Shown one piece after another: positions 1-64,000 of a DNA stretch of 64,000 nt. The notes beneath the pieces were generated by a model. It had not been told where the DNA came from, searched no databases, and saw only the letters and a list, made by a program, of their open reading frames with translations. The stretch is from Escherichia coli (lineage in GTDB: Bacteria > Pseudomonadota > Gammaproteobacteria > Enterobacterales > Enterobacteriaceae), in assembly GCF_041248615.1 (NCBI RefSeq), contig NZ_CP158426.1. The stretch is one strand, 5' to 3'. The number at the start of each line of letters is the position of its first letter. Within the stretch, counting starts at the first letter, position 1. A program made the translations under genes and the position numbers.

Positions 1-72
1 GCCCATCACTTCAACAATCGTACTGTCCACCCCGGCAAGGGCGGCATCAAAGGCATTCTGAAAATCACGCAT
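1..72 (-). CDS. head-tail joining protein FII-like, first 24 codons only (gene continues beyond window start)
   Basis: minus-strand ATG at 72 just upstream of the FI stop; translation MRDFQNAFDAALAGVDSTIVEVMG resembles the lambda gpFII N-terminus; lambda gene order. Confidence 0.6.
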   Translation of the reverse strand, partial: MRDFQNAFDAALAGVDSTIVEVMG

Positions 73-439
73 AAACAGCCATTCCACCATCAACGTGTGT
101 TTTTGCATCTGAGGACATAATCAGAATCACCCGACCAACATCCGCAAGCTCAACGGATTCCCCCGTTTCACCATCAACGCCACAGAGATGGAGGCAGGTC
201 AGAACTCTGATGCGCGTTAACGCGCCGGATGTTTCCTCACGAACATCATGAGCCGCGGTTTCCCGCTCCCGGATATCCATATTCATAACCTGTACATCAT
301 CGCCGGATGACTGCATTTCCTCTTCCCATTCTGCCACCCGCTGCGCTATCTCTGCGGCACTCCCGGATATATCCGGCTCACGCCCCAGAATCAGGGCCAG
401 TTCATCAAGCCGTTTCAGATTTTGCTCTTTCGTTGCCAT
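65..439 (-). CDS. DNA-packaging protein FI-like
   Basis: ORF 65-487; probable start is the ATG at 439 (MATKEQNLKRLDELA...) preceded by AGGGGG; N-terminus resembles lambda gpFI; position between E and FII. Confidence 0.7.
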   Translation of the reverse strand: MATKEQNLKRLDELALILGREPDISGSAAEIAQRVAEWEEEMQSSGDDVQVMNMDIRERETAAHDVREETSGALTRIRVLTCLHLCGVDGETGESVELADVGRVILIMSSDAKTHVDGGMAVYA

Positions 440-450
440 ATCAGCCCCCT

Positions 451-481
451 GTGAAAAAAGACACGGGGGCATTTCGCCCCC
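451..481 (-). terminator. intrinsic-terminator-like hairpin between capsid gene E and FI
   Basis: on the minus strand a 6-bp GC stem (GGGGGC/GCCCCC) with 5-nt loop is followed by a T6 run, between the E stop and the FI ribosome-binding site. Confidence 0.45.
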
Positions 482-490
482 GCTCACGGA

Positions 491-1519
491 TTATTTCACC
501 TGTACCACCACAAACTCATCCGGGTCCGGCAACACCATCAGCGGCGCGGACTGCGTCATGGTAAATTCACGGGCGGGATCCCCTACCGTCAGCCAGTGTT
601 TCGGATAACGGGAAGAGGCCACCACACCTTCGGACAACGCCTGAGCATCCTGAATGGCACCGTAACAACGGATCCCATCTGCAGCAGTATTCCCCAGAAC
701 CAGCATGCCATCTGGAAGATAACGTTTTTCGATACCGTCTTCTGCTATATAAGACGTTTTCGCCACCACAATGGCCAGATCGCCGTAATACCCCTTGAAG
801 GACACCACTGCGCCCAGATCTTTCACTGCCGTTTCGAGTTGAGAATTTGAACCGCGACGGGTATCCAGTTTTTCGCGGAACAGCTTAAAACCATTCAGAA
901 GACGCCAGACGGTACCGTCCATAATGGCAATATTCACAAGACCGCTGGCCAGGTCGCAGTAGAGGTCAATATCATGTGTAGGATCGAACGTGTCACGATC
1001 CTGTTTTGACCACTCCTTACCACTACCCTGAGTGATGTTATTCTTCGTCGACCTGCCAAAATCGACCTCAATTTTCTCGAACTGGTCTCCTTCCATGGTG
1101 TATTTGCCATACAACACAGCATTTACCGCCTGCATTTCTTCCACCTGGACAATCGCGTGCTCTTCCTGTTTGAGGTTATCGGTAATGATACGCAGACGGC
1201 GGTAAGCCGGATCATTCAGTTGAGATGGATCTTCACCAGGAAGGCGCTCAACCGCCTGCTGGTAATTAAATTCGTGTTTCGGCTTGACGTAGCCCGGACG
1301 CAACACGCGGGTTTCACCACCACGATGACGCAGCACTTTTCCTTCAACAACCGGGGAGACATAGGCCGCCACCGGCGTTTTTCCGGTAATTTTGTCCAGC
1401 ATCACCTCTTCGGTATGGAAATTCACCGTACGGCGGAAAAACAGCTCCAGAAACAGCGCACGAAATTTAACTTTTTGTTCGGTATAACCGAGTAACTGGC
1501 GGGTCGTAAACAATCCCAT
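491..1519 (-). CDS. major capsid protein (lambda gpE family)
   Basis: 342-aa ORF, close to lambda gpE in length (my recollection) and motifs (YVKPKHE, KDLG, GDPAREFTM, SAPLM). Confidence 0.9.
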   Translation of the reverse strand: MGLFTTRQLLGYTEQKVKFRALFLELFFRRTVNFHTEEVMLDKITGKTPVAAYVSPVVEGKVLRHRGGETRVLRPGYVKPKHEFNYQQAVERLPGEDPSQLNDPAYRRLRIITDNLKQEEHAIVQVEEMQAVNAVLYGKYTMEGDQFEKIEVDFGRSTKNNITQGSGKEWSKQDRDTFDPTHDIDLYCDLASGLVNIAIMDGTVWRLLNGFKLFREKLDTRRGSNSQLETAVKDLGAVVSFKGYYGDLAIVVAKTSYIAEDGIEKRYLPDGMLVLGNTAADGIRCYGAIQDAQALSEGVVASSRYPKHWLTVGDPAREFTMTQSAPLMVLPDPDEFVVVQVK

Positions 1520-1550
1520 AAATCAGTTCCTTTCATTCAGAAATCAGTCA

Positions 1551-1566
1551 GGCCACCGCGGTGGCC
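1551..1566. repeat. perfect 16-bp palindrome GGCCACCGCGGTGGCC between D and E
   Basis: read directly in the D-E intercistronic region. Confidence 0.6.
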
Positions 1567-1576
1567 TGATAACGTG

Positions 1577-1924
1577 TTACGGCAGCGCCGCGTGACTCAG
1601 GGCACTGCCAGCAAAGGCGTTGGCCTTTTTGTGTTCATCCACACTTTCAGGCCAGTGGATTGCCTCCGTCGCAAAGGTTCCCGACTTGTAATACGTCAGC
1701 GCCGTCTCTGTGCCTTCAAGCGGCAGTACCAGTATGCCAACCGCACTACCGGCTTTCTGTCCGTCCCAGACCACCAGTTTCCCGGTGGCTTCATCCAGCA
1801 TCAGGGGCGTCAGTGCCGGTGTTGGCGAGGAAATCCCGCTGCTGCCTGTGGCGGTATGAGCCGGATCATTACCGGCAAAAATACGTACTTCCGCACGCTG
1901 TTCAGTGATGGTTTTCGTCACCAT
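1577..1924 (-). CDS. head decoration protein (lambda gpD family)
   Basis: 115-aa ORF with DPAHTAT, TPLMLD, WDG, YKSGTF motifs as in lambda gpD. Confidence 0.85.
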   Translation of the reverse strand: MVTKTITEQRAEVRIFAGNDPAHTATGSSGISSPTPALTPLMLDEATGKLVVWDGQKAGSAVGILVLPLEGTETALTYYKSGTFATEAIHWPESVDEHKKANAFAGSALSHAALP

Positions 1925-1960
1925 ATTGTAAAAACCTCCTATTGATGGTCAGCACTGACT

Positions 1961-3466
1961 TCATGGCATGGCCATGAGCATTTTCACGTCCGCATCACCG
2001 TCTGCTGACGTCTGTGCCACGCCACCCTGTACCGCTGCCGGTGAATGGTTCGCCATGAAATGTTCAAACATGGCGGTTGTGGATGCAGAGACCGGTTCTG
2101 CCTTACCTGATCCCGCAGCCAGCACAGCCCGGGCGCTCTCCACTGTCATTCCCGGGCAGGCAGCCAGCTGTTCAGCCTGCGCCTCAGCCCCTTTTGCCTC
2201 ATCCAGTGCCATGATCTGATCACGGAGTGATGGTCCGGCATCCGCCTGCGGTGAAGCAGCCAGGATCGGGCGGGCTTTTTCCACCGTCATCTCCGGCATC
2301 GCCGCCAGCGTTGCCGCCAGTTGTTCACGACCGTTCGCTTCTTCACACGCCATAATGCGATCGGCTTCACTCTGCGTGGATGCCACCGGCTGCTGCGGTG
2401 CCGCCGCGGCCAGAATCGCCCGGGCCTGTTCAACGCTCATGCCCTGTTGTCCTGCCAGCATCGTGGCAAGCTGTTCACGTCCTTTCGCTTCCTGGCATGT
2501 CAGGATCCCCATCACTCGCTGGTTCTCCTGCGCGGCGGCTTCCGTTGCAGTTAATTGCGGCATAGTGCCTCCTCTGACATTACTGTTCAGCGCCGTGGCC
2601 ATCACACTGATGGCATCCGACGCATTGATTAATTCATCCGCCAGCCCGGCCTCAATGCCGGACTGACCTTCAAAAACGGCAGCCTCTGTTCCCGTGACGG
2701 CATCAACAGACAGACCGGTATACATCGCCACTTTTTCGGCAAACATCCGGCGCGCCGCATCAATCCGCTGCTGCATGTCCTGGCGAACCTCTGCCGGCAA
2801 CGCTTCAAACTGATTGCCATCCACCTTGTGCGCCCCTGAGTAAATCAGCGTGATATCCACACCGGCCTGCGCCAGATGACCGGCATAGCTGACATGGCTC
2901 ATCATCACGCCAATGGAGCCGATACGGGATGTCTGGGTAACCAGCCGTCGGGAGCAGGCCGACGCCAGCAGCATGGCTGCAGAACAGGCCGTGTCATTGC
3001 ACAGTGCCCAGACCGGCTTCTGCTGACGGAGGCGGTAAATCATGTCAGCGCAGTCAAACGCGCCGGCGGCCTGCCCGCCCGGACTGTCAATGTCCAGCAG
3101 TACGCCCCGCACCTGGCTATCCGCCATTGCCTGCTGAAGACAGGCGACAATGCCGTCATAGCCTGTCATTCCGGAAAATGGCCGCATACCACCCAGCCGG
3201 TGCACCAGCGTGCCGGTCACCGGCAGTACAGCAATACCGTTCACCACCCGGTAAACACGGGCCGGTCGTTTACCTCCGGCCATGTACTCGTCCGTTTCAG
3301 CCAGCATTCCGGGAGCATCAAACTGTACCTGCTGTTGTGGTACCGAAAGACTTGCTGCCCCCATCTCGCGCCCGAGCGCGCAAAAGAAAACCCGCGCATA
3401 GGCGGGCTCCAGAAGCAGCGGTTCATTGAATGCTGCGGCAATAATGTGTGAAAGATTACGTCTCAC
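1961..3466 (-). CDS. head maturation protease / scaffold (lambda gpC with in-frame Nu3-like C-terminal part; ClpP/S49 peptidase fold)
   Basis: 501-aa ORF between portal and D; S49-type core; C-terminal third contains three ~45-aa tandem repeats. Confidence 0.8.
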   Translation of the reverse strand: MRRNLSHIIAAAFNEPLLLEPAYARVFFCALGREMGAASLSVPQQQVQFDAPGMLAETDEYMAGGKRPARVYRVVNGIAVLPVTGTLVHRLGGMRPFSGMTGYDGIVACLQQAMADSQVRGVLLDIDSPGGQAAGAFDCADMIYRLRQQKPVWALCNDTACSAAMLLASACSRRLVTQTSRIGSIGVMMSHVSYAGHLAQAGVDITLIYSGAHKVDGNQFEALPAEVRQDMQQRIDAARRMFAEKVAMYTGLSVDAVTGTEAAVFEGQSGIEAGLADELINASDAISVMATALNSNVRGGTMPQLTATEAAAQENQRVMGILTCQEAKGREQLATMLAGQQGMSVEQARAILAAAAPQQPVASTQSEADRIMACEEANGREQLAATLAAMPEMTVEKARPILAASPQADAGPSLRDQIMALDEAKGAEAQAEQLAACPGMTVESARAVLAAGSGKAEPVSASTTAMFEHFMANHSPAAVQGGVAQTSADGDADVKMLMAMP

Positions 3467-5048
3467 GTGGTGTTGTCTCCTCTTCCGGCCTACGACTCTC
3501 CGCTATCTGCTGCTGATACGCCTGCTCTATCCACACCGGACGTGAGAGTCCGGCTTTTTGCCGCTCAGCAGATTCCCTGACCTGCTGGCGGAAAATGTCC
3601 TGATAATCCTCGCCCATCAGCGCCAGCTCTTTCTCATACGTGCTCAGTCCGGCCTCAATGCGCATCACTGATTCCTGGACTTCCTTGAGCCCGTCAATGG
3701 CCATTCTTCCGGCACCAATCCACTCTGCCCGTGACCAGGCTGATCGCGCCTGATAAAAATCAAAACGTGCCCGTGGCGGACGAATAATCCCCCGAAGAAG
3801 TGCCTCTTCCAGCCAGCAGGAAAACATCTGCGTGGCCAGCCGGGCCGCAATAAATTTTCGCCGCCCCATAAAATAGCGCCACGACTCATTGGCGGAGGCG
3901 CGGGCACTTGAGTAACTGACCTTCGAGTAATCACGGGACAACTGTTCGTAGGAAACGCCAAGACCGGCGGCGATATACCGCAGCAGCGCCTGTTCAAGCG
4001 CAGAAAATCCATTGTCTGAATCCTGCGCAGTCTGTAGTTTCAGATCATCACCAGGGAAAAGGTGCGGAATTTTGACACCGCCCAGTGTCACGTTATTCGT
4101 GTCATACCAGCTGGAAAACTTCTCCAGAATATTAATAAGCGGATTATCCTTCTGCTCCTGTGGCGCGCCGGCGATATATTCAAAGGCCTTTTCGGTATCA
4201 AGTTCACTTTCAATCGTCGCTGCATACATCGCCTTCACTATGGCCGACTGAAGCTGTGTTGCCTGCAGGGAATCGAGCATCTTCAGCCGTTCCATGACGC
4301 TGTAAAACTGATTAGCCCCACGGGTCTGCCCGTCCTCCACCGGCTCGAAAATATGCAGCATGGCCGGACGCCCGGTGGGAAGTTCACGCGGGATCCGTTC
4401 CCATCGTCCACTACCAGAGAACGGAAAATCATCCTCACAGATATGGTACGCGACGGCACGGCCATATCGATCGACCTCCACACCGGCCCGCAGAAAACGG
4501 TTCCCCATACCGTGTCCAGGCGTGTCCACCCGTTTCGGACTCACGGCTTTAAAACGCGTACGGAATAACTGCGTGGTTTCCGTATCCCAGACCGGCTGCA
4601 CAAAGATTTCGCCGTTAAACGCATGAACGCCCACACCTTCACGGATAAATTCCGTGAACGTGCGTTTTCCTTCCACGTCGATCTCGCCAAACATCCCTTC
4701 GGCGTATTCCGACCAGGCCGCCTCCACCTCATCGACAAAGCTTTTTGCTGCGGTCTCCCGCATCCCCAGCCAGCGCCAGTTCGGACGGTAGCTGATCAGA
4801 AACATATGCCCGACAATGTGATCCTTATGCAGAGCCACCGCATTAGCCGCTATTCCGTTATTGCGCACCAGATCATCTGCCCGGGCATTCCCCAGACGCA
4901 ACGCGGGCAGCAGGGCCGCATCGGCACTCTGCGCCGGTGGCAACCACTCAGCCATTTGCCCGCCAAATCCTGCACCGCCCCCGTTGTAGCTGAGACTCTC
5001 ACGAAGCGGAACGCCGTTCACATCAATCAGGACAGGCGTTCGTTTCAT
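3456..5048 (-). CDS. portal protein (lambda gpB family)
   Basis: ORF 3456-5078; probable start MKRTPVLI at 5048, forming an ATGA overlap with the W stop; lambda gpB-like motifs (GANQFYSVME, LQSAIVKAMYAATIESELD, RMAIDGLKEVQE). Confidence 0.85.
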   Translation of the reverse strand: MKRTPVLIDVNGVPLRESLSYNGGGAGFGGQMAEWLPPAQSADAALLPALRLGNARADDLVRNNGIAANAVALHKDHIVGHMFLISYRPNWRWLGMRETAAKSFVDEVEAAWSEYAEGMFGEIDVEGKRTFTEFIREGVGVHAFNGEIFVQPVWDTETTQLFRTRFKAVSPKRVDTPGHGMGNRFLRAGVEVDRYGRAVAYHICEDDFPFSGSGRWERIPRELPTGRPAMLHIFEPVEDGQTRGANQFYSVMERLKMLDSLQATQLQSAIVKAMYAATIESELDTEKAFEYIAGAPQEQKDNPLINILEKFSSWYDTNNVTLGGVKIPHLFPGDDLKLQTAQDSDNGFSALEQALLRYIAAGLGVSYEQLSRDYSKVSYSSARASANESWRYFMGRRKFIAARLATQMFSCWLEEALLRGIIRPPRARFDFYQARSAWSRAEWIGAGRMAIDGLKEVQESVMRIEAGLSTYEKELALMGEDYQDIFRQQVRESAERQKAGLSRPVWIEQAYQQQIAESRRPEEETTPRET

Positions 5049-5251
5049 AACCTCACTCCCAGCGGACGACGGCGACACCGGGTTGTCCCCAGTACCGACT
5101 CCGCATCATTGATCGCCCGGTTAAGCTCATCCAGAGAAGCCGCCGTATATTCAATTCTGCGACCATCTTTCTGGACAGACACCACCCGTTTACCGGTTAA
5201 TAAATCAAGGCGCGCCTGACGCAGCGCCTGCAGTTCAGCGACTGTAACCAT
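5045..5251 (-). CDS. head-tail joining protein W
   Basis: 68-aa ORF, same length as lambda gpW, with GKRVVSVQKDGRR motif. Confidence 0.8.
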   Translation of the reverse strand: MVTVAELQALRQARLDLLTGKRVVSVQKDGRRIEYTAASLDELNRAINDAESVLGTTRCRRRPLGVRL

Positions 5252-7205
5252 TCACTCCTCCGGACAGCTTCGCTGCCAGTTCTTTAAGGGTTGGCCGGGT
5301 CGTCTCTTCTTCCCGGGATTTTGCCAGTACAGCCAGATCAAGCTGCCAGCGTTGCACGGACACACGTAATGCCGCGTAGGCATACACCAGGCAGTCCAGC
5401 GCTTCGTTACGCCGCTTTTTGTTATCCCACAGCAGACGCATCTTTCCTTTTTCCCACTTCTCCACAAGCTCTTCCGCGACCAGTTGCTGCGCCTCTGTCT
5501 GCGAAAAAATCTCCGGATCATCAGGAAAACGGATAGCATACGACGTGGCTTCATCCACAGGCGTGGGATCGGCTTTCATACGGGCATAGAGAATTTCTTT
5601 TGCGGTGTCCGTCCCCACTTCACACAGATACACGCCCCGCTGATTGCGGGTTTTTGGCATGGTGATCACCGGCTTGCCATAGACAGATGCGCCTTTTACC
5701 GGCAGCACCCGGAAAACACCGTGTTTTTTTGACCTCTGATAAACGATTTCGCCATCGATCCCCCCGATGTCCCAGCAGACACGGGAAATGGTCATTTCGG
5801 TTCCGTCTGCATGGCGGTATTTTTTGTTGATCGCCGCATCCACACGTAACAGCGTCTCTTCCTCATCGGGACGCCCCATAATGATGATTTTATCCACCAG
5901 AAAGGCTTCCTCTCCCGGAGCCCATCCCCAGACATACATCTCAAAACGGTTTCGCTGCGAGTCAATGCCCGCCGTCAGATAAACCACCCGGGCAGGCACC
6001 GCCGCCGTGTAACGCACAACCTTATCCATCAGCACCTGGTGATCGAGTTTTTCGCCCACAGCCTCTTCCCAGGTCTCGCCCAGCGTGGTGTTCACAAAGG
6101 TTTTCAGGCCGTTGGGATCTTTCAGTGCATCCAGCCAGTCATAGACAATCTGTACCCAGGTGGTGAACGGACTGTACGCCGTCCAGATATGGAAAGTGAT
6201 GGAGCGCGGCGGCGGAATTTCATCACCCCGGGCGCTGAAAAACATCAGGCCGTCACGGGTCCACATGCCCGTGTTTTCACAGATCCACCGCCCGTTACTC
6301 TGGTCAAGCTCAGACTGATGGATCACACAGCCATGATGCTCACAAAGGTAGAAAACACTTTCTGGCTTATTCTTCTCCCACTTAAGACCGAAAGGCGAGG
6401 CATCATCGCCAAATTTCAGATACTGCTCCTCCCCACAGTGCGGACAGGGCACATAAAAACGCATGAAGTGTGCCGACTCGTTAGCGGCTTTTTCGATCTG
6501 GCAGGAGCCTTTGATTTTAGGCGTCGAGCCGCGAATGGATTTTGGCCATACAGAGCCCTCAATACGTTTATCCCCCAGCAGGGTTGGCGAACCCTCTTTT
6601 TCAACATCCGGTTCGAACGAGGAAAGCTCGTCATAACAGACCACATCCACGGATTTTTCACGGTAGTTTTTTGCTGCCGCACCACCCAGACACCAGAACC
6701 CCACACCGGAGGAAAAACGCTTCAGGGTGAGCGTATTATCGCGGTGTTTTCTTCCGAACCATGGAGCCAGCTCCAGCAATGCAGGAACATCCCTTATCGT
6801 TGGCTCAACATGAGATTTCATAAAATCTTCAGCAGCTGAGTCCGTGGGCTGAAAAAGAAGGCTGTTGCGTGATTTATGCTCAATAAAATAAGCCTCCACT
6901 CCCAGCAACATCTTTGTATAACCAACACGGGCAGATTTAATCAGGTTAACCGTGCGAATCAGATCGTTGCCCATACAGTTCATGATGCCAACCTGAAACG
7001 GCAGTGTTTCCCATCGCCCCGGGGTATAAGACGACTCTTTAGGAAGGTAATAATGTTTATTGGCCCACTGAACTGTCGTCAGTGGAACAGGAATAATGAG
7101 AGATAAAAGCCCTGTAGCTATCGCACCGGCTGCATTAGCTGCCTTCTGCGCGTCTGAAATCATCGATCCACCCGCCCACGTTTTCACCGGCCTTAGCTGC
7201 AACAT
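5235..7205 (-). CDS. terminase large subunit (lambda gpA family)
   Basis: 656-aa ORF; motifs [43 protein letters not shown] as in lambda gpA. Confidence 0.9.
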
Positions 7206-7683
7206 TGGAGGCTTTCGCGATTTCAGTTTTCACCACATCAAGGTGTGATGGTGAAATGTCCGGATATTTACGCTGTAATGTCAACGGCACACGCACAAGT
7301 ATCCCCGAAATCTCCTGTGCCACACGTTGCAGAATGAAGGTAAACAGTTCAGTTTCCAGCACTACTCCGTCTTCACGGGCATTTTTCAGTTCCTGCGCAT
7401 CTGCCTGCGCTTTTGTGAGCCGGTAGCGTTCATAGTCAATGGTGCCGGGTTGTAAATCTGACTCCGCTGCCGCACGCAAATCGTCCAGTTCTTTGCGGAG
7501 CTTTTCGTTTTCGATATCAGTTTCCCTCTGCGCATACCACTGAATTGCCATGGCAGTATCAAATACAGATTCAATGCCCTTACTACCTTTGGAGGCGCAA
7601 GGGAGTCCCTGAGACTGCCAGCGTTCAATCGTCCGCGGGTCCACGTTGAAAATTTCGGCAAGCCTCTTTTTATTAACCTTCAT
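7135..7683 (-). CDS. terminase small subunit (lambda Nu1 family)
   Basis: 182-aa ORF; N-terminal [12 protein letters not shown]... and [21 protein letters not shown] motifs as in lambda Nu1; 3' end overlaps A. Confidence 0.9.
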
Positions 7684-7799
7684 GAAAACAACCCATTATC
7701 AAATACAAGGCCCGACATGAAAACGCCAGAAAAAGGCATTTTCGGACACTTTCATGTCGGACCTTTACGGATGCAATATTAAAAAAAACAAAAAGTTAT

Positions 7800-7880
7800 A
7801 TTCGAGAAGTACCGACACGATTTTCCCTGAAAAATTTTCATAAATAGTGAAAAACCGCGAGGTCGCCGCCCCGTAACCTG
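7800..7880 (-). other. cos site (cosN core about 7860-7871 plus flanking terminase-binding region)
   Basis: minus strand reads GGGGCGGCGACCTCGCGGTTTTTCACTATTTATGAAAATTTTTCAGG, near-identical to the lambda cos sequence as I recall it; lies upstream of Nu1. Confidence 0.75.
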
Positions 7881-8019
7881 TTGGATCGACGGAAAGGACC
7901 CGAAAACGAGAATAATTATCACTTACAGCAAGAATCGAATCTGATCTATTATGGTGCTTGCTATTATGTGCCGGCACAAGTGCGTCGTTTACCGTCATTT
8001 CACACAGAGGCATCATCAA

Positions 8020-8271
8020 ATGAAAATCAGAAATATTCTCGCTATCTCCCTTGCGACATCATCCTTCAGTTGCCTGGCATTTAAATCCTCGCCCAATGTG
8101 CTACCAGGACCAACGAATCAACTAACTGCGGTAGAAAGTAAAATTATCGGACATTTTTATGCCCCACACAGTACATTACCCGGAACAACCATCACAGGGA
8201 CATGTGACGCCTCCCCCGTCCCGGGATGCACCTGTCCGTTTTGTACTATGCTGCGTAGCCAAAACCGATAA
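8020..8271 (+). CDS. hypothetical small secreted protein with Cys-rich C-terminus
   Basis: internal start MKIRNILAISLATSSFSCLA looks like a signal peptide; C-terminus TGTCDASPVPGCTCPFC; no family recognised; may be non-coding. Confidence 0.3.
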   Translation: MKIRNILAISLATSSFSCLAFKSSPNVLPGPTNQLTAVESKIIGHFYAPHSTLPGTTITGTCDASPVPGCTCPFCTMLRSQNR

Positions 8272-8634
8272 CATCCGCATTTACCTGGTATTCCATGATG
8301 AGTTCACGCAGCGACTGATAGAGGAAGGAAAGATGGTTAGTAAAAGCAAGGCGCATTGCCGCCGCATGCTGCAGGCATTGCAACAGACGAGAGCAGGTAT
8401 TTTTGACCAGTTGGAAAACTGCCAGCATACTTTGCCCGAGTATATCGCCATCTCATCGGAAACCAGTGCAACTCTTATTCATCGGGTTCCACCAGAGAAA
8501 AAGAAGAAATGAACAGTGAGGCGTTGTGTGGCATACAACGCCTTCTTCCATCATTCCTCGTCAGCCATGACAAAAATATAACCGCTGGCTCTTTCATTTT
8601 TCTCCTGCTTCCAGCCCCTCTCTACCTGGAAGCA

Positions 8635-8961
8635 TCAAGGACGTGACGGCGTAAAGATAAATTGTCTCTTCACTCCCTGACAGGGGCGATTCTTTTCAAA
8701 TCGCCATTTCGCCATGGCCTTCACCACTTCATCACGAAACAAATTATGAGGCTCTGAGCGGAGAAAAACGATCCGTGTCACAGTCCCATCAGCACCAATA
8801 TCGAACTTAACCTCAACCAGCCCCTTGATATAATTTGCTGCAGCATATTCCGGATATCGTGGATACACCGTCACTAATTGCCGGGGCTCATCAGCTTTTT
8901 GCTGCGAGCATCCCACTGCCAGGACAGATAACAGAAAAAGTAGTAAAAGGCGTCTTTTCAT
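8635..8961 (-). CDS. lipoprotein consisting of a TonB C-terminal-domain-like fold
   Basis: start MKRRLLLLFLLSVLAVGCSQQ (signal peptide plus lipobox, Ser at +2); remainder matches the TonB C-terminal domain pattern (YP..A....I.G.V.VKFD...DG.V.......S.P.N.F..EV..AM..WRFE) of E. coli TonB as I recall it. Confidence 0.55.
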   Translation of the reverse strand: MKRRLLLLFLLSVLAVGCSQQKADEPRQLVTVYPRYPEYAAANYIKGLVEVKFDIGADGTVTRIVFLRSEPHNLFRDEVVKAMAKWRFEKNRPCQGVKRQFIFTPSRP

Positions 8962-9444
8962 TTTTATTCCTACGGGTCTTATTCTGACAATATATCCTGT
9001 GTTCCAGACTGCCACATCACCACATCCTGTGCCATTATCTGACTCACATTACATACATCGCATCGGGATACAGTAGTAGCACTTTCTGTAATACAGCTTC
9101 CTGTTTCTTCCACCATCGCACCGGGATAAACCCGCGAATCATTAACGCGGTAAAAACCCGGTGTGCATCGTTTTTAATTATTCCCGCACACTCACGCAGA
9201 AGGAATTCCCCGTCGGGCTACGGTCATGGTTAATGCGGGAATACGGCGACGATACAGCGCAGCTAAAAGGGTAATGGACGGATAGACCGGTTTATTTCAT
9301 TCCACAGGATTCTGAGTGTCCCCAACTTCCTCCAATAGTCTGAGCCCACCTGTGTAGTTTTAATTTTCATCAATCCATTTAACTATCGTTTAATTTTCTA
9401 CACATACGATTCTGCGAACTTCAAAAAGCATCGGGAATAACACC

Positions 9445-9738
9445 ATGAAAAAAATGCTACTCGCTACTGCGCTGGCCCTGCTTATTACAGGATGTGCTCA
9501 ACAGACGTTTACTGTTCAAAACAAACCGGCAGCAGTAGCACCAAAGGAAACCATCACCCATCATTTCTTCGTTTCTGGAATTGGGCAGAAGAAAACTGTC
9601 GATGCAGCCAAAATTTGTGGCGGCGCAGAAAATGTTGTTAAAACAGAAACCCAGCAAACATTCGTAAATGGATTGCTCGGTTTTATTACTTTAGGCATTT
9701 ATACTCCGCTGGAAGCGCGTGTGTATTGCTCACAATAA
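9445..9738 (+). CDS. bor: Bor lipoprotein (serum-resistance family)
   Basis: 97-aa ORF MKKMLLATALALLITGCAQQ..., matches lambda Bor as I recall it. Confidence 0.9.
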   Translation: MKKMLLATALALLITGCAQQTFTVQNKPAAVAPKETITHHFFVSGIGQKKTVDAAKICGGAENVVKTETQQTFVNGLLGFITLGIYTPLEARVYCSQ

Positions 9739-9769
9739 TTGCATGAGTTGCCCATCGATATGGGCAACT

Positions 9770-10231
9770 CTATCTGCACTGCTCATTAATATACTTCTGG
9801 GTTCCTTCCAGTTGTTTTTGCATAGTGATCAGCCTCTCTCTGAGGGTGAAATAATCCCGTTCAGCGGTGTCTGCCAGTCGGGGGGAGGCTGCATTATCCA
9901 CGCCGGAGGCGGTGGTGGCTTCACGCACTGACTGACAGACTGCTTTGATGTGCAACCGACGACGACCAGCGGCAACATCATCACGCAGAGCATCATTTTC
10001 AGCTTTAGCATCAGCTAACTCCTTCGTGTATTTTGCATCGAGCGCAGCAACATCACGCTGACGCATCTGCATGTCAGTAATTGCCGCGTTCGCCAGCTTC
10101 AGTTCTCTGGCATTTTTGTCGCGCTGGGCTTTGTAGGTAATGGCGTTATCACGGTAATGATTAACAGCCCATGACAGGCAGACGATGATGCAGATAACCA
10201 GAGCGGAGATAATCGCGGTGACTCTGCTCAT
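9770..10231 (-). CDS. Rz: spanin inner-membrane subunit Rz
   Basis: ORF 9770-10243; start [15 protein letters not shown] at 10231 gives 153 aa, matching lambda Rz. Confidence 0.9.
9829..10011 (-). CDS. Rz1: spanin outer-membrane lipoprotein subunit Rz1 (embedded in Rz, +1 frame)
   Basis: 60-aa ORF with lipobox VVVGC and proline-rich stretch, embedded in Rz. Confidence 0.85.
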
Positions 10232-10725
10232 TGCTGACCCCACAAACAGATTTCACGCTCAATCTCACGACGAGTCATGAGACCTTTCCATTGCTTACCG
10301 CCAGCATATGTCCAGCGACGTAGCTGATCACATGCGCCTTTGATATCGCCCTGGTTTATTTTGCGAAGAAGCGTCGATGTTCTGAAATTGCCAGCACCCA
10401 CGTTGTAAACGAATGAGTAAAGAGCGCCGCGCATTGTTTCCGGTATATCGACTTTGATGTACGGGTTAATTTGTCTGGCGACCGTGGCAAGGTCTTTATT
10501 CAGGAGGGCTTTGCATTCTGCTTTGGTATACGTTTTACCGAGCATGATGTCTTTTCCTGTATGCCCGTGACATACAGTCCATACACCAACAATATCTTTG
10601 TATGGTATGTAGCTGACACCTTCCAGACCATCGTTACCACTTGGGCCAGTGATTAACACTGATGCTATAGCAATTGCTCCGCCACCAATAGCAGCAGCAA
10701 CGGCTTTTCGTAATGATGGAGGCAT
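10228..10725 (-). CDS. SAR endolysin (phage 21 R21 type, T4-lysozyme fold)
   Basis: 165-aa [30 protein letters not shown]... (signal-anchor-release N-terminus) with lysozyme motifs, matching phage 21 R as I recall it. Confidence 0.9.
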
Positions 10726-10940
10726 TATTCACCTCTCGCAGCCTTGCGCTTATCTTCTTTAATCTTGAAATAAAGGTTTGTCAGGTACGTCAGCAGGCCA
10801 AATACCAGGCTACCCAGCACACCTATTGCCGCCCACTGTGAGGGCGTGACTTTATCGAGCAACTGTAAAAACCAGTACCCGGCACTACCTGCTGAGGTAC
10901 CATAGGCGACACCCGTTGTTAACTTATCCATGGATTTCAT
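10725..10940 (-). CDS. pinholin (phage 21 S21 type)
   Basis: 71-aa ORF with two TM segments and charged C-terminus, directly upstream of the SAR endolysin. Confidence 0.85.
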
Positions 10941-11528
10941 AACCCCACCTCGCAGACAAAGCGGGTGTAAATTAAGGGGATACTACGTATCGCAATAAAG
11001 GCAGAAACGTAACAGATTCGGAGTCAGTGAATAACTCAGGTATTGGGTTATCAGCTAATATCGAGACTCAAAAAATGGAAAAACCCGCTCGACGGCGGGT
11101 TTAAGCTGTGTGACGAAGTAACCACTCTTAACAGCATAACCAATTTTTTACGTACGTAAACTACTAAATGATATTTGTGAGAATGCCACCGAGTGTTCAA
11201 AACACCACCACAAATGCATAAGAAAACTTCAACAAATAACCAGTTAATAATTTCCGATGTTATTTTTAGTTTGTTTAAATTAAGCTAAAGAATTATAGAG
11301 CACTTATAAATAAGTGCCATTAATATAAATTAGCTAATAGATTTATTTTTGTTCAGACAAGAGCCATGAATAGGATTAGATAGAAAAGGTTCAGATAAAA
11401 ATAGAGATCTACTTCACAAATTAAATGAGAAACTAAAACTTACATCTTGAAATAATCACATTGATTAGATGAATATTTATCGCGCAGTGACATCATTTTT
11501 TAATAATAGTTCAAAAAAAGGGCGTACA

Positions 11529-12611
11529 ATGAAAAAATTAACAGTGGCAATTTCTGCTGTAGCTGCATCAGTACTGATGGCGATGTCTGCTCAGGCAGCT
11601 GAAATTTATAATAAAGACAGTAACAAGCTGGATCTATACGGGAAAGTTAATGCCAAGCACTACTTCTCCTCTAATGATGCAGATGATGGTGATACTACTT
11701 ATGCCCGTCTTGGCTTCAAAGGTGAAACCCAAATCAACGATCAACTGACTGGTTTCGGTCAGTGGGAATATGAATTCAAAGGCAACCGTGCTGAATCTCA
11801 AGGTTCTTCCAAAGACAAAACCCGTCTTGCATTTGCAGGCCTGAAATTTGGTGATTACGGCTCAATCGATTACGGCCGTAACTACGGTGTAGCATACGAC
11901 ATCGGTGCGTGGACTGACGTTCTGCCAGAATTCGGTGGTGATACCTGGACCCAAACAGATGTGTTCATGACTGGTCGCACTACTGGTGTTGCAACTTATC
12001 GTAACAACGACTTCTTTGGTCTGGTCGATGGCCTGAACTTTGCTGCTCAGTATCAGGGTAAAAATGACCGCACTGACGTAACTGAAGCCAATGGTGATGG
12101 TTTCGGTTTCTCCACTACTTATGAGTATGAAGGATTCGGCGTGGGTGCAACCTATGCTAAATCAGATCGCACTGACGGTCAGGTCGCCTATGGTAAGAGC
12201 AAATTCAATGCCTCCGGCAAAAATGCGGAAGTATGGGCTGCAGGCCTGAAATATGATGCGAACAATATCTATCTGGCTACCACATATTCTGAAACTCAGA
12301 ATATGACCGTTTTTGGTAATAACCATATTGCAAACAAAGCACAAAACTTTGAAGCAGTAGCACAATATCAGTTTGACTTCGGTCTGCGTCCATCTGTTGC
12401 TTACCTTCAGTCAAAAGGTAAAGACCTTGGTGTTCATGGTGACCGAGACTTAGTCAAGTATGTCGATGTCGGTGCTACTTACTACTTTAATAAAAACATG
12501 TCCACTTTTGTTGATTACAAAATCAACTTAATTGACGATAGTAAGTTTACCAAAACAGCTGGTATTGATACCGACGACATCGTCGCTGTAGGTCTGGTTT
12601 ATCAGTTCTAA
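11529..12611 (+). CDS. OmpC/OmpF-family outer-membrane porin (prophage moron, NmpC/Lc type)
   Basis: ORF 11469-12611; start [23 protein letters not shown] at 11529 (signal peptide); porin motifs and C-terminal VGLVYQF; preceded by ~350 bp of AT-rich DNA; opposite in orientation to the late operon. Confidence 0.85.
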
Positions 12612-12630
12612 TCTGACTTACGAAAAAGAT

Positions 12631-12660
12631 ATGTTGCGGGAGGCTTTGCCTCCGCAACAT
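12631..12660 (-). terminator. hairpin with T-run on the minus strand; candidate late-operon tR'
   Basis: imperfect 12-bp stem ATGTTGCGG(G)AGG / CCTCCGCAACAT; on the minus strand it is followed by ATCTTTTT. Confidence 0.4.
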
Positions 12661-12749
12661 ATAAGTGGAGCCCTCAAGCCACTTCCTTTAGAAGCACTAC
12701 CTTGCTTCTTACTATATAAACCTTCTGTTATATATTACCCTTTATTTTG

Positions 12750-12776
12750 GGGGCGTTTCCACGCCCCATTTTTAAT
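12750..12776 (+). terminator. intrinsic terminator downstream of the porin gene
   Basis: stem GGGGCGT/ACGCCCC with loop TTCC followed by ATTTTTAAT on the plus strand. Confidence 0.5.
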
Positions 12777-12799
12777 AACTTTTAGTAAACAATTGCATA

Positions 12800-13183
12800 T
12801 CAATTAGAATTATTAGCAACGATATCCATATCTAACCGGATATCTAATGCCATTAACATCCCTTCAATTATGCCCTCAGCCTTCTGTAACCTTTTCCCGA
12901 TATAACCATCCGAGCAGCAATGCTTACTTGCCAGTGACATGAATGTCATACCACATACATAATAATCTACTAATAAATCGTGTAAATCGCTGTTGTTCTT
13001 TTTCAGACGGGCCATGCACCCGCAAATGATCATCGCGTCATCGTCACAACATTGCGGGCGAGATTTTACTTTTGAAGGAATTAATCCCTTAAAACCGGCG
13101 GCAATGGACGACCAGGTCACATCTTCATGATTATTAGCCGCCCACGCACCCCAACGCTCAAGAACCATCTGAATATCACGCAT
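12800..13183 (-). CDS. late antiterminator Q (DLP12 QuuD / phage 21 type)
   Basis: ORF 12800-13198; start [21 protein letters not shown] at 13183 gives 127 aa, matching QuuD-type Q as I recall it. Confidence 0.85.
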
Positions 13184-13268
13184 CAACTTACTCCACAAAA
13201 ATCAGACCAGAACGCCAATTACAAGCAAAAATCAACAAAACAGTATTAGTTGATTGTTATCTCTGACT

Positions 13269-13391
13269 TCATACTCCTGTTCCTGTCAGGGTTTTGGCGT
13301 AATTCTTCAGTATTCGGTAATCGGTCAAAACAGAACCGAGGAAACGATATAAGCGCAGACGCCCCCAGCGGTGGCGAAGAAGTTCTGCCAT
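13269..13391 (-). CDS. small YlcG-like ORF between rusA and Q
   Basis: 40-codon minus-strand ORF MAELLRHRWGRLRLYRF... starting 14 nt after the rusA stop; below the ORF-track length cutoff; resembles DLP12 ylcG from memory. Confidence 0.4.
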   Translation of the reverse strand: MAELLRHRWGRLRLYRFLGSVLTDYRILKNYAKTLTGTGV

Positions 13392-13405
13392 ATTAAACTC
13401 AAACA

Positions 13406-13768
13406 TCATTCATTCCCCATTTCGGTGATGGTCAGTTCCAGCCTCCCACCTTTGGTAACAGGCATCTTCACAACGCGGTAATCAACGACCTGAGCATCAT
13501 CCAGCCAGAAACCTGCTTTAGTGAGTGCGTCAAAAGCGGCTTTTTGCAGATTATCCAGGTCACGGCGACGGCGATCCGGCATGTGGCACTCAATGCGGAT
13601 TTTCACAGGCATAGCCAGGCCGATATCCAGCATTGCGTTTTTAATGATTCGGGCGACGTTATCGCGGTATGCCTGCCCCTCTGCGCTGACGTGCGTGCGC
13701 CCGCGATTATGGCGGTAATAGCGATTATTGCTCGGAGGCCAGGGTAATGTGATGCTGTAGGTATTCAC
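13406..13768 (-). CDS. rusA: Holliday-junction resolvase RusA
   Basis: 120-aa ORF; RusA-family motifs; position between nin genes and Q. Confidence 0.9.
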
Positions 13769-13974
13769 GCCTTAATAACCCCCTCTTTCAGCCACATAAC
13801 CTGTGTTCTCGCCATACCTTCCAGCGCGCATTCTTTTGCATATGCAGCATCGACTTGCTTGGCATGCCCTTTACCGGCAATCTTCTGTATGCGCTAAACC
13901 TAGATAGAATCCACTCTGTGCACATTGAAGCCCGCTCTATGCTTTCTTTCAGGTATTGAAGGGATTGAGATGGG

Positions 13975-14358
13975 CTAAGCATTATTGGCCTCCTGCATCA
14001 GGAGAAAGACAATCATGGCGGCGCGGAGAGGTCTGGTATCAAATATTGGGCTTACGCCTTTTGCATCCACACACCATTCAGTTAACTGGTCTAAGATAGA
14101 AATCCTGTATTTCTCAATAATCGGCCATGAAGCGCTCGGATCATTGCAGTAGTCAGGCAAATGATTTAATGGCTCAAAAGTTGTATCAGCATTTCCGTAA
14201 TACCATTTGTTGGTGTTATTCCCTGATGTTTCCGGTTTACTTGCCCAAAGGCCTTTAAAAATTATGTCTCCTACCATTCTGTTAATTTCAAAATCACTTA
14301 ACTGTGAATAATCCATTGTCATTTCCTCGCACGATATCTTAGCCACCGGATATCCCAC
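13975..14358 (-). CDS. hypothetical nin-region phage protein
   Basis: 127-aa ORF in operon context; start uncertain (MTMDYSQL... possible); no family assigned. Confidence 0.5.
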
Positions 14359-14495
14359 AGGTGGGCTGTGTAATTGAAGGTTTTTACGTCAGATTCTTTT
14401 GGGATTAGCTTGCGTTTATTTCTGGAGCGTTTCGTTGGAAGGTATTTGCAGTTTTCGCAGATTATGTCGGTGATGCTTCGTCGCTGTCGTCTCAT
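14319..14495 (-). CDS. small hypothetical protein with CxxC motif
   Basis: internal start [18 protein letters not shown]... immediately after the methyltransferase stop. Confidence 0.3.
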
Positions 14496-15019
14496 GCAGC
14501 CCTCCTGACGCCCTGCCCGATCGCCATCAATGCCGCTTTGGATACGGTAGTAAACATCCGTCGAGGACTGATGAACGGTCGCCAAATCAGCAGCATGGAG
14601 CCTTTGCTGTTTCCCTTCTTCTCCAGCCCTGTCGATGGTTCGATAAAATTAATCCGTCCATCAGTGATAATACGAACTTCGTCAACACTCTCCAGAGCCT
14701 TGCTGAACCATCCGACAGACATATCCTCTGGCACAAGCATCACTACCGTCTGTCGCTGTTGTATACACTGCTCAGCGGCTTTTTCCACCCACGGCCTGAT
14801 ATTGCTGTACGGTGGGTTATTCCAGATTGCACCGTGGCTTACCCACTCAGAATTGAGCGCGTCGTCGTCCTCAGTTAGCCAGTGAGCGCACAGAGCATTT
14901 TTGTCGCTCGCTGCCGAATCCAGCCAGAATCCAAACTCAATATCCAGTGCATCAAAAAGCCAAAGCGGCGTTTGCCAGCAGTCCTTGTCGTGTGCTGGCG
15001 TATTTGATTTGATAGTCAT
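14492..15019 (-). CDS. phage DNA N6-adenine methyltransferase (Dam-like)
   Basis: ORF 14492-15079; start [22 protein letters not shown] at 15019 directly after the ninB stop; NPPY catalytic motif. Confidence 0.6.
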
Positions 15020-15456
15020 GCAGCCCGATCTCCCCATCGCGCTTTCCATTCGAGAGCCAGTCGCGCTTCGTCTGACCACTTAACGCCACGCTCTGTACCG
15101 AATGCCTGTATAAGCTCTAATAGCTCCGCAAATTCGCTTACACGCATCCTGCTGGTTGACTGGCCTATTACCACAAAGCCATTCCCGGCAAGGTTAGGAA
15201 CAACATCCTGCTGCTTTAATGCTGCGGTAAACACACACTTCCAGCTTTCTGCATCCAGCCAGCGACCATGCCATTCAACCTGACGAGAGACGTCACCTAA
15301 GCAGGCCCATAGCTTCCTGTTTTGGTCTAAGCTGCGGTTGCGTTCCTGAATGGTTACTACGATTGGTTTGGTTGGGTCTGGAAGGATTTGCTGTACTGCG
15401 TGAATAGCGTTTTGCTGATGTGCCGGAGATCGAATTTCAAAGGTTAGTTTTTTCAT
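15016..15456 (-). CDS. ninB: recombination protein NinB
   Basis: start MKKLTFEIRSPAHQQNAIHAV gives 146 aa, matching lambda NinB as I recall it. Confidence 0.85.
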   Translation of the reverse strand: MKKLTFEIRSPAHQQNAIHAVQQILPDPTKPIVVTIQERNRSLDQNRKLWACLGDVSRQVEWHGRWLDAESWKCVFTAALKQQDVVPNLAGNGFVVIGQSTSRMRVSEFAELLELIQAFGTERGVKWSDEARLALEWKARWGDRAA

Positions 15457-15529
15457 GACTTCCCTCTCCCCCAAATAAAAAGGCCTGCGATTACCTGCAG
15501 GCCTGTTATTAGCTCAGTGATGTAGATGG

Positions 15530-15820
15530 TCATCTTTTAACTCCATATACCGCCAATATCCGTTTCATCGTGGCACTCTGGCGACACTCCTTAAAAATCA
15601 GGTTCGTGCTCATCTTTCCTTCCCGTTCTTCCTTGGTAGCAAACCGGTAATACACCGTTCGCCAGACCTTACCTTCGATAACCAGAAGACCTGCCCGTGC
15701 CATTTTAGCCGCGGCCTGATTTATGCTGGTTACTGTTGCGCCTGTTAGCGCGGCAACGTCCGGCGCACAGAAGCTATTATGCGTCCCCAGGTAATGAATA
15801 ATTGCCTCTTTGCCCGTCAT
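15530..15820 (-). CDS. ren: Ren (Rex-exclusion escape protein)
   Basis: 96-aa ORF MTGKEAIIHYLGTHNSF..., lambda Ren. Confidence 0.85.
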   Translation of the reverse strand: MTGKEAIIHYLGTHNSFCAPDVAALTGATVTSINQAAAKMARAGLLVIEGKVWRTVYYRFATKEEREGKMSTNLIFKECRQSATMKRILAVYGVKR

Positions 15821-16518
15821 ACACTTGCTCCTTTCAGTCCTAACTTAGCTTTAATTTCTGCGATCTTCGCCAGCGCCTGAACACGATTTAGAGGTCTGCC
15901 GCCCATGACAGGAAGTTGTTTTACTGGTTCAGGTATCGTCTCACCACGGTTAATTCGCGCTGTCATACAGGTCAGTTCATCGGCAGCCTTGCGTCGTAAT
16001 TCCGCGTCAGTCAGCGCATTGGCCCGCATGTTCTGGTACAGGTTGGTAACCAGCCAGTAGTGCGCGTTCGATTTCCACGGATAAGACTCTGCATCCGGAT
16101 ACAGGCCTCGCTTCCGGCAATACTCGTAAACCATATCAACCAGCTCGCTGACGTTTGGCAGTCCGGCGATAACGGATGCTTCTTCCCGGCACCATGCAAC
16201 AAACTGCCCGGGTGATGGCAGAAATGGTCGATTCTGCCGACGGGCTACGCGCATTCCTGCGTTAACCTGTTCCATTGTGGTGATCCCGTTTTCCCGGAAA
16301 GCCAGAACCCACTGGCGGCGGATTTCGTTCAGTTCGTTCTGGTCACGGTTAGCCAGACTCGCCGGGAAAGTTGCCAGTAACTGGCTGAACACACCGTTGA
16401 TGATCTGCGCTACCTGCTGTACCTGCGGCTTTTCGTCGTACTGTTCCGGCATGTTGTTGGCGATCCGACGCATCTGCTCACGGTCAAAATTAACCATCTG
16501 TGCGGCGATGTTTTTCAT
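15817..16518 (-). CDS. P: replication protein P (DnaB loader)
   Basis: 233-aa ORF matching lambda gpP. Confidence 0.9.
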   Translation of the reverse strand: MKNIAAQMVNFDREQMRRIANNMPEQYDEKPQVQQVAQIINGVFSQLLATFPASLANRDQNELNEIRRQWVLAFRENGITTMEQVNAGMRVARRQNRPFLPSPGQFVAWCREEASVIAGLPNVSELVDMVYEYCRKRGLYPDAESYPWKSNAHYWLVTNLYQNMRANALTDAELRRKAADELTCMTARINRGETIPEPVKQLPVMGGRPLNRVQALAKIAEIKAKLGLKGASV

Positions 16519-17414
16519 AAATCCACCCCGTAAATCCAGTCAGTGTTTGTCAGGTCGAGTTTTGGTTTGCAGGCTGTCACACCTGCCTGTTGCTTGTTAC
16601 GGTTGATTTCGAGCTGGGTCCACTTGTCGCGGAGTTTGGCCGGGCTCAGCACGTTACCGGACCAGAAGTTGTCCTGGCATGCCCAGCGGAACAGTACACA
16701 CATGTCGCGATGGTTACGTCCGTCACGTTCACGCATCAGGCGGATATCGTTAGCCCACCCTGCAAAATTCGGTTTTCTGGCTGATGGCGCGATGGTCTTC
16801 ACCATGTCAAACATCCATTCTGCGGCGGTCAGGTCTTCTGCTGTCCCCCACTTGCTGCCGCTCTGAATTGCAGCATCCGGTTTCACCACAGAAAGGTCGT
16901 TTTCTGGCTGGTCAGAGGATTCGCCAGAATTCTCTGACGAATAATCTTTTCTTTTTTCTTTTGTAATAGTGTCTTTTGTGTCCCCCTGTTTTGAGGGATA
17001 GCAATCCCCCAATTTGAGGGATGTTTTATCCCTCGTTTTAGGGGATTTTCCCTCGTTTTGAGGGATACACCATTCTGAGATGTTTTTATTTGGTCCAAAC
17101 ATGCCGCCTTGCTGCTTGATAATATTCATTCTGACGAGTTCTAACTTGGCTTCATTGCACCGTTTGACGGGTAACTTTGTAATCTCGCTAAGTTGAGAAT
17201 CGGTGATTCTGTCCATTGGTTTATTCCATCCATAGGTTTTACGCAGAATGGCAAGCAGCACTTTAAACTGTCGCTTGGTCAGATCTGCGCCTGAATAAGC
17301 CTCAAGCAGCATATTTGATAGTCTGGCGTAACCATCATCGAGATCTGCCACATTACGCTCCTGTTTGGCAAAGTTACCTCTGCAGAAGTTGAGTATTTTT
17401 GCTGTATTTGTCAT
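16515..17414 (-). CDS. O: replication initiator O
   Basis: 299-aa ORF matching lambda gpO; contains the ori iterons. Confidence 0.9.
   Translation of the reverse strand: MTNTAKILNFCRGNFAKQERNVADLDDGYARLSNMLLEAYSGADLTKRQFKVLLAILRKTYGWNKPMDRITDSQLSEITKLPVKRCNEAKLELVRMNIIKQQGGMFGPNKNISEWCIPQNEGKSPKTRDKTSLKLGDCYPSKQGDTKDTITKEKRKDYSSENSGESSDQPENDLSVVKPDAAIQSGSKWGTAEDLTAAEWMFDMVKTIAPSARKPNFAGWANDIRLMRERDGRNHRDMCVLFRWACQDNFWSGNVLSPAKLRDKWTQLEINRNKQQAGVTACKPKLDLTNTDWIYGVDL
16981..17067. repeat. ori-lambda iterons (four ~19-bp O-binding repeats) with adjacent AT-rich region (16925-16980)
   Basis: four copies of the CCCTC(N4-6)GAGGGA-type inverted motif (e.g. TCCCCCTGTTTTGAGGGATA) inside the O gene. 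Confidence 0.85.
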
Positions 17415-17446
17415 AATGACTCCTGTGGATTGATCCAGTAATGACC

Positions 17447-17743
17447 TCAGAATTCCATCTGGATTTGTTCAGAACGCTCGGTTGCCGCCGGGCGTTTTTT
17501 ATTGGTGAGTCCATCAAGCGCATACTTAAAAGCCCTGCTAATCGGACTGATGTCTGATGCCATTCCGAAAGCACACAAGACCGAAGCAATAAATCTCCAG
17601 TCCGTTCTGCTTATCTTCGATTCATGACAGCCAATCATCTTTGCCAGACCGCGCTGGGTAATAGCTGACAGATTGATAAGTAAATCTGTTTCTGCGCGAT
17701 CAACGTCACGCTGTGATAGTTTGCTGTAACTTGTTCTTTCCAT
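17447..17743 (-). CDS. cII: CII transcriptional activator (mosaic: non-lambda N-terminal part, lambda-identical C-terminal tail)
   Basis: 98-aa ORF ending LTNKKRPAATERSEQIQMEF as lambda CII; N-terminal 75 residues differ. Confidence 0.8.
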   Translation of the reverse strand: MERTSYSKLSQRDVDRAETDLLINLSAITQRGLAKMIGCHESKISRTDWRFIASVLCAFGMASDISPISRAFKYALDGLTNKKRPAATERSEQIQMEF

Positions 17744-17828
17744 TTCTTAAGATTTCCAATAGTGAATAGTTAGTTGAAAGGTATGCGTGGAAACGCATAT
17801 GGCCTTAGTTGGTCAGATATCTTGGAAC

Positions 17829-17874
17829 TCGCTTTTCAGCGACGTAGGACGAATGTCCGTTGTTACAAAGAGCG
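17829..17874 (-). promoter_or_regulatory. candidate nutR (boxA CGCTCTTTGTAACAA, boxB hairpin TCGCTGAAAAGCGA on the minus strand)
   Basis: located just downstream of cro on the minus strand; boxB has the same GCTGAAAAGC core as the nutL candidate. Confidence 0.5.
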
Positions 17875-17884
17875 GATCCGCTTA

Positions 17885-18100
17885 TTAAGCGGCTTTGTGT
17901 TCCGGCGGGAACACGTCATCAAGACTGACTTTTGCGCCTAACTTGTTTAGGCACGCAACAAGAGCACGGCATGTTTTAAGGTCTGGGAAGCGACGACCAG
18001 ATTCCCAATGTCCGATAGCTCCCTGTGTGCATCCAACTGCCTTAGCAAGTGTTGTTTGAGAGATATTCAGTGACTCTCGATATTTTCGTAGGTTGCTCAT
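17885..18100 (-). CDS. cro: Cro-like repressor (XRE-family HTH)
   Basis: ORF 17885-18271; start MSNLRKYRESLNISQTTLAKAVGCTQGAIGHW at 18100 gives 71 aa; divergent from cI. Confidence 0.75.
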   Translation of the reverse strand: MSNLRKYRESLNISQTTLAKAVGCTQGAIGHWESGRRFPDLKTCRALVACLNKLGAKVSLDDVFPPEHKAA

Positions 18101-18217
18101 ATGCCCTCCATAGTAAACACGAATAAAAAAATACAATATGTACTTTGCGAATACAAGTAAAAATACACATTGTGCATGGATGGTTCCAGTACAGAGCGTA
18201 ATAATAAGGACATGAAA
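18101..18217. promoter_or_regulatory. OR operator region with divergent PR and PRM promoters
   Basis: 117-bp AT-rich intergenic region between divergent cro and cI; contains TACAATATGTACTTTG, which shares AAGTACATAT with an OL-region element. Confidence 0.6.
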
Positions 18218-18871
18218 ATGAAATGGTATGAACTGGCTAGATCCAGAATGAAAGAGCTCGGCATAACTCAAGAGAAGTTAGCCGAAGAGCTAGGTATGAC
18301 GCAGGGTGGGATTGGACACTGGTTGCGCGGATCTCGTCATCCATCTCTTAGTGATATTGGTGTGGTGTTTAAATACCTTGGTATTGATAACATATCATTC
18401 AACCACGACGGGACATTTTCACCTGTTGGCGAATACTCATCGGCCCCAGTTAAAAAACAATATGAGTACCCTGTTTTTTCTCATGTTCAGGCTGGGATGT
18501 TCTCTCCAGAACTCAGAACCTTTACCAAAGGCGATGCGGAGAGATTGGTAAGCACAACCAAAAAAGCCAGTGACTCTGCATTCTGGCTTGAGGTTGAAGG
18601 TAACTCAATGACCGCACCAACAGGTTCCAAACCCAGCTTTCCTGACGGGATGTTAATTCTGGTTGACCCTGAGCAAGCTGTTGAGCCCGGCGATTTCTGC
18701 ATAGCCAGACTTGGTGGTGATGAATTTACCTTCAAGAAACTGATCAGGGATAGCGGTCAGGTGTTTCTACAGCCACTAAACCCACAATACCCAATGATCC
18801 CATGCAATGAGAGTTGTTCCGTTGTGGGGAAAGTTATCGCCAGCCAATGGCCTGAAGAGACGTTTGGGTGA
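18218..18871 (+). CDS. cI: CI repressor (non-lambda N-terminal HTH domain, lambda-type C-terminal S24 autocleavage domain)
   Basis: ORF 18170-18871; preferred start ATG 18218 (AAGGA 7 nt upstream; ATG 18212 also possible); C-terminal ~140 aa match lambda CI as I recall it; [11 protein letters not shown] parallels Cro TQGAIGHW. Confidence 0.85.
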
Positions 18872-18910
18872 TGAAACCACTTTTATCTACAATTTACAGG
18901 GCGGTAAACA

Positions 18911-19468
18911 TTGGCAAAAATAGATGATTATCAGCCAAGCCAAGTAGAAGTTGATAAAGTACTTTATTGTAAAAAAATAGTTAACTTTTCTGGCGTTAAA
19001 TGGAAACAGAAACCAAGTCGCTCTGATATGTGGCTACAAGCCCATATCATCCCCTTGGATGAGGATTGTATACCTATACAAGGGCTAAAGTTTGAACTGA
19101 AATGGAAACCAGATCAGGATTCAGAACCTGATGACCCGATTTCTTACCCTAAAATAAATATTATTGCTTTCTATCATAACAAGAGGGTTTTCGCGGTAGA
19201 TACCTATCACTTTGACAAACACACGAATAGTTACAAGGTCGATCATCCGAAGTACCAAGATATCATTTACGGTGCTCACTACCATGTATACTATGAAGAA
19301 GCTGGATACTATAGTGATAGAATAGCGTTTCCAATCGAAGATGACATAAACCCAGATGACCTGGTAGGGTATTGGAATTACTTCTGTAAACATCTGAACA
19401 TAACTTACTCTGGGAGAATACCTTTACCGCTTGAAGATGAGTCGGGGCAAATGGGGTTTGGAATATGA
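18911..19468 (+). CDS. hypothetical protein A of the cI-proximal insert (rexA position)
   Basis: 185-aa ORF, probable TTG start, AT-rich codon usage, no family recognised, no obvious TM segments. Confidence 0.6.
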   Translation: MAKIDDYQPSQVEVDKVLYCKKIVNFSGVKWKQKPSRSDMWLQAHIIPLDEDCIPIQGLKFELKWKPDQDSEPDDPISYPKINIIAFYHNKRVFAVDTYHFDKHTNSYKVDHPKYQDIIYGAHYHVYYEEAGYYSDRIAFPIEDDINPDDLVGYWNYFCKHLNITYSGRIPLPLEDESGQMGFGI

Positions 19469-20217
19469 TGTGCTCAACAGTGATCTCACAACTAGGTTTC
19501 GAATGCCATCCAATAGGCAAGACCTTGAGAATTATCAGTCCATTCACTTACTGTGATGATGGAGAGCATGTCGGTGCCTTTATCCGTGAAGTCAATGGTA
19601 GGTATTTAGTTAGTGACAGATGCGATGCCTTAATGAATATGGAGGCAAGAGGGATCTCGCTTACCAAAAAACGACTTGATGAGATACGACAATTACTGCT
19701 TAAAGAAGGCGCAGAACTCAATGCTCGAGGAGAAATCATTGCTTGGGCAACAGAAAAGGATGTCGGTGCGATTACATCGAACATAATTAGAGCTGGTATA
19801 CTCGCATCAACTTTGTCGTTAGACTGGTATCAGCCAGTTCAAGCTGAAAAGTTTGAAAGTATGGTTATTGATTATCTATATCACACAGAGCTTAGAGACG
19901 CACTTTCTCTTCGTGAAAACGTATATGGCTTGAGTGGACATCAAATTACCGTCCCTGTAACAATAAAAACCGACATACCTAAATACGTTTTTACATCAAG
20001 CGTGAAACACGGAGGAAGCTGGAATAGTGCTTACTCATTGCTTGGGAAACTAATTGATCTTAAAGCTTCAAGTGAGGAGTATAACAACAGATTTGTTGTT
20101 ATAGACAGCGAAGCAATTGGTGATCAAATGCAACAACTCTCCTTACTCTTCCATGAATCAAGCCAAGTTCTACCATTCTCCAAAAGAGAGACTTGGGTTA
20201 AGAGACTTGCAGCATAA
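19465..20217 (+). CDS. hypothetical protein B of the cI-proximal insert (rexB position)
   Basis: 250-aa ORF with ATGATG start overlapping the stop of ORF A (ATGA overlap); AT-rich; no family recognised. Confidence 0.65.
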   Translation: MMCSTVISQLGFECHPIGKTLRIISPFTYCDDGEHVGAFIREVNGRYLVSDRCDALMNMEARGISLTKKRLDEIRQLLLKEGAELNARGEIIAWATEKDVGAITSNIIRAGILASTLSLDWYQPVQAEKFESMVIDYLYHTELRDALSLRENVYGLSGHQITVPVTIKTDIPKYVFTSSVKHGGSWNSAYSLLGKLIDLKASSEEYNNRFVVIDSEAIGDQMQQLSLLFHESSQVLPFSKRETWVKRLAA

Positions 20218-20222
20218 TACAA

Positions 20223-20248
20223 CCCGGCCTCAGCGCCGGGTTTTCTTT
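20223..20248 (+). terminator. intrinsic terminator ending the cI plus two-gene transcription unit
   Basis: stem CCCGGC/GCCGGG, loop CTCAGC, followed by TTTTCTTT; 6 nt after the ORF B stop. Confidence 0.6.
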
Positions 20249-20419
20249 GCCTCACGTTCGCCCACCTAAAAACACATAACCAATTATATTTATTGAAAAA
20301 TAAATAGATGCAACCCACTAAACCACGCAATTCTGATCTCTCCTTACATCGCCGAGGCAATACATCCACGCTAAAAAACAACACTATTAAATACAAAGCG
20401 TTATAAAAAACCACGCCAA

Positions 20420-20470
20420 CTTACAACAAATTGTATTGATCTTGTAAAGTACATATCGTACTATTTAACC
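20420..20470 (+). promoter_or_regulatory. PL promoter with OL operator palindromes
   Basis: TTGATC, 17-bp spacer, TACTAT; inverted repeats TACAA-N4-TTGTA and AGTAC-N5-GTACT overlap the promoter. Confidence 0.5.
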
Positions 20471-20509
20471 GTCAGCAGGACGCTGGAAGCCAAATGGAAC
20501 AGACTGGCA

Positions 20510-20555
20510 GGCTCTTTAAACAACGTCGACTCTCGACTACGTGGCTGAAAAGCCA
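20510..20555 (+). promoter_or_regulatory. candidate nutL (boxA GGCTCTTTAAACAAC, boxB hairpin TGGCTGAAAAGCCA)
   Basis: boxA close to the GCTCTTTAACAA consensus; 5-bp stem with GAAA loop about 100 nt upstream of N. Confidence 0.55.
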
Positions 20556-20653
20556 GATCACCCAACCACATAAGCTGTGGGATGCAATGCCGAAGCAACC
20601 GTCTCAGGAGGAGCTTCGAGATTGCATCGCCAAAGTTTATTCGGGAGGAATCC

Positions 20654-20926
20654 ATGTCCAGAAAAACAGAATTTAAAGGCACCGCAGCTTCTCGCCGTAG
20701 AGCTCGTCGCGCAAATCTGCAAAGTCAGGAGGCGATCAGCTCCGACAAGCTACACAGGCCAACCCCTTCACGAGTGGTCTTGCAATGCAAGCTCAAACCA
20801 GCAATGAGAGCAGAAGTGATAACTCTGACAACGTTGACCAGAAAATATGAAGGTTCAACTTGTCTTCCGAACGTAGCTCTTTACGCGGCAGGCTACCGGA
20901 AATCAAAACAACTGACGGCGAGATGA
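20654..20926 (+). CDS. N: N-type antiterminator (P22 gp24-like)
   Basis: ORF 20582-20926; start MSRKTEFKGTAASRRRARRANLQSQ at 20654 (GGAGG upstream); arginine-rich motif; C-terminal LYAAGYRKSKQLTAR resembles P22 gp24. Confidence 0.75.
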   Translation: MSRKTEFKGTAASRRRARRANLQSQEAISSDKLHRPTPSRVVLQCKLKPAMRAEVITLTTLTRKYEGSTCLPNVALYAAGYRKSKQLTAR

Positions 20927-20942
20927 TAAATTCATTTGCTAA

Positions 20943-21524
20943 TTACTTGTTTTTGCCATGCTTATCCTGAGCGATAAGTTCATCCATAAGGCTGTCTGCC
21001 TTCCCGGCAAACCTAATGTAGCACTCATGTCTATAGCTTTCAGGGATAACGAAACGGTCGGTATCAGGATATCCAACAGCAGGAGGCCTTCGAACGAGGA
21101 GTCCTTTTTTGAGCAATGAAATTGATTCATGAGCGCCCTTTTCCGTTTGTAGCTGGTTATTAGCGGCTACAGCGAATGCCAAATACGCTCTTTCTCCAAG
21201 AGTTAACGAATCAAACAAATCTTGCACATATTTTTCTTCTTTAGATTTGCGCTTCTGAGCAGCGAATACCTCAATTCTTTCAGTCACAGCGTGATAAGCG
21301 GAATTAACAACGCCGTTAAGCACATAGCTAACGCAAAACAACAGGATGTAATACATCCAGTAATGAGGAAGGATTTCTGGACTATGCAGGTTTATCCATT
21401 CTTTTACGCTTACCGGCATAACAATAATCAATATGATCAGGATGATTAGCATATGAATCAACTGTTTAAGTGTCATTCCTTGCAGGAAAAAATGCATTAG
21501 TTCCTGCCACCATGAGTTGTTCAT
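20943..21524 (-). CDS. sieB: superinfection exclusion protein SieB-like (membrane protein)
   Basis: 193-aa ORF MNNSWWQELMHFFLQGMTLKQLIHMLIILIILIIVMPV with TM segments, antisense immediately downstream of N. Confidence 0.6.
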   Translation of the reverse strand: MNNSWWQELMHFFLQGMTLKQLIHMLIILIILIIVMPVSVKEWINLHSPEILPHYWMYYILLFCVSYVLNGVVNSAYHAVTERIEVFAAQKRKSKEEKYVQDLFDSLTLGERAYLAFAVAANNQLQTEKGAHESISLLKKGLLVRRPPAVGYPDTDRFVIPESYRHECYIRFAGKADSLMDELIAQDKHGKNK

Positions 21525-21667
21525 CGGCGTTTCTCTTTTGCTCTCTGTAGGGGTGAATAGAGTTTATCCGATTTCTCGTTGTAGGGGTACACGAGAACCA
21601 CCGAGCCTGATGTGGTTAAAAGACAGGCACAATCTTTACTACCGCAATCCACTATTTAAGGTGATAT

Positions 21668-21754
21668 ATGGAAGAAGAATTTGAAGAGTTCGAAGAGCAT
21701 CCTCAAGATGTGATGGAACAATACCAGGACTATCCGTATGACTACGACTATTGA
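21668..21754 (+). CDS. 28-aa highly acidic mini-ORF overlapping the ral start
   Basis: MEEEFEEFEEHPQDVMEQYQDYPYDYDY; AAGG Shine-Dalgarno-like element upstream; below ORF-track cutoff. Confidence 0.25.
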   Translation: MEEEFEEFEEHPQDVMEQYQDYPYDYDY

Positions 21755-21938
21755 TACAAATCAATGGTGTGGACAATTCAAACGATGCAATGGATGCAAG
21801 CTGCAATCGGAATGCATGGTTAAGCCTGAAGAAATGTTTCCTGTAATGGAAGATGGGAAATATGTCGATAAATGGGCAATACGAACGACGGCAATGATTG
21901 CCAGAGAACTTGGTAAACAGAACAACAAAGCTGCCTGA
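21738..21938 (+). CDS. ral: restriction alleviation protein Ral
   Basis: 66-aa ORF MTTTIDTNQWCGQFKRCNGCKLQSEC..., lambda Ral. Confidence 0.8.
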   Translation: MTTTIDTNQWCGQFKRCNGCKLQSECMVKPEEMFPVMEDGKYVDKWAIRTTAMIARELGKQNNKAA

Positions 21939-22164
21939 TAGTGGCCTTTATTTTTGGCATAAATAACAGAATAAACACTGCACTGTGTATTCATTCCAAC
22001 GAGTGAATACACGGAGCAATGTCGCTCGTAACTAAACAGGAGCCGACTTGTTCTGATTGTTGGAAATCTTCTTTGCCCTCCAGTGTGAGGGCTTTTTTAT
22101 ATGCATACCAATAACGCTTCACTCGAGGCGTTTTCGTTATGCAATCAAATATAAGGAGTTACCC

Positions 22165-22299
22165 ATGATGCACTTTCAGCTCGCGGGTAGCGGCGTCATG
22201 TCCGCTTTCTACCCGCACGAATCTGAATTATCACGCAGAGTTAAACAATTAATCAGAGCAGCAAAGAAACAACTGGAGGCGTTATGCGCAATGAAATAG
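22165..22299 (+). CDS. CIII-like small protein (candidate FtsH inhibitor)
   Basis: 44-aa ORF MMHFQLAGSGVMSAFYPHESELSRRVKQL with AAGGAG 6 nt upstream; loosely resembles lambda CIII. Confidence 0.4.
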   Translation: MMHFQLAGSGVMSAFYPHESELSRRVKQLIRAAKKQLEALCAMK

Positions 22300-22436
22300 C
22301 CATTAATCACCAGATGCTTCGTGCTGCACAGAACAAAGCAGTAATAGCCAGATTTATTGGTGATTCAAAAATGTGGCTTGAAGCAAATAAAGCGATGAAA
22401 TCAGCTATCAACCTTCCGTGGTATCGCAGGAAATGA
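22284..22436 (+). CDS. Kil-like small protein
   Basis: 50-aa ORF MRNEIAINHQMLRAAQNKAVIARFIGDSKMWLEAN...; GGAGG upstream; FIGD.KM motif resembles lambda Kil from memory. Confidence 0.4.
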   Translation: MRNEIAINHQMLRAAQNKAVIARFIGDSKMWLEANKAMKSAINLPWYRRK

Positions 22437-22517
22437 GTTTTACAGATAACTGGTCAGACGAAGAATTCATTCGTCAGATGAAAGAAATGCTCAATCAGCA
22501 CAAAGAACAGGAGAAAG

Positions 22518-22829
22518 ATGATGATTCTGACTCTGAATGATAAGCGTGAAATATCGCAAATAATCGCAAGTTTTACTGATGAAGATTACGAACGAATCAA
22601 CAGTGAAGTTGATCGCCTCTGCAAACGTTGCGACCCAATAAGCGAAATGCTTCGCTCATATAAACCAGATGAACACACTAAGGACGCTATCGACTGGCTG
22701 GAAGATGATGACTGTAACTATCAGGAAAAAGCCGCTGAATGGTTCTGGGATGCAATAACCGAAAGAGTTAAGGCTGAATATGCCTTCGCAATATTCAAAC
22801 GCAGACACATTTATGGAGAAGCAGCATGA
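22518..22829 (+). CDS. hypothetical acidic protein, overlapping the recT start
   Basis: 103-aa ORF; stop overlaps the recT start; no family assigned. Confidence 0.5.
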   Translation: MMILTLNDKREISQIIASFTDEDYERINSEVDRLCKRCDPISEMLRSYKPDEHTKDAIDWLEDDDCNYQEKAAEWFWDAITERVKAEYAFAIFKRRHIYGEAA

Positions 22830-23737
22830 GCAATATCGTTGAATTCGTTAAACAGCAGGAGCAGTTATTCTGCGGGGCATTGACTGAACAGACGGTGACA
22901 TGGGCTAAGGAAAGCCAGTTTGCAATTCAGTATTTCCAGAAAAATGATTACCTGGCTAAAACAGCACTGGCAAATCCAACCAGCGCACAGAACGCCATCA
23001 TCAATGTTGCGGCGATCGGTATCACCTTAAACCCGGCTAGCAAACTGGCTTATCTGGTTCCGCGCGACGGCATGGTTTGCCTTGATATCAGCTATATGGG
23101 ATTGCTACATATTGCAATGGAGTCTGGTGTTATCTCATGGGGTCAGGCAAAGCTTGTTCATGCTAACGATACTTATGAGTCAAACGGACTTGATAAAGCA
23201 CCAACCCATAAATACAACGCCTTCGGTGATCGTGGCGATATCGTTGGTGTTTACTGCACAGTTAAGACGCCAGCAGGTGATTATCTAACGGAAGAGATGA
23301 GTCTGGCTGAAATTGAGGCTGTAAGGAAAACAAGCAAGGCGGCATTCAGCGATAAAGGACCATGGGTAAATCACTGGAATGAGATGGCGCGAAAGACGGT
23401 CGTAAAGCGTGCAAGCAAGTATTGGCCTAAGGCATCACGTCTTGATAGTGCTATTCACGTACTAAACGAAGAAGAAGGTGTATGGACTGAACCAGTTATG
23501 CCTCACAAATCAGAGGAAGATATCCGCGAAGATGAACGGAAACGCCAGCAGGAAATAACGGATAAAGCACAACTTCTTTGTGATGAAATGGCTCAGGCTG
23601 AAAACATGGATGATTTGAAGAGATATTTTGCAGAAGCATATCGCCTGACATCTGGAATGAAATTGCAGCAGAACATACAAGCCATTTACATAGAATGCAA
23701 AGCGAAACTGGAGGTTGCCAGTGAGCAAACTATATGA
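22826..23737 (+). CDS. recT: RecT-family single-strand annealing recombinase
   Basis: 303-aa ORF with GPWVNHWNEMARKTVVKRASKYWP, paralleling the E. coli RecT motif. Confidence 0.8.
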   Translation: MSNIVEFVKQQEQLFCGALTEQTVTWAKESQFAIQYFQKNDYLAKTALANPTSAQNAIINVAAIGITLNPASKLAYLVPRDGMVCLDISYMGLLHIAMESGVISWGQAKLVHANDTYESNGLDKAPTHKYNAFGDRGDIVGVYCTVKTPAGDYLTEEMSLAEIEAVRKTSKAAFSDKGPWVNHWNEMARKTVVKRASKYWPKASRLDSAIHVLNEEEGVWTEPVMPHKSEEDIREDERKRQQEITDKAQLLCDEMAQAENMDDLKRYFAEAYRLTSGMKLQQNIQAIYIECKAKLEVASEQTI

Positions 23738-24203
23738 AATTGCCAATGAATACGCAAAATTGATGGATTCAGATTTAGAACCAGAGATGATTGCTGACAC
23801 AATAGAAGGCATGGAAGGAGAATTTACCGATAAAATAGAACAACTTCTTTCCGTCATTAAAAATGAATCTGGTTATGCCGAACGCCTCAAGGAAGAGGCA
23901 AAGTCACTAAATGAGCGAGCCGCAGTAATTCAAAACAAGATTGACAGCATCAAATCATATATAGCGTCATCGCTTGAAATGGTTGGAAAGAAAAATATTC
24001 GAGCAGGTATTCACCAGGTAACAATCCGCAAACCGTCAGAAACTGTAGAAATCATCGACTCAAGCGCCCTTCCTCCTGAATACGTTGAGTTCGAAACGAC
24101 AATTAAAGCCGACAAACTGGCAATCAAACACCAACTAAAAGCAGGAATAAATATCCCCGGTGCTCAACTCAAAGTTGGAAAACCTTCACTTCTTATCAAA
24201 TAA
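23715..24203 (+). CDS. hypothetical phage protein (possibly siphovirus Gp157-like, often next to recT)
   Basis: 162-aa ORF in operon context; family call from memory only. Confidence 0.4.
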   Translation: MPVSKLYEIANEYAKLMDSDLEPEMIADTIEGMEGEFTDKIEQLLSVIKNESGYAERLKEEAKSLNERAAVIQNKIDSIKSYIASSLEMVGKKNIRAGIHQVTIRKPSETVEIIDSSALPPEYVEFETTIKADKLAIKHQLKAGINIPGAQLKVGKPSLLIK

Positions 24204-24214
24204 CGGTATCGCCT

Positions 24215-24529
24215 ATGAAAAAGACTCCATGGGAGAAATGGGAAGTCGATTTCTTGCGCGAGGTAGCGGCGACAATGCCAGTTGAAGTTATCGCAGAAAA
24301 ACTGGAAAGGACTGAAAAAGCAGTAATGGCGAAAGCAACAAGGATTGGCGCTGACATTGTTAGCCGACTTCGTGGAAGACGATGGACAAGAGCCGAAGTA
24401 TCACTTTTCGGTAAGTTCTCAGCAGAAGAAATAGCAATTGCAACCTGCCGCTCAATTTATTCAGTAAGAGCTATGCGATACAAGCTAAAAAAACTCGATG
24501 AAGAAAGAGCAGGCATACGAATAAATTAA
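24215..24529 (+). CDS. hypothetical protein
   Basis: 104-aa ORF in the early-left operon. Confidence 0.5.
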   Translation: MKKTPWEKWEVDFLREVAATMPVEVIAEKLERTEKAVMAKATRIGADIVSRLRGRRWTRAEVSLFGKFSAEEIAIATCRSIYSVRAMRYKLKKLDEERAGIRIN

Positions 24530-24545
24530 CATGGAGTAATTAACA

Positions 24546-24827
24546 ATGAAGCTAAACATCGACCTCGGAAAATACGTTATTACCGGAACCAAACACGACC
24601 TGATTCTTAGTGAAAGAGGAATTATCAAAGAAGGCGAGAATGCAGGGAAAGAAACACTAAGCCGTATCGGTTATTACAGCAAGTTTGAGCATCTGGTTAA
24701 AGAGTTATGCAACCGTGAAATCCTGTTATCTCAGGCGCAGACGCTACAGGATATTCAGCAGCATATCGAGACTTTAGGTATGTCACTTAGCATGGCTATT
24801 GACCAGTTAGTGGAGAGTAAATCATGA
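24546..24827 (+). CDS. hypothetical protein
   Basis: 93-aa ORF in the early-left operon. Confidence 0.5.
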
Positions 24828-24984
24828 GAGGACTTGCATACAATCCCGGAATTCTTCCGGCAGAAATGATTATTCGCCAACGCGTAAAGCCAATGCCATC
24901 GAGAGAGGAATTGCTTAAGAGAAATTCTTTTCCATCAGTGAATCAAAACAAATATCTGAATGCGATGTGGCGGAGTGGGAAGAA

Positions 24985-25416
24985 ATGAAACAAATGTCAC
25001 TAATTGAGATGGATGGTTTTCTGAAAGGTAAATGCATCCCAAGTGATTTAAAGGTTAACGAAACAAACGCTGAATATCTGGTGCGTAAATTTGCTGAAGC
25101 GGAGGCCAAGTGCGCGGCGCTGGCAGCGGAGAATGCGGGGCTGAAGTCTGGCGCTATGGGCGAAATCAAGGTTATCAACCGTGGAGGGCAGGCATATTGC
25201 GTAAAAGATGGAGTGCAAGTTAATCCCATGTATGCAAGAGGGTGGAATGACTATCGCGCAAAGTCTCTGCAATCAGACACCCAAGCCACCGATGCTTTCC
25301 TGGCTGAAGTACGGGCGCAGGGCGTGGAGATGTTTGCTGAGTGCGCATACACACTTGAACATCATGATCACGCAGTAGCCTTCGCCGCTGAGCTTCGCAA
25401 AGGAGGCAACCAGTGA
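24985..25416 (+). CDS. hypothetical protein
   Basis: ORF 24967-25416; likely ATG start at 24985 ([11 protein letters not shown]...). Confidence 0.5.
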
Positions 25417-25958
25417 GTGTAACGGTTGAAAAGATTGATGTGTTGTCATTCGTTATAACCGGTGCAGAGCGACTAGATCCGGTTCGAGTGATGATTGAAA
25501 ACTACGAACCTGGTAAGGGAAGAATCACCATCACCTGCTACGGAAAGGCGTGGACTGCGGCTTGGTTTGCTATGGGCGGTGATGATGTGCAGACGTTCAT
25601 TAAGCGGGTCAGCAACGAGTATCTAATCGGCTATTTCGACCCACAACTGCGAAGCACGGTCGACGATGACAACGATGCAAATCTGCTTTTCGTGAAGTCA
25701 GAAATCATAAAGTTACGAAGAGAGAGAGAAATAGACGCCGTACTGGCTCGCGAAATGTGGGACGAGGCGGAAAACGCCGATGACGTAAAAGAAAGCTGCT
25801 GCTGTTTCGGCGTCGGTAACAAACTACTGAATCTCTTTGGTGATGATCCGTGGTATGCCGACTGGCCAACGGTACCAAACCCGAAATACCAGTATCTGGA
25901 ACGCGTACTTAATGCAGTGAGAGACGGTCTTAAGCAAATAGAGAAGGTGGAACCATGA
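25413..25958 (+). CDS. hypothetical protein
   Basis: 181-aa ORF, GTG start with AGGAGG 7 nt upstream; start overlaps the previous stop. Confidence 0.55.
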   Translation: MSVTVEKIDVLSFVITGAERLDPVRVMIENYEPGKGRITITCYGKAWTAAWFAMGGDDVQTFIKRVSNEYLIGYFDPQLRSTVDDDNDANLLFVKSEIIKLRREREIDAVLAREMWDEAENADDVKESCCCFGVGNKLLNLFGDDPWYADWPTVPNPKYQYLERVLNAVRDGLKQIEKVEP

Positions 25959-26254
25959 CTGTATGTCTTATTGATAAACGTCGACGTGGGCAACAAATAC
26001 CATCTGTTGAAATGCCGAATCACACATGGTTTTGCGTACTTGATATCGATGGCATGGATAAGTTTGTTGACACTCGTCATTACTGCGATACCGCAACAGC
26101 TACTCCGGCGAAAGCAAAGAAAATGGCTGCTCTGATAGAAAACTGGACTCCACCTGATGGTTGGTGCAATGGGAATGATCGAGATTGGCACGAAAAAATG
26201 AAGGGCTATATCTGCGATTTTTTACGTAAATGCAACGGATTCAGGGTGATGTGA
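25955..26254 (+). CDS. hypothetical protein
   Basis: 99-aa ORF; ATGA overlap with the previous ORF. Confidence 0.5.
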   Translation: MTVCLIDKRRRGQQIPSVEMPNHTWFCVLDIDGMDKFVDTRHYCDTATATPAKAKKMAALIENWTPPDGWCNGNDRDWHEKMKGYICDFLRKCNGFRVM

Positions 26255-26255
26255 C

Positions 26256-26888
26256 ATGAGCAAGATTGACTATCAGGCACTGCGTGAAGCGGCAGAGCGT
26301 GCAATTCCGGCAATGGAACGCCTGTTAATGTTGCCAGCTGATGATGATTTGTTAAGTGAACAGGAACTTAAAGATTACGGTGTGGATATTGATGCGCTCA
26401 ACGCCTTCAAATTTCTGACCGGACCAGAAACCGTGCTGGCGCTGCTGGATGAACGGGAAAGAAACCAGCAATACATAAAACGCCGCGATCAGGAGAACGA
26501 GGATATTGCGCTAACGGTAGGGAAACTGCGTGTTGAGCTTGAGGAAGCAAAATCAAAACTCAACGAGCAACGCGAGTATTACGAAGGTGTTATCTCGGAT
26601 GGGAGTAAGCGTATTGCTGAACTGGAAGCACGGGAAATAAAACCAGCCAAAGGTGAAGTTCTTGTCGTTGTTTCTGGTTTTACTGGTTGCGGAAAAAGCG
26701 CCATTGCCGGGGAAATAGAAATCGCGATGAAGGCTATTGGTGTACCGGTTAAGTGGACTAATGGCGATGCAGAAAAGCGCATGACTGGCGCTGACTGGCT
26801 GACAGCGATTGAGATGTACAAACCAACTGTGCGCATCGTGGAAGTTAATGTGCCACGCGCCGCTGGCATTCGCATCAAAGGAGACTGA
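26256..26888 (+). CDS. hypothetical protein with predicted coiled-coil middle region
   Basis: 210-aa ORF. Confidence 0.5.
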   Translation: MSKIDYQALREAAERAIPAMERLLMLPADDDLLSEQELKDYGVDIDALNAFKFLTGPETVLALLDERERNQQYIKRRDQENEDIALTVGKLRVELEEAKSKLNEQREYYEGVISDGSKRIAELEAREIKPAKGEVLVVVSGFTGCGKSAIAGEIEIAMKAIGVPVKWTNGDAEKRMTGADWLTAIEMYKPTVRIVEVNVPRAAGIRIKGD

Positions 26889-26889
26889 T

Positions 26890-27087
26890 ATGGATAAAAA
26901 CACCACTGCTTACTGGAATCTGTCACTTGATACCGAATGCCCAAAATGCGGTCACAATTTCGATCTGCTTTGCGATCCAGATTTCTGGGAATTTTCTGGA
27001 GCAAAACAGGCATGTGAAGAAATAAAAGGTTACGAAACATGCTGTCCAGAATGTAACCATGAATTTAAAACAGATTTTGTGTATTGA
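26890..27087 (+). CDS. small zinc-ribbon-like protein
   Basis: 65-aa ORF MDKNTTAYWNL... with CPKCGH and CCPECNH cysteine pairs. Confidence 0.45.
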   Translation: MDKNTTAYWNLSLDTECPKCGHNFDLLCDPDFWEFSGAKQACEEIKGYETCCPECNHEFKTDFVY

Positions 27088-27097
27088 GGCATAACGA

Positions 27098-28285
27098 ATG
27101 ACCACTTTTACTAAAGAACAATTAATAGAGATGATTAAGCGCAATATAACGGTTATGGATCGTTATCCTGATTTAGTAACTGCACAAATGGATCTGGAAG
27201 TATACAAAATTGCGCTGGCATCACTGGAAGCAGAACCAGTTGCTTATATTTTCAAACATCCGGCCGGGAAATTATTCTGGGCTTTAACGGATGAAAGCAA
27301 TAAAGAGCAACCGGACGTTATTCCTGTTTATGCTGACTCACCTGCGCCGGTTGTGCCGGATGAAATAGACGTAAACGATGTGCCAAGGGCGGTGACATAT
27401 TTCAAGACACACAGAGATTGTTACGCAGATGGCTGGAACGCCTGCCGCGCCGCCATGCTTCAGTCCGGAAACTTTCGGGAAAACAAGAATTCGTCAACCA
27501 ATAATTTTCGGGAAATCGCGGAAACGTCAACCAACTATCCGGTAATTCCTAGTGAGGTGTTGTCCGCAATCCAGAAGGTTGCCAAGATTCGTGCCGATTT
27601 CGATGATTTTGACGGTGACAGGCGAGGTATCGGTGATTGTCTGGATGAGGCTGAGCAAGAGCTTATCGTTACCATTAACAAATATGCCAGTCAGTTGGCA
27701 GCAGAACCTATAGCGCCTAATGACGTTCGAGAGCAGCAGACAGCCGTTCCGCCAGTTCCAGAAATACAGGCTGATGTCGCGCAAGCAATTGAAAATCTCA
27801 AGCAGAAGTTAGTGGAATGCAATCGCTATAACTACTGTGCAGATGCAGTTAAAGGCGTAGAGGATGCCTGCCGTGCTGTTAGCTATAGCCAAGCCGACAA
27901 TCAGCCAGCATCTGGCAACCAGGCTGCCGAATCCAATCGCGATAATGAGTGGACTGGCAATCCTGATATTGATAACGCCATCATCATGCTCGACCGCATA
28001 GATACGCTGGAAAATTGCGATGATGACCGTATTGAGGCTGTTAAGGCTGTTTTGCGTAGACTGGCTGGCAACTATCCGGTAACTCCGGATAGTTGGATAA
28101 GCTGTAGTGAGCGAATGCCCGCTCAAGATGATTGGATTTTAATTTATTCAAAGCACGGCGAGTATATGGCAGGACAGGTACAAGGGGAATACGTGGAGTT
28201 GAGCGACGGCACTTTATCGTGGTTAGGGAACGCCTTGTACTGGATGCCTCTACCAGAACCGCCGAAGGAGGTTAACCGTGGCTAA
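27098..28285 (+). CDS. hypothetical phage protein with C-terminal DUF551-like domain
   Basis: 395-aa ORF; C-terminal WISCSERMPAQDDWILIYSKHGEYMAG typical of DUF551 from memory. Confidence 0.5.
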   Translation: MTTFTKEQLIEMIKRNITVMDRYPDLVTAQMDLEVYKIALASLEAEPVAYIFKHPAGKLFWALTDESNKEQPDVIPVYADSPAPVVPDEIDVNDVPRAVTYFKTHRDCYADGWNACRAAMLQSGNFRENKNSSTNNFREIAETSTNYPVIPSEVLSAIQKVAKIRADFDDFDGDRRGIGDCLDEAEQELIVTINKYASQLAAEPIAPNDVREQQTAVPPVPEIQADVAQAIENLKQKLVECNRYNYCADAVKGVEDACRAVSYSQADNQPASGNQAAESNRDNEWTGNPDIDNAIIMLDRIDTLENCDDDRIEAVKAVLRRLAGNYPVTPDSWISCSERMPAQDDWILIYSKHGEYMAGQVQGEYVELSDGTLSWLGNALYWMPLPEPPKEVNRG

Positions 28286-28562
28286 CCTGCAACTTGCCGT
28301 CAAAGGTGAATACTTCGATGCCATGATTCGCGGAGAGAAAACGGAAGAGTATCGCCTGTGTAATGACTACTGGAAAAAGCGCCTCGTTAACCGTAAGCAT
28401 GACCGCCTGATTATCACAAAGGGATATCCGAAGCGCGACGATTCCAGCCGCAGAGTTGATGTTCCGTATGACGGATATGAAGTGAAGACAATCACACATC
28501 CGCACTTCGGTGATAAACCGGTAAAGGTATACGCGATAAAGGTAAATATCGGCACTGAATAA
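28278..28562 (+). CDS. hypothetical protein
   Basis: 94-aa ORF. Confidence 0.5.
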   Translation: MANLQLAVKGEYFDAMIRGEKTEEYRLCNDYWKKRLVNRKHDRLIITKGYPKRDDSSRRVDVPYDGYEVKTITHPHFGDKPVKVYAIKVNIGTE

Positions 28563-28587
28563 CAATCCGCACAACACAAGGTCAAGA

Positions 28588-28827
28588 ATGTTCAGAGTGA
28601 TTTACCCTAACACCTGGTACGTCGACCACCACGGCACTCCCTGCAAAATCCTGCGTTCCACTCACAACAAAGCTCACTACATCCGAAAAGGCAGAACATG
28701 TATCGCCAGCATGTTCCGCTTTAATCATGACTTTGAACCTGTGAATAAAGCTGACGCAGATCGGATAGCTGAAGAGATCGAAACAGCAGAACACATTAAG
28801 AAGTTACGTGCCATACGCAGGAAATAG
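28588..28827 (+). CDS. hypothetical protein
   Basis: 79-aa ORF. Confidence 0.45.
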   Translation: MFRVIYPNTWYVDHHGTPCKILRSTHNKAHYIRKGRTCIASMFRFNHDFEPVNKADADRIAEEIETAEHIKKLRAIRRK

Positions 28828-28966
28828 AAAAATTGATAAATTCAATACTGCATTTCTCAGCATTAAATTTATCTCTATGACCAGTCAAGAGATGTACCTG
28901 CCATGAGCTTAATATCATGTCAGATATATCGGTCACAAACTCCCTCAGCAGCTAAGAGGAGGACAA

Positions 28967-29203
28967 ATGTCTCGACTAATCACTTTACAGGACTGGGCTA
29001 AAGAAGAATTTGGGGACTTAGCACCAAGTGAGCGAGTTCTGAAAAAATACGCGCAAGGGAAAATGATGGCCCCACCCGCTATAAAAGTTGGTCGCTACTG
29101 GATGATTGACCGAAATTCCCGTTTTGTAGGAACGCTTGCAGAACCGCAACTCCCAATAAACGCAAACCCAAAACTCCAACGGATAATCGCTGATGGCTGC
29201 TAG
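28967..29203 (+). CDS. xis: excisionase
   Basis: 78-aa ORF overlapping the int start; Xis/AlpA-like KVGRYWMI motif. Confidence 0.75.
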   Translation: MSRLITLQDWAKEEFGDLAPSERVLKKYAQGKMMAPPAIKVGRYWMIDRNSRFVGTLAEPQLPINANPKLQRIIADGC

Positions 29204-30335
29204 ACCCCGATCTCACAAAATCTCTATACCCAATTTATATTGCAAATTAGATAAGCGAACCGGAAAGGTATATTGGCAATACAAACATCCACTATCCGGT
29301 CGTTTTCATAGCTTAGGAACTGATGAGAATGAAGCAAAACAAGTTGCTACTGAAGCAAATACCATTATTGCTGAACAACGTACCCGACAAATATTAAGCG
29401 TCAATGAGCGTCTAGAAAGAATGAAAGGCAGGCGCTCAGACATTACGGTGACAGAATGGCTTGATAAATATATTTCTATCCAGGAGGACAGGCTGCAACA
29501 TAATGAACTAAGACCCAACTCCTATCGGCAAAAAGGCAAACCCATTCGTCTTTTCCGTGAGCATTGTGGAATGCAACACCTCAAGGATATTACCGCACTT
29601 GATATTGCCGAAATAATTGATGCTGTAAAGGCTGAAGGTCATAACAGGATGGCGCAAGTCGTGAGAATGGTGTTGATCGACGTCTTCAAAGAAGCACAAC
29701 ACGCAGGACATGTTCCGCCAGGATTTAACCCAGCGCAGGCAACAAAACAACCGCGAAATCGAGTAAACCGCCAAAGATTATCACTGCCCGAATGGCAGGC
29801 AATATTTGACAGCGTAAGCAGACGGCAGCCCTATTTAAAATGCGGGATGCTACTTGCTCTTGTCACTGGACAACGTTTAGGCGATATCTGCAATTTGAAA
29901 TTCTCTGATATCTGGGACGACATGTTGCACATTACTCAGGAAAAAACCGGTTCAAAACTTGCTATTCCGCTTAACCTGAAATGCGATGCTCTGAATATTA
30001 CCCTTCGTGAAGTTATATCTCAGTGCAGGGATGCTGTTGTTAGTAAATATCTGGTCCATTACCGTCACACTACCTCTCAAGCAAACAGAGGAGACCAGGT
30101 GTCTGCAAATACTCTTACAACGGCTTTTAAAAAGGCCAGGGAAAAATGTGGCATAAAATGGGAGCCAGGAACTGCGCCCACATTTCATGAGCAGCGATCT
30201 CTGTCAGAACGGTTATATCGGGAACAGGGTCTGGATACGCAAAAGTTGTTAGGTCATAAATCCAGAAAAATGACCGACCGATACAATGATGATCGTGGTA
30301 AAGACTGGATTATCGTAGATATCAAAACAGCATAG
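29193..30335 (+). CDS. int: tyrosine integrase (e14/phage 21 icd-targeting type)
   Basis: 380-aa ORF with C-terminal catalytic region (HEQRSL...LGHKSRKMTDRY); adjacent to the icd 3' end. Confidence 0.9.
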   Translation: MAARPRSHKISIPNLYCKLDKRTGKVYWQYKHPLSGRFHSLGTDENEAKQVATEANTIIAEQRTRQILSVNERLERMKGRRSDITVTEWLDKYISIQEDRLQHNELRPNSYRQKGKPIRLFREHCGMQHLKDITALDIAEIIDAVKAEGHNRMAQVVRMVLIDVFKEAQHAGHVPPGFNPAQATKQPRNRVNRQRLSLPEWQAIFDSVSRRQPYLKCGMLLALVTGQRLGDICNLKFSDIWDDMLHITQEKTGSKLAIPLNLKCDALNITLREVISQCRDAVVSKYLVHYRHTTSQANRGDQVSANTLTTAFKKAREKCGIKWEPGTAPTFHEQRSLSERLYREQGLDTQKLLGHKSRKMTDRYNDDRGKDWIIVDIKTA

Positions 30336-30345
30336 AAAATAGCCA

Positions 30346-30382
30346 GTTTTGGGGAAGGGTTTTGGGGAAAGTTTTGGGGAAG
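30346..30382 (+). repeat. three tandem 12-13-bp direct repeats GTTTTGGGGAAG next to int
   Basis: units start at 30346, 30359 and 30371, between the int stop and the icd terminator; candidate arm-type Int binding sites. Confidence 0.5.
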
Positions 30383-30402
30383 ATTTTACATCATCATAAA
30401 AC

Positions 30403-30425
30403 AACGGGCGTGTTATACGCCCGTT
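30403..30425 (-). terminator. icd intrinsic terminator
   Basis: stem ACGGGCG/CGCCCGT with 7-nt loop; on the minus strand it is followed by TTGTTTTATGATG. Confidence 0.7.
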
Positions 30426-30448
30426 ACAATATTTAACACATGTAGTGA

Positions 30449-31699
30449 TTACATATTCTTGATGATCGCATCACCAAACTCTGAACATTTCAGCAGCTTA
30501 GCGCCTTCCATCAGACGTTCGAAGTCATAGGTTACGGTCTTCGCATTGATTGCGCCTTCCATACCTTTAACAATCAGGTCTGCGGCTTCAGTCCAGCCCA
30601 TATGGCGCAGCATCATCTCAGCGGAGAGAATAATAGAGCCAGGGTTAACTTTGTCCTGACCGGCATATTTCGGCGCAGTACCGTGGGTGGCTTCAAACAG
30701 GGCGCATTCGTCACCGATGTTTGCGCCTGGGGCGATACCGATACCGCCGACCTGTGCAGCCAGAGCGTCAGAAATGTAGTCACCGTTCAGGTTCATACAG
30801 GCGATAACATCATATTCAGCCGGACGCAGCAGGATCTGTTGCAGGAATGCATCAGCAATCACATCTTTAATGACGATCTCTTTGCCGGTATTCGGGTTTT
30901 TAACTTTCAGCCACGGGCCGCCGTCGATCAGTTCACCGCCAAACTCTTCACGCGCCAGCTGGTAGCCCCAGTCTTTAAACGCGCCTTCGGTGAACTTCAT
31001 GATGTTGCCTTTGTGCACCAGGGTCACAGAGTCACGATCGTTAGCAATTGCGTATTCGATCGCGGCACGGACCAGACGTTTGGTGCCTTCTTCAGAACAC
31101 GGCTTAATACCGATACCGCAATGTTCCGGGAAGCGAATTTTCTTCACGCCCATCTCTTCACGCAGGAATTTAATCACTTTCTCGGCGTCGGCAGAGTCAG
31201 CTTTCCATTCGATACCCGCATAAATGTCTTCCGAGTTTTCACGGAAGATAACCATATCGGTCAGTTCAGGATGTTTAACCGGGCTTGGGGTGCCCTGATA
31301 GTAACGTACCGGACGCAGGCAGATGTAGAGATCCAGTTCCTGGCGCAGGGCAACGTTCAGAGAACGAATACCGCCACCAACCGGAGTGGTCAGAGGGCCT
31401 TTAATGGCAACGCGATATTCACGAATCAGATCAAGGGTTTCAGCAGGCAGCCAGACATCCTGACCATAAACCTGTGTGGATTTTTCACCGGTGTAAATTT
31501 CCATCCAGGAGATTTTACGCTCGCCTTTATAGGCTTTCTCGACTGCAGCGTCGACCACTTTCAGCATGGCTGGGGTTACATCTACACCGATTCCATCACC
31601 TTCAATGTAAGGGATAATCGGATTTTCAGGAACGTTGAGTTTGCCGTTTTGCAGGGTGATCTTCTTGCCTTGTGCCGGAACAACTACTTTACTTTCCAT
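30449..31699 (-). CDS. icd: isocitrate dehydrogenase (NADP), with prophage-associated 3' end
   Basis: 416-aa ORF, full-length Icd; C-terminal residues ...[20 protein letters not shown]. Confidence 0.95.
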
Positions 31700-31870
31700 T
31701 CACCTCTCCTTCGAGCGCTACTGGTTTGCTCGTCTGCCACCACGTTGCATATGCGTTTGCGTCCTGCGATACGGATGCATTAGAGCAATTTTTTGTTAAT
31801 GATTTGTAATTGGCTTGTCAATACTACCCTATTGTTTGCCGTCATGAAAGATGCGCGTTATTAGGCTATA

Positions 31871-32014
31871 ATGCGGCAATTCATAATCTCTGAAAATACC
31901 ATGCAAAAAACTTCTTTTAGACCAAAGACAGTATTTTTCAGACCTTCAAATAAGGCATTAAATATCAATAAGTTACACCAGTTTTTAAGCAATAAAAAAA
32001 ACCACCAGAGATAA
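31871..32014 (+). pseudogene. displaced 5' fragment of rluE (first ~17 codons, then unrelated sequence)
   Basis: ATGCGGCAATTCATAATCTCTGAAAATACCATGCAAAAAACTTCTTTTAG encodes MRQFIISENTMQKTSF, which matches the E. coli K-12 RluE N-terminus as I recall it; the reading frame then diverges. Confidence 0.5.
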
Positions 32015-32160
32015 CTAACAGGATGCTATTTGGTCAAAATTTGACATTACTCGACTCAGCGACTATCTCACTTTGAGCACTATTGGGAAAATTATCAAAA
32101 GTCATGGTTGAAGCGACAAGCAACGAGTAAATTATGGCATCCCCCCTTTTTGAGGTTCAC

Positions 32161-32247
32161 ATGAAACGCTTTGCACTGATAGCTGTGAAACTCGTTGCCT
32201 TTACTGGTTCTGCATCTGCTGCAACCGAAGAAATCAACTTCAAGTAA
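32161..32247 (+). CDS. 28-aa mini-ORF resembling an isolated signal peptide
   Basis: MKRFALIAVKLVAFTGSASAATEEINFK with GAGG 5 nt upstream; same reading frame as the downstream 149-aa ORF, separated by two stop codons. Confidence 0.3.
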   Translation: MKRFALIAVKLVAFTGSASAATEEINFK

Positions 32248-32280
32248 CAGAAACACTATATAACAATGGAGTGTTGACAA

Positions 32281-32730
32281 ATGGATACTACCGAAGAACG
32301 CAATGGAACATATTTCTACAGAGGACACCCGAACCTGTCCAAAATAGAACTACTCAACGTCATATTCCTTGAAGAATTCTGTAAGGAATTGGGGATTGAT
32401 TCGGTATCAGGTGCAGCAATCTTATCTGGTCAACCGTGGCTGGGTACAAGAGCGAAGCCGCAAGGGGCAACCCTGGGAACAAGTGTTGTCTCAAAGTATG
32501 CGCGTATACTGATGAGAGATGCACGCATGCCTTTTGGTATTTCTGTTCATACACCAGTGGGTGTAAGGATGCAGAAATCTAATAAGCTTGCTGCAATTAT
32601 CGCTCGTTGGGTCCCGTGGATTGGTTGGGCTTCACTGTCGATGAGTCTTTACAGGGTTTCGACTCGTACCCAGGAAAAATACAATCTGATTGCCAAACCT
32701 CAAGACCGTATTAAGTGGACTTCCTTCTAA
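32281..32730 (+). CDS. hypothetical protein (149 aa), first gene of an overlapping pair
   Basis: ORF-track entry; no family assigned. Confidence 0.55.
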   Translation: MDTTEERNGTYFYRGHPNLSKIELLNVIFLEEFCKELGIDSVSGAAILSGQPWLGTRAKPQGATLGTSVVSKYARILMRDARMPFGISVHTPVGVRMQKSNKLAAIIARWVPWIGWASLSMSLYRVSTRTQEKYNLIAKPQDRIKWTSF

Positions 32731-33065
32731 TGGCGACAACAATCACAGACGAAGTTTTAGCACTGTTCCGTGATGAGATTCCAGGTTATCAGGATGACCA
32801 CGGGAAGGAAATTCCGTTAGAACTGGACTCTGATTTGTTCGACTATCCACGAGATGATTTAGAGGACGCTATACGGAAATACAAAGAGAGGTTTGGGATT
32901 AACCTGGATAATCTGGACTGGTCTTTGTACCTTCCATGGGAGTCTGCACCATTGCTTCAACGATGGTTCAAGCTCAAGCGGGAAGAGGTAGAAACAACAC
33001 GTTTACCGTTAACTGTACGGATGTTTGCAGAATCAGCAGAAGCGGGAAAATGGCTGTATCAGTAG
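32715..33065 (+). CDS. hypothetical small acidic protein (116 aa), overlapping the upstream ORF by 16 nt
   Basis: ORF-track entry; acidic composition; no family assigned with confidence. Confidence 0.55.
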   Translation: MDFLLMATTITDEVLALFRDEIPGYQDDHGKEIPLELDSDLFDYPRDDLEDAIRKYKERFGINLDNLDWSLYLPWESAPLLQRWFKLKREEVETTRLPLTVRMFAESAEAGKWLYQ

Positions 33066-33397
33066 AATAAAAAAGAAGGCTGCGATGCCCCTCTTATTAC
33101 TGCTGTTGATGGTAGTGGTAAAGCATCATCCTGAACTTGAACAGTGAAGTGCTGTCACCCATCAGTAATACAGAAACACTATTTTTCATACCAGTATTTA
33201 TTCAATTCATCAATGTAAAATGTGTTCATTGGGCCATATTTATCACCATGCAGCCACACAACCGCTGCTCACTAACCCAGGTATTGATGAAACCGCGCTG
33301 AAGAGCCTGAACCCTGAACCTCTAACGAGTACCTTAAAAGTCCAATGCAATCCGACACTGTGCTACCCTCTGCGTATAGCTCTATTTGGAATTTACC

Positions 33398-34036
33398 ATG
33401 AAATACTTTAGCGATTCTAAATCTTCTTTTAGAAAAAAACAGGTTAGTCGACTAAACTCGCAACACTCCACTAAGCGTAAACCTGAAAACCAGCCCACGC
33501 GCGTGATCCTGTTCAATAAACCCTACGATGTTCTTCCGCAGTTCACCGATGAAGCCGGACGCAAAACATTAAAAGAATTCATCCCGGTTCAGGGCGTTTA
33601 TGCAGCAGGTCGTCTTGACCGCGATAGCGAAGGGTTACTGGTGCTGACCAATAACGGCGCGTTGCAGGCGCGTTTAACCCAGCCGGGTAAACGCACCGGA
33701 AAAATCTATTATGTGCAGGTGGAAGGTATTCCCACACAAGACGCACTTGAAGCCTTGCGCAATGGCGTAACCTTAAATGATGGCTCTACCCTGCCCGCAG
33801 GCGTAGAGCTGGTTGACGAACCCGCGTGGTTATGGCCGCGGAATCCACCAATTCGTGAACGCAAAAGTATTCCCACCAGCTGGCTGAAGATCACCTTATA
33901 TGAAGGACGTAATCGCCAGGTGCGCCGCATGACCGCCCATGTTGGTTTCCCCACGCTGCGACTGATTCGCTATGCGATGGGTGATTACTCTTTGGATAAT
34001 CTTGCCAATGGCGAATGGCGAGAAGCGACAGATTAA
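33398..34036 (+). CDS. rluE: 23S rRNA pseudouridine(2457) synthase
   Basis: ORF 33386-34036; ATG at 33398 ([15 protein letters not shown]...); from residue ~20 onward matches K-12 RluE as I recall it. Confidence 0.85.
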
Positions 34037-34045
34037 GGACGCAAA

Positions 34046-34507
34046 ATGTTTAAACCGCACGTTACCGTTGCTTGCGTGGTGCACGCAGAAGGCAAATTTT
34101 TAGTCGTTGAAGAGACGATTAATGGTAAAGCGTTATGGAACCAACCTGCCGGGCATCTGGAAGCCGATGAAACCTTAGTGGAAGCCGCCGCCCGTGAGCT
34201 GTGGGAAGAAACCGGCATCAGCGCGCAGCCGCAACACTTTATTCGTATGCATCAGTGGATTGCGCCAGATAAAACGCCGTTTTTGCGTTTCCTCTTTGCC
34301 ATTGAGCTTGAGCAAATATGCCCGACCCAGCCTCATGACAGCGATATCGACTGCTGCCGTTGGGTCAGCGCCGAAGAAATTTTACAGGCGTCAAATCTTC
34401 GTTCGCCGCTGGTGGCGGAAAGTATTCGTTGTTATCAAAGCGGGCAACGCTATCCGCTGGAGATGATTGGCGATTTTAACTGGCCTTTTACAAAGGGTGT
34501 CATCTAA
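34046..34507 (+). CDS. nudJ: Nudix phosphatase NudJ
   Basis: 153-aa ORF with Nudix box ([22 protein letters not shown]). Confidence 0.9.
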
Positions 34508-34560
34508 AAGGCTGCGTGATAGAATACGCCGCCTTGAAGTTCAATGTCGTGAGTGATCCA

Positions 34561-35667
34561 ATGTCTGAAACCGCAAAAAAAGTAATCGTCGGCATGTCCG
34601 GCGGTGTCGATTCCTCCGTTTCTGCCTGGCTGTTGCAACAACAGGGATATCAGGTCGAAGGCCTGTTTATGAAGAACTGGGAAGAAGACGACGGTGAAGA
34701 ATATTGCACGGCGGCAGCGGATCTGGCTGATGCCCAGGCTGTCTGCGACAAGCTCGGCATTGAACTGCACACCGTTAACTTTGCTGCCGAGTACTGGGAC
34801 AACGTCTTCGAACTGTTCCTTGCCGAATATAAAGCCGGTCGCACGCCGAATCCGGATATTCTGTGCAACAAAGAGATCAAATTTAAAGCCTTCCTCGAAT
34901 TTGCCGCTGAAGATTTAGGTGCCGATTATATCGCTACCGGTCATTACGTACGTCGGGCAGATGTCGATGGCAAGAGCCGCCTGCTGCGTGGTCTGGACAG
35001 CAATAAAGACCAGAGCTACTTCCTTTATACGCTTAGCCATGAGCAGATTGCGCAAAGCCTGTTCCCGGTCGGCGAACTGGAAAAACCGCAGGTGCGTAAG
35101 ATTGCTGAAGATCTTGGTCTGGTCACCGCGAAGAAAAAAGACTCTACCGGCATTTGCTTCATTGGCGAGCGTAAATTCCGCGAGTTCCTGGGCCGTTATC
35201 TCCCGGTGCAACCGGGCAAAATCATTACCGTCGATGGCGATGAAATTGGTGAGCACCAGGGGCTGATGTATCACACCCTCGGTCAGCGTAAAGGTCTGGG
35301 TATCGGTGGCACCAAAGACGGCACCGAAGAACCGTGGTATGTGGTCGATAAAGACGTCGAAAACAACATTCTGATTGTTGCGCAGGGCCATGAACACCCG
35401 CGTCTGATGTCTGTCGGTCTGATTGCCCAGCAGCTGCACTGGGTCGATCGCGAGCCGTTCACCGGTACTATGCGTTGCACAGTAAAAACCCGCTATCGCC
35501 AGACCGACATCCCGTGCACCGTCAAGGCGCTGGACGATGATCGCATTGAAGTGATTTTCGATGAGCCGGTTGCCGCCGTGACGCCGGGCCAGTCTGCCGT
35601 TTTCTATAACGGTGAAGTGTGCCTCGGTGGCGGTATTATTGAGCAGCGTCTGCCGCTGCCGGTCTGA
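34561..35667 (+). CDS. mnmA: tRNA 2-thiouridylase
   Basis: ORF 34516-35667; start [19 protein letters not shown] at 34561 gives 368 aa; PP-loop motif. Confidence 0.9.
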
Positions 35668-35702
35668 TTATTATCTTTACTTAAAACAAGGAAGCAGTGA
35701 AC

Positions 35703-36344
35703 GTGGCAAAGAATTACTATGACATCACCCTCGCCCTAGCCGGTATTTGTCAGTCGGCACGCCTGGTGCAACAACTCGCTCACCAGGGGCATTGTGATGC
35801 CGATGCGCTACACGTCTCACTCAACAGTATTATTGATATGAACCCCAGCTCGACGCTGGCGGTTTTTGGCGGCAGCGAAGCCAACCTGCGCGTCGGGCTG
35901 GAAACCTTGCTCGGCGTGCTCAATGCCAGCAGTCGCCAGGGCTTAAACGCTGAGTTAACCCGCTACACACTCAGCCTGATGGTGCTTGAGCGCAAACTCT
36001 CCTCAGCGAAAGGTGCGCTCGACACTCTGGGCAACCGGATCAACGGCCTGCAACGCCAGCTCGAACACTTCGATTTACAGTCCGAAACGCTGATGAGCGC
36101 GATGGCTGCTATCTATGTTGATGTGATTAGCCCGCTTGGCCCGCGCATTCAGGTAACCGGTTCCCCTGCTGTACTGCAAAGCCCACAAGTGCAGGCGAAA
36201 GTTCGCGCAACCCTGCTGGCAGGCATTCGCGCCGCCGTGCTCTGGCACCAGGTTGGCGGCGGACGTCTGCAACTGATGTTTTCTCGTAATCGCCTGACCA
36301 CTCAGGCAAAACAAATTCTTGCTCATTTAACCCCGGAGTTGTGA
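35703..36344 (+). CDS. hflD: high-frequency lysogenization protein HflD
   Basis: ORF 35697-36344; GTG start at 35703 gives 213 aa. Confidence 0.85.
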
Positions 36345-37718
<1,374 letters not shown>

Positions 37719-37809
37719 GCCTCAAAACAGTGCCGGATGGCGATGCTGTCCGGCCTGCTTATTAAGATTATCCACTTTTTCTTTTTTCACTTTACCTCCC
37801 CTCCCCGCT

Positions 37810-37826
37810 GGTTTATTTAATGTTTA
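37810..37826 (+). promoter_or_regulatory. PhoP box (GGTTTA-N5-TGTTTA) of the autoregulated phoPQ promoter
   Basis: GGTTTATTTAATGTTTA read about 60 bp upstream of phoP. Confidence 0.8.
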
Positions 37827-37887
37827 CCCCCATAACCACATAATCGCGTTACACTATTTTAATAATTAAGACAGGGAGAAATAAAAA

Positions 37888-38559
37888 ATGCGCGTACTGG
37901 TTGTTGAAGACAATGCGTTGTTACGTCACCATCTTAAAGTTCAGATTCAGGATGCTGGTCATCAGGTCGATGACGCAGAAGATGCCAAAGAAGCCGATTA
38001 TTATCTCAATGAACATTTACCGGATATTGCGATTGTCGATCTCGGTTTGCCTGACGAGGACGGTCTGTCACTGATACGCCGCTGGCGTAGCAATGATGTT
38101 TCACTGCCGATTCTGGTATTAACCGCCCGTGAAAGCTGGCAGGACAAAGTCGAAGTATTAAGTGCCGGTGCTGATGATTACGTGACTAAACCGTTTCATA
38201 TTGAAGAGGTGATGGCGCGAATGCAGGCATTAATGCGGCGTAATAGCGGTCTGGCTTCACAGGTCATTTCGCTACCCCCGTTTCAGGTTGATCTCTCCCG
38301 CCGTGAATTATCTATTAATGACGAAGTGATCAAACTGACCGCGTTCGAATACACCATCATGGAAACGTTGATACGCAATAATGGCAAAGTGGTCAGCAAA
38401 GATTCGTTAATGCTACAACTCTACCCGGATGCGGAGCTGCGGGAAAGTCATACCATAGATGTACTGATGGGACGTCTGCGCAAAAAAATACAGGCACAAT
38501 ATCCGCAAGAAGTGATTACCACCGTTCGCGGCCAGGGCTATCTGTTCGAATTGCGCTGA
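37888..38559 (+). CDS. phoP: response regulator PhoP
   Basis: 223-aa OmpR-family ORF. Confidence 0.95.
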
Positions 38560-40019
38560 TGAAAAAATTACTGCGTCTTTTTTTCCCGCTCTCGCTGCGG
38601 GTACGTTTTCTGTTAGCAACGGCAGCAGTAGTACTGGTGCTTTCGCTTGCCTACGGAATGGTTGCGCTGATCGGTTATAGCGTCAGTTTCGATAAAACCA
38701 CGTTTCGGCTGTTACGTGGCGAGAGCAATCTGTTCTATACCCTTGCGAAGTGGGAAAACAATAAGTTGCATGTCGAGTTACCCGAAAATATCGACAAGCA
38801 AAGCCCCACTATGACGCTAATTTATGATGAGAACGGGCAGCTTTTATGGGCGCAACGTGACGTGCCCTGGCTGATGAAGATGATCCAGCCTGACTGGCTG
38901 AAATCGAATGGTTTTCATGAAATTGAAGCGGATGTTAACGATACCAGCCTCTTGCTGAGTGGAGATCATTCGATACAGCAACAGTTGCAGGAAGTGCGGG
39001 AAGATGATGACGACGCGGAGATGACCCACTCGGTGGCGGTAAACGTCTACCCGGCAACATCGCGGATGCCAAAGTTGACCATTGTGGTGGTGGATACCAT
39101 TCCGGTGGAGCTAAAAAGTTCCTATATGGTCTGGAGCTGGTTTATCTATGTGCTCTCAGCCAATCTGCTGTTAGTGATCCCGCTGCTGTGGGTCGCCGCC
39201 TGGTGGAGTTTACGCCCCATCGAAGCCCTGGCAAAAGAAGTCCGCGAACTGGAAGAACATAACCGCGAATTGCTCAATCCAGCCACAACGCGAGAACTGA
39301 CCAGTCTGGTACGAAACCTGAACCGATTGTTAAAAAGTGAACGCGAACGTTACGACAAATATCGTACGACGCTCACCGACCTGACCCATAGTCTGAAAAC
39401 GCCACTGGCGGTGCTGCAAAGTACGCTGCGTTCTCTGCGTAGTGAGAAGATGAGCGTCAGTGATGCTGAACCGGTAATGCTGGAGCAAATCAGCCGCATT
39501 TCACAGCAAATTGGCTACTACCTGCATCGTGCCAGTATGCGCGGCGGGACATTGCTCAGCCGCGAGCTGCATCCGGTCGCCCCACTGCTGGACAATCTCA
39601 CCTCGGCGCTGAACAAAGTGTATCAACGCAAAGGGGTCAATATCTCTCTCGATATTTCGCCAGAGATCAGCTTTGTCGGTGAGCAGAACGATTTTGTCGA
39701 GGTGATGGGCAACGTGCTGGATAATGCCTGTAAATATTGCCTCGAGTTTGTCGAAATATCTGCAAGGCAAACAGACGAGCATCTCTATATTGTGGTCGAG
39801 GATGATGGCCCCGGTATTCCATTAAGCAAGCGAGAGGTCATTTTCGACCGTGGTCAACGGGTTGATACTTTACGCCCTGGGCAAGGTGTAGGGCTGGCGG
39901 TAGCCCGCGAAATCACCGAGCAATATGAGGGTAAAATCGTCGCCGGAGAGAGCATGCTGGGCGGTGCGCGGATGGAGGTGATTTTTGGTCGCCAGCATTC
40001 TGCGCCGAAAGATGAATAA
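38559..40019 (+). CDS. phoQ: sensor histidine kinase PhoQ
   Basis: 486-aa ORF with TM segments and HATPase motifs. Confidence 0.95.
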
Positions 40020-40094
40020 ATATGTCCATACTTCACGCATTACGTTAAGCATCCGTTATAATCGGTTGCAGATACCAGCCTGTGGATGCTTAAC

Positions 40095-41216
40095 ATGGAA
40101 TACCAACTCACTCTTAACTGGCCCGATTTTCTTGAACGTCACTGGCAGAAACGTCCGGTGGTGTTAAAACGCGGCTTTAATAATTTTATTGACCCGATCT
40201 CTCCAGACGAGTTGGCGGGTTTGGCGATGGAAAGCGAAGTCGACAGTCGACTGGTCAGTCACCAGGATGGCAAATGGCAGGTCAGCCACGGCCCGTTCGA
40301 AAGCTACGATCATCTCGGTGAAACTAACTGGTCATTGTTAGTGCAGGCAGTGAACCACTGGCATGAGCCGACCGCCGCGCTGATGCGACCGTTCCGTGAA
40401 CTACCGGACTGGCGTATTGATGATCTGATGATCTCTTTTTCTGTACCTGGCGGCGGCGTCGGCCCGCATCTCGATCAGTACGACGTGTTTATCATTCAGG
40501 GTACCGGACGTCGTCGCTGGCGAGTGGGCGAAAAGCTGCAAATGAAACAGCACTGCCCGCACCCGGATCTGTTACAGGTTGATCCGTTCGAAGCCATCAT
40601 TGATGAAGAACTGGAGCCAGGCGATATTCTTTATATTCCGCCAGGATTCCCCCATGAAGGCTACGCGCTGGAAAATGCGATGAACTATTCCGTCGGTTTT
40701 CGCGCACCAAATACGCGGGAACTGATTAGCGGATTTGCCGATTATGTGCTGCAACGTGAACTGGGCGGCAACTACTACAGCGATCCGGATGTCCCACCTC
40801 GCGCTCATCCTGCGGACGTTCTACCGCAAGAAATGGATAAACTGCGTGAGATGATGCTTGAATTGATCAACCAGCCGGAACACTTTAAGCAATGGTTTGG
40901 CGAGTTTATATCCCAGTCACGTCATGAACTGGATATCGCGCCACCAGAGCCGCCTTATCAGCCGGATGAAATCTACGATGCGCTAAAACAAGGTGATGTG
41001 CTGGTGCGCCTGGGTGGTCTGCGCGTATTGCGCATTGGCGACGACGTGTATGCCAATGGTGAGAAGATCGATTCCCCGCACCGTCCGGCACTGGATGCGC
41101 TCGCCAGCAACATTGCGCTGACCGCGGAGAATTTTGGTGATGCATTGGAAGATCCGTCATTCCTCGCGATGCTCGCGGCACTAGTCAATAGCGGGTATTG
41201 GTTCTTCGAAGGGTAA
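40095..41216 (+). CDS. roxA: ribosomal protein L16 arginine hydroxylase (JmjC family; RoxA/YcfD)
   Basis: ORF 40086-41216; start MEYQLTLNWPDF gives 373 aa. Confidence 0.85.
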   Translation: MEYQLTLNWPDFLERHWQKRPVVLKRGFNNFIDPISPDELAGLAMESEVDSRLVSHQDGKWQVSHGPFESYDHLGETNWSLLVQAVNHWHEPTAALMRPFRELPDWRIDDLMISFSVPGGGVGPHLDQYDVFIIQGTGRRRWRVGEKLQMKQHCPHPDLLQVDPFEAIIDEELEPGDILYIPPGFPHEGYALENAMNYSVGFRAPNTRELISGFADYVLQRELGGNYYSDPDVPPRAHPADVLPQEMDKLREMMLELINQPEHFKQWFGEFISQSRHELDIAPPEPPYQPDEIYDALKQGDVLVRLGGLRVLRIGDDVYANGEKIDSPHRPALDALASNIALTAENFGDALEDPSFLAMLAALVNSGYWFFEG

Positions 41217-41264
41217 GTTTGGATTTAAGCCGGATGCGGCATCACATGCCGCATCCCTTTTCGC

Positions 41265-42491
41265 TTACTTCCGTTGCGCCGTCAACTCGGCAATACGGAC
41301 GATCACCTGCACCGCTTTTTCCATACCTTCCAGAGTCACAAACTCATGCTTACCATGATAGTTGTAACCGCCAGTGAACAGGTTCGGGCACGGTAATCCC
41401 ATAAACGACAACTGCGCGCCGTCGGTACCGCCGCGGATCGGTTTCAGTTCCGGTTCAATATCGCAGTCACGCATCGCCTGCTGGGCGATATCGAGAATAT
41501 GCGGATGCTCAACCACTTTCTCGCGCATATTGTAGTAACTGTCTTCAATCACCAGTTCAATGTAGCAATCAGGGTGTAACCCTTTGCCCACTTTTTTGGC
41601 GATCTCCATCATTTTGCGTTTACGCGCTTCAAACTGCTTACGATCAAAATCACGAATGATGTAGTGCATATCGGCCCGTTCAACGGTGCCTTTCATGCTC
41701 GCCAGGTGATAGAAACCTTCATAGCCTTCTGTCATTTCCGGGCTTTCATCCGCCGGAACTTCCGCATGAATACGTGCCGCCAGCGACAGCGCATTTACCA
41801 TCACTCCTTTCGCCGTGCCCGGGTGAACATTGTTACCGACAATTTTGATATTGACCGACGCGGCGTTGAAGTTTTCAAACTCCAGTTCGCCTACGCCACC
41901 ACCATCAACGGTGTAAGCCCAGCGGGCATCGAAGGCGTCAACATCAAAATGTTTCGCCCCTTTGCCCACTTCTTCATCCGGGGTAAAGGCGACGCGAATA
42001 TCACCATGCGGAATGTTTTTCTGTTGCAATACCGCCAGCGCGGTCATGATTTCTGCAATACCTGCTTTGTCATCGGCACCTAACAAGGTTTTACCATCGG
42101 TGGTAATCAGCGTCTGACCCAGTAGCTGATGCAGCACCGGGAACATAACCGGTGATAAAACTTCATCGCCGATACCCAGCGCAATATCGCCACCGCGATA
42201 GTTTTCAACAATTTGCGGATTCACATTTTTGCCGCTGCAATCCGGTGAGGTATCCACATGAGAAATAAAGCCAATCGCCGGGATATCGCCAGGGACGTTA
42301 GCCGGTAACGTCGCCATCAAAGTGCCCTTCTCACTTAAGGTCACATTGATAAGCCCCATCTCTTCGAGCTGCTCTTTCAGCAGATGCAATAACTTCCATT
42401 GGCCTTCCGTGCTGGGAACCTGTCTCACCCCTGCCTTTGATTGGGTATCCAGAGACACGTAGTTCAAAAATCGCTCAAGTAGTTTATCCAT
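41265..42491 (-). CDS. pepT: peptidase T (tripeptide aminopeptidase)
   Basis: ORF 41265-42533; start [21 protein letters not shown] at 42491 gives 408 aa. Confidence 0.9.
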
Positions 42492-42740
42492 GTAGTCACC
42501 CTCACTTTTTGTGACAACATTATTAAGAAGCAAGAAAAGACAAATATTGCGTCAGGTCACTTTTACCCCTGCAAGCGGGAATATTTATCAGCATTACCTT
42601 AATGAATATAAAGCTAAGCCAGTAATTCACAACAAAGATTGGCGATTCAAGCGGTTTGCCGTAGAATTACCGCCCTCATTAAGAGTCACCAAGGTGGTTA
42701 ACCACAAACCCCGCATCGGTAAGCCATCCGTTGCGTTTAC

Positions 42741-43877
42741 ATGGGACAGAGTAAAAAATTGAATAAACAACCGAGTTCGCTTTCACCGCTGGTGCAATTG
42801 GCGGGAATTCGCAAATGCTTTGATGGTAAAGAGGTCATTCCCCAGCTGGATCTGACTATCAACAATGGCGAGTTCCTCACGCTGCTTGGCCCTTCTGGCT
42901 GCGGTAAAACAACCGTTCTTCGCCTGATTGCAGGTCTGGAAACTGTTGATTCCGGACGCATCATGCTGGATAACGAGGACATCACCCACGTTCCGGCGGA
43001 AAACCGCTATGTGAACACTGTTTTCCAAAGCTACGCACTTTTCCCCCACATGACCGTGTTCGAAAATGTGGCCTTTGGGTTGCGCATGCAAAAAACCCCC
43101 GCTGCTGAAATTACGCCCCGCGTGATGGAAGCCCTGCGGATGGTGCAGCTGGAAACCTTCGCTCAACGCAAACCGCATCAGCTCTCTGGTGGTCAACAGC
43201 AACGCGTCGCCATTGCCCGCGCGGTGGTTAACAAGCCTCGTCTGTTGTTGCTGGATGAGTCGCTCTCAGCGCTGGATTACAAACTGCGCAAGCAAATGCA
43301 GAACGAGCTGAAAGCGTTACAGCGTAAGCTTGGCATTACATTCGTCTTCGTGACTCACGACCAGGAAGAAGCACTCACCATGTCGGACAGGATTGTGGTG
43401 ATGCGCGATGGTCGCATTGAGCAAGACGGCACGCCGCGTGAAATCTATGAAGAGCCGAAAAACCTGTTTGTTGCTGGGTTTATTGGCGAAATCAATATGT
43501 TTAACGCCACTGTCATCGAACGTCTCGACGAGCAGCGCGTACGCGCCAACGTTGAAGGCCGCGAATGTAATATCTACGTTAACTTCGCCGTTGAACCGGG
43601 GCAAAAACTGCATGTTCTGCTGCGCCCGGAAGACTTACGTGTTGAAGAGATTAACGACGACAACCACGCTGAAGGGCTGATTGGTTACGTTCGCGAGCGT
43701 AACTACAAAGGCATGACGCTGGAGTCGGTTGTTGAACTGGAAAATGGCAAGATGGTGATGGTCAGCGAATTCTTCAATGAAGACGATCCTGACTTTGACC
43801 ACTCTCTCGACCAAAAAATGGCCATTAATTGGGTAGAAAGCTGGGAGGTCGTACTGGCTGATGAAGAACACAAGTAA
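42741..43877 (+). CDS. potA: spermidine/putrescine ABC transporter ATP-binding protein
   Basis: 378-aa ORF; Walker [10 protein letters not shown], signature LSGGQQQR. Confidence 0.95.
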
Positions 43878-43890
43878 GTTCCAGAATGTA

Positions 43891-44718
43891 GTGATTGTCA
43901 CTATTGTCGGTTGGCTTGTGTTGTTTGTCTTTCTGCCCAACCTGATGATCATTGGCACCAGCTTTTTGACCCGCGACGACGCCAGTTTCGTCAAAATGGT
44001 CTTTACGCTGGATAACTACACGCGTCTGCTCGATCCGCTCTATTTTGAAGTGCTATTGCACTCGCTGAATATGGCGCTGATCGCCACCCTCGCCTGCCTG
44101 GTGCTGGGCTATCCGTTTGCCTGGTTTCTGGCGAAGCTGCCACACAAGGTGCGTCCGCTGCTGCTGTTTCTGCTGATTGTTCCATTCTGGACCAACTCAT
44201 TGATTCGTATCTACGGGCTGAAAATTTTCCTCAGCACCAAAGGCTATCTCAACGAGTTTTTGCTCTGGCTGGGCGTTATTGATACACCAATTCGCATCAT
44301 GTTCACGCCCAGTGCGGTGATTATCGGTCTGGTTTACATTCTGCTACCGTTTATGGTGATGCCGCTGTACTCCAGTATCGAAAAACTGGATAAGCCGTTG
44401 CTTGAGGCGGCGCGCGATCTCGGTGCCAGCAAGTTACAGACTTTTATCCGCATCATTATTCCACTGACGATGCCAGGAATTATTGCCGGATGTCTGCTGG
44501 TGATGCTGCCAGCGATGGGCCTGTTCTATGTGTCCGATCTGATGGGCGGTGCGAAAAACCTGCTGATCGGTAACGTCATCAAAGTACAGTTCCTCAATAT
44601 TCGTGACTGGCCGTTTGGTGCAGCCACCAGCATTACGCTGACTATCGTAATGGGCCTGATGTTGCTGGTTTACTGGCGCGCTTCTCGTCTGCTGAACAAA
44701 AAGGTGGAACTCGAATGA
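43891..44718 (+). CDS. potB: spermidine/putrescine ABC transporter permease
   Basis: ORF 43861-44718; GTG start at 43891 gives 275 aa. Confidence 0.9.
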   Translation: MIVTIVGWLVLFVFLPNLMIIGTSFLTRDDASFVKMVFTLDNYTRLLDPLYFEVLLHSLNMALIATLACLVLGYPFAWFLAKLPHKVRPLLLFLLIVPFWTNSLIRIYGLKIFLSTKGYLNEFLLWLGVIDTPIRIMFTPSAVIIGLVYILLPFMVMPLYSSIEKLDKPLLEAARDLGASKLQTFIRIIIPLTMPGIIAGCLLVMLPAMGLFYVSDLMGGAKNLLIGNVIKVQFLNIRDWPFGAATSITLTIVMGLMLLVYWRASRLLNKKVELE

Positions 44719-45509
44719 TCGGTCGACTGCTTCGCGGCGGTTTTATGACCGCTATCTACGCGTACCTGTATATCCCAATCATTATTTTGATTGTGAACTC
44801 CTTTAACAGCTCGCGCTTTGGCATCAACTGGCAGGGTTTTACCACCAAATGGTATAGCCTGCTGATGAACAACGACAGCCTGTTACAGGCAGCGCAGCAT
44901 TCACTAACAATGGCGGTGTTTTCGGCGACGTTTGCTACGCTTATCGGTTCACTGACGGCAGTTGCGCTGTACCGTTATCGCTTTCGTGGTAAGCCGTTCG
45001 TTAGCGGAATGCTGTTTGTGGTGATGATGTCACCAGATATCGTGATGGCGATTTCGCTGCTGGTGCTGTTTATGCTGCTGGGTATTCAGCTTGGCTTCTG
45101 GTCGCTGCTGTTCTCGCATATCACCTTCTGCCTGCCATTTGTGGTGGTGACAGTGTATTCGCGCCTGAAAGGTTTTGACGTGCGAATGCTGGAAGCGGCG
45201 AAAGATCTCGGTGCCAGCGAATTTACCATTCTGCGAAAAATCATTCTGCCACTGGCAATGCCAGCGGTAGCGGCGGGCTGGGTGTTAAGCTTTACCCTGT
45301 CGATGGACGATGTAGTAGTTTCTTCGTTCGTCACCGGACCAAGCTATGAAATTCTGCCGTTAAAAATTTATTCGATGGTCAAAGTCGGCGTATCGCCGGA
45401 AGTTAACGCGCTGGCAACCATATTACTGGTGCTGTCGCTGGTGATGGTAATTGCCAGCCAGCTTATTGCTCGTGATAAAACGAAAGGTAACACAGGGGAC
45501 GTTAAATGA
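44715..45509 (+). CDS. potC: spermidine/putrescine ABC transporter permease
   Basis: 264-aa ORF. Confidence 0.95.
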   Translation: MIGRLLRGGFMTAIYAYLYIPIIILIVNSFNSSRFGINWQGFTTKWYSLLMNNDSLLQAAQHSLTMAVFSATFATLIGSLTAVALYRYRFRGKPFVSGMLFVVMMSPDIVMAISLLVLFMLLGIQLGFWSLLFSHITFCLPFVVVTVYSRLKGFDVRMLEAAKDLGASEFTILRKIILPLAMPAVAAGWVLSFTLSMDDVVVSSFVTGPSYEILPLKIYSMVKVGVSPEVNALATILLVLSLVMVIASQLIARDKTKGNTGDVK

Positions 45510-46552
45510 AAAAATGGTCACGCCACCTGCTCGCGGCGGGTGCTCTGGCACTGGGCATGAGCGCCGCTCACGCCGATGACAACAATACGCTGTATTTCTA
45601 CAACTGGACCGAGTACGTGCCGCCAGGACTGCTTGAACAGTTCACCAAAGAAACCGGTATTAAGGTTATCTATTCGACTTACGAGTCGAACGAAACCATG
45701 TACGCGAAGCTGAAAACGTACAAAGACGGTGCCTATGACCTGGTGGTTCCTTCAACCTATTACGTCGATAAAATGCGTAAAGAAGGGATGATCCAGAAGA
45801 TCGACAAGTCGAAGTTAAGCAATTTCAGCAACCTCGATCCAGACATGCTCAACAAGCCGTTTGACCCGAATAACGACTATTCCATTCCGTATATCTGGGG
45901 TGCGACGGCGATTGGCGTTAACGGTGATGCGGTAGATCCGAAATCCGTTACCAGCTGGGCCGATCTGTGGAAGCCTGAGTACAAAGGCAGCCTGCTGCTG
46001 ACCGACGATGCCCGTGAAGTGTTCCAGATGGCGCTGCGCAAACTGGGCTACTCCGGTAACACTACCGATCCGAAAGAGATTGAAGCTGCATATAACGAGC
46101 TAAAAAAACTGATGCCAAACGTAGCAGCGTTTAACTCCGATAACCCGGCTAACCCGTACATGGAAGGCGAAGTTAACCTCGGCATGATCTGGAACGGTTC
46201 TGCTTTCGTTGCACGCCAGGCGGGTACGCCTATTGACGTGGTGTGGCCGAAAGAAGGCGGCATTTTCTGGATGGACAGCCTGGCGATCCCGGCAAATGCC
46301 AAAAACAAAGAAGGCGCGCTGAAATTGATCAACTTCCTGCTGCGCCCGGATGTGGCAAAACAGGTTGCTGAAACTATCGGTTATCCAACGCCAAACCTTG
46401 CGGCGCGTAAGCTGTTAAGTCCGGAAGTGGCGAACGATAAAACGCTCTACCCGGATGCTGAAACCATTAAAAATGGTGAATGGCAGAATGACGTTGGCGC
46501 AGCCAGCAGCATTTATGAAGAGTATTATCAGAAGCTGAAAGCAGGACGTTAA
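45506..46552 (+). CDS. potD: spermidine/putrescine-binding periplasmic protein
   Basis: 348-aa ORF with signal peptide. Confidence 0.95.
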   Translation: MKKWSRHLLAAGALALGMSAAHADDNNTLYFYNWTEYVPPGLLEQFTKETGIKVIYSTYESNETMYAKLKTYKDGAYDLVVPSTYYVDKMRKEGMIQKIDKSKLSNFSNLDPDMLNKPFDPNNDYSIPYIWGATAIGVNGDAVDPKSVTSWADLWKPEYKGSLLLTDDAREVFQMALRKLGYSGNTTDPKEIEAAYNELKKLMPNVAAFNSDNPANPYMEGEVNLGMIWNGSAFVARQAGTPIDVVWPKEGGIFWMDSLAIPANAKNKEGALKLINFLLRPDVAKQVAETIGYPTPNLAARKLLSPEVANDKTLYPDAETIKNGEWQNDVGAASSIYEEYYQKLKAGR

Positions 46553-46559
46553 TTCAGCA

Positions 46560-46590
46560 AGCGGGCGGTGGTATTACCGCCCGTTTTTTA
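46560..46590 (+). terminator. potD intrinsic terminator
   Basis: stem GCGGGCGGT/ACCGCCCG followed by TTTTTTATTT. Confidence 0.6.
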
Positions 46591-46609
46591 TTTAGCAAGG
46601 ATGTGGCTA

Positions 46610-47071
46610 ATGAGTCAGGACAGTAGAGTTTTCTTTCGTATATTCCTCGGTATCGGTCTGGTACTGATCCTCATTTCTGTTGTTGTCTTTTATAACCAGT
46701 TCACCTATAGCAAAGACGCGATTCATACTGAAGGCGTCATTGTTGATACCGTCTGGCACTCCAGTCATTCTCATCGCACGGGTAAAAATGGTTCGTGGTA
46801 TCCCGTCGTTGCCTTTCGACCGACGTCTGATTACACGCTAATTTTCAATTCGAGTATCGGCAGCGATTTTTATGAAGACAGCGAAGGCGATAAAGTTAAT
46901 GTTTATTATTCTCCAGGGCATCCTGAAAAGGCTGAGATAAATAACCCGTGGGTTAATTTTTTTAAATGGGGGTTTATCGGCATTATGGGCGTTATTTTTA
47001 TCGCCGTCGGTTTATTAATCAGTATGCCCTCCTCTAAAAAGTCACGCAGGAAACGGAAGTCCCGTCCATGA
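46610..47071 (+). CDS. ymfA: inner-membrane protein YmfA
   Basis: ORF 46568-47071; start [14 protein letters not shown] at 46610 gives 153 aa; conserved neighbourhood. Confidence 0.8.
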
Positions 47072-47853
47072 AAAAAATCATAATACTGCTCAGTTTACTG
47101 ATACTGCTGCCTCTGACAGCAACCAGTAAGCCCTTAATCCCAATAATGAAGACACTTTTTACGGATGTTACAGGTACTGTACCGGATGCTGAGGAGATTG
47201 CGCGGAAAGCGGAGCTTTTTCGTCAACAAACCGGGATTGCGCCGTTTATCGTGGTTGTACCTGACGTTAATGAAGCAAGCTTCAGGCAAAATGGCAAAGC
47301 GATGCTGGCGCATGCGTCATCTTCATTGAGTGATGTAAAAGGCAGCGTCCTGTTACTTTTTACCACCCGCGAGCCACGGTTAATTATGATAACCAACGGC
47401 CAGGTTGAAAGCGGTCTGGACGATAAACATCTCGGCCTTCTGGTAGAAAATCACACTCATGCTTATTTACATGCGGACCTCTGGTATCAGGGAATCAATA
47501 ATGCATTGGCTGTTTTACAAGCACAGATATTAAAACAACCGACGCCGCCACTGACATATTATCCGCATCCCGGACAACAGCAGGAGAATGATCCTCCCGG
47601 CAGTACCACGATATTAGGTCTTTTTGCCTGGGCAGTTGCATTCATCTTCTTTACTGCATTTTTTTACTACACGACGCGCCTTAATTATGCATTAAAGTTT
47701 GCAGTGGCGATGACTATTGCCAATATGGGTTATCAGGCTTTATGTTTGTACATCGATAATAGCTTTGCGATTACCAGAATATCGCCGCTCTGGGCAGGGC
47801 TGATTGGTGTCTGTACGTTTATTGCCGCGTTGTTATTGACGAGTAAACGGTAA
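47068..47853 (+). CDS. ycfZ: inner-membrane protein YcfZ
   Basis: 261-aa ORF; conserved neighbourhood. Confidence 0.8.
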
Positions 47854-47869
47854 AAGAGGCAGTAAAGTG

Positions 47870-47990
47870 TGCGTTTATTATGCCGGATGCGGCGCGAACG
47901 CCTTATCTGGCCCACAAAACCCGCAAATTCAATTAATTGCGTCCCCTTGTAGGCCTGATAAGCGTAGCGCATCAGGCAATGCTTCCTGCT
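47870..47990. repeat. REP/BIME palindromic elements
   Basis: GCCGGATGCGGCGCGAACGCCTTATCTGGCC and GTAGGCCTGATAAGCGTAGCGCATCAGGCA motifs. Confidence 0.8.
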
Positions 47991-48812
47991 TTATAAGCCC
48001 TTCAGCAACTTTTCAACAAACTCTGGCACCACCTGGCTTGCCGGGCCGTAATATTTCTCGGCAAATTCATTACCGACCTGGCTTGGTTCAAGATTCAGTT
48101 CCACGGTGTGTGCGCCATGCAGTTTCGCTTCGTGAACAAACCCAGCCGCCGGATAAACATGCCCTGATGTACCAATGGCAATGAAAATATCGGCCATTGA
48201 CAACGCCATATAAATTTCATCCATGCCGAGTGGCATTTCGCCAAACCAAACGACGTGCGGGCGCAAGGGTGCCGGGAACTGGCAACAATGGCATTTATCT
48301 TCTGGCGTAACGTCTCCGGTCCAGTCGAGAACCTGACCACTTTGCGAACAGCGAACTTTCAGCAGTTCCCCATGCATATGAATGACATTGGTATTACCTG
48401 CGCGTTCATGCAGGTTGTCGATATTCTGCGTCACCAGCAAAAAGCGATCGCCGAGGGCGTCTTGCAGTTTAGCCAGCGCAAGATGCGCGGCGTTAGGCTG
48501 AATTTCTGGCTGCTGTAGCTGTCGACGACGGGCGTTATAAAACGCTTGCACCAGTTCAGGATCGCGATCGAAACCTTCCGGCGTTGCCACATCTTCAACC
48601 CGATGTTCTTCCCACAGGCCATCTGCGGCGCGAAAGGTACGAATACCTGATTCCGCAGAAATCCCTGCCCCTGTCAGTACGAGTACTCTTGGTTTTTCCA
48701 TTGCTTCCGGCACCACTTTATCTCTGAAAAAAATACGCTGACGCAAACGCTCGCGCAGACGGCGTTTATTTTTACGAAAACGACTTAACCGATGACCCCG
48801 ACGCGACAGCAC
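47991..48812 (-). CDS. cobB: NAD-dependent protein deacylase (sirtuin) CobB
   Basis: 273-aa ORF with sirtuin motifs ([14 protein letters not shown], CxxC pairs). Confidence 0.9.
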
Positions 48813-48827
48813 AGCAACCTCTGTTGT

Positions 48828-49739
48828 TTAATCGGTTAGATGTAGGAAGGCCGCACCACGCATTCCTCCCGCATCACCGTGGCGCGCGCGTTCAATGCGC
48901 GGAACACGAGCTACAGGTAAGAGATGACGAGGCAGCCTGTCCGCCAGTTGCGTTGTGATTGCCGGGAAATTCGATAAGCCACCACCAATGACGACCAGGT
49001 CAGGGTCAACAATGGTCAGGATATTTCCCAGACAAACCGCTAATAAATCCAGATAACGCTCAACGTGCGCCCTTGCCTGCTCATCACCTTGATCATAAAG
49101 CGCAATAATTTCGGGAGCCTGCAACGGTTGATGATAATAGTGTTGATACAGCCACGCAAAACCGCGACCAGACAGATAATTTTCAATGCAGCCATGCTGA
49201 CCACAGCCGCAGCGGCGTAACGGGAAATCCAGCCCCATCATGGTTAACGCATCAACCGGCAGACGCATATGGCCAAACTCGCCGGTAATATAGCTTTTAC
49301 CGGTAATTGGTTTACCGTTGAAAATCAGCCCGCCGCCAACGCCGGTGCCGAGAATCAACCCCATCACCAGTGGATATTGAGTAAATTCATCATCCCAGGC
49401 TTCTGAAAGGGCAAAACAGTTGGCATCGTTATCAAGGCGGACATCGCGATCAAGACGTGCGCTCAGGTCGGCACGCAGCGGTTTACCGCTGGCAGCGGGG
49501 ACATTGGCGGCATACAGCGTACCATCTTCTGTTTCCGGCATTCCCGGAATACCGATGCCGACAGAGCCTTTACAGCCAAAACGTTGGTCAGCTTCAGCTA
49601 CCAGCTCACACACTGCATCTAAAAATGCGTCATAGCTGTCACGCGGTGTCGGCACCCGCTTTTCCCACTGCAACTGCCGACCGCTATCAAACACGCCAAG
49701 CGCAATTTTTGTTCCACCAATATCAAACCCGTAATACAT
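48828..49739 (-). CDS. nagK: N-acetyl-D-glucosamine kinase
   Basis: ORF 48828-49799; start [15 protein letters not shown] at 49739 gives 303 aa. Confidence 0.9.
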
Positions 49740-49767
49740 TGCCGCTCCTTGTTTTAATGTACTGCCT

Positions 49768-53016
<3,249 letters not shown>

Positions 53017-53165
53017 TCAATCGACTAAAGGGCCTCATTTTCTCATTGGCCTTGTGGCCTGATCTTTATCTGAAAAATAACCAAATACAGACAGATACGC
53101 ATTACACCACGCGACTGGCCCCTCAGGATCAACAGCATGTTAAATAAAAAGAGCGTGTTGTCCTG

Positions 53166-54239
53166 ATGAAACAAAAAGAGCTATGGATTAACCAGATCAA
53201 AGGATTATGTATTTGTCTGGTAGTGATTTATCACTCGGTGATTACCTTTTATCCGCATCTGAGCACTTTTCAGCATCCGTTATCGGAAGTCCTGAGCAAA
53301 TGCTGGATCTATTTCAATCTTTACCTTGCACCCTTTCGTATGCCGGTTTTTTTCTTTATATCCGGCTATTTGATTCGCCGCTATATCGACAGCGTACCGT
53401 GGGGAAATTGTCTCGATAAACGGATCTGGAACATCTTCTGGGTGCTGGCGCTTTGGGGCGTGGTGCAGTGGCTGGCGTTAAGTGCGCTGAACCAGTGGCT
53501 GGCACCTGAGCGCGATTTAAGCAATGCCTCCAATGCCGCGTATGCCGATTCCACCGGTGAGTTCCTGCACGGGATGATCACCGCCAGCACCAGTTTGTGG
53601 TATCTGTATGCGTTAATTGTTTATTTCGTGGTATGTAAAATTTTTAGCCGTCTGGCGCTGCCACTATTCGCCTTGTTTGTACTGATGAGTGTGGCGGTTA
53701 ATTTCGTTCCCACGCCGTGGTGGGGAATGAACAGTGTGATCCGCAATTTGCCTTATTACAGCCTTGGCGCATGGTTTGGCGCAACATTAATGACCTACGT
53801 TAAAGAGGTGCCGTTGCGCCGCCATCTGCTGATGGCTTCTTTGCTGACCGTTCTGGCGGTCGGTGCCTGGTTGTTTACTATCTCGCTGCTGTTGTCGCTG
53901 GTATCGATTGTGGTGATCATGAAGCTGTTTTATCAATACGAGCAACGTTTCGGTATGCGCTCCACCAGCCTGCTGAATGTGATTGGCACCAACACCATTG
54001 CTATCTACACCACCCATCGCATTCTGGTAGAGATATTCAGCTTAACTCTGCTTGCGCCAATGAACGCGGCACGCTGGTCGCCGCAAGTCGAACTGACACT
54101 CCTGATGGTTTACCCCTTTGTCAGTTTGTTCATCTGTACTGTTGCGGGCTTGCTGGTAAGAAAACTTTCACAGCGCGCATTCAGCGATCTGTTGTTCTCC
54201 CCGCCTTCACTGCCCGCTGCCGTCAGTTACTCCCGCTAA
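53166..54239 (+). CDS. ycfT: inner-membrane acyltransferase-3 family protein YcfT
   Basis: 357-aa polytopic ORF; conserved neighbourhood. Confidence 0.8.
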   Translation: MKQKELWINQIKGLCICLVVIYHSVITFYPHLSTFQHPLSEVLSKCWIYFNLYLAPFRMPVFFFISGYLIRRYIDSVPWGNCLDKRIWNIFWVLALWGVVQWLALSALNQWLAPERDLSNASNAAYADSTGEFLHGMITASTSLWYLYALIVYFVVCKIFSRLALPLFALFVLMSVAVNFVPTPWWGMNSVIRNLPYYSLGAWFGATLMTYVKEVPLRRHLLMASLLTVLAVGAWLFTISLLLSLVSIVVIMKLFYQYEQRFGMRSTSLLNVIGTNTIAIYTTHRILVEIFSLTLLAPMNAARWSPQVELTLLMVYPFVSLFICTVAGLLVRKLSQRAFSDLLFSPPSLPAAVSYSR

Positions 54240-54366
54240 GCCATCGCCCCAGCCGGGGCGATTCAATTTGCTAAACCATGTCGATTACGGATAATGAACA
54301 GCATTGCTTATCAGAGATATGCCCCCATATGTTGAGGCATATCCTAACGAGAATCTGACAACCGTT

Positions 54367-57300
54367 ATGCCTGAACAATATCGTTATACGCTGCCCGTCA
54401 AAGCGGGTGAGCAGCGTCTGCTGGGCGAGTTAACCGGCGCTGCCTGCGCGACGCTGGTAGCGGAAATTGCCGAACGTCACGCCGGTCCGGTGGTACTCAT
54501 TGCACCAGATATGCAAAATGCTCTGCGTTTGCATGATGAAATCAGCCAGTTTACCGATCAAATGGTGATGAATCTGGCGGACTGGGAAACTCTTCCCTAC
54601 GACAGTTTTTCGCCTCATCAGGACATTATCTCCTCGCGCCTTTCCACCCTTTACCAGCTACCGACGATGCAGCGTGGCGTACTGATTGTTCCGGTGAATA
54701 CGCTTATGCAGCGCGTTTGCCCGCACAGCTTTCTCCACGGTCATGCGCTGGTGATGAAAAAAGGTCAGCGCCTGTCACGAGATGCATTACGAACCCAACT
54801 GGACAGCGCCGGTTATCGCCATGTTGACCAGGTGATGGAACACGGCGAATACGCCACGCGCGGCGCGTTGCTGGATCTCTTCCCGATGGGGAGTGAGCTG
54901 CCTTACCGTCTTGATTTCTTTGATGATGAAATTGACAGTCTGCGGGTGTTTGACGTCGATAGCCAGCGCACGCTGGAAGAAGTAGAAGCCATCAACCTGT
55001 TGCCCGCGCACGAATTTCCGACCGATAAAGCGGCGATTGAACTGTTCCGCAGCCAGTGGCGCGATACCTTCGAAGTGAAGCGCGACCCGGAACATATTTA
55101 TCAGCAAGTGAGTAAAGGCACATTACCTGCCGGGATCGAGTACTGGCAGCCGCTATTCTTCAGCGAACCGCTGCCGCCACTGTTCAGTTATTTCCCTGCC
55201 AATACGCTGTTGGTGAATACTGGCGATCTGGAAAACAGTGCCGAACGTTTCCAGGCTGACACGCTGGCGCGTTTTGAAAATCGCGGCGTCGATCCGATGC
55301 GTCCACTGTTGCCACCACAATCGCTCTGGCTGCGGGTAGACGAGCTCTTTTCAGAGCTGAAAAACTGGCCGCGTGTGCAGCTAAAAACTGAACATTTACC
55401 GACAAAAGCAGCGAATGCCAATTTAGGTTTTCAGAAGCTGCCAGACCTGGCCGTTCAGGCACAACAAAAAGCGCCGCTGGATGCGCTGCGTAAGTTCCTC
55501 GAGTCTTTCGACGGTCCGGTGGTGTTCTCGGTAGAAAGTGAAGGTCGCCGTGAAGCACTGGGTGAACTGCTCGCGCGAATTAAAATTGCTCCTCAACGCA
55601 TTATGCGTCTTGATGAAGCCAGCGACCGTGGGCGTTATCTGATGATTGGCGCTGCCGAACATGGTTTTGTCGATACGGTACGTAATCTGGCGCTGATCTG
55701 CGAAAGCGATCTGCTCGGTGAACGCGTTGCCCGCCGTCGTCAGGATTCTCGCCGCGCCATCAACCCCGATACACTGATCCGTAACCTCGCGGAGCTGCAT
55801 ATTGGTCAGCCGGTGGTCCATCTGGAGCACGGTGTCGGTCGTTATGCAGGAATGACCACGCTGGAAGCGGGCGGCATTACTGGCGAGTACCTGATGCTCA
55901 CCTATGCCAACGACGCCAAACTGTATGTTCCGGTGTCGTCACTGCATCTGATTAGCCGTTACGCAGGTGGCGCGGAAGAAAACGCCCCGCTGCATAAACT
56001 TGGCGGCGATGCGTGGTCACGCGCGCGGCAGAAAGCGGCGGAAAAAGTGCGTGATGTGGCGGCAGAATTACTGGATATTTACGCGCAACGCGCCGCCAAA
56101 GAGGGCTTCGCGTTTAAACACGATCGCGAGCAGTATCAGTTGTTCTGCGACAGCTTCCCGTTTGAAACCACGCCGGATCAGGCACAGGCCATTAATGCGG
56201 TACTTAGCGACATGTGTCAGCCGCTGGCAATGGATCGTCTGGTGTGCGGCGATGTTGGCTTTGGTAAAACAGAAGTGGCGATGCGCGCCGCTTTCCTAGC
56301 AGTAGATAACCACAAGCAGGTGGCGGTGCTGGTGCCTACCACCCTTCTCGCGCAGCAGCATTACGACAACTTCCGCGACCGTTTCGCCAACTGGCCGGTA
56401 CGTATCGAAATGATCTCCCGTTTCCGCAGCGCCAAAGAGCAGACGCAAATCCTTGCGGAAGTGGCGGAAGGGAAAATCGATATTCTGATCGGTACGCACA
56501 AACTGCTGCAAAGTGACGTCAAGTTTAAAGATTTAGGCCTGCTGATTGTCGATGAAGAACACCGCTTCGGGGTGCGTCATAAAGAGCGCATTAAAGCGAT
56601 GCGCGCGAACGTGGATATTCTGACGCTTACTGCAACGCCGATCCCACGTACGCTGAATATGGCAATGAGCGGAATGCGTGACCTGTCGATTATCGCCACG
56701 CCGCCCGCCCGTCGTCTGGCGGTCAAAACGTTTGTCCGCGAGTATGACAGTCTGGTGGTCCGGGAGGCGATCCTGCGTGAAATTTTGCGCGGAGGACAGG
56801 TTTATTATCTCTACAATGATGTGGAAAACATCCAGAAAGCCGCCGAACGGCTGGCAGAACTGGTACCTGAAGCGCGGATTGCCATCGGTCACGGGCAGAT
56901 GCGTGAGCGCGAACTGGAACGGGTGATGAATGATTTCCATCATCAACGTTTCAACGTGCTGGTTTGTACCACCATTATCGAAACCGGGATCGACATCCCG
57001 ACAGCCAACACCATTATCATTGAACGCGCGGATCACTTCGGTCTGGCGCAGCTGCACCAGTTACGCGGTCGCGTCGGACGTTCGCATCATCAGGCATATG
57101 CATGGTTGCTGACACCGCATCCAAAAGCGATGACTACCGATGCACAAAAACGTCTTGAAGCGATTGCCTCGCTGGAAGATCTCGGGGCAGGTTTTGCGCT
57201 GGCAACGCACGATCTGGAGATTCGCGGCGCGGGTGAACTGCTTGGCGAAGAACAAAGCGGCTCAATGGAAACCATCGGTTTCTCGCTGTATATGGAGTTG

Positions 57301-57813
57301 CTGGAAAACGCCGTCGATGCGCTGAAAGCCGGACGCGAGCCGTCGCTGGAAGATCTCACCAGTCAGCAAACAGAAGTCGAGCTGCGGATGCCGTCGCTGT
57401 TGCCGGATGATTTCATTCCTGACGTGAATACGCGTTTGTCGTTCTATAAACGTATTGCCAGCGCCAAAACGGAAAACGAACTGGAAGAGATCAAAGTTGA
57501 GCTTATCGATCGCTTCGGCCTGCTGCCGGATCCGGCGCGAACCCTGCTGGATATTGCCCGTCTGCGCCAGCAAGCGCAGAAACTGGGGATCAGGAAGCTG
57601 GAAGGTAATGAGAAAGGCGGCGTGATCGAATTTGCCGAGAAGAATCACGTTAATCCGGCCTGGTTGATTGGTTTGCTGCAAAAACAGCCGCAGCATTACC
57701 GCCTTGATGGTCCGACGCGCCTGAAGTTTATTCAGGATTTGAGTGAGCGGAAAACGCGTATCGAATGGGTACGCCAGTTTATGCGTGAACTGGAAGAGAA
57801 CGCCATCGCTTAA
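54367..57813 (+). CDS. mfd: transcription-repair coupling factor
   Basis: ORF 54304-57813; start MPEQYRYTLPVKAGEQ at 54367 gives 1148 aa; helicase motifs. Confidence 0.95.
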   Translation: MPEQYRYTLPVKAGEQRLLGELTGAACATLVAEIAERHAGPVVLIAPDMQNALRLHDEISQFTDQMVMNLADWETLPYDSFSPHQDIISSRLSTLYQLPTMQRGVLIVPVNTLMQRVCPHSFLHGHALVMKKGQRLSRDALRTQLDSAGYRHVDQVMEHGEYATRGALLDLFPMGSELPYRLDFFDDEIDSLRVFDVDSQRTLEEVEAINLLPAHEFPTDKAAIELFRSQWRDTFEVKRDPEHIYQQVSKGTLPAGIEYWQPLFFSEPLPPLFSYFPANTLLVNTGDLENSAERFQADTLARFENRGVDPMRPLLPPQSLWLRVDELFSELKNWPRVQLKTEHLPTKAANANLGFQKLPDLAVQAQQKAPLDALRKFLESFDGPVVFSVESEGRREALGELLARIKIAPQRIMRLDEASDRGRYLMIGAAEHGFVDTVRNLALICESDLLGERVARRRQDSRRAINPDTLIRNLAELHIGQPVVHLEHGVGRYAGMTTLEAGGITGEYLMLTYANDAKLYVPVSSLHLISRYAGGAEENAPLHKLGGDAWSRARQKAAEKVRDVAAELLDIYAQRAAKEGFAFKHDREQYQLFCDSFPFETTPDQAQAINAVLSDMCQPLAMDRLVCGDVGFGKTEVAMRAAFLAVDNHKQVAVLVPTTLLAQQHYDNFRDRFANWPVRIEMISRFRSAKEQTQILAEVAEGKIDILIGTHKLLQSDVKFKDLGLLIVDEEHRFGVRHKERIKAMRANVDILTLTATPIPRTLNMAMSGMRDLSIIATPPARRLAVKTFVREYDSLVVREAILREILRGGQVYYLYNDVENIQKAAERLAELVPEARIAIGHGQMRERELERVMNDFHHQRFNVLVCTTIIETGIDIPTANTIIIERADHFGLAQLHQLRGRVGRSHHQAYAWLLTPHPKAMTTDAQKRLEAIASLEDLGAGFALATHDLEIRGAGELLGEEQSGSMETIGFSLYMELLENAVDALKAGREPSLEDLTSQQTEVELRMPSLLPDDFIPDVNTRLSFYKRIASAKTENELEEIKVELIDRFGLLPDPARTLLDIARLRQQAQKLGIRKLEGNEKGGVIEFAEKNHVNPAWLIGLLQKQPQHYRLDGPTRLKFIQDLSERKTRIEWVRQFMRELEENAIA

Positions 57814-57956
57814 TGGTAAATCGGGGGCGTTTCTACGCCCCCATCTGCAACATTTACAAATTCTTTGCACTTCCCTGCACTATCCGACACTGTCACCATC
57901 CATAATTCAGGCTTATCTGTTTATTACAATAACCTTATATTTATTATGGATTTTTG

Positions 57957-58919
57957 GTGATGATCAAAACGCGTTTTTCTCGCTGGCTAACGTTTTTTAC
58001 GTTCGCCGCTGCCGTGGCGCTGGCGCTACCGGCAAAAGCCAACACCTGGCCGCTGCCGCCAGCGGGCAGTCGTCTGGTTGGCGAAAACAAATTTCATGTG
58101 GTGGAAAATGACGGTGGTTCTCTGGAAGCCATCGCCAAAAAATATAACGTCGGCTTTCTCGCTCTGTTACAGGCTAACCCCGGCGTTGATCCTTACGTAC
58201 CGCGCGCGGGCAGCGTGTTAACGATCCCGTTGCAAACCCTACTTCCAGACGCGCCGCGTGAAGGCATTGTGATCAACATTGCGGAGCTGCGTCTCTATTA
58301 CTACCCGCCGGGTAAAAATTCGGTAACCGTGTATCCCATCGGCATTGGTCAGTTGGGTGGTGACACGCTGACACCAACAATGGTGACCACCGTTTCAGAC
58401 AAACGTGCAAACCCAACCTGGACGCCAACGGCAAACATCCGCGCCCGTTATAAAGCACAGGGAATTGAGTTGCCTGCGGTAGTTCCGGCTGGACCGGATA
58501 ACCCAATGGGCCATCATGCGATTCGCCTGGCGGCCTATGGCGGCGTTTATTTGCTTCACGGTACGAACGCCGATTTCGGCATTGGCATGCGGGTAAGTTC
58601 TGGCTGTATTCGTCTGCGGGATGACGATATCAAAACACTCTTTAGCCAGGTCACCCCAGGTACCAAAGTAAATATCATCAACACCCCGATTAAAGTCTCT
58701 GCCGAACCAAACGGTGCGCGTCTGGTTGAAGTACATCAGCCGCTGTCAGAGAAGATTGATGACGATCCGCAGCTGCTGCCAATTACGCTGAATAACGCAA
58801 TGCAATCGTTTAAAGATGCAGCACAAACTGACGCTGAAGTGATGCAACATGTGATGGATGTCCGTTCCGGGATGCCGGTGGATGTCCGCCGTCATCAAGT
58901 GAGCCCACAAACTCTGTAA
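57957..58919 (+). CDS. ldtC: L,D-transpeptidase LdtC (YcfS)
   Basis: ORF 57954-58919; GTG start at 57957 gives 320 aa; signal peptide, LysM and YkuD motif (HGTN...SSGCIRL). Confidence 0.9.
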   Translation: MMIKTRFSRWLTFFTFAAAVALALPAKANTWPLPPAGSRLVGENKFHVVENDGGSLEAIAKKYNVGFLALLQANPGVDPYVPRAGSVLTIPLQTLLPDAPREGIVINIAELRLYYYPPGKNSVTVYPIGIGQLGGDTLTPTMVTTVSDKRANPTWTPTANIRARYKAQGIELPAVVPAGPDNPMGHHAIRLAAYGGVYLLHGTNADFGIGMRVSSGCIRLRDDDIKTLFSQVTPGTKVNIINTPIKVSAEPNGARLVEVHQPLSEKIDDDPQLLPITLNNAMQSFKDAAQTDAEVMQHVMDVRSGMPVDVRRHQVSPQTL

Positions 58920-58928
58920 AGCACGGAT

Positions 58929-58961
58929 AAAAAAATCCCCGCGACACAGCATGTCGCGGGG
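58929..58961 (-). terminator. bhsA intrinsic terminator
   Basis: stem CCCCGCGACA/TGTCGCGGGG flanked by A-runs; T-run follows on the minus strand. Confidence 0.6.
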
Positions 58962-59001
58962 AAAAAAATCAGCAGTAGCAGGCATTAATGAGGGTTAATG
59001 C

Positions 59002-59259
59002 TTATTTATAAATTACTGCTGTTCCATGGAGGGTATTCGGACCGGTTACAGAAGTAATACGGAAAGATTTTGCGCCCATCTCATCCGCTTTTTGCGCCAG
59101 CTGCTCTTCCAGCGATCCCAGATTTGTCCCCGCGTTAGCACTGATAGTACCGACTTTTTGTTGGCCTTCTGGCGTTGACTGAACTTCGACAGCCGCAAAG
59201 CTGGCAAATGACATGGAGCTTAAAATCACCGCAGCGATGAGGGTTTTTACGTTTTTCAT
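59002..59259 (-). CDS. bhsA: multiple stress resistance protein BhsA (YcfR; DUF1471)
   Basis: 85-aa ORF MKNVKTLIAAVILSSMSFASFAAVEVQ...TAVIYK. Confidence 0.9.
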   Translation of the reverse strand: MKNVKTLIAAVILSSMSFASFAAVEVQSTPEGQQKVGTISANAGTNLGSLEEQLAQKADEMGAKSFRITSVTGPNTLHGTAVIYK

Positions 59260-59499
59260 AATAGTGGCCTTATGCAGATGAATGACGTCGCAAGCAATTA
59301 CTTAACGATCGATAACTAAATGATAGATGTGATCTGGATCACATACAAGATATTTTTTATAACAATCATTAATTAATTTAAAAATATTTAAATTTCAGTT
59401 AAATAGAAAGCAATTATTTTTATGGTTTGTGGACTGGTGAACGGAGGTGATTATTTTTATAATAACCTTTCATTCACAGTCACCAGGTACAACGGCATC

Positions 59500-60132
59500 A
59501 TGGCAACTGACTCAACACAATGTGTAAAAAAAAGCCGTGGCCGCCCAAAAGTGTTCGACAGGGATGCCGCGCTTGATAAGGCCATGAAATTGTTCTGGCA
59601 ACACGGTTATGAAGCGACTTCTCTTGCGGACCTCGTCGAAGCGACCGGAGCCAAAGCGCCCACGCTATACGCGGAATTTACCAACAAAGAGGGGTTATTC
59701 CGCGCCGTACTCGACCGCTATATCGATCGTTTTGCCGCTAAGCATGAAGCACAGCTGTTTTGTGAAGAGAAAAGCGTGGAGTCTGCGCTGGCTGACTATT
59801 TTGCTGCCATCGCCAACTGCTTTACCAGCAAAGACACCCCGGCAGGCTGCTTCATGATCAACAACTGCACCACCCTCTCCCCAGATTCAGGAGATATCGC
59901 CAATACGCTGAAATCACGCCATGCAATGCAAGAGCGCACTTTGCAGCAGTTTTTATGTCAACGACAAGCGCGCGGGGAAATCCCGACCCACTGTGACGTG
60001 ACGCATCTGGCAGAATTCCTTAATTGTATTATTCAGGGGATGTCGATCAGCGCACGCGAAGGTGCATCGCTGGAAAAACTGATGCAGATTGCCCGAACGA
60101 CTTTGCGTTTATGGCCCGAACTGGTGAAATAA
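59500..60132 (+). CDS. comR: TetR-family repressor ComR (YcfQ)
   Basis: ORF 59422-60132; start MATDSTQCVKKSRGRPK at 59500 gives 210 aa. Confidence 0.85.
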   Translation: MATDSTQCVKKSRGRPKVFDRDAALDKAMKLFWQHGYEATSLADLVEATGAKAPTLYAEFTNKEGLFRAVLDRYIDRFAAKHEAQLFCEEKSVESALADYFAAIANCFTSKDTPAGCFMINNCTTLSPDSGDIANTLKSRHAMQERTLQQFLCQRQARGEIPTHCDVTHLAEFLNCIIQGMSISAREGASLEKLMQIARTTLRLWPELVK

Positions 60133-60193
60133 GGCGCAAAAAAAGCCCCTCAGCCTGAGCGAATGAGGGGCCAAATTGCAGAGTACAGCCTTG

Positions 60194-60733
60194 TTATACT
60201 TTGTTATTCAAAATCAGTTGCCCGTTACTATCTAGCGGGATCTGCGTACCCGGATCGCGGTCCATGCGGATTTTGCCCTGCTGATCGCCAATCTTATAGG
60301 TCACATCATAACCGAGCATTTTTTCTGACTTGTCATACACCGTTTTACAACGCTGTTGCGTAGTCGTGTAAGTATCGCTTTCCTGGAGAGAGCCCTGGAT
60401 CTGGTTACCGGCATATCCACCACCCAGCGCCCCCACAACAGTGGCGACATCTTTACCACGACCACCACCAAACTGATGCCCTATCACGCCGCCAGCAACA
60501 GCGCCGAGCACCGACCCGGTAATGCGATTTTCATCCTGCACCAGTCGACGATGGGTCACTGTGACGTTGCGACACTCCTGACGCGGTGTTTTAACCGTTT
60601 CCTTGATTGGGGTTGCATAAACAACCTGAGCGTATTGCGGGCCACGTTCAAACACGTTCAGACTGGCCACTGCCGCTACGCCCAGCGCAGCTGCGACACC
60701 AATCCCGATACCCGCCAACATTGATTTATTCAC
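60194..60733 (-). CDS. ycfJ: glycine-zipper membrane protein YcfJ
   Basis: ORF 60194-60772; GTG start at 60733 gives 179 aa. Confidence 0.8.
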   Translation of the reverse strand: MNKSMLAGIGIGVAAALGVAAVASLNVFERGPQYAQVVYATPIKETVKTPRQECRNVTVTHRRLVQDENRITGSVLGAVAGGVIGHQFGGGRGKDVATVVGALGGGYAGNQIQGSLQESDTYTTTQQRCKTVYDKSEKMLGYDVTYKIGDQQGKIRMDRDPGTQIPLDSNGQLILNNKV

Positions 60734-60915
60734 GGGAACACCTCCTTCTTTGCAGTTATGCCAATCATGCAAGCGAAGGAGAAAAGCAGCTATCAGACAG
60801 AAGATGAAAAGCGCGGGAATGGCTGGAAATACTTAGGGATTCGGAGGAGTCTGAAGGAATGCCTGATGCGACGCTTAACGCGTCTTATCAGGCCTACCGC
60901 TCGTACCATTTGTCC

Positions 60916-60949
<34 letters not shown>

Positions 60950-60959
60950 TACAAGCCGA

Positions 60960-62264
60960 TTAATGCAACTTCAAACGCGGACGGATAACGCGGTTAATAC
61001 TCCCCACCAGCATCATTAATCCAGTTTTAAAGTAACCATGCAGCGCAATCTGGTGCATTCGGTATAGCGAGATGTATACAAAGCGCGCAATTCGTCCTTC
61101 AATCATCATTGAGCCGCGCGTCAGGTTACCCATCAGGCTACCGACGGTGGAGAAGTTCGACAGCGATACCAGAGAACCGTGATCTTTATACTGATAATTT
61201 TTCAGCGGCTTACCGTTCATCTGCGCCAGAATGTTGTTCATTGCGCAGGTTGCCATCTGGTGTGCGGCCTGCGCACGCGGCGGAACAAAGCCCCCTTCCG
61301 GACGCGGGCATGACGCGCAGTCGCCAATAGCGTATATGTCTGGATCGCGAGTGGTTTGCAGCGTCGGTTCCACCACCAGCTGGTTGATACGGTTGGTTTC
61401 AAGACCACCGATATCTTTCAGGAAGTCTGGTGCTTTGATCCCGGCTGCCCACACCATCAGATCAGCCTCAATATATTCGCCATCTTTAGTATGCAGGCCG
61501 CCTTCATCAGCACTGGTGACCATGGTTTGCGTCAGCACGCGAACGCCAAGTTTCGTTAACTCATTATGGGCCGCAGCAGAGATACGTGGCGGTAATGCAG
61601 GCAAAATACGTTCGCCCGCTTCTACCAGCGTTACGTTCAGGGCTTCGTTGGTCAGACCTTTATAACCGTAGCTGTGCAGTTGCTTGACCGCGTTGTGCAA
61701 TTCAGCGGAGAGTTCTACACCCGTCGCGCCGCCGCCGACTATCGCAATGTTCACTTTGCCATTCGCGCCCAGGTTGGCGGAGTATTTCAGGAACAGATTC
61801 AGCATCTCCTGGTGGAAGCGACGCGCCTGGTGCGGGTTATCGAGGAAAATGCAGTTCTCTTTGACACCTGGCGTATTGAAATCGTTGGAGGTGCTACCCA
61901 GCGCCATTACCAGGGTGTCATAGGCGATTTTACGTTCCGGAACCAGCAATTCACCTTTTTCGTCGCGCAGTTCTGCAATAGTGATTGTTTTCGCTTCACG
62001 ATCAATATCAATGACGGAACCCAGCTGGAACTGGAAACCATGATTACGCGCATGGGCCAGATAGCTCAACGCATCAACGCCTTCATCAAGCGAGCCAGTC
62101 GCCACTTCGTGCAGCAGCGGTTTCCACAGGTGGCTGTGGTTACGATCGACCAGCGTGATTTTGGCTTTTTTCTTGCGTCCCAGCTTATGCCCCAGCTGTG
62201 TTGCCATTTCCAGCCCACCAGCACCGCCGCCGACAATCACAATTTTTTTCAATGGCGTAGTCAA
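60960..62264 (-). CDS. ndh: NADH dehydrogenase II (type-2 NADH:quinone oxidoreductase)
   Basis: ORF 60960-62291; TTG start at 62264 (GGGGG upstream) gives 434 aa; two GxGxxG dinucleotide folds. Confidence 0.9.
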
Positions 62265-62400
62265 CGTGACCCCCTTAAATTTATTAACCAATTGTTAATT
62301 AATGGTTATTAACATAGCTCTTAATTAACAACAGGTTACAGCAATGAAAATGTTCTTCGCTATTGAGAATAACATGAATGGTGCATTGGTCATACCAAAA

Positions 62401-62414
62401 TTGATGTTAATCAA
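62401..62414. promoter_or_regulatory. FNR-box-like palindrome TTGAT-N4-ATCAA in the ndh promoter region
   Basis: TTGATGTTAATCAA about 140 bp upstream of the ndh start; ndh is a known FNR-repressed gene. Confidence 0.5.
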
Positions 62415-62594
62415 GTTTTGTTGCTGAAAAGATAGGCGACTTTACCGGGCGAGATCAAAAAACAGAGTTTGTTGTTTATTATTTGAGCTAATTTATGAGA
62501 GTGGTATAGCGTGAGGGGTGTATGGAGGACGTTTGGTAGGCCTGATAAAATGCGCATCAGGTACCGGCAAGGTTACCTGATGCGACGAGGGCAT

Positions 62595-63137
62595 TTACCC
62601 GAGGGTTTTGAACGCTTTAATGCGCTGCAAATGCGGGGAGATATTCTTGAATTTGTGCGACTGCTCTTCGTCCCAGACAATCTCGTAATAATGATGCAGC
62701 TCTTCAGATGTCCGCTGGCTGTTAAGCGCTTCATCATTACGCGACAAAATCACCAGGCAACGATCGCGATTCTTCTCACGGAAGTTGGTCACACACTTAG
62801 TGGCAATATCGGCATACTCTTCCGGGCGATCAATCTTGCCTTCCATGTTCTCATAAGGGAACAAATTAGGGTTGAAGATCACCTGGCGGATGTCGCAAAG
62901 AAAACCAATCCGTTCTGCCCAGTATCCGCCCAAGCCAACGCCGCAAATTAGCGGACGCTCGTCAACGTTCAGTTGCAACATTTTGTCCACTTCTTTAAGC
63001 AGATGCTGCATATCATGTTTCGGATGCCGCGTACTGTAGCTTATCAAGCGTACATCCGGGTCAATAAACTGCAATTGTAAGACTTTCTCGTGGTTACCCG
63101 GACTGTTAGAGTCAAAACCGTGTAAATAGATAATCAT
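62595..63137 (-). CDS. ycfP: esterase-fold protein YcfP (UPF0227)
   Basis: ORF 62595-63194; start [18 protein letters not shown] at 63137 gives 180 aa. Confidence 0.85.
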
Positions 63138-63159
63138 CGCTTCCTCACATAAGCCAGGG

Positions 63160-64000
<841 letters not shown>

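Follow-up and report, generated by a model that had tools for sequence, protein, structure and literature searches.

Location and packing of the early-left genes

Positions 24215-28830 of the window (the whole stretch of 64,000 nt of DNA that was analysed, 100% identical to NZ_LT599825.1) hold 11 plus-strand open reading frames (ORFs), and the ORF listing and junction analysis show this block to be about 99% coding. The block lies, on the same strand as N, in a lambda-like prophage of E. coli NRZ14408 that is complete and integrated at icd; a full lambda-like late region lies upstream. The ORF list and RefSeq annotation give the gene order as N, sieB, ral, kil, recT, Gp157, the block, xis, int and icd (Table 1). 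Only 53 nt within the block are non-coding. Five of the gene junctions are stop/start overlaps (four 4-nt ATGA/GTGA overlaps and one of 8 nt), two others are 1-nt gaps, and Shine-Dalgarno sequences fall within the final codons of the preceding gene. The first-pass annotation had described a dense same-strand run of about ten ORFs with start/stop overlaps, placed between recT and xis in the early-left accessory region of a lambdoid prophage. The run, its overlaps and its setting are borne out, the setting by the gene order from N to icd; the count is eleven, and "between recT and xis" is broadly right but slightly loose, since the block begins past a Gp157-family gene.

On comparative grounds the 11 ORFs are genes rather than chance reading frames: all have PHROG matches, homologues are conserved across genera, and minus-strand ORFs of at least 100 aa in the region are mostly without a family match. 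Promoter-like sites in 21500-30500 were below shuffled expectation, and the plus-strand terminator-like matches inside the block are minimal 5-bp stems, with no strong ones. Elsewhere in the same prophage, a PDC-M24-like pair adjoins cI.

Table 1. Genes and features of the block and its flanks, in window coordinates.
Feature	Description	Position	Strand	Basis
recT	left context	22826-23737	+	RefSeq annotation
Gp157-family gene	left boundary, after recT	23715-24203	+	RefSeq; Pfam Sipho_Gp157 E 1e-37
o104	104 aa, tandem helix-turn-helix, first after RecT/Gp157 module	24215-24529	+	PHROG
o93	DUF5405	24546-24827	+	Pfam 26.2 bits, cut-off 21.6; phrog_154 E 2e-31
o54	DUF2737	24824-24988	+	Pfam DUF2737 E 2.6e-31
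o143	EaE/Oad2 family, 143 aa	24985-25416	+	homology to HK446 gp27 and P22 EaE; synteny
o181	conserved 181-aa protein	25413-25958	+	PHROG
o99	DUF7739	25955-26254	+	Pfam DUF7739 E 1.2e-20; phrog_1239 E 7e-55
o210	Ead/Ea22 family: Ea22 N-terminus and coiled coil, swapped C-terminal domain	26256-26888	+	
o210 C-terminal module	about 72 aa, portable, Walker-A-like GxTGxGKS	26646-26870	+	
o65	65 aa, zinc-ribbon-like, two CPxC knuckles	26890-27087	+	phrog_4173 E 9e-28
o395	EaA-like mosaic, C-terminal DUF551	27098-28285	+	PHROG modules, Pfam
o94	small ASCH-like (PUA-like) protein	28278-28562	+	phrog_625 E 5e-49
o79	DUF4222	28588-28827	+	Pfam DUF4222 (PF13973) E 3.7e-17, 62 bits, cut-off 27; phrog_285
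xis	right context	28967-29203	+	ORF list and RefSeq annotation
int	right context, after xis	29193-30335	+	ORF list and RefSeq annotation
icd	after int	30449-31699	-	ORF list and RefSeq annotation

Families and features of the individual genes

It had been claimed that none of these ORFs could be assigned from sequence alone. This does not hold: a PHROG match was obtained for all 11 (E about 1e-23 to 1e-88), six reach the Pfam gathering score (DUF5405, DUF2737, DUF7739, Ead/Ea22, DUF551 and DUF4222), and for several a named phage counterpart has 96-98% identity (HK446 gp28 and gp29, and the HK140 gp36-39 region). All 11 ORFs thus fall in known families, few of which have a known role; the outcome that had been named as refuting the first-pass annotation, known roles throughout, was not obtained. 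PADLOC models matched none of the 11, and NCBIfam gave nothing for them except a weak YnfU match of o65.

The PHROG matches of o104 are phrog_11492 (E 5e-23) and phrog_323, "transcriptional regulator, D5-like" (E 3e-20). Its score against Pfam HTH_12 (20.7 bits) is below the cut-off of 21.4, while homologues at 55-63% identity match Sigma70_r4_2 at both repeats with 21-31.5 bits (cut-off 25.7, one at 31.5). The HK140 gp39 region is 96% identical to o104 at the DNA level. In P22, abc1/abc2 hold the position that o104 occupies here; a BLASTP comparison of o104 with P22 Abc1 gave no alignment. The next two genes are closely related to genes of HK446, o93 being 98% identical to gp29 and o54 96% identical to gp28, with o54 also 75% identical to P22 orf56. 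The predicted structure model of o181 is confident and without a known fold.

The start of o143 is placed at 24985 because the N-termini of its homologues fix it. The protein is 62% identical to an "EaE" of a Lederbergvirus, 41% identical to HK446 gp27 (E 2e-33) and 34% identical to P22 EaE (E 1.6e-8), and it has in common with the family an N-terminal stretch of 36 aa, a motif of 12 residues (also given with 11) and an LRKGGNQ tail, while its centre differs from those of its relatives. The order DUF5405-DUF2737-EaE downstream of a recombination module is found here and in HK446, HK140 and a Lederbergvirus, and P22 retains the order orf56 (DUF2737)-eaE. HK446 gp27 is Oad2, which binds and directly inhibits the P2 OLD nuclease and is related to P22 EaE; a 54%-identical HK75 homologue is reported not to inhibit P2 OLD, the activity being described as highly allele-specific (bioRxiv 10.64898/2026.07.10.737580). 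We regard o143 as a candidate for inhibiting a defence nuclease of the OLD type. That it would inhibit P2 OLD itself cannot be assumed, because its identity to Oad2 is 41%, its centre is different, its C-terminal part is shorter, and the 54%-identical HK75 homologue is inactive. The idea that anti-defence functions accumulate in this region is thus backed for one ORF, o143, by its homology to Oad2.

Residues 2-124 of o210 match Pfam Ead_Ea22 (PF13935; E 9e-38, 130.4 bits, cut-off 27). Its N-terminus and coiled coil are 61% identical to residues 1-115 of lambda Ea22, and a terminal AGIRIKG[DE] is common to both. The lambda-type C-terminal domain known from NMR is missing from o210: past residue 138 the similarity is lost, and it returns just for the final 7 residues. 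The C-terminal module found in its place occurs in 446 clusters (at 50% identity), N- or C-terminally in proteins of 110-623 aa, and in 27 phage records, jumbo phages of Burkholderia and Ralstonia among them; there was none among the Stx-converting phage records of the collection searched. The module carries the Walker A pattern GxxxxGK[ST] (as GFTGCGKS), in which G, T, G, G, K and S are invariant across 39 sequences of 49-93% identity, and a conserved "V+IVE" stretch could be Walker-B-like. Matches to Pfam and PDB profiles are sub-significant and confined to the Walker-A region (E 0.003 to 0.1). An AF2 model of the module has a pLDDT of 75.8 and no beta-sheet. Profile and structure searches had been proposed for each ORF; the profile searches yielded a family for all 11, and Foldseek with the model of this module gave no match at E < 3.9. 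In lambda and Stx phages, Ea22 is reported to favour lysogeny, to form tetramers and to vary in its C-terminal domain (PMC10834534, PMC7093339). This role may not transfer to o210, because its C-terminal domain is unlike that of any studied Ea22.

The four-cysteine mini-protein of the first-pass annotation is o65, and the observation stands: C17, C20, C52 and C55 are invariant in five homologues of 40-86% identity, with three other cysteines varying. Homologues come from Klebsiella, Enterobacter, Erwinia and Yersinia phages. Scores against Pfam zinc-ribbon and Rad50-hook families and YnfU were all below cut-off. Membership of the Lar restriction-alleviation family was considered for o65 and rejected, there being no NCBIfam Lar match and only the weak one to YnfU. 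Lar-family genes are present at this position in other genomes.

The 395-aa protein was likewise correctly described as having a DUF551-like C-terminus, Pfam DUF551 (PF04448) matching o395 at residues 332-390 (E 1.1e-10, 42.6 bits, cut-off 22). Its PHROG modules are phrog_5117 (residues 1-123), phrog_14306 (111-261) and phrog_60 (297-394); residues 1-334 are 71% identical to P7 Upf89.5/89.0, and both ends are 32-34% identical to P22 EaA. For o94, RefSeq gives the name ASCH domain-containing protein; the score against Pfam ASCH (PF04266) is 15.5 bits (cut-off 21.2), and no match was found among PDB sequences. Antisense to it lies a 101-aa ORF (28272-28577, minus strand) matching phrog_20945, which is probably a family built from shadow-ORF annotations. 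At an identity of 90% or above, the last gene, o79, occurs in 2356 of the 5426 E. coli genomes. The EHEC regulator RgdR, named for its RGD motif, is a member of the same DUF4222 family (PMC10877973); the RGD tripeptide is absent from the o79 sequence.

Distribution, proposed function and alternatives

Near-identical copies of block genes occur in HK140, HK446, P22-like, P1/P7-like and Stx phages. Parts of the block are present in 4206 of 5426 complete E. coli genomes, which removes the unusual character that had been implied for it, and the whole combination in one of the 5426. Parts were also found in 593 phage records, none of which contains 80% or more of the block. Similarity breaks off where genes or domains meet (query positions 328, 609, 1730, 2043, 4057-4098 and about 4350), and also at a conserved ATDAFLAE motif and an Ea22-core motif. 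The modules o210-o65-o395-o94 recur in E. coli E5, flanked there by replication genes and terminase. The block is mosaic in make-up, its interchangeable modules, genes as well as domains, coming from the pool of enterobacterial phages. It lies between recombination genes and xis-int, and its content is non-core and shared piecemeal among lambdoid phages; it is the known exo-xis or ea accessory region of the pL operon. It is real but ordinary, because all eleven genes are in catalogued phage families, one of them related to an OLD inhibitor.

We propose, with a probability of roughly 0.8, that the block forms the distal, accessory end of the pL operon in a complete lambda-like prophage at icd, encoding non-essential early modulators of the phage-host interaction. 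It would be silent in the lysogen and, after infection or induction, would be read as a single N-antiterminated polycistronic mRNA. The overlapping stop and start codons and the Shine-Dalgarno sequences within the preceding gene's last codons would couple the translation of the 11 genes, whose products would act at the phage-host interface early in infection. Among them, o143 most likely acts by binding an OLD-type ABC-ATPase/TOPRIM abortive-infection nuclease and blocking it; in its absence, recombination and end-protection functions of the phage itself would trigger the nuclease. Further, o210 is most likely a coiled-coil oligomer that biases the lysis-lysogeny decision; and o104 would be a DNA-binding tandem-HTH regulator.

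It is possible, if rather doubtful, that the block resembles the exo-xis region of lambda and Stx phages in being purely a cassette for tuning lysis and lysogeny, acting on host physiology and replication, comparably to YfdS and DnaA-related effects, and having no anti-defence role. Exo-xis genes and Ea22 do alter lysogenisation and induction (PMC7093339, PMC3824215), YfdS, a DUF551 protein, is part of a cluster whose overexpression inhibits replication initiation (PMC4776307), and RgdR, the DUF4222 relative of o79, is a regulator (PMC10877973). Against a tuning role only, o143 falls in the family of a biochemically shown OLD inhibitor, and Abc2, Lar-family and HNH genes occupy this hotspot in relatives.

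Neither of two further explanations appears probable. That part of the block is decaying prophage cargo, with o395 in particular a fused or pseudogenised remnant, is unlikely: PGAP/RefSeq misses this gene in this genome and in E. coli E5, giving only fragments (a "partial" pseudogene and a 56-aa ORF), and o395 is pieced together from three or more PHROG modules, but its frame is uninterrupted, starting 10 nt past o65 and overlapping o94 by 8 nt, an intact 393-aa copy is found in the unrelated genome context of E. coli E5, relatives in P7 and Stx phages span 85-90% of its length, and the remainder of the prophage is complete. That these are "moron" genes for lysogenic conversion or defence, which the prophage would express for the protection of its host, is very unlikely. 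Defence systems are frequent in prophage accessory regions, and the pair beside cI is in keeping with this; however, the 11 genes lack PADLOC matches, promoter-like sites above background and strong terminator flanks, and they share one orientation and are coupled as part of the pL operon, which is repressed.

Comparison with known early-left regions

By position and sequence, the block corresponds to the exo-xis region of lambda and the ea region of P22. The latter (orf56, eaE, orf45, eaF, eaD, eaI, eaA, eaG and eaC) lies between abc2 and xis and is like the block in its pL-operon position, its orientation and its small coupled genes. P22 EaD is 75% identical to the o210 core over 44 aa. In contrast, eaF, eaI, eaG and eaC are without counterparts in the block, comparison with the P22 ea proteins gave no homologue at E < 0.01 for o104, o93, o181, o99, o65, o94 or o79, and the recombination module is RecT/Gp157 here and Erf/Abc in P22. 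The exo-xis region of lambda and Stx phages (orf60a, orf63, orf61, ea22 and ea8.5) is located, like the block, between recombination genes and xis, and the block would, like it, be expressed early from pL; ea22 is the sole gene common to both. The C-terminal domain of lambda Ea22 that was solved by NMR (PMC10834534) is replaced in o210 by the 72-aa Walker-A-like module.

Two single-gene comparisons are similarly partial. YfdS of CPS-53 is a DUF551 protein, whereas in o395 DUF551 makes up just the last ~60 residues of a 395-aa mosaic; RgdR of EHEC and o79 are both DUF4222 proteins, but the RGD tripeptide is RgdR's only.

Two further likenesses are to HK140 and HK446. In HK140, the early-left region (gp42 to gp36) has about 96% DNA identity over o104, o93, o54 and the start of o143, and the upstream order (ral, cIII/kil, a 103-aa ORF, recT and Gp157) is identical to that here; past the EaE-like gene it differs, with a different Ea22 variant, hypothetical proteins unlike those here and an xis of the AlpA type. 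In HK446, gp29-gp28-gp27 are the counterparts of o93 (98%), o54 (96%) and o143 (41%). Although o143 is 32 residues shorter than gp27, with an unrelated central 40 residues and most of the C-terminal helical part missing, the two are alike in N-terminus, motifs and gene order beside the recombination module.

Gene content, junctions and transcription signals

The region between the Gp157-family gene and xis of a lambda-like prophage (the block, window 24215-28830) forms a genuine accessory block, densely coding and translationally coupled, of a type that has been in the literature for decades. An ORF list and a junction script covering 24215-28827 gave 11 plus-strand genes, named here by amino acid length, with only 53 nt of non-coding sequence. 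The first-pass annotation had described a densely packed, same-strand run of about ten ORFs between recT and xis; the run itself and its location are borne out, while the exact count is 11 and the left neighbor is the Gp157-family gene, not recT itself. The start/stop overlaps that it reported are present as four 4-nt ATGA/GTGA overlaps and one of 8 nt, accompanied by two 1-nt gaps, and good Shine-Dalgarno sequences are embedded in the final codons of the preceding genes. The N-termini of homologues set the starts of o143 and o65 at 24985 and 26890, rather than at an upstream GTG and TTG, respectively.

Features of the block and of the surrounding prophage (Pfam families of block genes scored above gathering score)
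Feature	Window position	Strand	Description
iss	~9445-9738		late region; serum-survival lipoprotein, bor-like; locus L012 22114-22407 (NZ_LT599825.1 3117113-3117406)
Porin gene	~11529-12611		annotated ompC (nmpC-like); locus L012 24198-25280 (NZ_LT599825.1 3119197-3120279)
Cassette gene 1	18911-19468	+	185 aa; weakly matches DUF6978 and PDC-M24A (E 5e-4)
Cassette gene 2	19465-20217	+	250-aa DUF1828 protein; PADLOC candidate defense PDC-M24B, E 4.7e-10
Gp157-family gene	23715-24203	+	overlaps recT end
o104	24215-24529	+	
o93	24546-24827	+	DUF5405
o54	24824-24988	+	DUF2737
o143	24985-25416	+	
o181	25413-25958	+	
o99	25955-26254	+	DUF7739
o210	26256-26888	+	Ead_Ea22
o65	26890-27087	+	
o395	27098-28285	+	DUF551
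o94	28278-28562	+	
ORF antisense to o94	28272-28577	-	101 aa; phrog_20945, E 2e-54
o79	28588-28827	+	DUF4222
Inverted repeat	28835-28873		AT-rich, 16-bp stem

In a scan of the wider stretch 21500-30500, promoter-like sites were rarer than in shuffles, and the plus-strand terminator-like sites within the block have minimal 5-bp stems. Rfam found no RNA family in the whole window, hence no counterpart of an exo-xis small RNA. The inverted repeat, flagged by the scan as a minus-strand terminator-like site, lies between o79 and xis in a gap of 139 nt, the sole sizeable non-coding stretch near the block. Minus-strand ORFs of at least 100 aa were rejected as genes, most having no family match. The PHROG match of the ORF antisense to o94 suggests that this PHROG was built from wrong-strand (shadow-ORF) annotations of the o94 locus in phage genomes.

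At 26871-26892, the C-terminal '+G[ED]' of the Ea22-like o210, a tripeptide of unknown significance (PMC7093339), coincides with the Shine-Dalgarno sequence for the coupled gene that follows (...AAAGGAGACTGATATG). Likewise, the tails of o143 (LRKGGNQ, 25396-25415) and o395 (PKEVNRG, 28262-28280) overlie the Shine-Dalgarno sequences for o181 and o94. In lambda no gene directly follows ea22, so the '+G[ED]' tail of lambda Ea22 may be vestigial.

The prophage around the block

The block sequence used as query (4.6 kb) matches the chromosome of E. coli NRZ14408 (NZ_LT599825.1) at 100% identity, and RefSeq annotation around the block shows a lambda-like prophage. The order runs from a Q-like antiterminator through nin genes, P/O, cII, cro, a cI-like repressor, N, sieB, ral and kil to a 103-aa ORF, recT, the Gp157-family gene, the block, xis and int, with host icd directly afterwards. 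Since lambda-type lysis, head and tail genes are complete upstream and icd directly follows int, the prophage looks intact and seated at the icd attachment site.

Immediately downstream of the cI-like repressor, in the position of rexAB, lies a two-gene cassette (18911-20217) that is probably a defense moron expressed by the prophage. In the late region, iss and the ompC-annotated porin gene adjoin the Q-like antiterminator; both are typical lysogenic-conversion morons. The HK140 annotation of the Gp157-family gene reads 'Mu Gam-like end protection'. If its product antagonizes RecBCD, this would be the kind of trigger sensed by OLD or Gabija, and would fit an Oad2-like gene close by.

Families and candidate functions of the block genes

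The claim that none of these ORFs can be assigned fails at the family level and mostly holds at the level of function: six ORFs have Pfam families and all 11 match PHROGs with E values of 1e-23 to 1e-88, and almost all of these PHROGs carry the label 'unknown function'. Below the Pfam threshold, o94 matched ASCH and o104 matched HTH_12. PADLOC and NCBIfam scans of the block ORFs turned up neither a defense family nor a named one, and Lar was not hit either. Nothing significant was returned by PDB searches with the sequences of o104, o143, o210, o395 and o94 or with profiles of o181 and the o210 C-terminal module, and none of six block peptides was found in the supplements of an accessory-gene screen (PMC12373910). 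For o93, PHROG gives 'replication initiation protein', a label that was not taken over, as it has no other support.

Specific testable hypotheses come only from the Oad2-like gene, o143, and the Walker-A mini-domain of o210; the block is otherwise unsurprising. Oad2 (HK446 gp27) directly binds the P2 OLD nuclease and stops tetramer activation; P22 EaE is related to it, some Oad2 proteins are fused to HNH or EaD/Ea22, and the recombination-adjacent region has been termed an anti-defense gene hotspot (bioRxiv 10.64898/2026.07.10.737580, July 2026 preprint). The N-terminal 36 residues of Oad2 are ~90% identical in o143, which also has in common with it a coiled-coil segment, a 12-residue motif, the LRKGGNQ tail and the gene order DUF5405-DUF2737-EaE. 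However, the central ~40 residues are unrelated, o143 is 32 residues shorter, and an HK75 homologue (54% identical) did not inhibit P2 OLD (bioRxiv 10.64898/2026.07.10.737580). For these reasons o143 is classed as a member of the EaE/Oad2 family, and a mechanism of this kind is proposed for it, on whichever allele it may target. As an Oad2-like allele, it is a candidate for mapping the specificity of OLD-family inhibition. The variable center of o143 (residues ~52-77, window 25138-25215), following the coiled coil, resembles the foldon trimerization unit of T4 fibritin (PDB 1aa0), with a phmmer E value of merely 0.34; the foldon-like segment also occurs in the EaE of a Lederbergvirus.

By sequence, o210 is a homologue of Ea22, which has been described as a tetramer that is expressed early and favors lysogeny, with a C-terminal domain that differs among phages (PMC10834534, PMC7093339). 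The C-terminal domain of o210, at residues ~131-205, is a highly conserved, portable module of ~72 aa with an invariant GxTGxGKS motif. It is found in 446 clusters at 50% identity and sits at one end or the other of proteins 110-623 aa long. The module occurs in phiV10, D6 and Burkholderia/Ralstonia jumbo phages, and neither in lambda nor in any Stx-converting phage record of the searched collection. A P-loop NTPase was considered. The motif is kept, and profile searches reached P-loop enzymes, through the Walker-A stretch only and below significance. AF2 gave a mediocre model (pLDDT 75.8) with no sheet, Foldseek with this model found nothing, and Pfam scans of ten long module-carrying proteins showed no partner domains. 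Representative search, alignment, AF2 and Foldseek did not confirm the fold, so the module is not classed as an NTPase and is P-loop-like by motif only. o210 is a concrete candidate as an Ea22 variant with a widely dispersed, uncharacterized Walker-A mini-domain.

A bolder reading, less likely than not (probability roughly 0.3), is that one or more block products, with o143 as lead candidate, would be a direct, allele-specific inhibitor of a host abortive-infection nuclease (an ABC-ATPase/TOPRIM enzyme of the OLD family, Gabija or PARIS type, not the P2 OLD allele blocked by HK446 Oad2), and that o210 would use its minimal 72-aa Walker-A module, not described before and also present in Burkholderia and Ralstonia jumbo phages, to couple nucleotide binding to its role in lysis-lysogeny.

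Among the remaining genes, the four-cysteine mini-protein recognized in the first-pass annotation is o65, which does carry two invariant CPxC knuckles. It is found in P22-like phages, in temperate phages of Erwinia and Yersinia, where it lies near xis/int, and in virulent Jedunaviruses of Klebsiella, where a helicase gene follows shortly downstream, making it a concrete candidate as a conserved, zinc-ribbon-like early protein of both temperate and virulent phages. The 395-aa protein, o395, is an EaA-like mosaic of three modules that ends in DUF551, as had been proposed. Since its frame is intact both in the window and in E. coli E5 (393 aa; locus L002 3342-4523), where RefSeq/PGAP gives in each genome a short ORF and a pseudogene fragment marked 'partial', it is read as a systematic annotation gap and not a pseudogene: a gene that the standard pipeline systematically misses. 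o181 is widespread in Enterobacteriaceae, often on contigs of ~100-110 kb, and its confident predicted fold matched no known fold. o104 has two predicted sigma-70 region-4-like HTH repeats, clearest in relatives at 55-63% identity, and occupies the slot of P22 abc1/abc2; BLASTP against P22 Abc1 gave no alignment, which leaves position and HTH character as the basis for calling it an 'Abc1 analogue'. Of the complete E. coli genomes, 43% carry the o79 gene; its product belongs to the DUF4222 family of the EHEC regulator RgdR but lacks the RGD motif.

Mosaicism and counterparts in P22, lambda, HK446 and HK140

The block is strongly mosaic. Its modules are catalogued, with near-identical database copies of every gene, and the combination happens to be one of a kind: of the 5426 complete E. 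coli genomes searched, 1 has the whole block and 4206 have pieces of it, and none of the phage records spans 80% of its length. Breakpoints in similarity are concentrated at the ends of genes (at 328, 609, 1730, 2043, ~4060 and ~4350 of the query), with others at conserved motifs within genes (ATDAFLAE of o143, the Ea22 core). The o210-o65-o395-o94 set also occurs in E. coli E5 at another location, between replication genes and terminase. As a whole, the block adds little, being one more permutation of a well-known phage accessory region that is highly mosaic; what makes it useful is the concrete candidates that it supplies.

Comparison with P22, lambda and HK446 shows that the block takes the place of the ea region in P22 and of the exo-xis region in lambda. 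Identities to P22 are 75% for o54 (orf56), 34% for o143 (EaE), 75% for o210 over the 44-aa EaD core and 32-34% for o395 at both ends of EaA, while the N-terminal 115 residues of lambda Ea22 are 61% identical in o210. Identities to HK446 are 98% for o93 (gp29), 96% for o54 (gp28) and 41% for o143 (gp27). The early-left order is also that of HK140, where DNA identity from o104 into o143 is ~96%.

Follow-up and report, generated by a model that had tools for sequence, protein, structure and literature searches.

It is a textbook case that phage 21 and the element e14 integrate in icd and bring with them a phage-borne replacement for the 3' end of the gene. In lambda-family systems, the presence of the same motif on both arms of attP is a hallmark of arm-type integrase (Int) sites, and the arm consensus of phage 21 as against that of e14 was already explored experimentally in the 1990s. 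Wang et al., in 1997, reportedly placed the minimal phage 21 attP at between 366 and 418 bp, bounded by repeated dodecamers that were proposed as arm sites; the same work is said to have reported attP deletions and swaps of the arm consensus for 21 and e14, with the outcome that phage 21 needs its own arm consensus. Our full-text literature searches returned secondary mentions only of the arm-type sites of phage 21, and the announcement of the phage 21 genome does not discuss attP. The phage 21 sequence record (OL657228.1) gives the order excisionase, tyrosine integrase, attP subsites, terminator and ICDH-like protein. It labels a stretch of 37 bp 'integration site attP consists of 3 subsites P1P2P3; consensus YYTTCCCCAAAA', and it calls its icd end 'ICDH-like protein; 99% identical to last 53 AA of ICDH'. 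Lambda, with its sites P'1-P'2-P'3, likewise has a heterobivalent Int with a PF09003 domain and an arm-site cluster that abuts the 3' end of int: in the lambda record the 'int 4' binding region (27814-27854) overlaps the end of int, and two Int-binding regions lie on the other arm. The NC-SV prophage of E. coli NC101 and the 50icd and 61icd prophages are also among the closest known systems.

Here we describe the icd locus in a window of 64,000 nt of Escherichia coli DNA, the whole stretch that was analysed. E. coli NRZ14408 (NZ_LT599825.1) matches the window with 100% identity, and the RefSeq annotation of that region lists an excisionase, a site-specific integrase and icd. We assign the following features, in window coordinates:

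1-30612, no strand: the in-window part of a phage 21/ev017-like lambdoid prophage (phage-genome matches and an icd pseudogene at the far end).
28967-29203, plus strand: xis, excisionase, 78 aa (Pfam PF07825 Exc, E 6.7e-06; RefSeq and phage 21 annotation).
29193-30335, plus strand: int, lambda-family heterobivalent tyrosine integrase, 380 aa (PF09003 and PF00589).
30346-30357, plus strand: predicted arm-type Int site, copy 1, GTTTTGGGGAAG (attP-subsite annotation of phage 21; kept in diverged relatives).
30359-30370, plus strand: predicted arm-type Int site, copy 2, GTTTTGGGGAAA, one mismatch (same annotation and conservation basis as copy 1).
30371-30382, plus strand: predicted arm-type Int site, copy 3, GTTTTGGGGAAG (same basis again).
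30396-30448, minus strand: phage-borne 3' untranslated end of icd with its intrinsic terminator (host homology from 30396; terminator scan and inverted repeat; phage 21 annotation).
30401-30427, minus strand: hairpin of the icd terminator, followed by a T-run (terminator scan and inverted repeat).
30449-30612, minus strand: phage-derived 3' coding end of icd, codons 363-416 and the stop codon (phage matches end at 30612; identity with ATCC 25922).
30449-31699, minus strand: icd open reading frame, 416 aa (complete reading frame).
30603-30612, minus strand: putative strand-exchange (core/overlap) interval, TGCTGCGCCA (from junction polymorphisms).
30613-31699, minus strand: host-derived 5' portion of icd, from codon 1 to the first base of codon 363 (collinear with a prophage-free icd, L005).

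A reading of this DNA made earlier from its letters alone (the sequence-only reading) had placed a prophage in the 3' end of icd, and comparison with known phages bears this out. The segment 29000-30612, which runs from xis through int and the repeats to the phage-borne icd end (icd'), shows 100% identity with phage ev017 and 98.3% with phage 21, and the match ends at 30612. Across 5613-30612, phages PhiR57_1, PhiR63_2 and ev017 cover 69-77% at 99.5%, and the prophage overall is closer to these three than to phage 21. Among the 25 phage records listed by Megablast, 24 lose their match at 30608-30612 or earlier. Phage 21 (M61865.1, OL657228.1) has the same xis-int-triple repeat-terminator-icd' order and an identical 37-bp array; its icd' block differs from the one here at 12 of 215 positions. 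The copy here is integrated, with host icd 5' DNA beyond 30612, where phage 21 has its P arm. The xis gene overlaps the start of int by 11 nt, and int, which ends with TAG at 30333-30335, encodes a protein that is 100% identical to the Int of ev017 and shares 376 of 380 residues (98.9%) with that of phage 21. Residues 1-71 make up the PF09003 arm DNA-binding domain (E 1.8e-28; a score of 98.8 bits where the cut-off is 22) and the PF00589 match has an E of 7.8e-24; R228, K251, H332, R335, H355 and Y364 align with the catalytic residues of lambda Int and are invariant, which makes the R-K-H-R-H-Y set complete. Judged by these matches, the prophage is of the phage 21 type, lambdoid and icd-integrating.

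The sequence-only reading had further held that the final part of icd is probably phage-derived and that a reference would be needed to place the exact junction. Homology of prophage-free strains to the window begins at 30396 and continues rightwards, and that of phages reaches 30612, so that a 217-bp block, 30396-30612, is common to attP and attB; it takes in 164 coding nt of icd as well as the 3' untranslated end, terminator included. Since identity to phages stops at 30612, the last 164 coding nt of icd and the terminator can be taken as phage-derived. The alleles of the block agree with this origin: there are 0 differences in 215 positions from the int-side copy of the unrelated lysogen ATCC 25922, as against 11 of 215 from the displaced copy of NRZ14408 itself and 12 of 215 from the prophage-free attB of LD27-1. 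Because of those 12 differences, the 3' part of this icd is not identical to that of a prophage-free strain up to the stop codon. With references, the junction narrows to the 10 bp of 30603-30612. When the two icd 3' copies are compared, the first mismatch falls at block base 68 in NRZ14408, and at block base 11 both in ATCC 25922, which carries a 21-type prophage, and in K-12, which carries e14. If these junction polymorphisms are parental and did not arise by later mutation or gene conversion, strand exchange would take place within TGCTGCGCCA.

The prophage boundary can thus be set at 30603-30612 of the window, which is of value for annotation, and the icd allele is a chimera from codon 363 on, a point of importance for any typing scheme or phylogeny based on icd. 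A far-end variant in WCHEC020031 (TGTTACGCC) was considered as a narrower bracket for the crossover and set aside, because a single junction cannot show whether an allele is of phage or of host origin. Inspection by eye for an inverted pair of core-type sites around 30603-30612 turned up nothing convincing.

A blastn comparison of 30336-30900 with the window found no second att copy inside it. The second copy, which had been expected beyond the window, is indeed there: an icd pseudogene lies at NZ_LT599825.1 3086333-3086500, about 21.2 kb to the left of position 1, and this gives the whole prophage a length of about 51.8 kb. It is flanked by iraM and, at its opposite side, by phage DNA. On the int side the order is host icd 5' part, block and phage arm, and on the far side it is phage arm, block and native downstream DNA; icd is restored by a phage-borne 3' end, and its native 3' end is displaced to the prophage's opposite end. 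By analogy with lambda, the icd-proximal junction would be BOP', the equivalent of attL. The displaced icd 3' end (L003 8334-8501) carries phage 21-like alleles, for example an AGC Ser codon where other hosts have TCA, and shows only 5 coding differences from phage 21 attP versus 13 from the attB of LD27-1. These alleles suggest an earlier phage-mediated replacement of the icd end. Near the same end of the prophage, outside the window, lies sitABCD, which encodes an iron/manganese transporter (L003 10415-15187), with IS1414 within sitD; phage 21 also carries sitA, at the equivalent place.

Between int and icd, the reading from the letters proved accurate in most respects. The distance from the end of int to the icd stop codon is 113 nt, as it had stated, and the icd frame of 416 aa is complete; both statements are confirmed. 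It had also reported three tandem repeat copies at 30346-30382. The three copies stand, as GTTTTGGGGAA(G/A), but the array is not a strict 12-nt tandem, because the copies start 13 and then 12 nt apart and a G is interposed at 30358; the last base of the middle copy is A, not G. The claim that the array stands between int stop and icd terminator holds, since the terminator hairpin is at 30401-30427 on the minus strand with a T-run after it. Tandem Repeats Finder ranked the array highest in the window (score 65) and as the sole one with more than three copies, and elsewhere within the 64 kb there is no further match to the repeat with up to one mismatch. It is to this same 37 bp that the phage 21 record attaches its attP label, so the triple repeat is an already-annotated feature of a classical phage.

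A fourth exact copy of the motif (TTTTGGGGAA), in the orientation of the others, belongs to the opposite arm: in phage 21 it occupies L001 4233-4242, and at the far end of the prophage described here L003 8617-8626. It stands 119-120 bp beyond the core, outside the window, and its offset of 385 bp is the same in phage 21 as here. The array itself lies 230-266 bp from the block start. In phage 21 the outermost copies span about 398 bp, which is consistent with the 366-418 bp that the minimal attP is said to require. A short motif is therefore repeated on both attP arms, away from the crossover, with three copies in the window and one beyond it. We hold with high confidence that this region is the integrase-proximal junction of a phage 21/ev017-type prophage in icd and that the triple array represents the int-side arm sites of attP, which Int would bind. 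The finding is correct but already known, as phage 21/e14 integration in icd with a phage-borne replacement 3' end.

The arrangement on two arms also bears on whether the repeats are sites for accessory proteins (Xis, IHF or Fis) and not for Int. It is general knowledge that lambda Xis binds tandem direct repeats in attP, and a xis gene is present here at 28967-29203; however, lambda Xis sites are on one arm only, whereas the motif here is on both. Across the 21, e14/Kp4865-4 and PPompW types, moreover, the motif changes with the N-terminal arm-binding segment of Int, and in the phage 21 record the repeats are labelled as attP subsites. We consider accessory-protein sites very unlikely on these grounds, and arm-type Int sites remain our preferred reading of the repeats. 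A degenerate inverted form of the arm motif with two mismatches, TTTTGGCTAA, lies on the far arm about 67-76 bp beyond the core (L001 4180-4189 and L003 8564-8573, both on the minus strand) and is invariant in all aligned far-end junction variants; it may represent either an additional Int site or a coincidental match.

The likeness to lambda is one of layout. The Int here is only about 35% identical to lambda Int, the sequence of the arm sites differs, and the target lies inside a protein-coding gene. The distance from core to array is about 230 bp, versus a few tens of bp in lambda, because the 217-bp icd replacement lies in between.

The e14 element of K-12 (icd/icdC) offers a closer comparison, as it uses the same attB, its homology block starts at the same place, and its exchange is bracketed to the same 10-11 bp. 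Its int lies about 3.3 kb from icd, with C0293, ymfD, ymfE and lit between them. The e14 triple repeat is not TTTTGGGGAA: at 233-266 bp from the block start it has three copies of GTTATCAAAA, which is TTTTGATAAC in reverse complement, and on the other arm one further copy stands 119 bp beyond the core. A different triple repeat in the same position is expected of arm sites matched to a different integrase, and so the loss of the repeat elsewhere does not speak against arm sites. An e14-type element was ruled out for the locus described here, in that its Int is only 60% identical to IntE and its arm repeats differ, though attB is common to both.

Two further systems extend the comparison. In Klebsiella phage Kp4865-4, the N-terminus of Int matches that of IntE, and three copies of TTTTGATAAC follow int. 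PPompW, which targets ompW, has an Int that is 51% identical to the Int here; in PPompW_699 (LC567826.1; L009 1736-1892, L113 152-283), three copies of GTTTTGCAGAG come directly after int and are followed by a 121-bp ompW duplication. At the opposite end, the distance from the duplication out to a single GTTTTGCAGGAG is 119-120 nt, as in phage 21 and e14. Across these systems the motif and the Int segment at residues 7-24 change together, with TTTTGGGGAA in the 21-type, TTTTGATAAC in e14 and Kp4865-4, and GTTTTGCAGAG in PPompW; in each type (21, e14 and PPompW) the opposite arm bears one copy in the same orientation, 119-120 bp beyond the identity block. The comparative data yield a compact rule for recognising arm sites in the 21/e14/PPompW integrase clade. 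We also put forward, as a speculative proposal that we regard as rather doubtful, a modular arm-site code in this clade, in which TTTTG is joined to about 5 specificity bases that vary in step with Int residues ~7-24, the int side has three copies at 13/12-nt spacing, and a lone copy on the opposite arm keeps a fixed 119-120 bp from the edge of the identity block, for icd and ompW alike. If such a code were true, arm specificity could be read from sequence and re-engineered.

Several IMG/VR loci, L041 (=L019), L049, L029, L020 and L032, combine a 21-type int, a TTTTGGGGAA triple and an icd' block with an arm, across the core, that carries the e14-type GTTTTGATAACC. The offset of GTTTTGATAACC is 385, which is the position of the fourth copy in 21-type phages. 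From their sequence, these loci are most likely tandem e14-type and 21-type prophages with a hybrid junction, although they might be genuine hybrid attP sites.

The same comparison weighs against the proposal that the array is a G-rich element of RNA or DNA structure in the int 3' untranslated region, which would modulate the stability or termination of int mRNA and in which the repeats would be incidental. The array does stand immediately 3' of the int stop codon, and its plus strand has T4G4-like G-runs at 30351-30354, 30357-30359, 30364-30367 and 30376-30379. Yet the arrays of e14, Kp4865-4 (TTTTGATAAC) and PPompW (GTTTTGCAGAG) are without G-runs and keep the number, spacing and position of the copies, and the fourth copy on the other arm is outside the int transcript. 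We therefore judge a structural element to be extremely improbable. An Rfam scan of the whole window gave no matches, and so no known RNA element lies in or near the array. The four G-runs within 30351-30379 (plus strand) are in principle capable of forming a G-quadruplex; this is unlikely to be a conserved function because the G-runs are absent from the e14 and PPompW arrays.

Conservation of the array was followed in Int relatives that were retrieved by protein similarity, independently of the repeat, which makes for an unbiased but small set; of its 80 Int-seeded loci, only 16 had DNA downstream of int that could be used, since the majority of IMG/VR prophage contigs break off exactly at the int stop. 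A triple TTTTGGGGAA-like array lies within about 20 nt of the int stop in 7 of the 10 loci that have a 21-type Int N-terminus and downstream DNA (Int identities of 99, 83, 83, 82, 72, 71 and 69%). All seven arrays are followed by an icd-type 3' end, with differing terminators and icd alleles. When the intergenic DNA of Int relatives 69-83% identical, with icd ends of other species, was aligned from the int stop to the icd stop, 28 of the 32 invariant columns fell in the array. In the other three loci (L089, L094 and L096) no array follows int and other DNA stands there; by analogy with e14, cargo genes between int and att could explain its absence.

These alignments leave next to no room for the array as a functionless product of chance or slippage. 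Replication slippage can make short tandem repeats, and the spacer bases between copies do vary among relatives. Against this, the array is conserved down to 69% Int identity while the DNA that flanks it is diverged or unalignable, its 13/12(11) spacing is fixed with a matched other-arm copy at a fixed distance, and the 64 kb hold no other match with up to one mismatch.

A search with the array itself, biased towards conservation because exact repeat cores were required, added 15 viral contigs, all with an icd C-terminal fragment or with the array at the contig end. A 21-type Int sequence lies near the array in 12 of the 12 contigs examined from this search and is 78-100% identical where the gene is intact. 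The sequence-only reading had proposed the repeats as candidate arm-type sites and had asked whether other icd-integrating phages lack them. The candidacy is upheld by the attP label in the phage 21 record and by retention of the array in other icd phages with a 21-type Int; among those phages, as far as these loci go, absence of the repeats appears not to be borne out. The int 3' end with the array occurs in 1678 of 5426 complete E. coli genomes (~31%), including Nissle 1917 and ATCC 25922, and a matching far-end arm in 1464 complete genomes. Up to 4 icd 3' copies are present per E. coli genome. One viral locus (L022 3869-7944) has two icd C-terminal fragments, at 5127-5276 and 7702-7944, and a 21-type int about 2.6 kb from a TTTTGGGGAA array that abuts icd, a layout that, on sequence, indicates tandem or remnant elements at the icd site.

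What is observed, namely the anatomy of the locus, its phage 21 identity, the two junctions, and repeats that are conserved and covary with the Int N-terminus, can be joined in a model of integration. Int would exchange strands within TGCTGCGCCA, 164 nt before the icd stop codon. Because this crossover lies inside icd, the phage supplies a replacement icd 3' end and terminator; the 217-bp replacement would complete the gene and keep it functional, and the native 3' end would be displaced to the far end of the prophage. With the replacement interposed between core and int-side arm sites, the attP becomes unusually long. The N-terminal domain of Int (residues 1-71) would bind the three GTTTTGGGGAA(G/A) copies and the C-terminal domains the core some 230 bp away, so that Int would bridge arm sites and core. 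Int and the four arm sites, together with Xis for excision, would assemble the recombination complex, with Xis directing excision. In the prophage, the triple array would remain beside int at the icd-proximal junction, and the far junction would keep the single site. That Int physically binds the repeats, and which sites serve integration and which excision, we infer or take from prior work on phage 21.

Two smaller observations concern the DNA around the junction. Genes for an STM2901-family protein and a DUF1493 protein are inserted between icd and rluE at 32281-33065 of the window. The pair is present in NRZ14408 and RIVM_C019217 and absent from LD27-1 and ATCC 25922, where rluE comes directly after icd, and it looks like a small variable islet beside a prophage hotspot. 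The phage-borne icd end contains two identical direct copies of an 11-nt sequence, GCGCCTTCCAT, at 30501-30511 and 30552-30562; the repeat encodes Met-Glu-Gly-Ala, which occurs twice in isocitrate dehydrogenase, and native icd has GCGCCTTCCAT too.

Follow-up and report, generated by a model that had tools for sequence, protein, structure and literature searches.

[quoted passage not shown] A gene pair in the 64,000-nucleotide stretch of Escherichia coli DNA analysed here (the window), encoding a 149-aa protein of the STM2901 family and a 111-aa DUF1493 protein, has relatives of the same design: at 26 of 48 related loci an hcp gene, a gene for a small (149 aa) putative effector and a tightly coupled small gene stand together, away from the main T6SS clusters. 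The likeness has its limits, as the window copy lacks hcp and its toxin domain has no relation to either Tae4 or the toxins of the Hcp-ET modules. The Hcp-ET/ETI modules are a further T6SS arrangement of hcp, effector and immunity genes (10.1101/2024.03.05.583533). Two other described systems come close. The RHS/YD-repeat polymorphic toxins carry at their C-terminus the same domain as the window's 149-aa protein, whereas in the window this domain is a protein by itself, with a start codon of its own and a family-specific MDTTEE.NG N-terminal cap, and with no RHS, PAAR or VgrG sequence attached. Displaced CdiA-CT/CdiI or Rhs-CT/RhsI cassettes resemble the window pair in being split from their delivery gene and in occupying a small AT-rich islet in a minority of strains. 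Such displaced orphans, however, usually lack a start codon and have a partial delivery gene upstream, while the toxin gene of the window is complete and there is no hcp remnant.

The short open reading frame (ORF) immediately upstream of the pair, here called the mini-ORF, recalls the Sec leaders of small periplasmic proteins of enterobacteria (DUF1471/BhsA family, SodC), with which its product has in common an MKR n-region, a hydrophobic core, an Ala-X-Ala motif and acidic residues after the cleavage site. It differs from these leaders in that no mature domain follows (8 residues only) and in that the core of the window allele carries a Lys. The original prediction for this locus had left three options for the mini-ORF, namely the severed start of one secreted protein that includes the 149-aa ORF, the remnant of a DUF1471/BhsA-like gene, or an independent small peptide, and had asked whether the 149-aa protein is periplasmic.

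Comparison among related loci settles that the apparent leader is no part of the 149-aa protein, and that the latter is not a Sec-exported, periplasmic protein. Moreover, STM2901 and DUF1493 proteins, which are annotated by family name only, behave like a T6SS effector/immunity pair and may represent a candidate family of antibacterial toxins, present in about 7% of those complete E. coli genomes that were searched. The explanation put forward here, that the two ORFs are unrelated, that STM2901/DUF1493 is an orphan toxin/immunity module and that the mini-ORF is a non-functional relic, has as a whole about an even chance of being right. For the most part the finding is an ordinary one that would not surprise a specialist in polymorphic toxins. 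The features are collected in Table 1.

Table 1. Features of the mini-ORF, the putative toxin/immunity pair and the surrounding islet, in window coordinates
Feature	Coordinates	Strand	Remarks
Stranded K-12-type rluE start	31871..31921	+	ATG 31871 and 16 codons; aligned to an island-free genome annotated from the same ATG
AT-rich islet, 1.5 kb	31922..33433	.	Contains mini-ORF, putative toxin gene and putative immunity gene
Upstream in-frame ATG and Shine-Dalgarno-like motif	32134..32160	+	ATG 32134; GAGG 32150-32153
Mini-ORF, signal-peptide-like	32161..32247	+	28 codons and TAA; without RefSeq annotation
Spacer, 33 nt	32248..32280	+	Second in-frame stop TGA 32275-32277; GGAG ribosome-binding site of toxin gene 32268-32271
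149-aa STM2901-family protein, toxin-type domain, putative Hcp-carried T6SS effector	32281..32730	+	NCBIfam NF045926
111-aa DUF1493 protein, putative cognate immunity protein	32730..33065	+	Pfam PF07377, E 1.1e-29
rluE, island-bearing form	33398..34036	+	RefSeq annotation of a 100%-identical genome; substitute N-terminus from right end of islet

The STM2901/DUF1493 pair and its neighbours

The 149-aa ORF, named 'STM2901 family protein' in RefSeq (32281-32730), matches the NCBIfam profile NF045926 at 156 bits (cut-off 110), and the whole of the profile (1-140 of 140) falls on residues 8-142. Most of its 66 full-query homologues in the database are exactly 149 aa long, and the few gene calls of 160-171 aa owe their length to N-terminal extensions from upstream ATGs that are neither hydrophobic nor signal-like. 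When each GTDB species was represented by one genome, a scan yielded 48 related loci in the Enterobacterales. At all 48 the protein starts MDT(T/I/V)EE, a start that is near-invariant even where the remaining protein is at 35-45% identity, and DNA similarity between the window and the related loci begins at 32280/32281. The AF2 model of the protein is moderately confident (pLDDT 74); comparison of its fold gave no informative match, and PADLOC, searched for anti-phage defence systems, matched neither the toxin nor the DUF1493 protein.

The wider family was collected with an exhaustive profile search of the STM2901-type domain over 1.84 billion representative proteins (E<=1e-3). Among the 527 matches are many in which profile positions from about 10 to 140 form the extreme C-terminus of a longer protein. 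In the RHS-core proteins P0101, P0112 and P0145 the domain follows a YDPxxGRF...DPxG motif and a Gly-rich linker (RHS motifs identified by visual inspection), and in such fusions it occupies residues 266-394 of 396, 411-545 of 548 and 187-322 of 325, behind the RHS core motifs. That is, the STM2901-type domain recurs at the end of delivery scaffolds, the mark of a C-terminal domain of polymorphic toxins, and the 149-aa protein would be a stand-alone version of such a domain with a DUF1493 partner, and a putative toxin. Four other proteins (P0113, P0117, P0132, P0162) have the toxin domain behind Cys-rich N-terminal regions of 140-290 aa, and Pfam found no match in the N-terminal parts of the longer fusion proteins. 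One of the four, P0162, starts with a lipoprotein-type signal (MKRDVFIKRMVAITGGSMLLGC) ahead of its unrelated N-terminal region of 290 aa; some distant relatives of the toxin domain are thus probably Sec-exported, by way of a different architecture. A further observation concerns the N-terminus itself: all stand-alone members of the family have an almost invariant MDT(T/I/V)EE.NGTYFY start, and the part shared with the RHS-fused relatives begins at about profile position 10. The first ten or so residues may be a tag of the hcp-linked stand-alone forms, for instance for loading onto Hcp, or a recombination anchor for the exchange of cassettes.

The gene downstream, a 'DUF1493 family protein' in RefSeq (32730-33065), matches PF07377 at 103.6 bits (threshold 21) over profile positions 3-107 of 108. 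In the window its start overlaps the stop of the toxin gene (TAATG). At 46 of the 48 loci the toxin gene is immediately followed by a DUF1493 homologue, the exceptions being a contig end and a truncated gene. Adjacent to the toxin gene and in the same orientation, it has the placement of an immunity gene, and immunity is its putative function. Its product has an acidic N-terminus. It also lacks a signal peptide, and this lack implies a target in the cytoplasm or the inner membrane. In the literature searched on DUF1493, STM2901, STM2902, PF07377, PF26636 and the WP accessions there were incidental mentions only and no functional work; a paper on the PIX delivery domain and one on the Enterobacter pan-genome contained nothing specific to the pair.

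Upstream of the toxin gene the neighbour at the 26 loci referred to above is a full-length hcp gene of 160 aa, encoding the T6SS tube protein (PF05638, E 8.5e-33) and ending about 12-17 nt before the toxin start. Two further loci have a partial hcp in this slot, and hcp lies within 3 kb at 36 of the 48. In the two species inspected for this, the hcp-toxin-immunity trio is inserted on its own, with helicase or fimbrial genes around it. This linkage is present for the family and absent for the window copy, as the 64-kb window holds no hcp, hcp remnant or other T6SS gene. Some loci (L016, L032 and L033, also L038, L039 and L041) consist of tandem or inverted arrays of STM2901-type and DUF1493 genes interleaved with full or partial hcp genes, and at some of these hcp lies downstream of the toxin/DUF1493 pair; the arrays suggest turnover of cassettes at these sites.

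The linkage to hcp, the linkage to DUF1493 and the C-terminal fusions to RHS proteins are the grounds on which the pair is read as an Hcp-carried T6SS effector with its immunity protein. The toxin would be made in the cytoplasm and neutralised there by a cytoplasmic immunity protein, and would be exported, if at all, as cargo of the Hcp tube in type VI secretion. Judging from these gene associations, cytoplasmic synthesis and export by T6SS/Hcp, not by Sec, can be proposed with moderate confidence. The islet in the window, having no hcp, would then be an orphan module, probably retained mainly for the immunity gene, or else making use of an Hcp encoded elsewhere.

Sequence, alleles and distribution of the mini-ORF

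The mini-ORF runs from ATG 32161 to TAA 32245-32247, and its product, MKRFALIAVKLVAFTGSASAATEEINFK, can be divided into the n-region MKR, the core FALIAVKLVAFTG, and a c-region SASA followed after the possible cleavage site by ATEEINFK. A GAGG motif lies 5 nt upstream of the ATG. The in-frame ATG at 32134 would give a 37-aa ORF (32134..32247), the version chosen by gene callers (P0067-P0070); across 10 alleles the region 32134..32160 has no substitutions and varies only in the length of a poly-C run, and the spacer 32248..32280 is variable in 3 of its 33 columns. ATG 32281 lies 120 nt after ATG 32161, and the mini-ORF and the 149-aa ORF are therefore in the same frame, so that read-through would give INFK, stop, QKHYITMEC, stop, QMDTTEE. 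The layout originally described for this region holds for the mini-ORF itself, its TAA and the shared frame; the second stop is the TGA of 32275-32277 and had been misplaced at 32272. Such a shared frame has a prior probability of one in three, and it is lost in the outgroup, Escherichia sp. E1V33, where the mini-ORF is in frame 2.

By a crude heuristic for Sec signal peptides cleaved by signal peptidase I (SPase I), the positive n-region and a cleavage site between ASA and A are present, and the hydrophobic core of the window allele is interrupted midway by Lys10. A mature passenger domain is lacking, in that 8 residues and then TAA follow the leader in all E. coli alleles. The core is uninterrupted (Thr10) in 4 of 9 aligned E. 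coli sequences and in the outgroup, and since Thr10 is common to the outgroup and these four alleles the Lys of the window is probably the derived state. Short ORFs that satisfy the heuristic number 8-12 in the real 64-kb window against about 3-4 in a shuffled one, and for the window allele to pass, one charged residue has to be tolerated in the h-region; it fails the strict version. The likeness of the mini-ORF to a signal peptide exceeds chance only weakly; when the GAGG motif and the intergenic position are taken together with the other features, a chance origin becomes mildly unlikely, though not compellingly so.

The 28-aa product is found in the window and in YDC107, 98198, 1428 and AF57. 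A 30-aa form, MKRFALIAVTLVAFTGSSSASAATEEINFK, occurs in XJ5.2 and 100416 (and with V12I in ET201), a 26-aa form, MKRFALIAVTLVAFTGSAATEEINFK, in AST85, and a 35-aa form, MKRFALIAVTLVALLVQVLHLLQPKESTSSTRNTI, in the outgroup. The length changes in E. coli are of plus or minus 6 bp and fall within a repeat of the hexamers TCTGCA/TCTGCT; at 32206-32223 and its counterparts (L052-L059) this repeat reads TGSAA, TGSASAA or TGSSSASAA in products of 26, 28 and 30 aa, and the protein database also holds a TGSGSAA variant. In E1V33 the frame changes after codon 13 owing to a 1-nt deletion, and TAC stands in place of TAA; the tail differs, and the ORF is out of frame with the toxin gene. No E. coli allele examined (9 genomes, 4 protein clusters and 9 metagenome contigs) has lost the GAGG, the ORF or the TAA. 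Among ten alleles the variable sites of the mini-ORF are K10T, V12I, E24G and the stop-to-Tyr change, that is, no synonymous and three nonsynonymous differences besides the change of stop; the immunity gene, by comparison, has 16 variable sites, of which 9 fall on third codon positions. Taken as a whole, the upstream segment has accumulated as much as 4.5% substitutions together with 1-4 indel events; for the toxin and immunity genes the figure is 0-2.7%, and they have no indels.

A block of 104 nt (32085-32188) that covers the start of the mini-ORF has no substitutions over the 10 alleles. Within the left 212 bp of the islet (31922-32133) all 20 variable substitution columns are at or to the left of 32084, and the 160 bp to the left of the block are hypervariable. 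The block includes a minus-strand promoter-like site (32119..32091, TTGTCG-17-GATAAT), ATG 32134, the GAGG motif and codons 1-9 of the mini-ORF, and it could be a recombination breakpoint or a constrained region for regulation or translation start.

Apart from the 374 island-bearing E. coli genomes, the mini-ORF was found in Escherichia sp. E1V33 alone. A tblastn search of the 48 related loci and of the whole window detected no counterpart, nor is there one in the DNA that precedes the other 47 toxin genes. A reconstructed 40-aa peptide, searched against 5.8 billion proteins for a parent gene, retrieved nothing but this E. coli ORF itself, in four clusters, and a codon-degenerate scan for MKRFALIAV over 241 million metagenome records retrieved nine copies of the same ORF and no parent gene. 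Thirty-two other metagenome ORFs, mostly longer, open with MKRFALIAV (three of them with one substitution) and then diverge, and on account of these unrelated continuations the opening must be regarded as generic. For the 28-aa product Pfam gave no family at E<=1, and NCBIfam only a 12-bit match to the SodC leader; RefSeq has no feature annotated over the mini-ORF. The suggestion that the leader is what remains of a DUF1471/BhsA-like gene finds no evidence in the Pfam result or in the protein database, which holds no longer homologue, and an origin from SodC was likewise set aside for want of a significant family match.

Two further candidate origins were considered. Weak, roughly collinear tblastn matches on the minus strand had raised the possibility of an hcp remnant, but on six-frame translations the Hcp profile reached -0.9, where the null was -0.8 (p=0.48), and this origin was rejected. 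The tail of the mini-ORF might also be taken for a decayed duplicate of the 5' end of the toxin gene, as ATEEINFK(Y) and DTTEEINGTY have ACCGAAGAA in common; the similarity is at the level of chance in DNA (p=0.17), the peptide value (p~0.03) was obtained post hoc, and such a duplicate is not supported.

Relation of the mini-ORF to the toxin gene and its possible origins

One account of two ORFs in one frame, with only two stops between them, is that of one ancestral Sec-secreted protein that has suffered two nonsense mutations, and the distant fusion relative P0162 shows that a signal can precede the domain, although there it stands before the unrelated 290-aa region. The comparison of homologous loci by which the original prediction proposed to decide the matter refutes this idea. 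None of the 48 loci has a leader before the MDT(T/I/V)EE start, the NF045926 profile lies wholly inside the 149-aa ORF, the stop codon of hcp lies upstream at 26 of the 48, and DNA homology ends at ATG 32281. Moreover, the 33-nt spacer holds a normal ribosome-binding site, the frame relation is lost in the outgroup, and the resemblance of ATEEINFK(Y) to the family's N-terminus is at chance in DNA and marginal and post hoc in peptide. It can be stated with high confidence, from the sequences compared, that the two ORFs are unrelated, and a common origin as one secreted protein is extremely unlikely. The 149-aa protein is not made periplasmic by the mini-ORF leader.

What the mini-ORF itself may be is less sharply decided. 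Tentatively, and at slightly less than an even chance, it is read as the relic start of a lost gene for an exported protein. It lies in the islet's lineage-specific, AT-rich leader of 360 bp, where a Shine-Dalgarno motif and a Sec-type signal peptide would have been left behind when the body of the gene was lost during assembly of the islet, and it would now be drifting, of which the Lys in the core, the slippage of the hexamer in the c-region and the frameshift in the outgroup are taken as signs. This relic reading implies a parent gene, yet none turned up among the 5.8 billion proteins or the 241 million metagenome records, and the intact ORF, GAGG and TAA, the in-frame length changes of the E. 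coli alleles and the invariant 104-nt block also fit a functional small gene. An unlikely alternative, though one to be reckoned with, is a chance ORF in AT-rich foreign leader DNA that was never a gene. Three to four signal-peptide-like short ORFs arise in each shuffled 64-kb window, the window allele fails the strict heuristic, the Ser/Ala 'c-region' is a hexamer repeat of the DNA, there is neither a homologue in the protein database and metagenomes nor a coding signature, and the MKRFALIAV opening has arisen convergently in the 32 other metagenome ORFs. Against chance alone stands the co-occurrence, in intergenic DNA, of a well-spaced GAGG, a positive n-region, a 13-residue core (in the Thr alleles), ASA before A and acidic residues; for that combination over the window's intergenic DNA a rough estimate is ~0.03-0.3.

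Rather unlikely, too, is a genuine small gene, co-transcribed with the pair, whose product of 26-35 aa would be exported and cleaved to an 8-residue peptide or would be a single-helix protein of the inner membrane. Small membrane proteins with a single helix are a common class in E. coli. Throughout the E. coli alleles ORF, Shine-Dalgarno motif and stop are intact, every length change is in-frame and the start region is invariant, and even the frameshifted outgroup retains an open ORF of 35 aa with a longer hydrophobic helix. Yet slippage of a 6-bp repeat explains the in-frame indels, no synonymous change balances the three nonsynonymous ones and the change of stop, the C-terminal tail of the outgroup is wholly different, and no homologue exists beyond a 1.5-kb islet that 7% of E. 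coli genomes carry, nor at the 47 other toxin loci. In a more specific form, which seems improbable, the mini-ORF would be a very young gene of the Escherichia islet, its exported or membrane-anchored peptide of 26-35 aa modulating, for example, the membrane or the toxin; if true, a small protein would here have arisen, or survived, in the leader of a toxin module obtained by horizontal transfer. Less probable again, indeed very much so, is a regulatory leader (uORF) controlling the toxin/immunity operon 33 nt downstream. The mini-ORF adjoins the ribosome-binding site of the toxin gene on its 5' side, its start region is conserved, and ACACU (32253-32257) can form a small hairpin with the GGAGUGU in which the toxin's Shine-Dalgarno sequence lies. 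The fold is no stabler than those of shuffled sequences, however (z = +0.60 over 171 nt, and z = -1.31 over 76 nt, where 21 of 200 shuffles were as good), Rfam has no match at E<=1, there is no terminator-like site between the ORFs, and 47 other loci manage without a mini-ORF and with hcp instead. No conserved RNA structure, which would mark a leader peptide or attenuator, was found in the mini-ORF region.

The islet and the 5' end of rluE

The islet that carries the pair is present in 374 of 5,426 complete E. coli genomes (~7%), and island-free genomes match the window only up to 31921. Its GC content is 0.34-0.47 against about 0.51 in the flanks. In the window icd lies on the minus strand (30449-31699), followed on the plus strand by rluE, nudJ and mnmA, and the islet interrupts the coding region of rluE at its 5' end, so that a small islet that splits and re-caps this gene is documented here. 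The stranded start, close to a promoter-like site at 31844-31872, reads as an ORF of 47 aa (31871-32014). An 11-bp direct repeat, CTTCTTTTAGA, flanks the insert at 31911-31921 and 33423-33433; these are its sole two copies in 64 kb, where 0.04 would be expected. A new start for rluE, in frame, comes from the right end of the islet at 33398. The 330-bp spacer before rluE contains no remnants of further modules. RluE of the window is only 94.6% identical to the K-12 type, and for this reason a divergent lineage may be the source of the whole tract.

With the left segment of the islet (359 bp) as a blastn query against E. coli genomes and plasmids, matches were confined to the islet: 374 island-bearing records, one of them a plasmid, with a further plasmid copy in a separate plasmid collection. 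The record CP088590.1, described as a 175-kb 'non-mobilizable plasmid', has the left segment at 147944-148303 with 99.7% identity, and this copy may be a mis-assigned chromosomal fragment or a real transfer. On the other side of icd, a site-specific integrase gene (29193-30335) directly adjoins the 3' end of icd, the classic attachment site of e14-type prophages, and in the identical RefSeq genome an excisionase gene precedes the integrase; foreign DNA therefore flanks icd on both sides in this strain.
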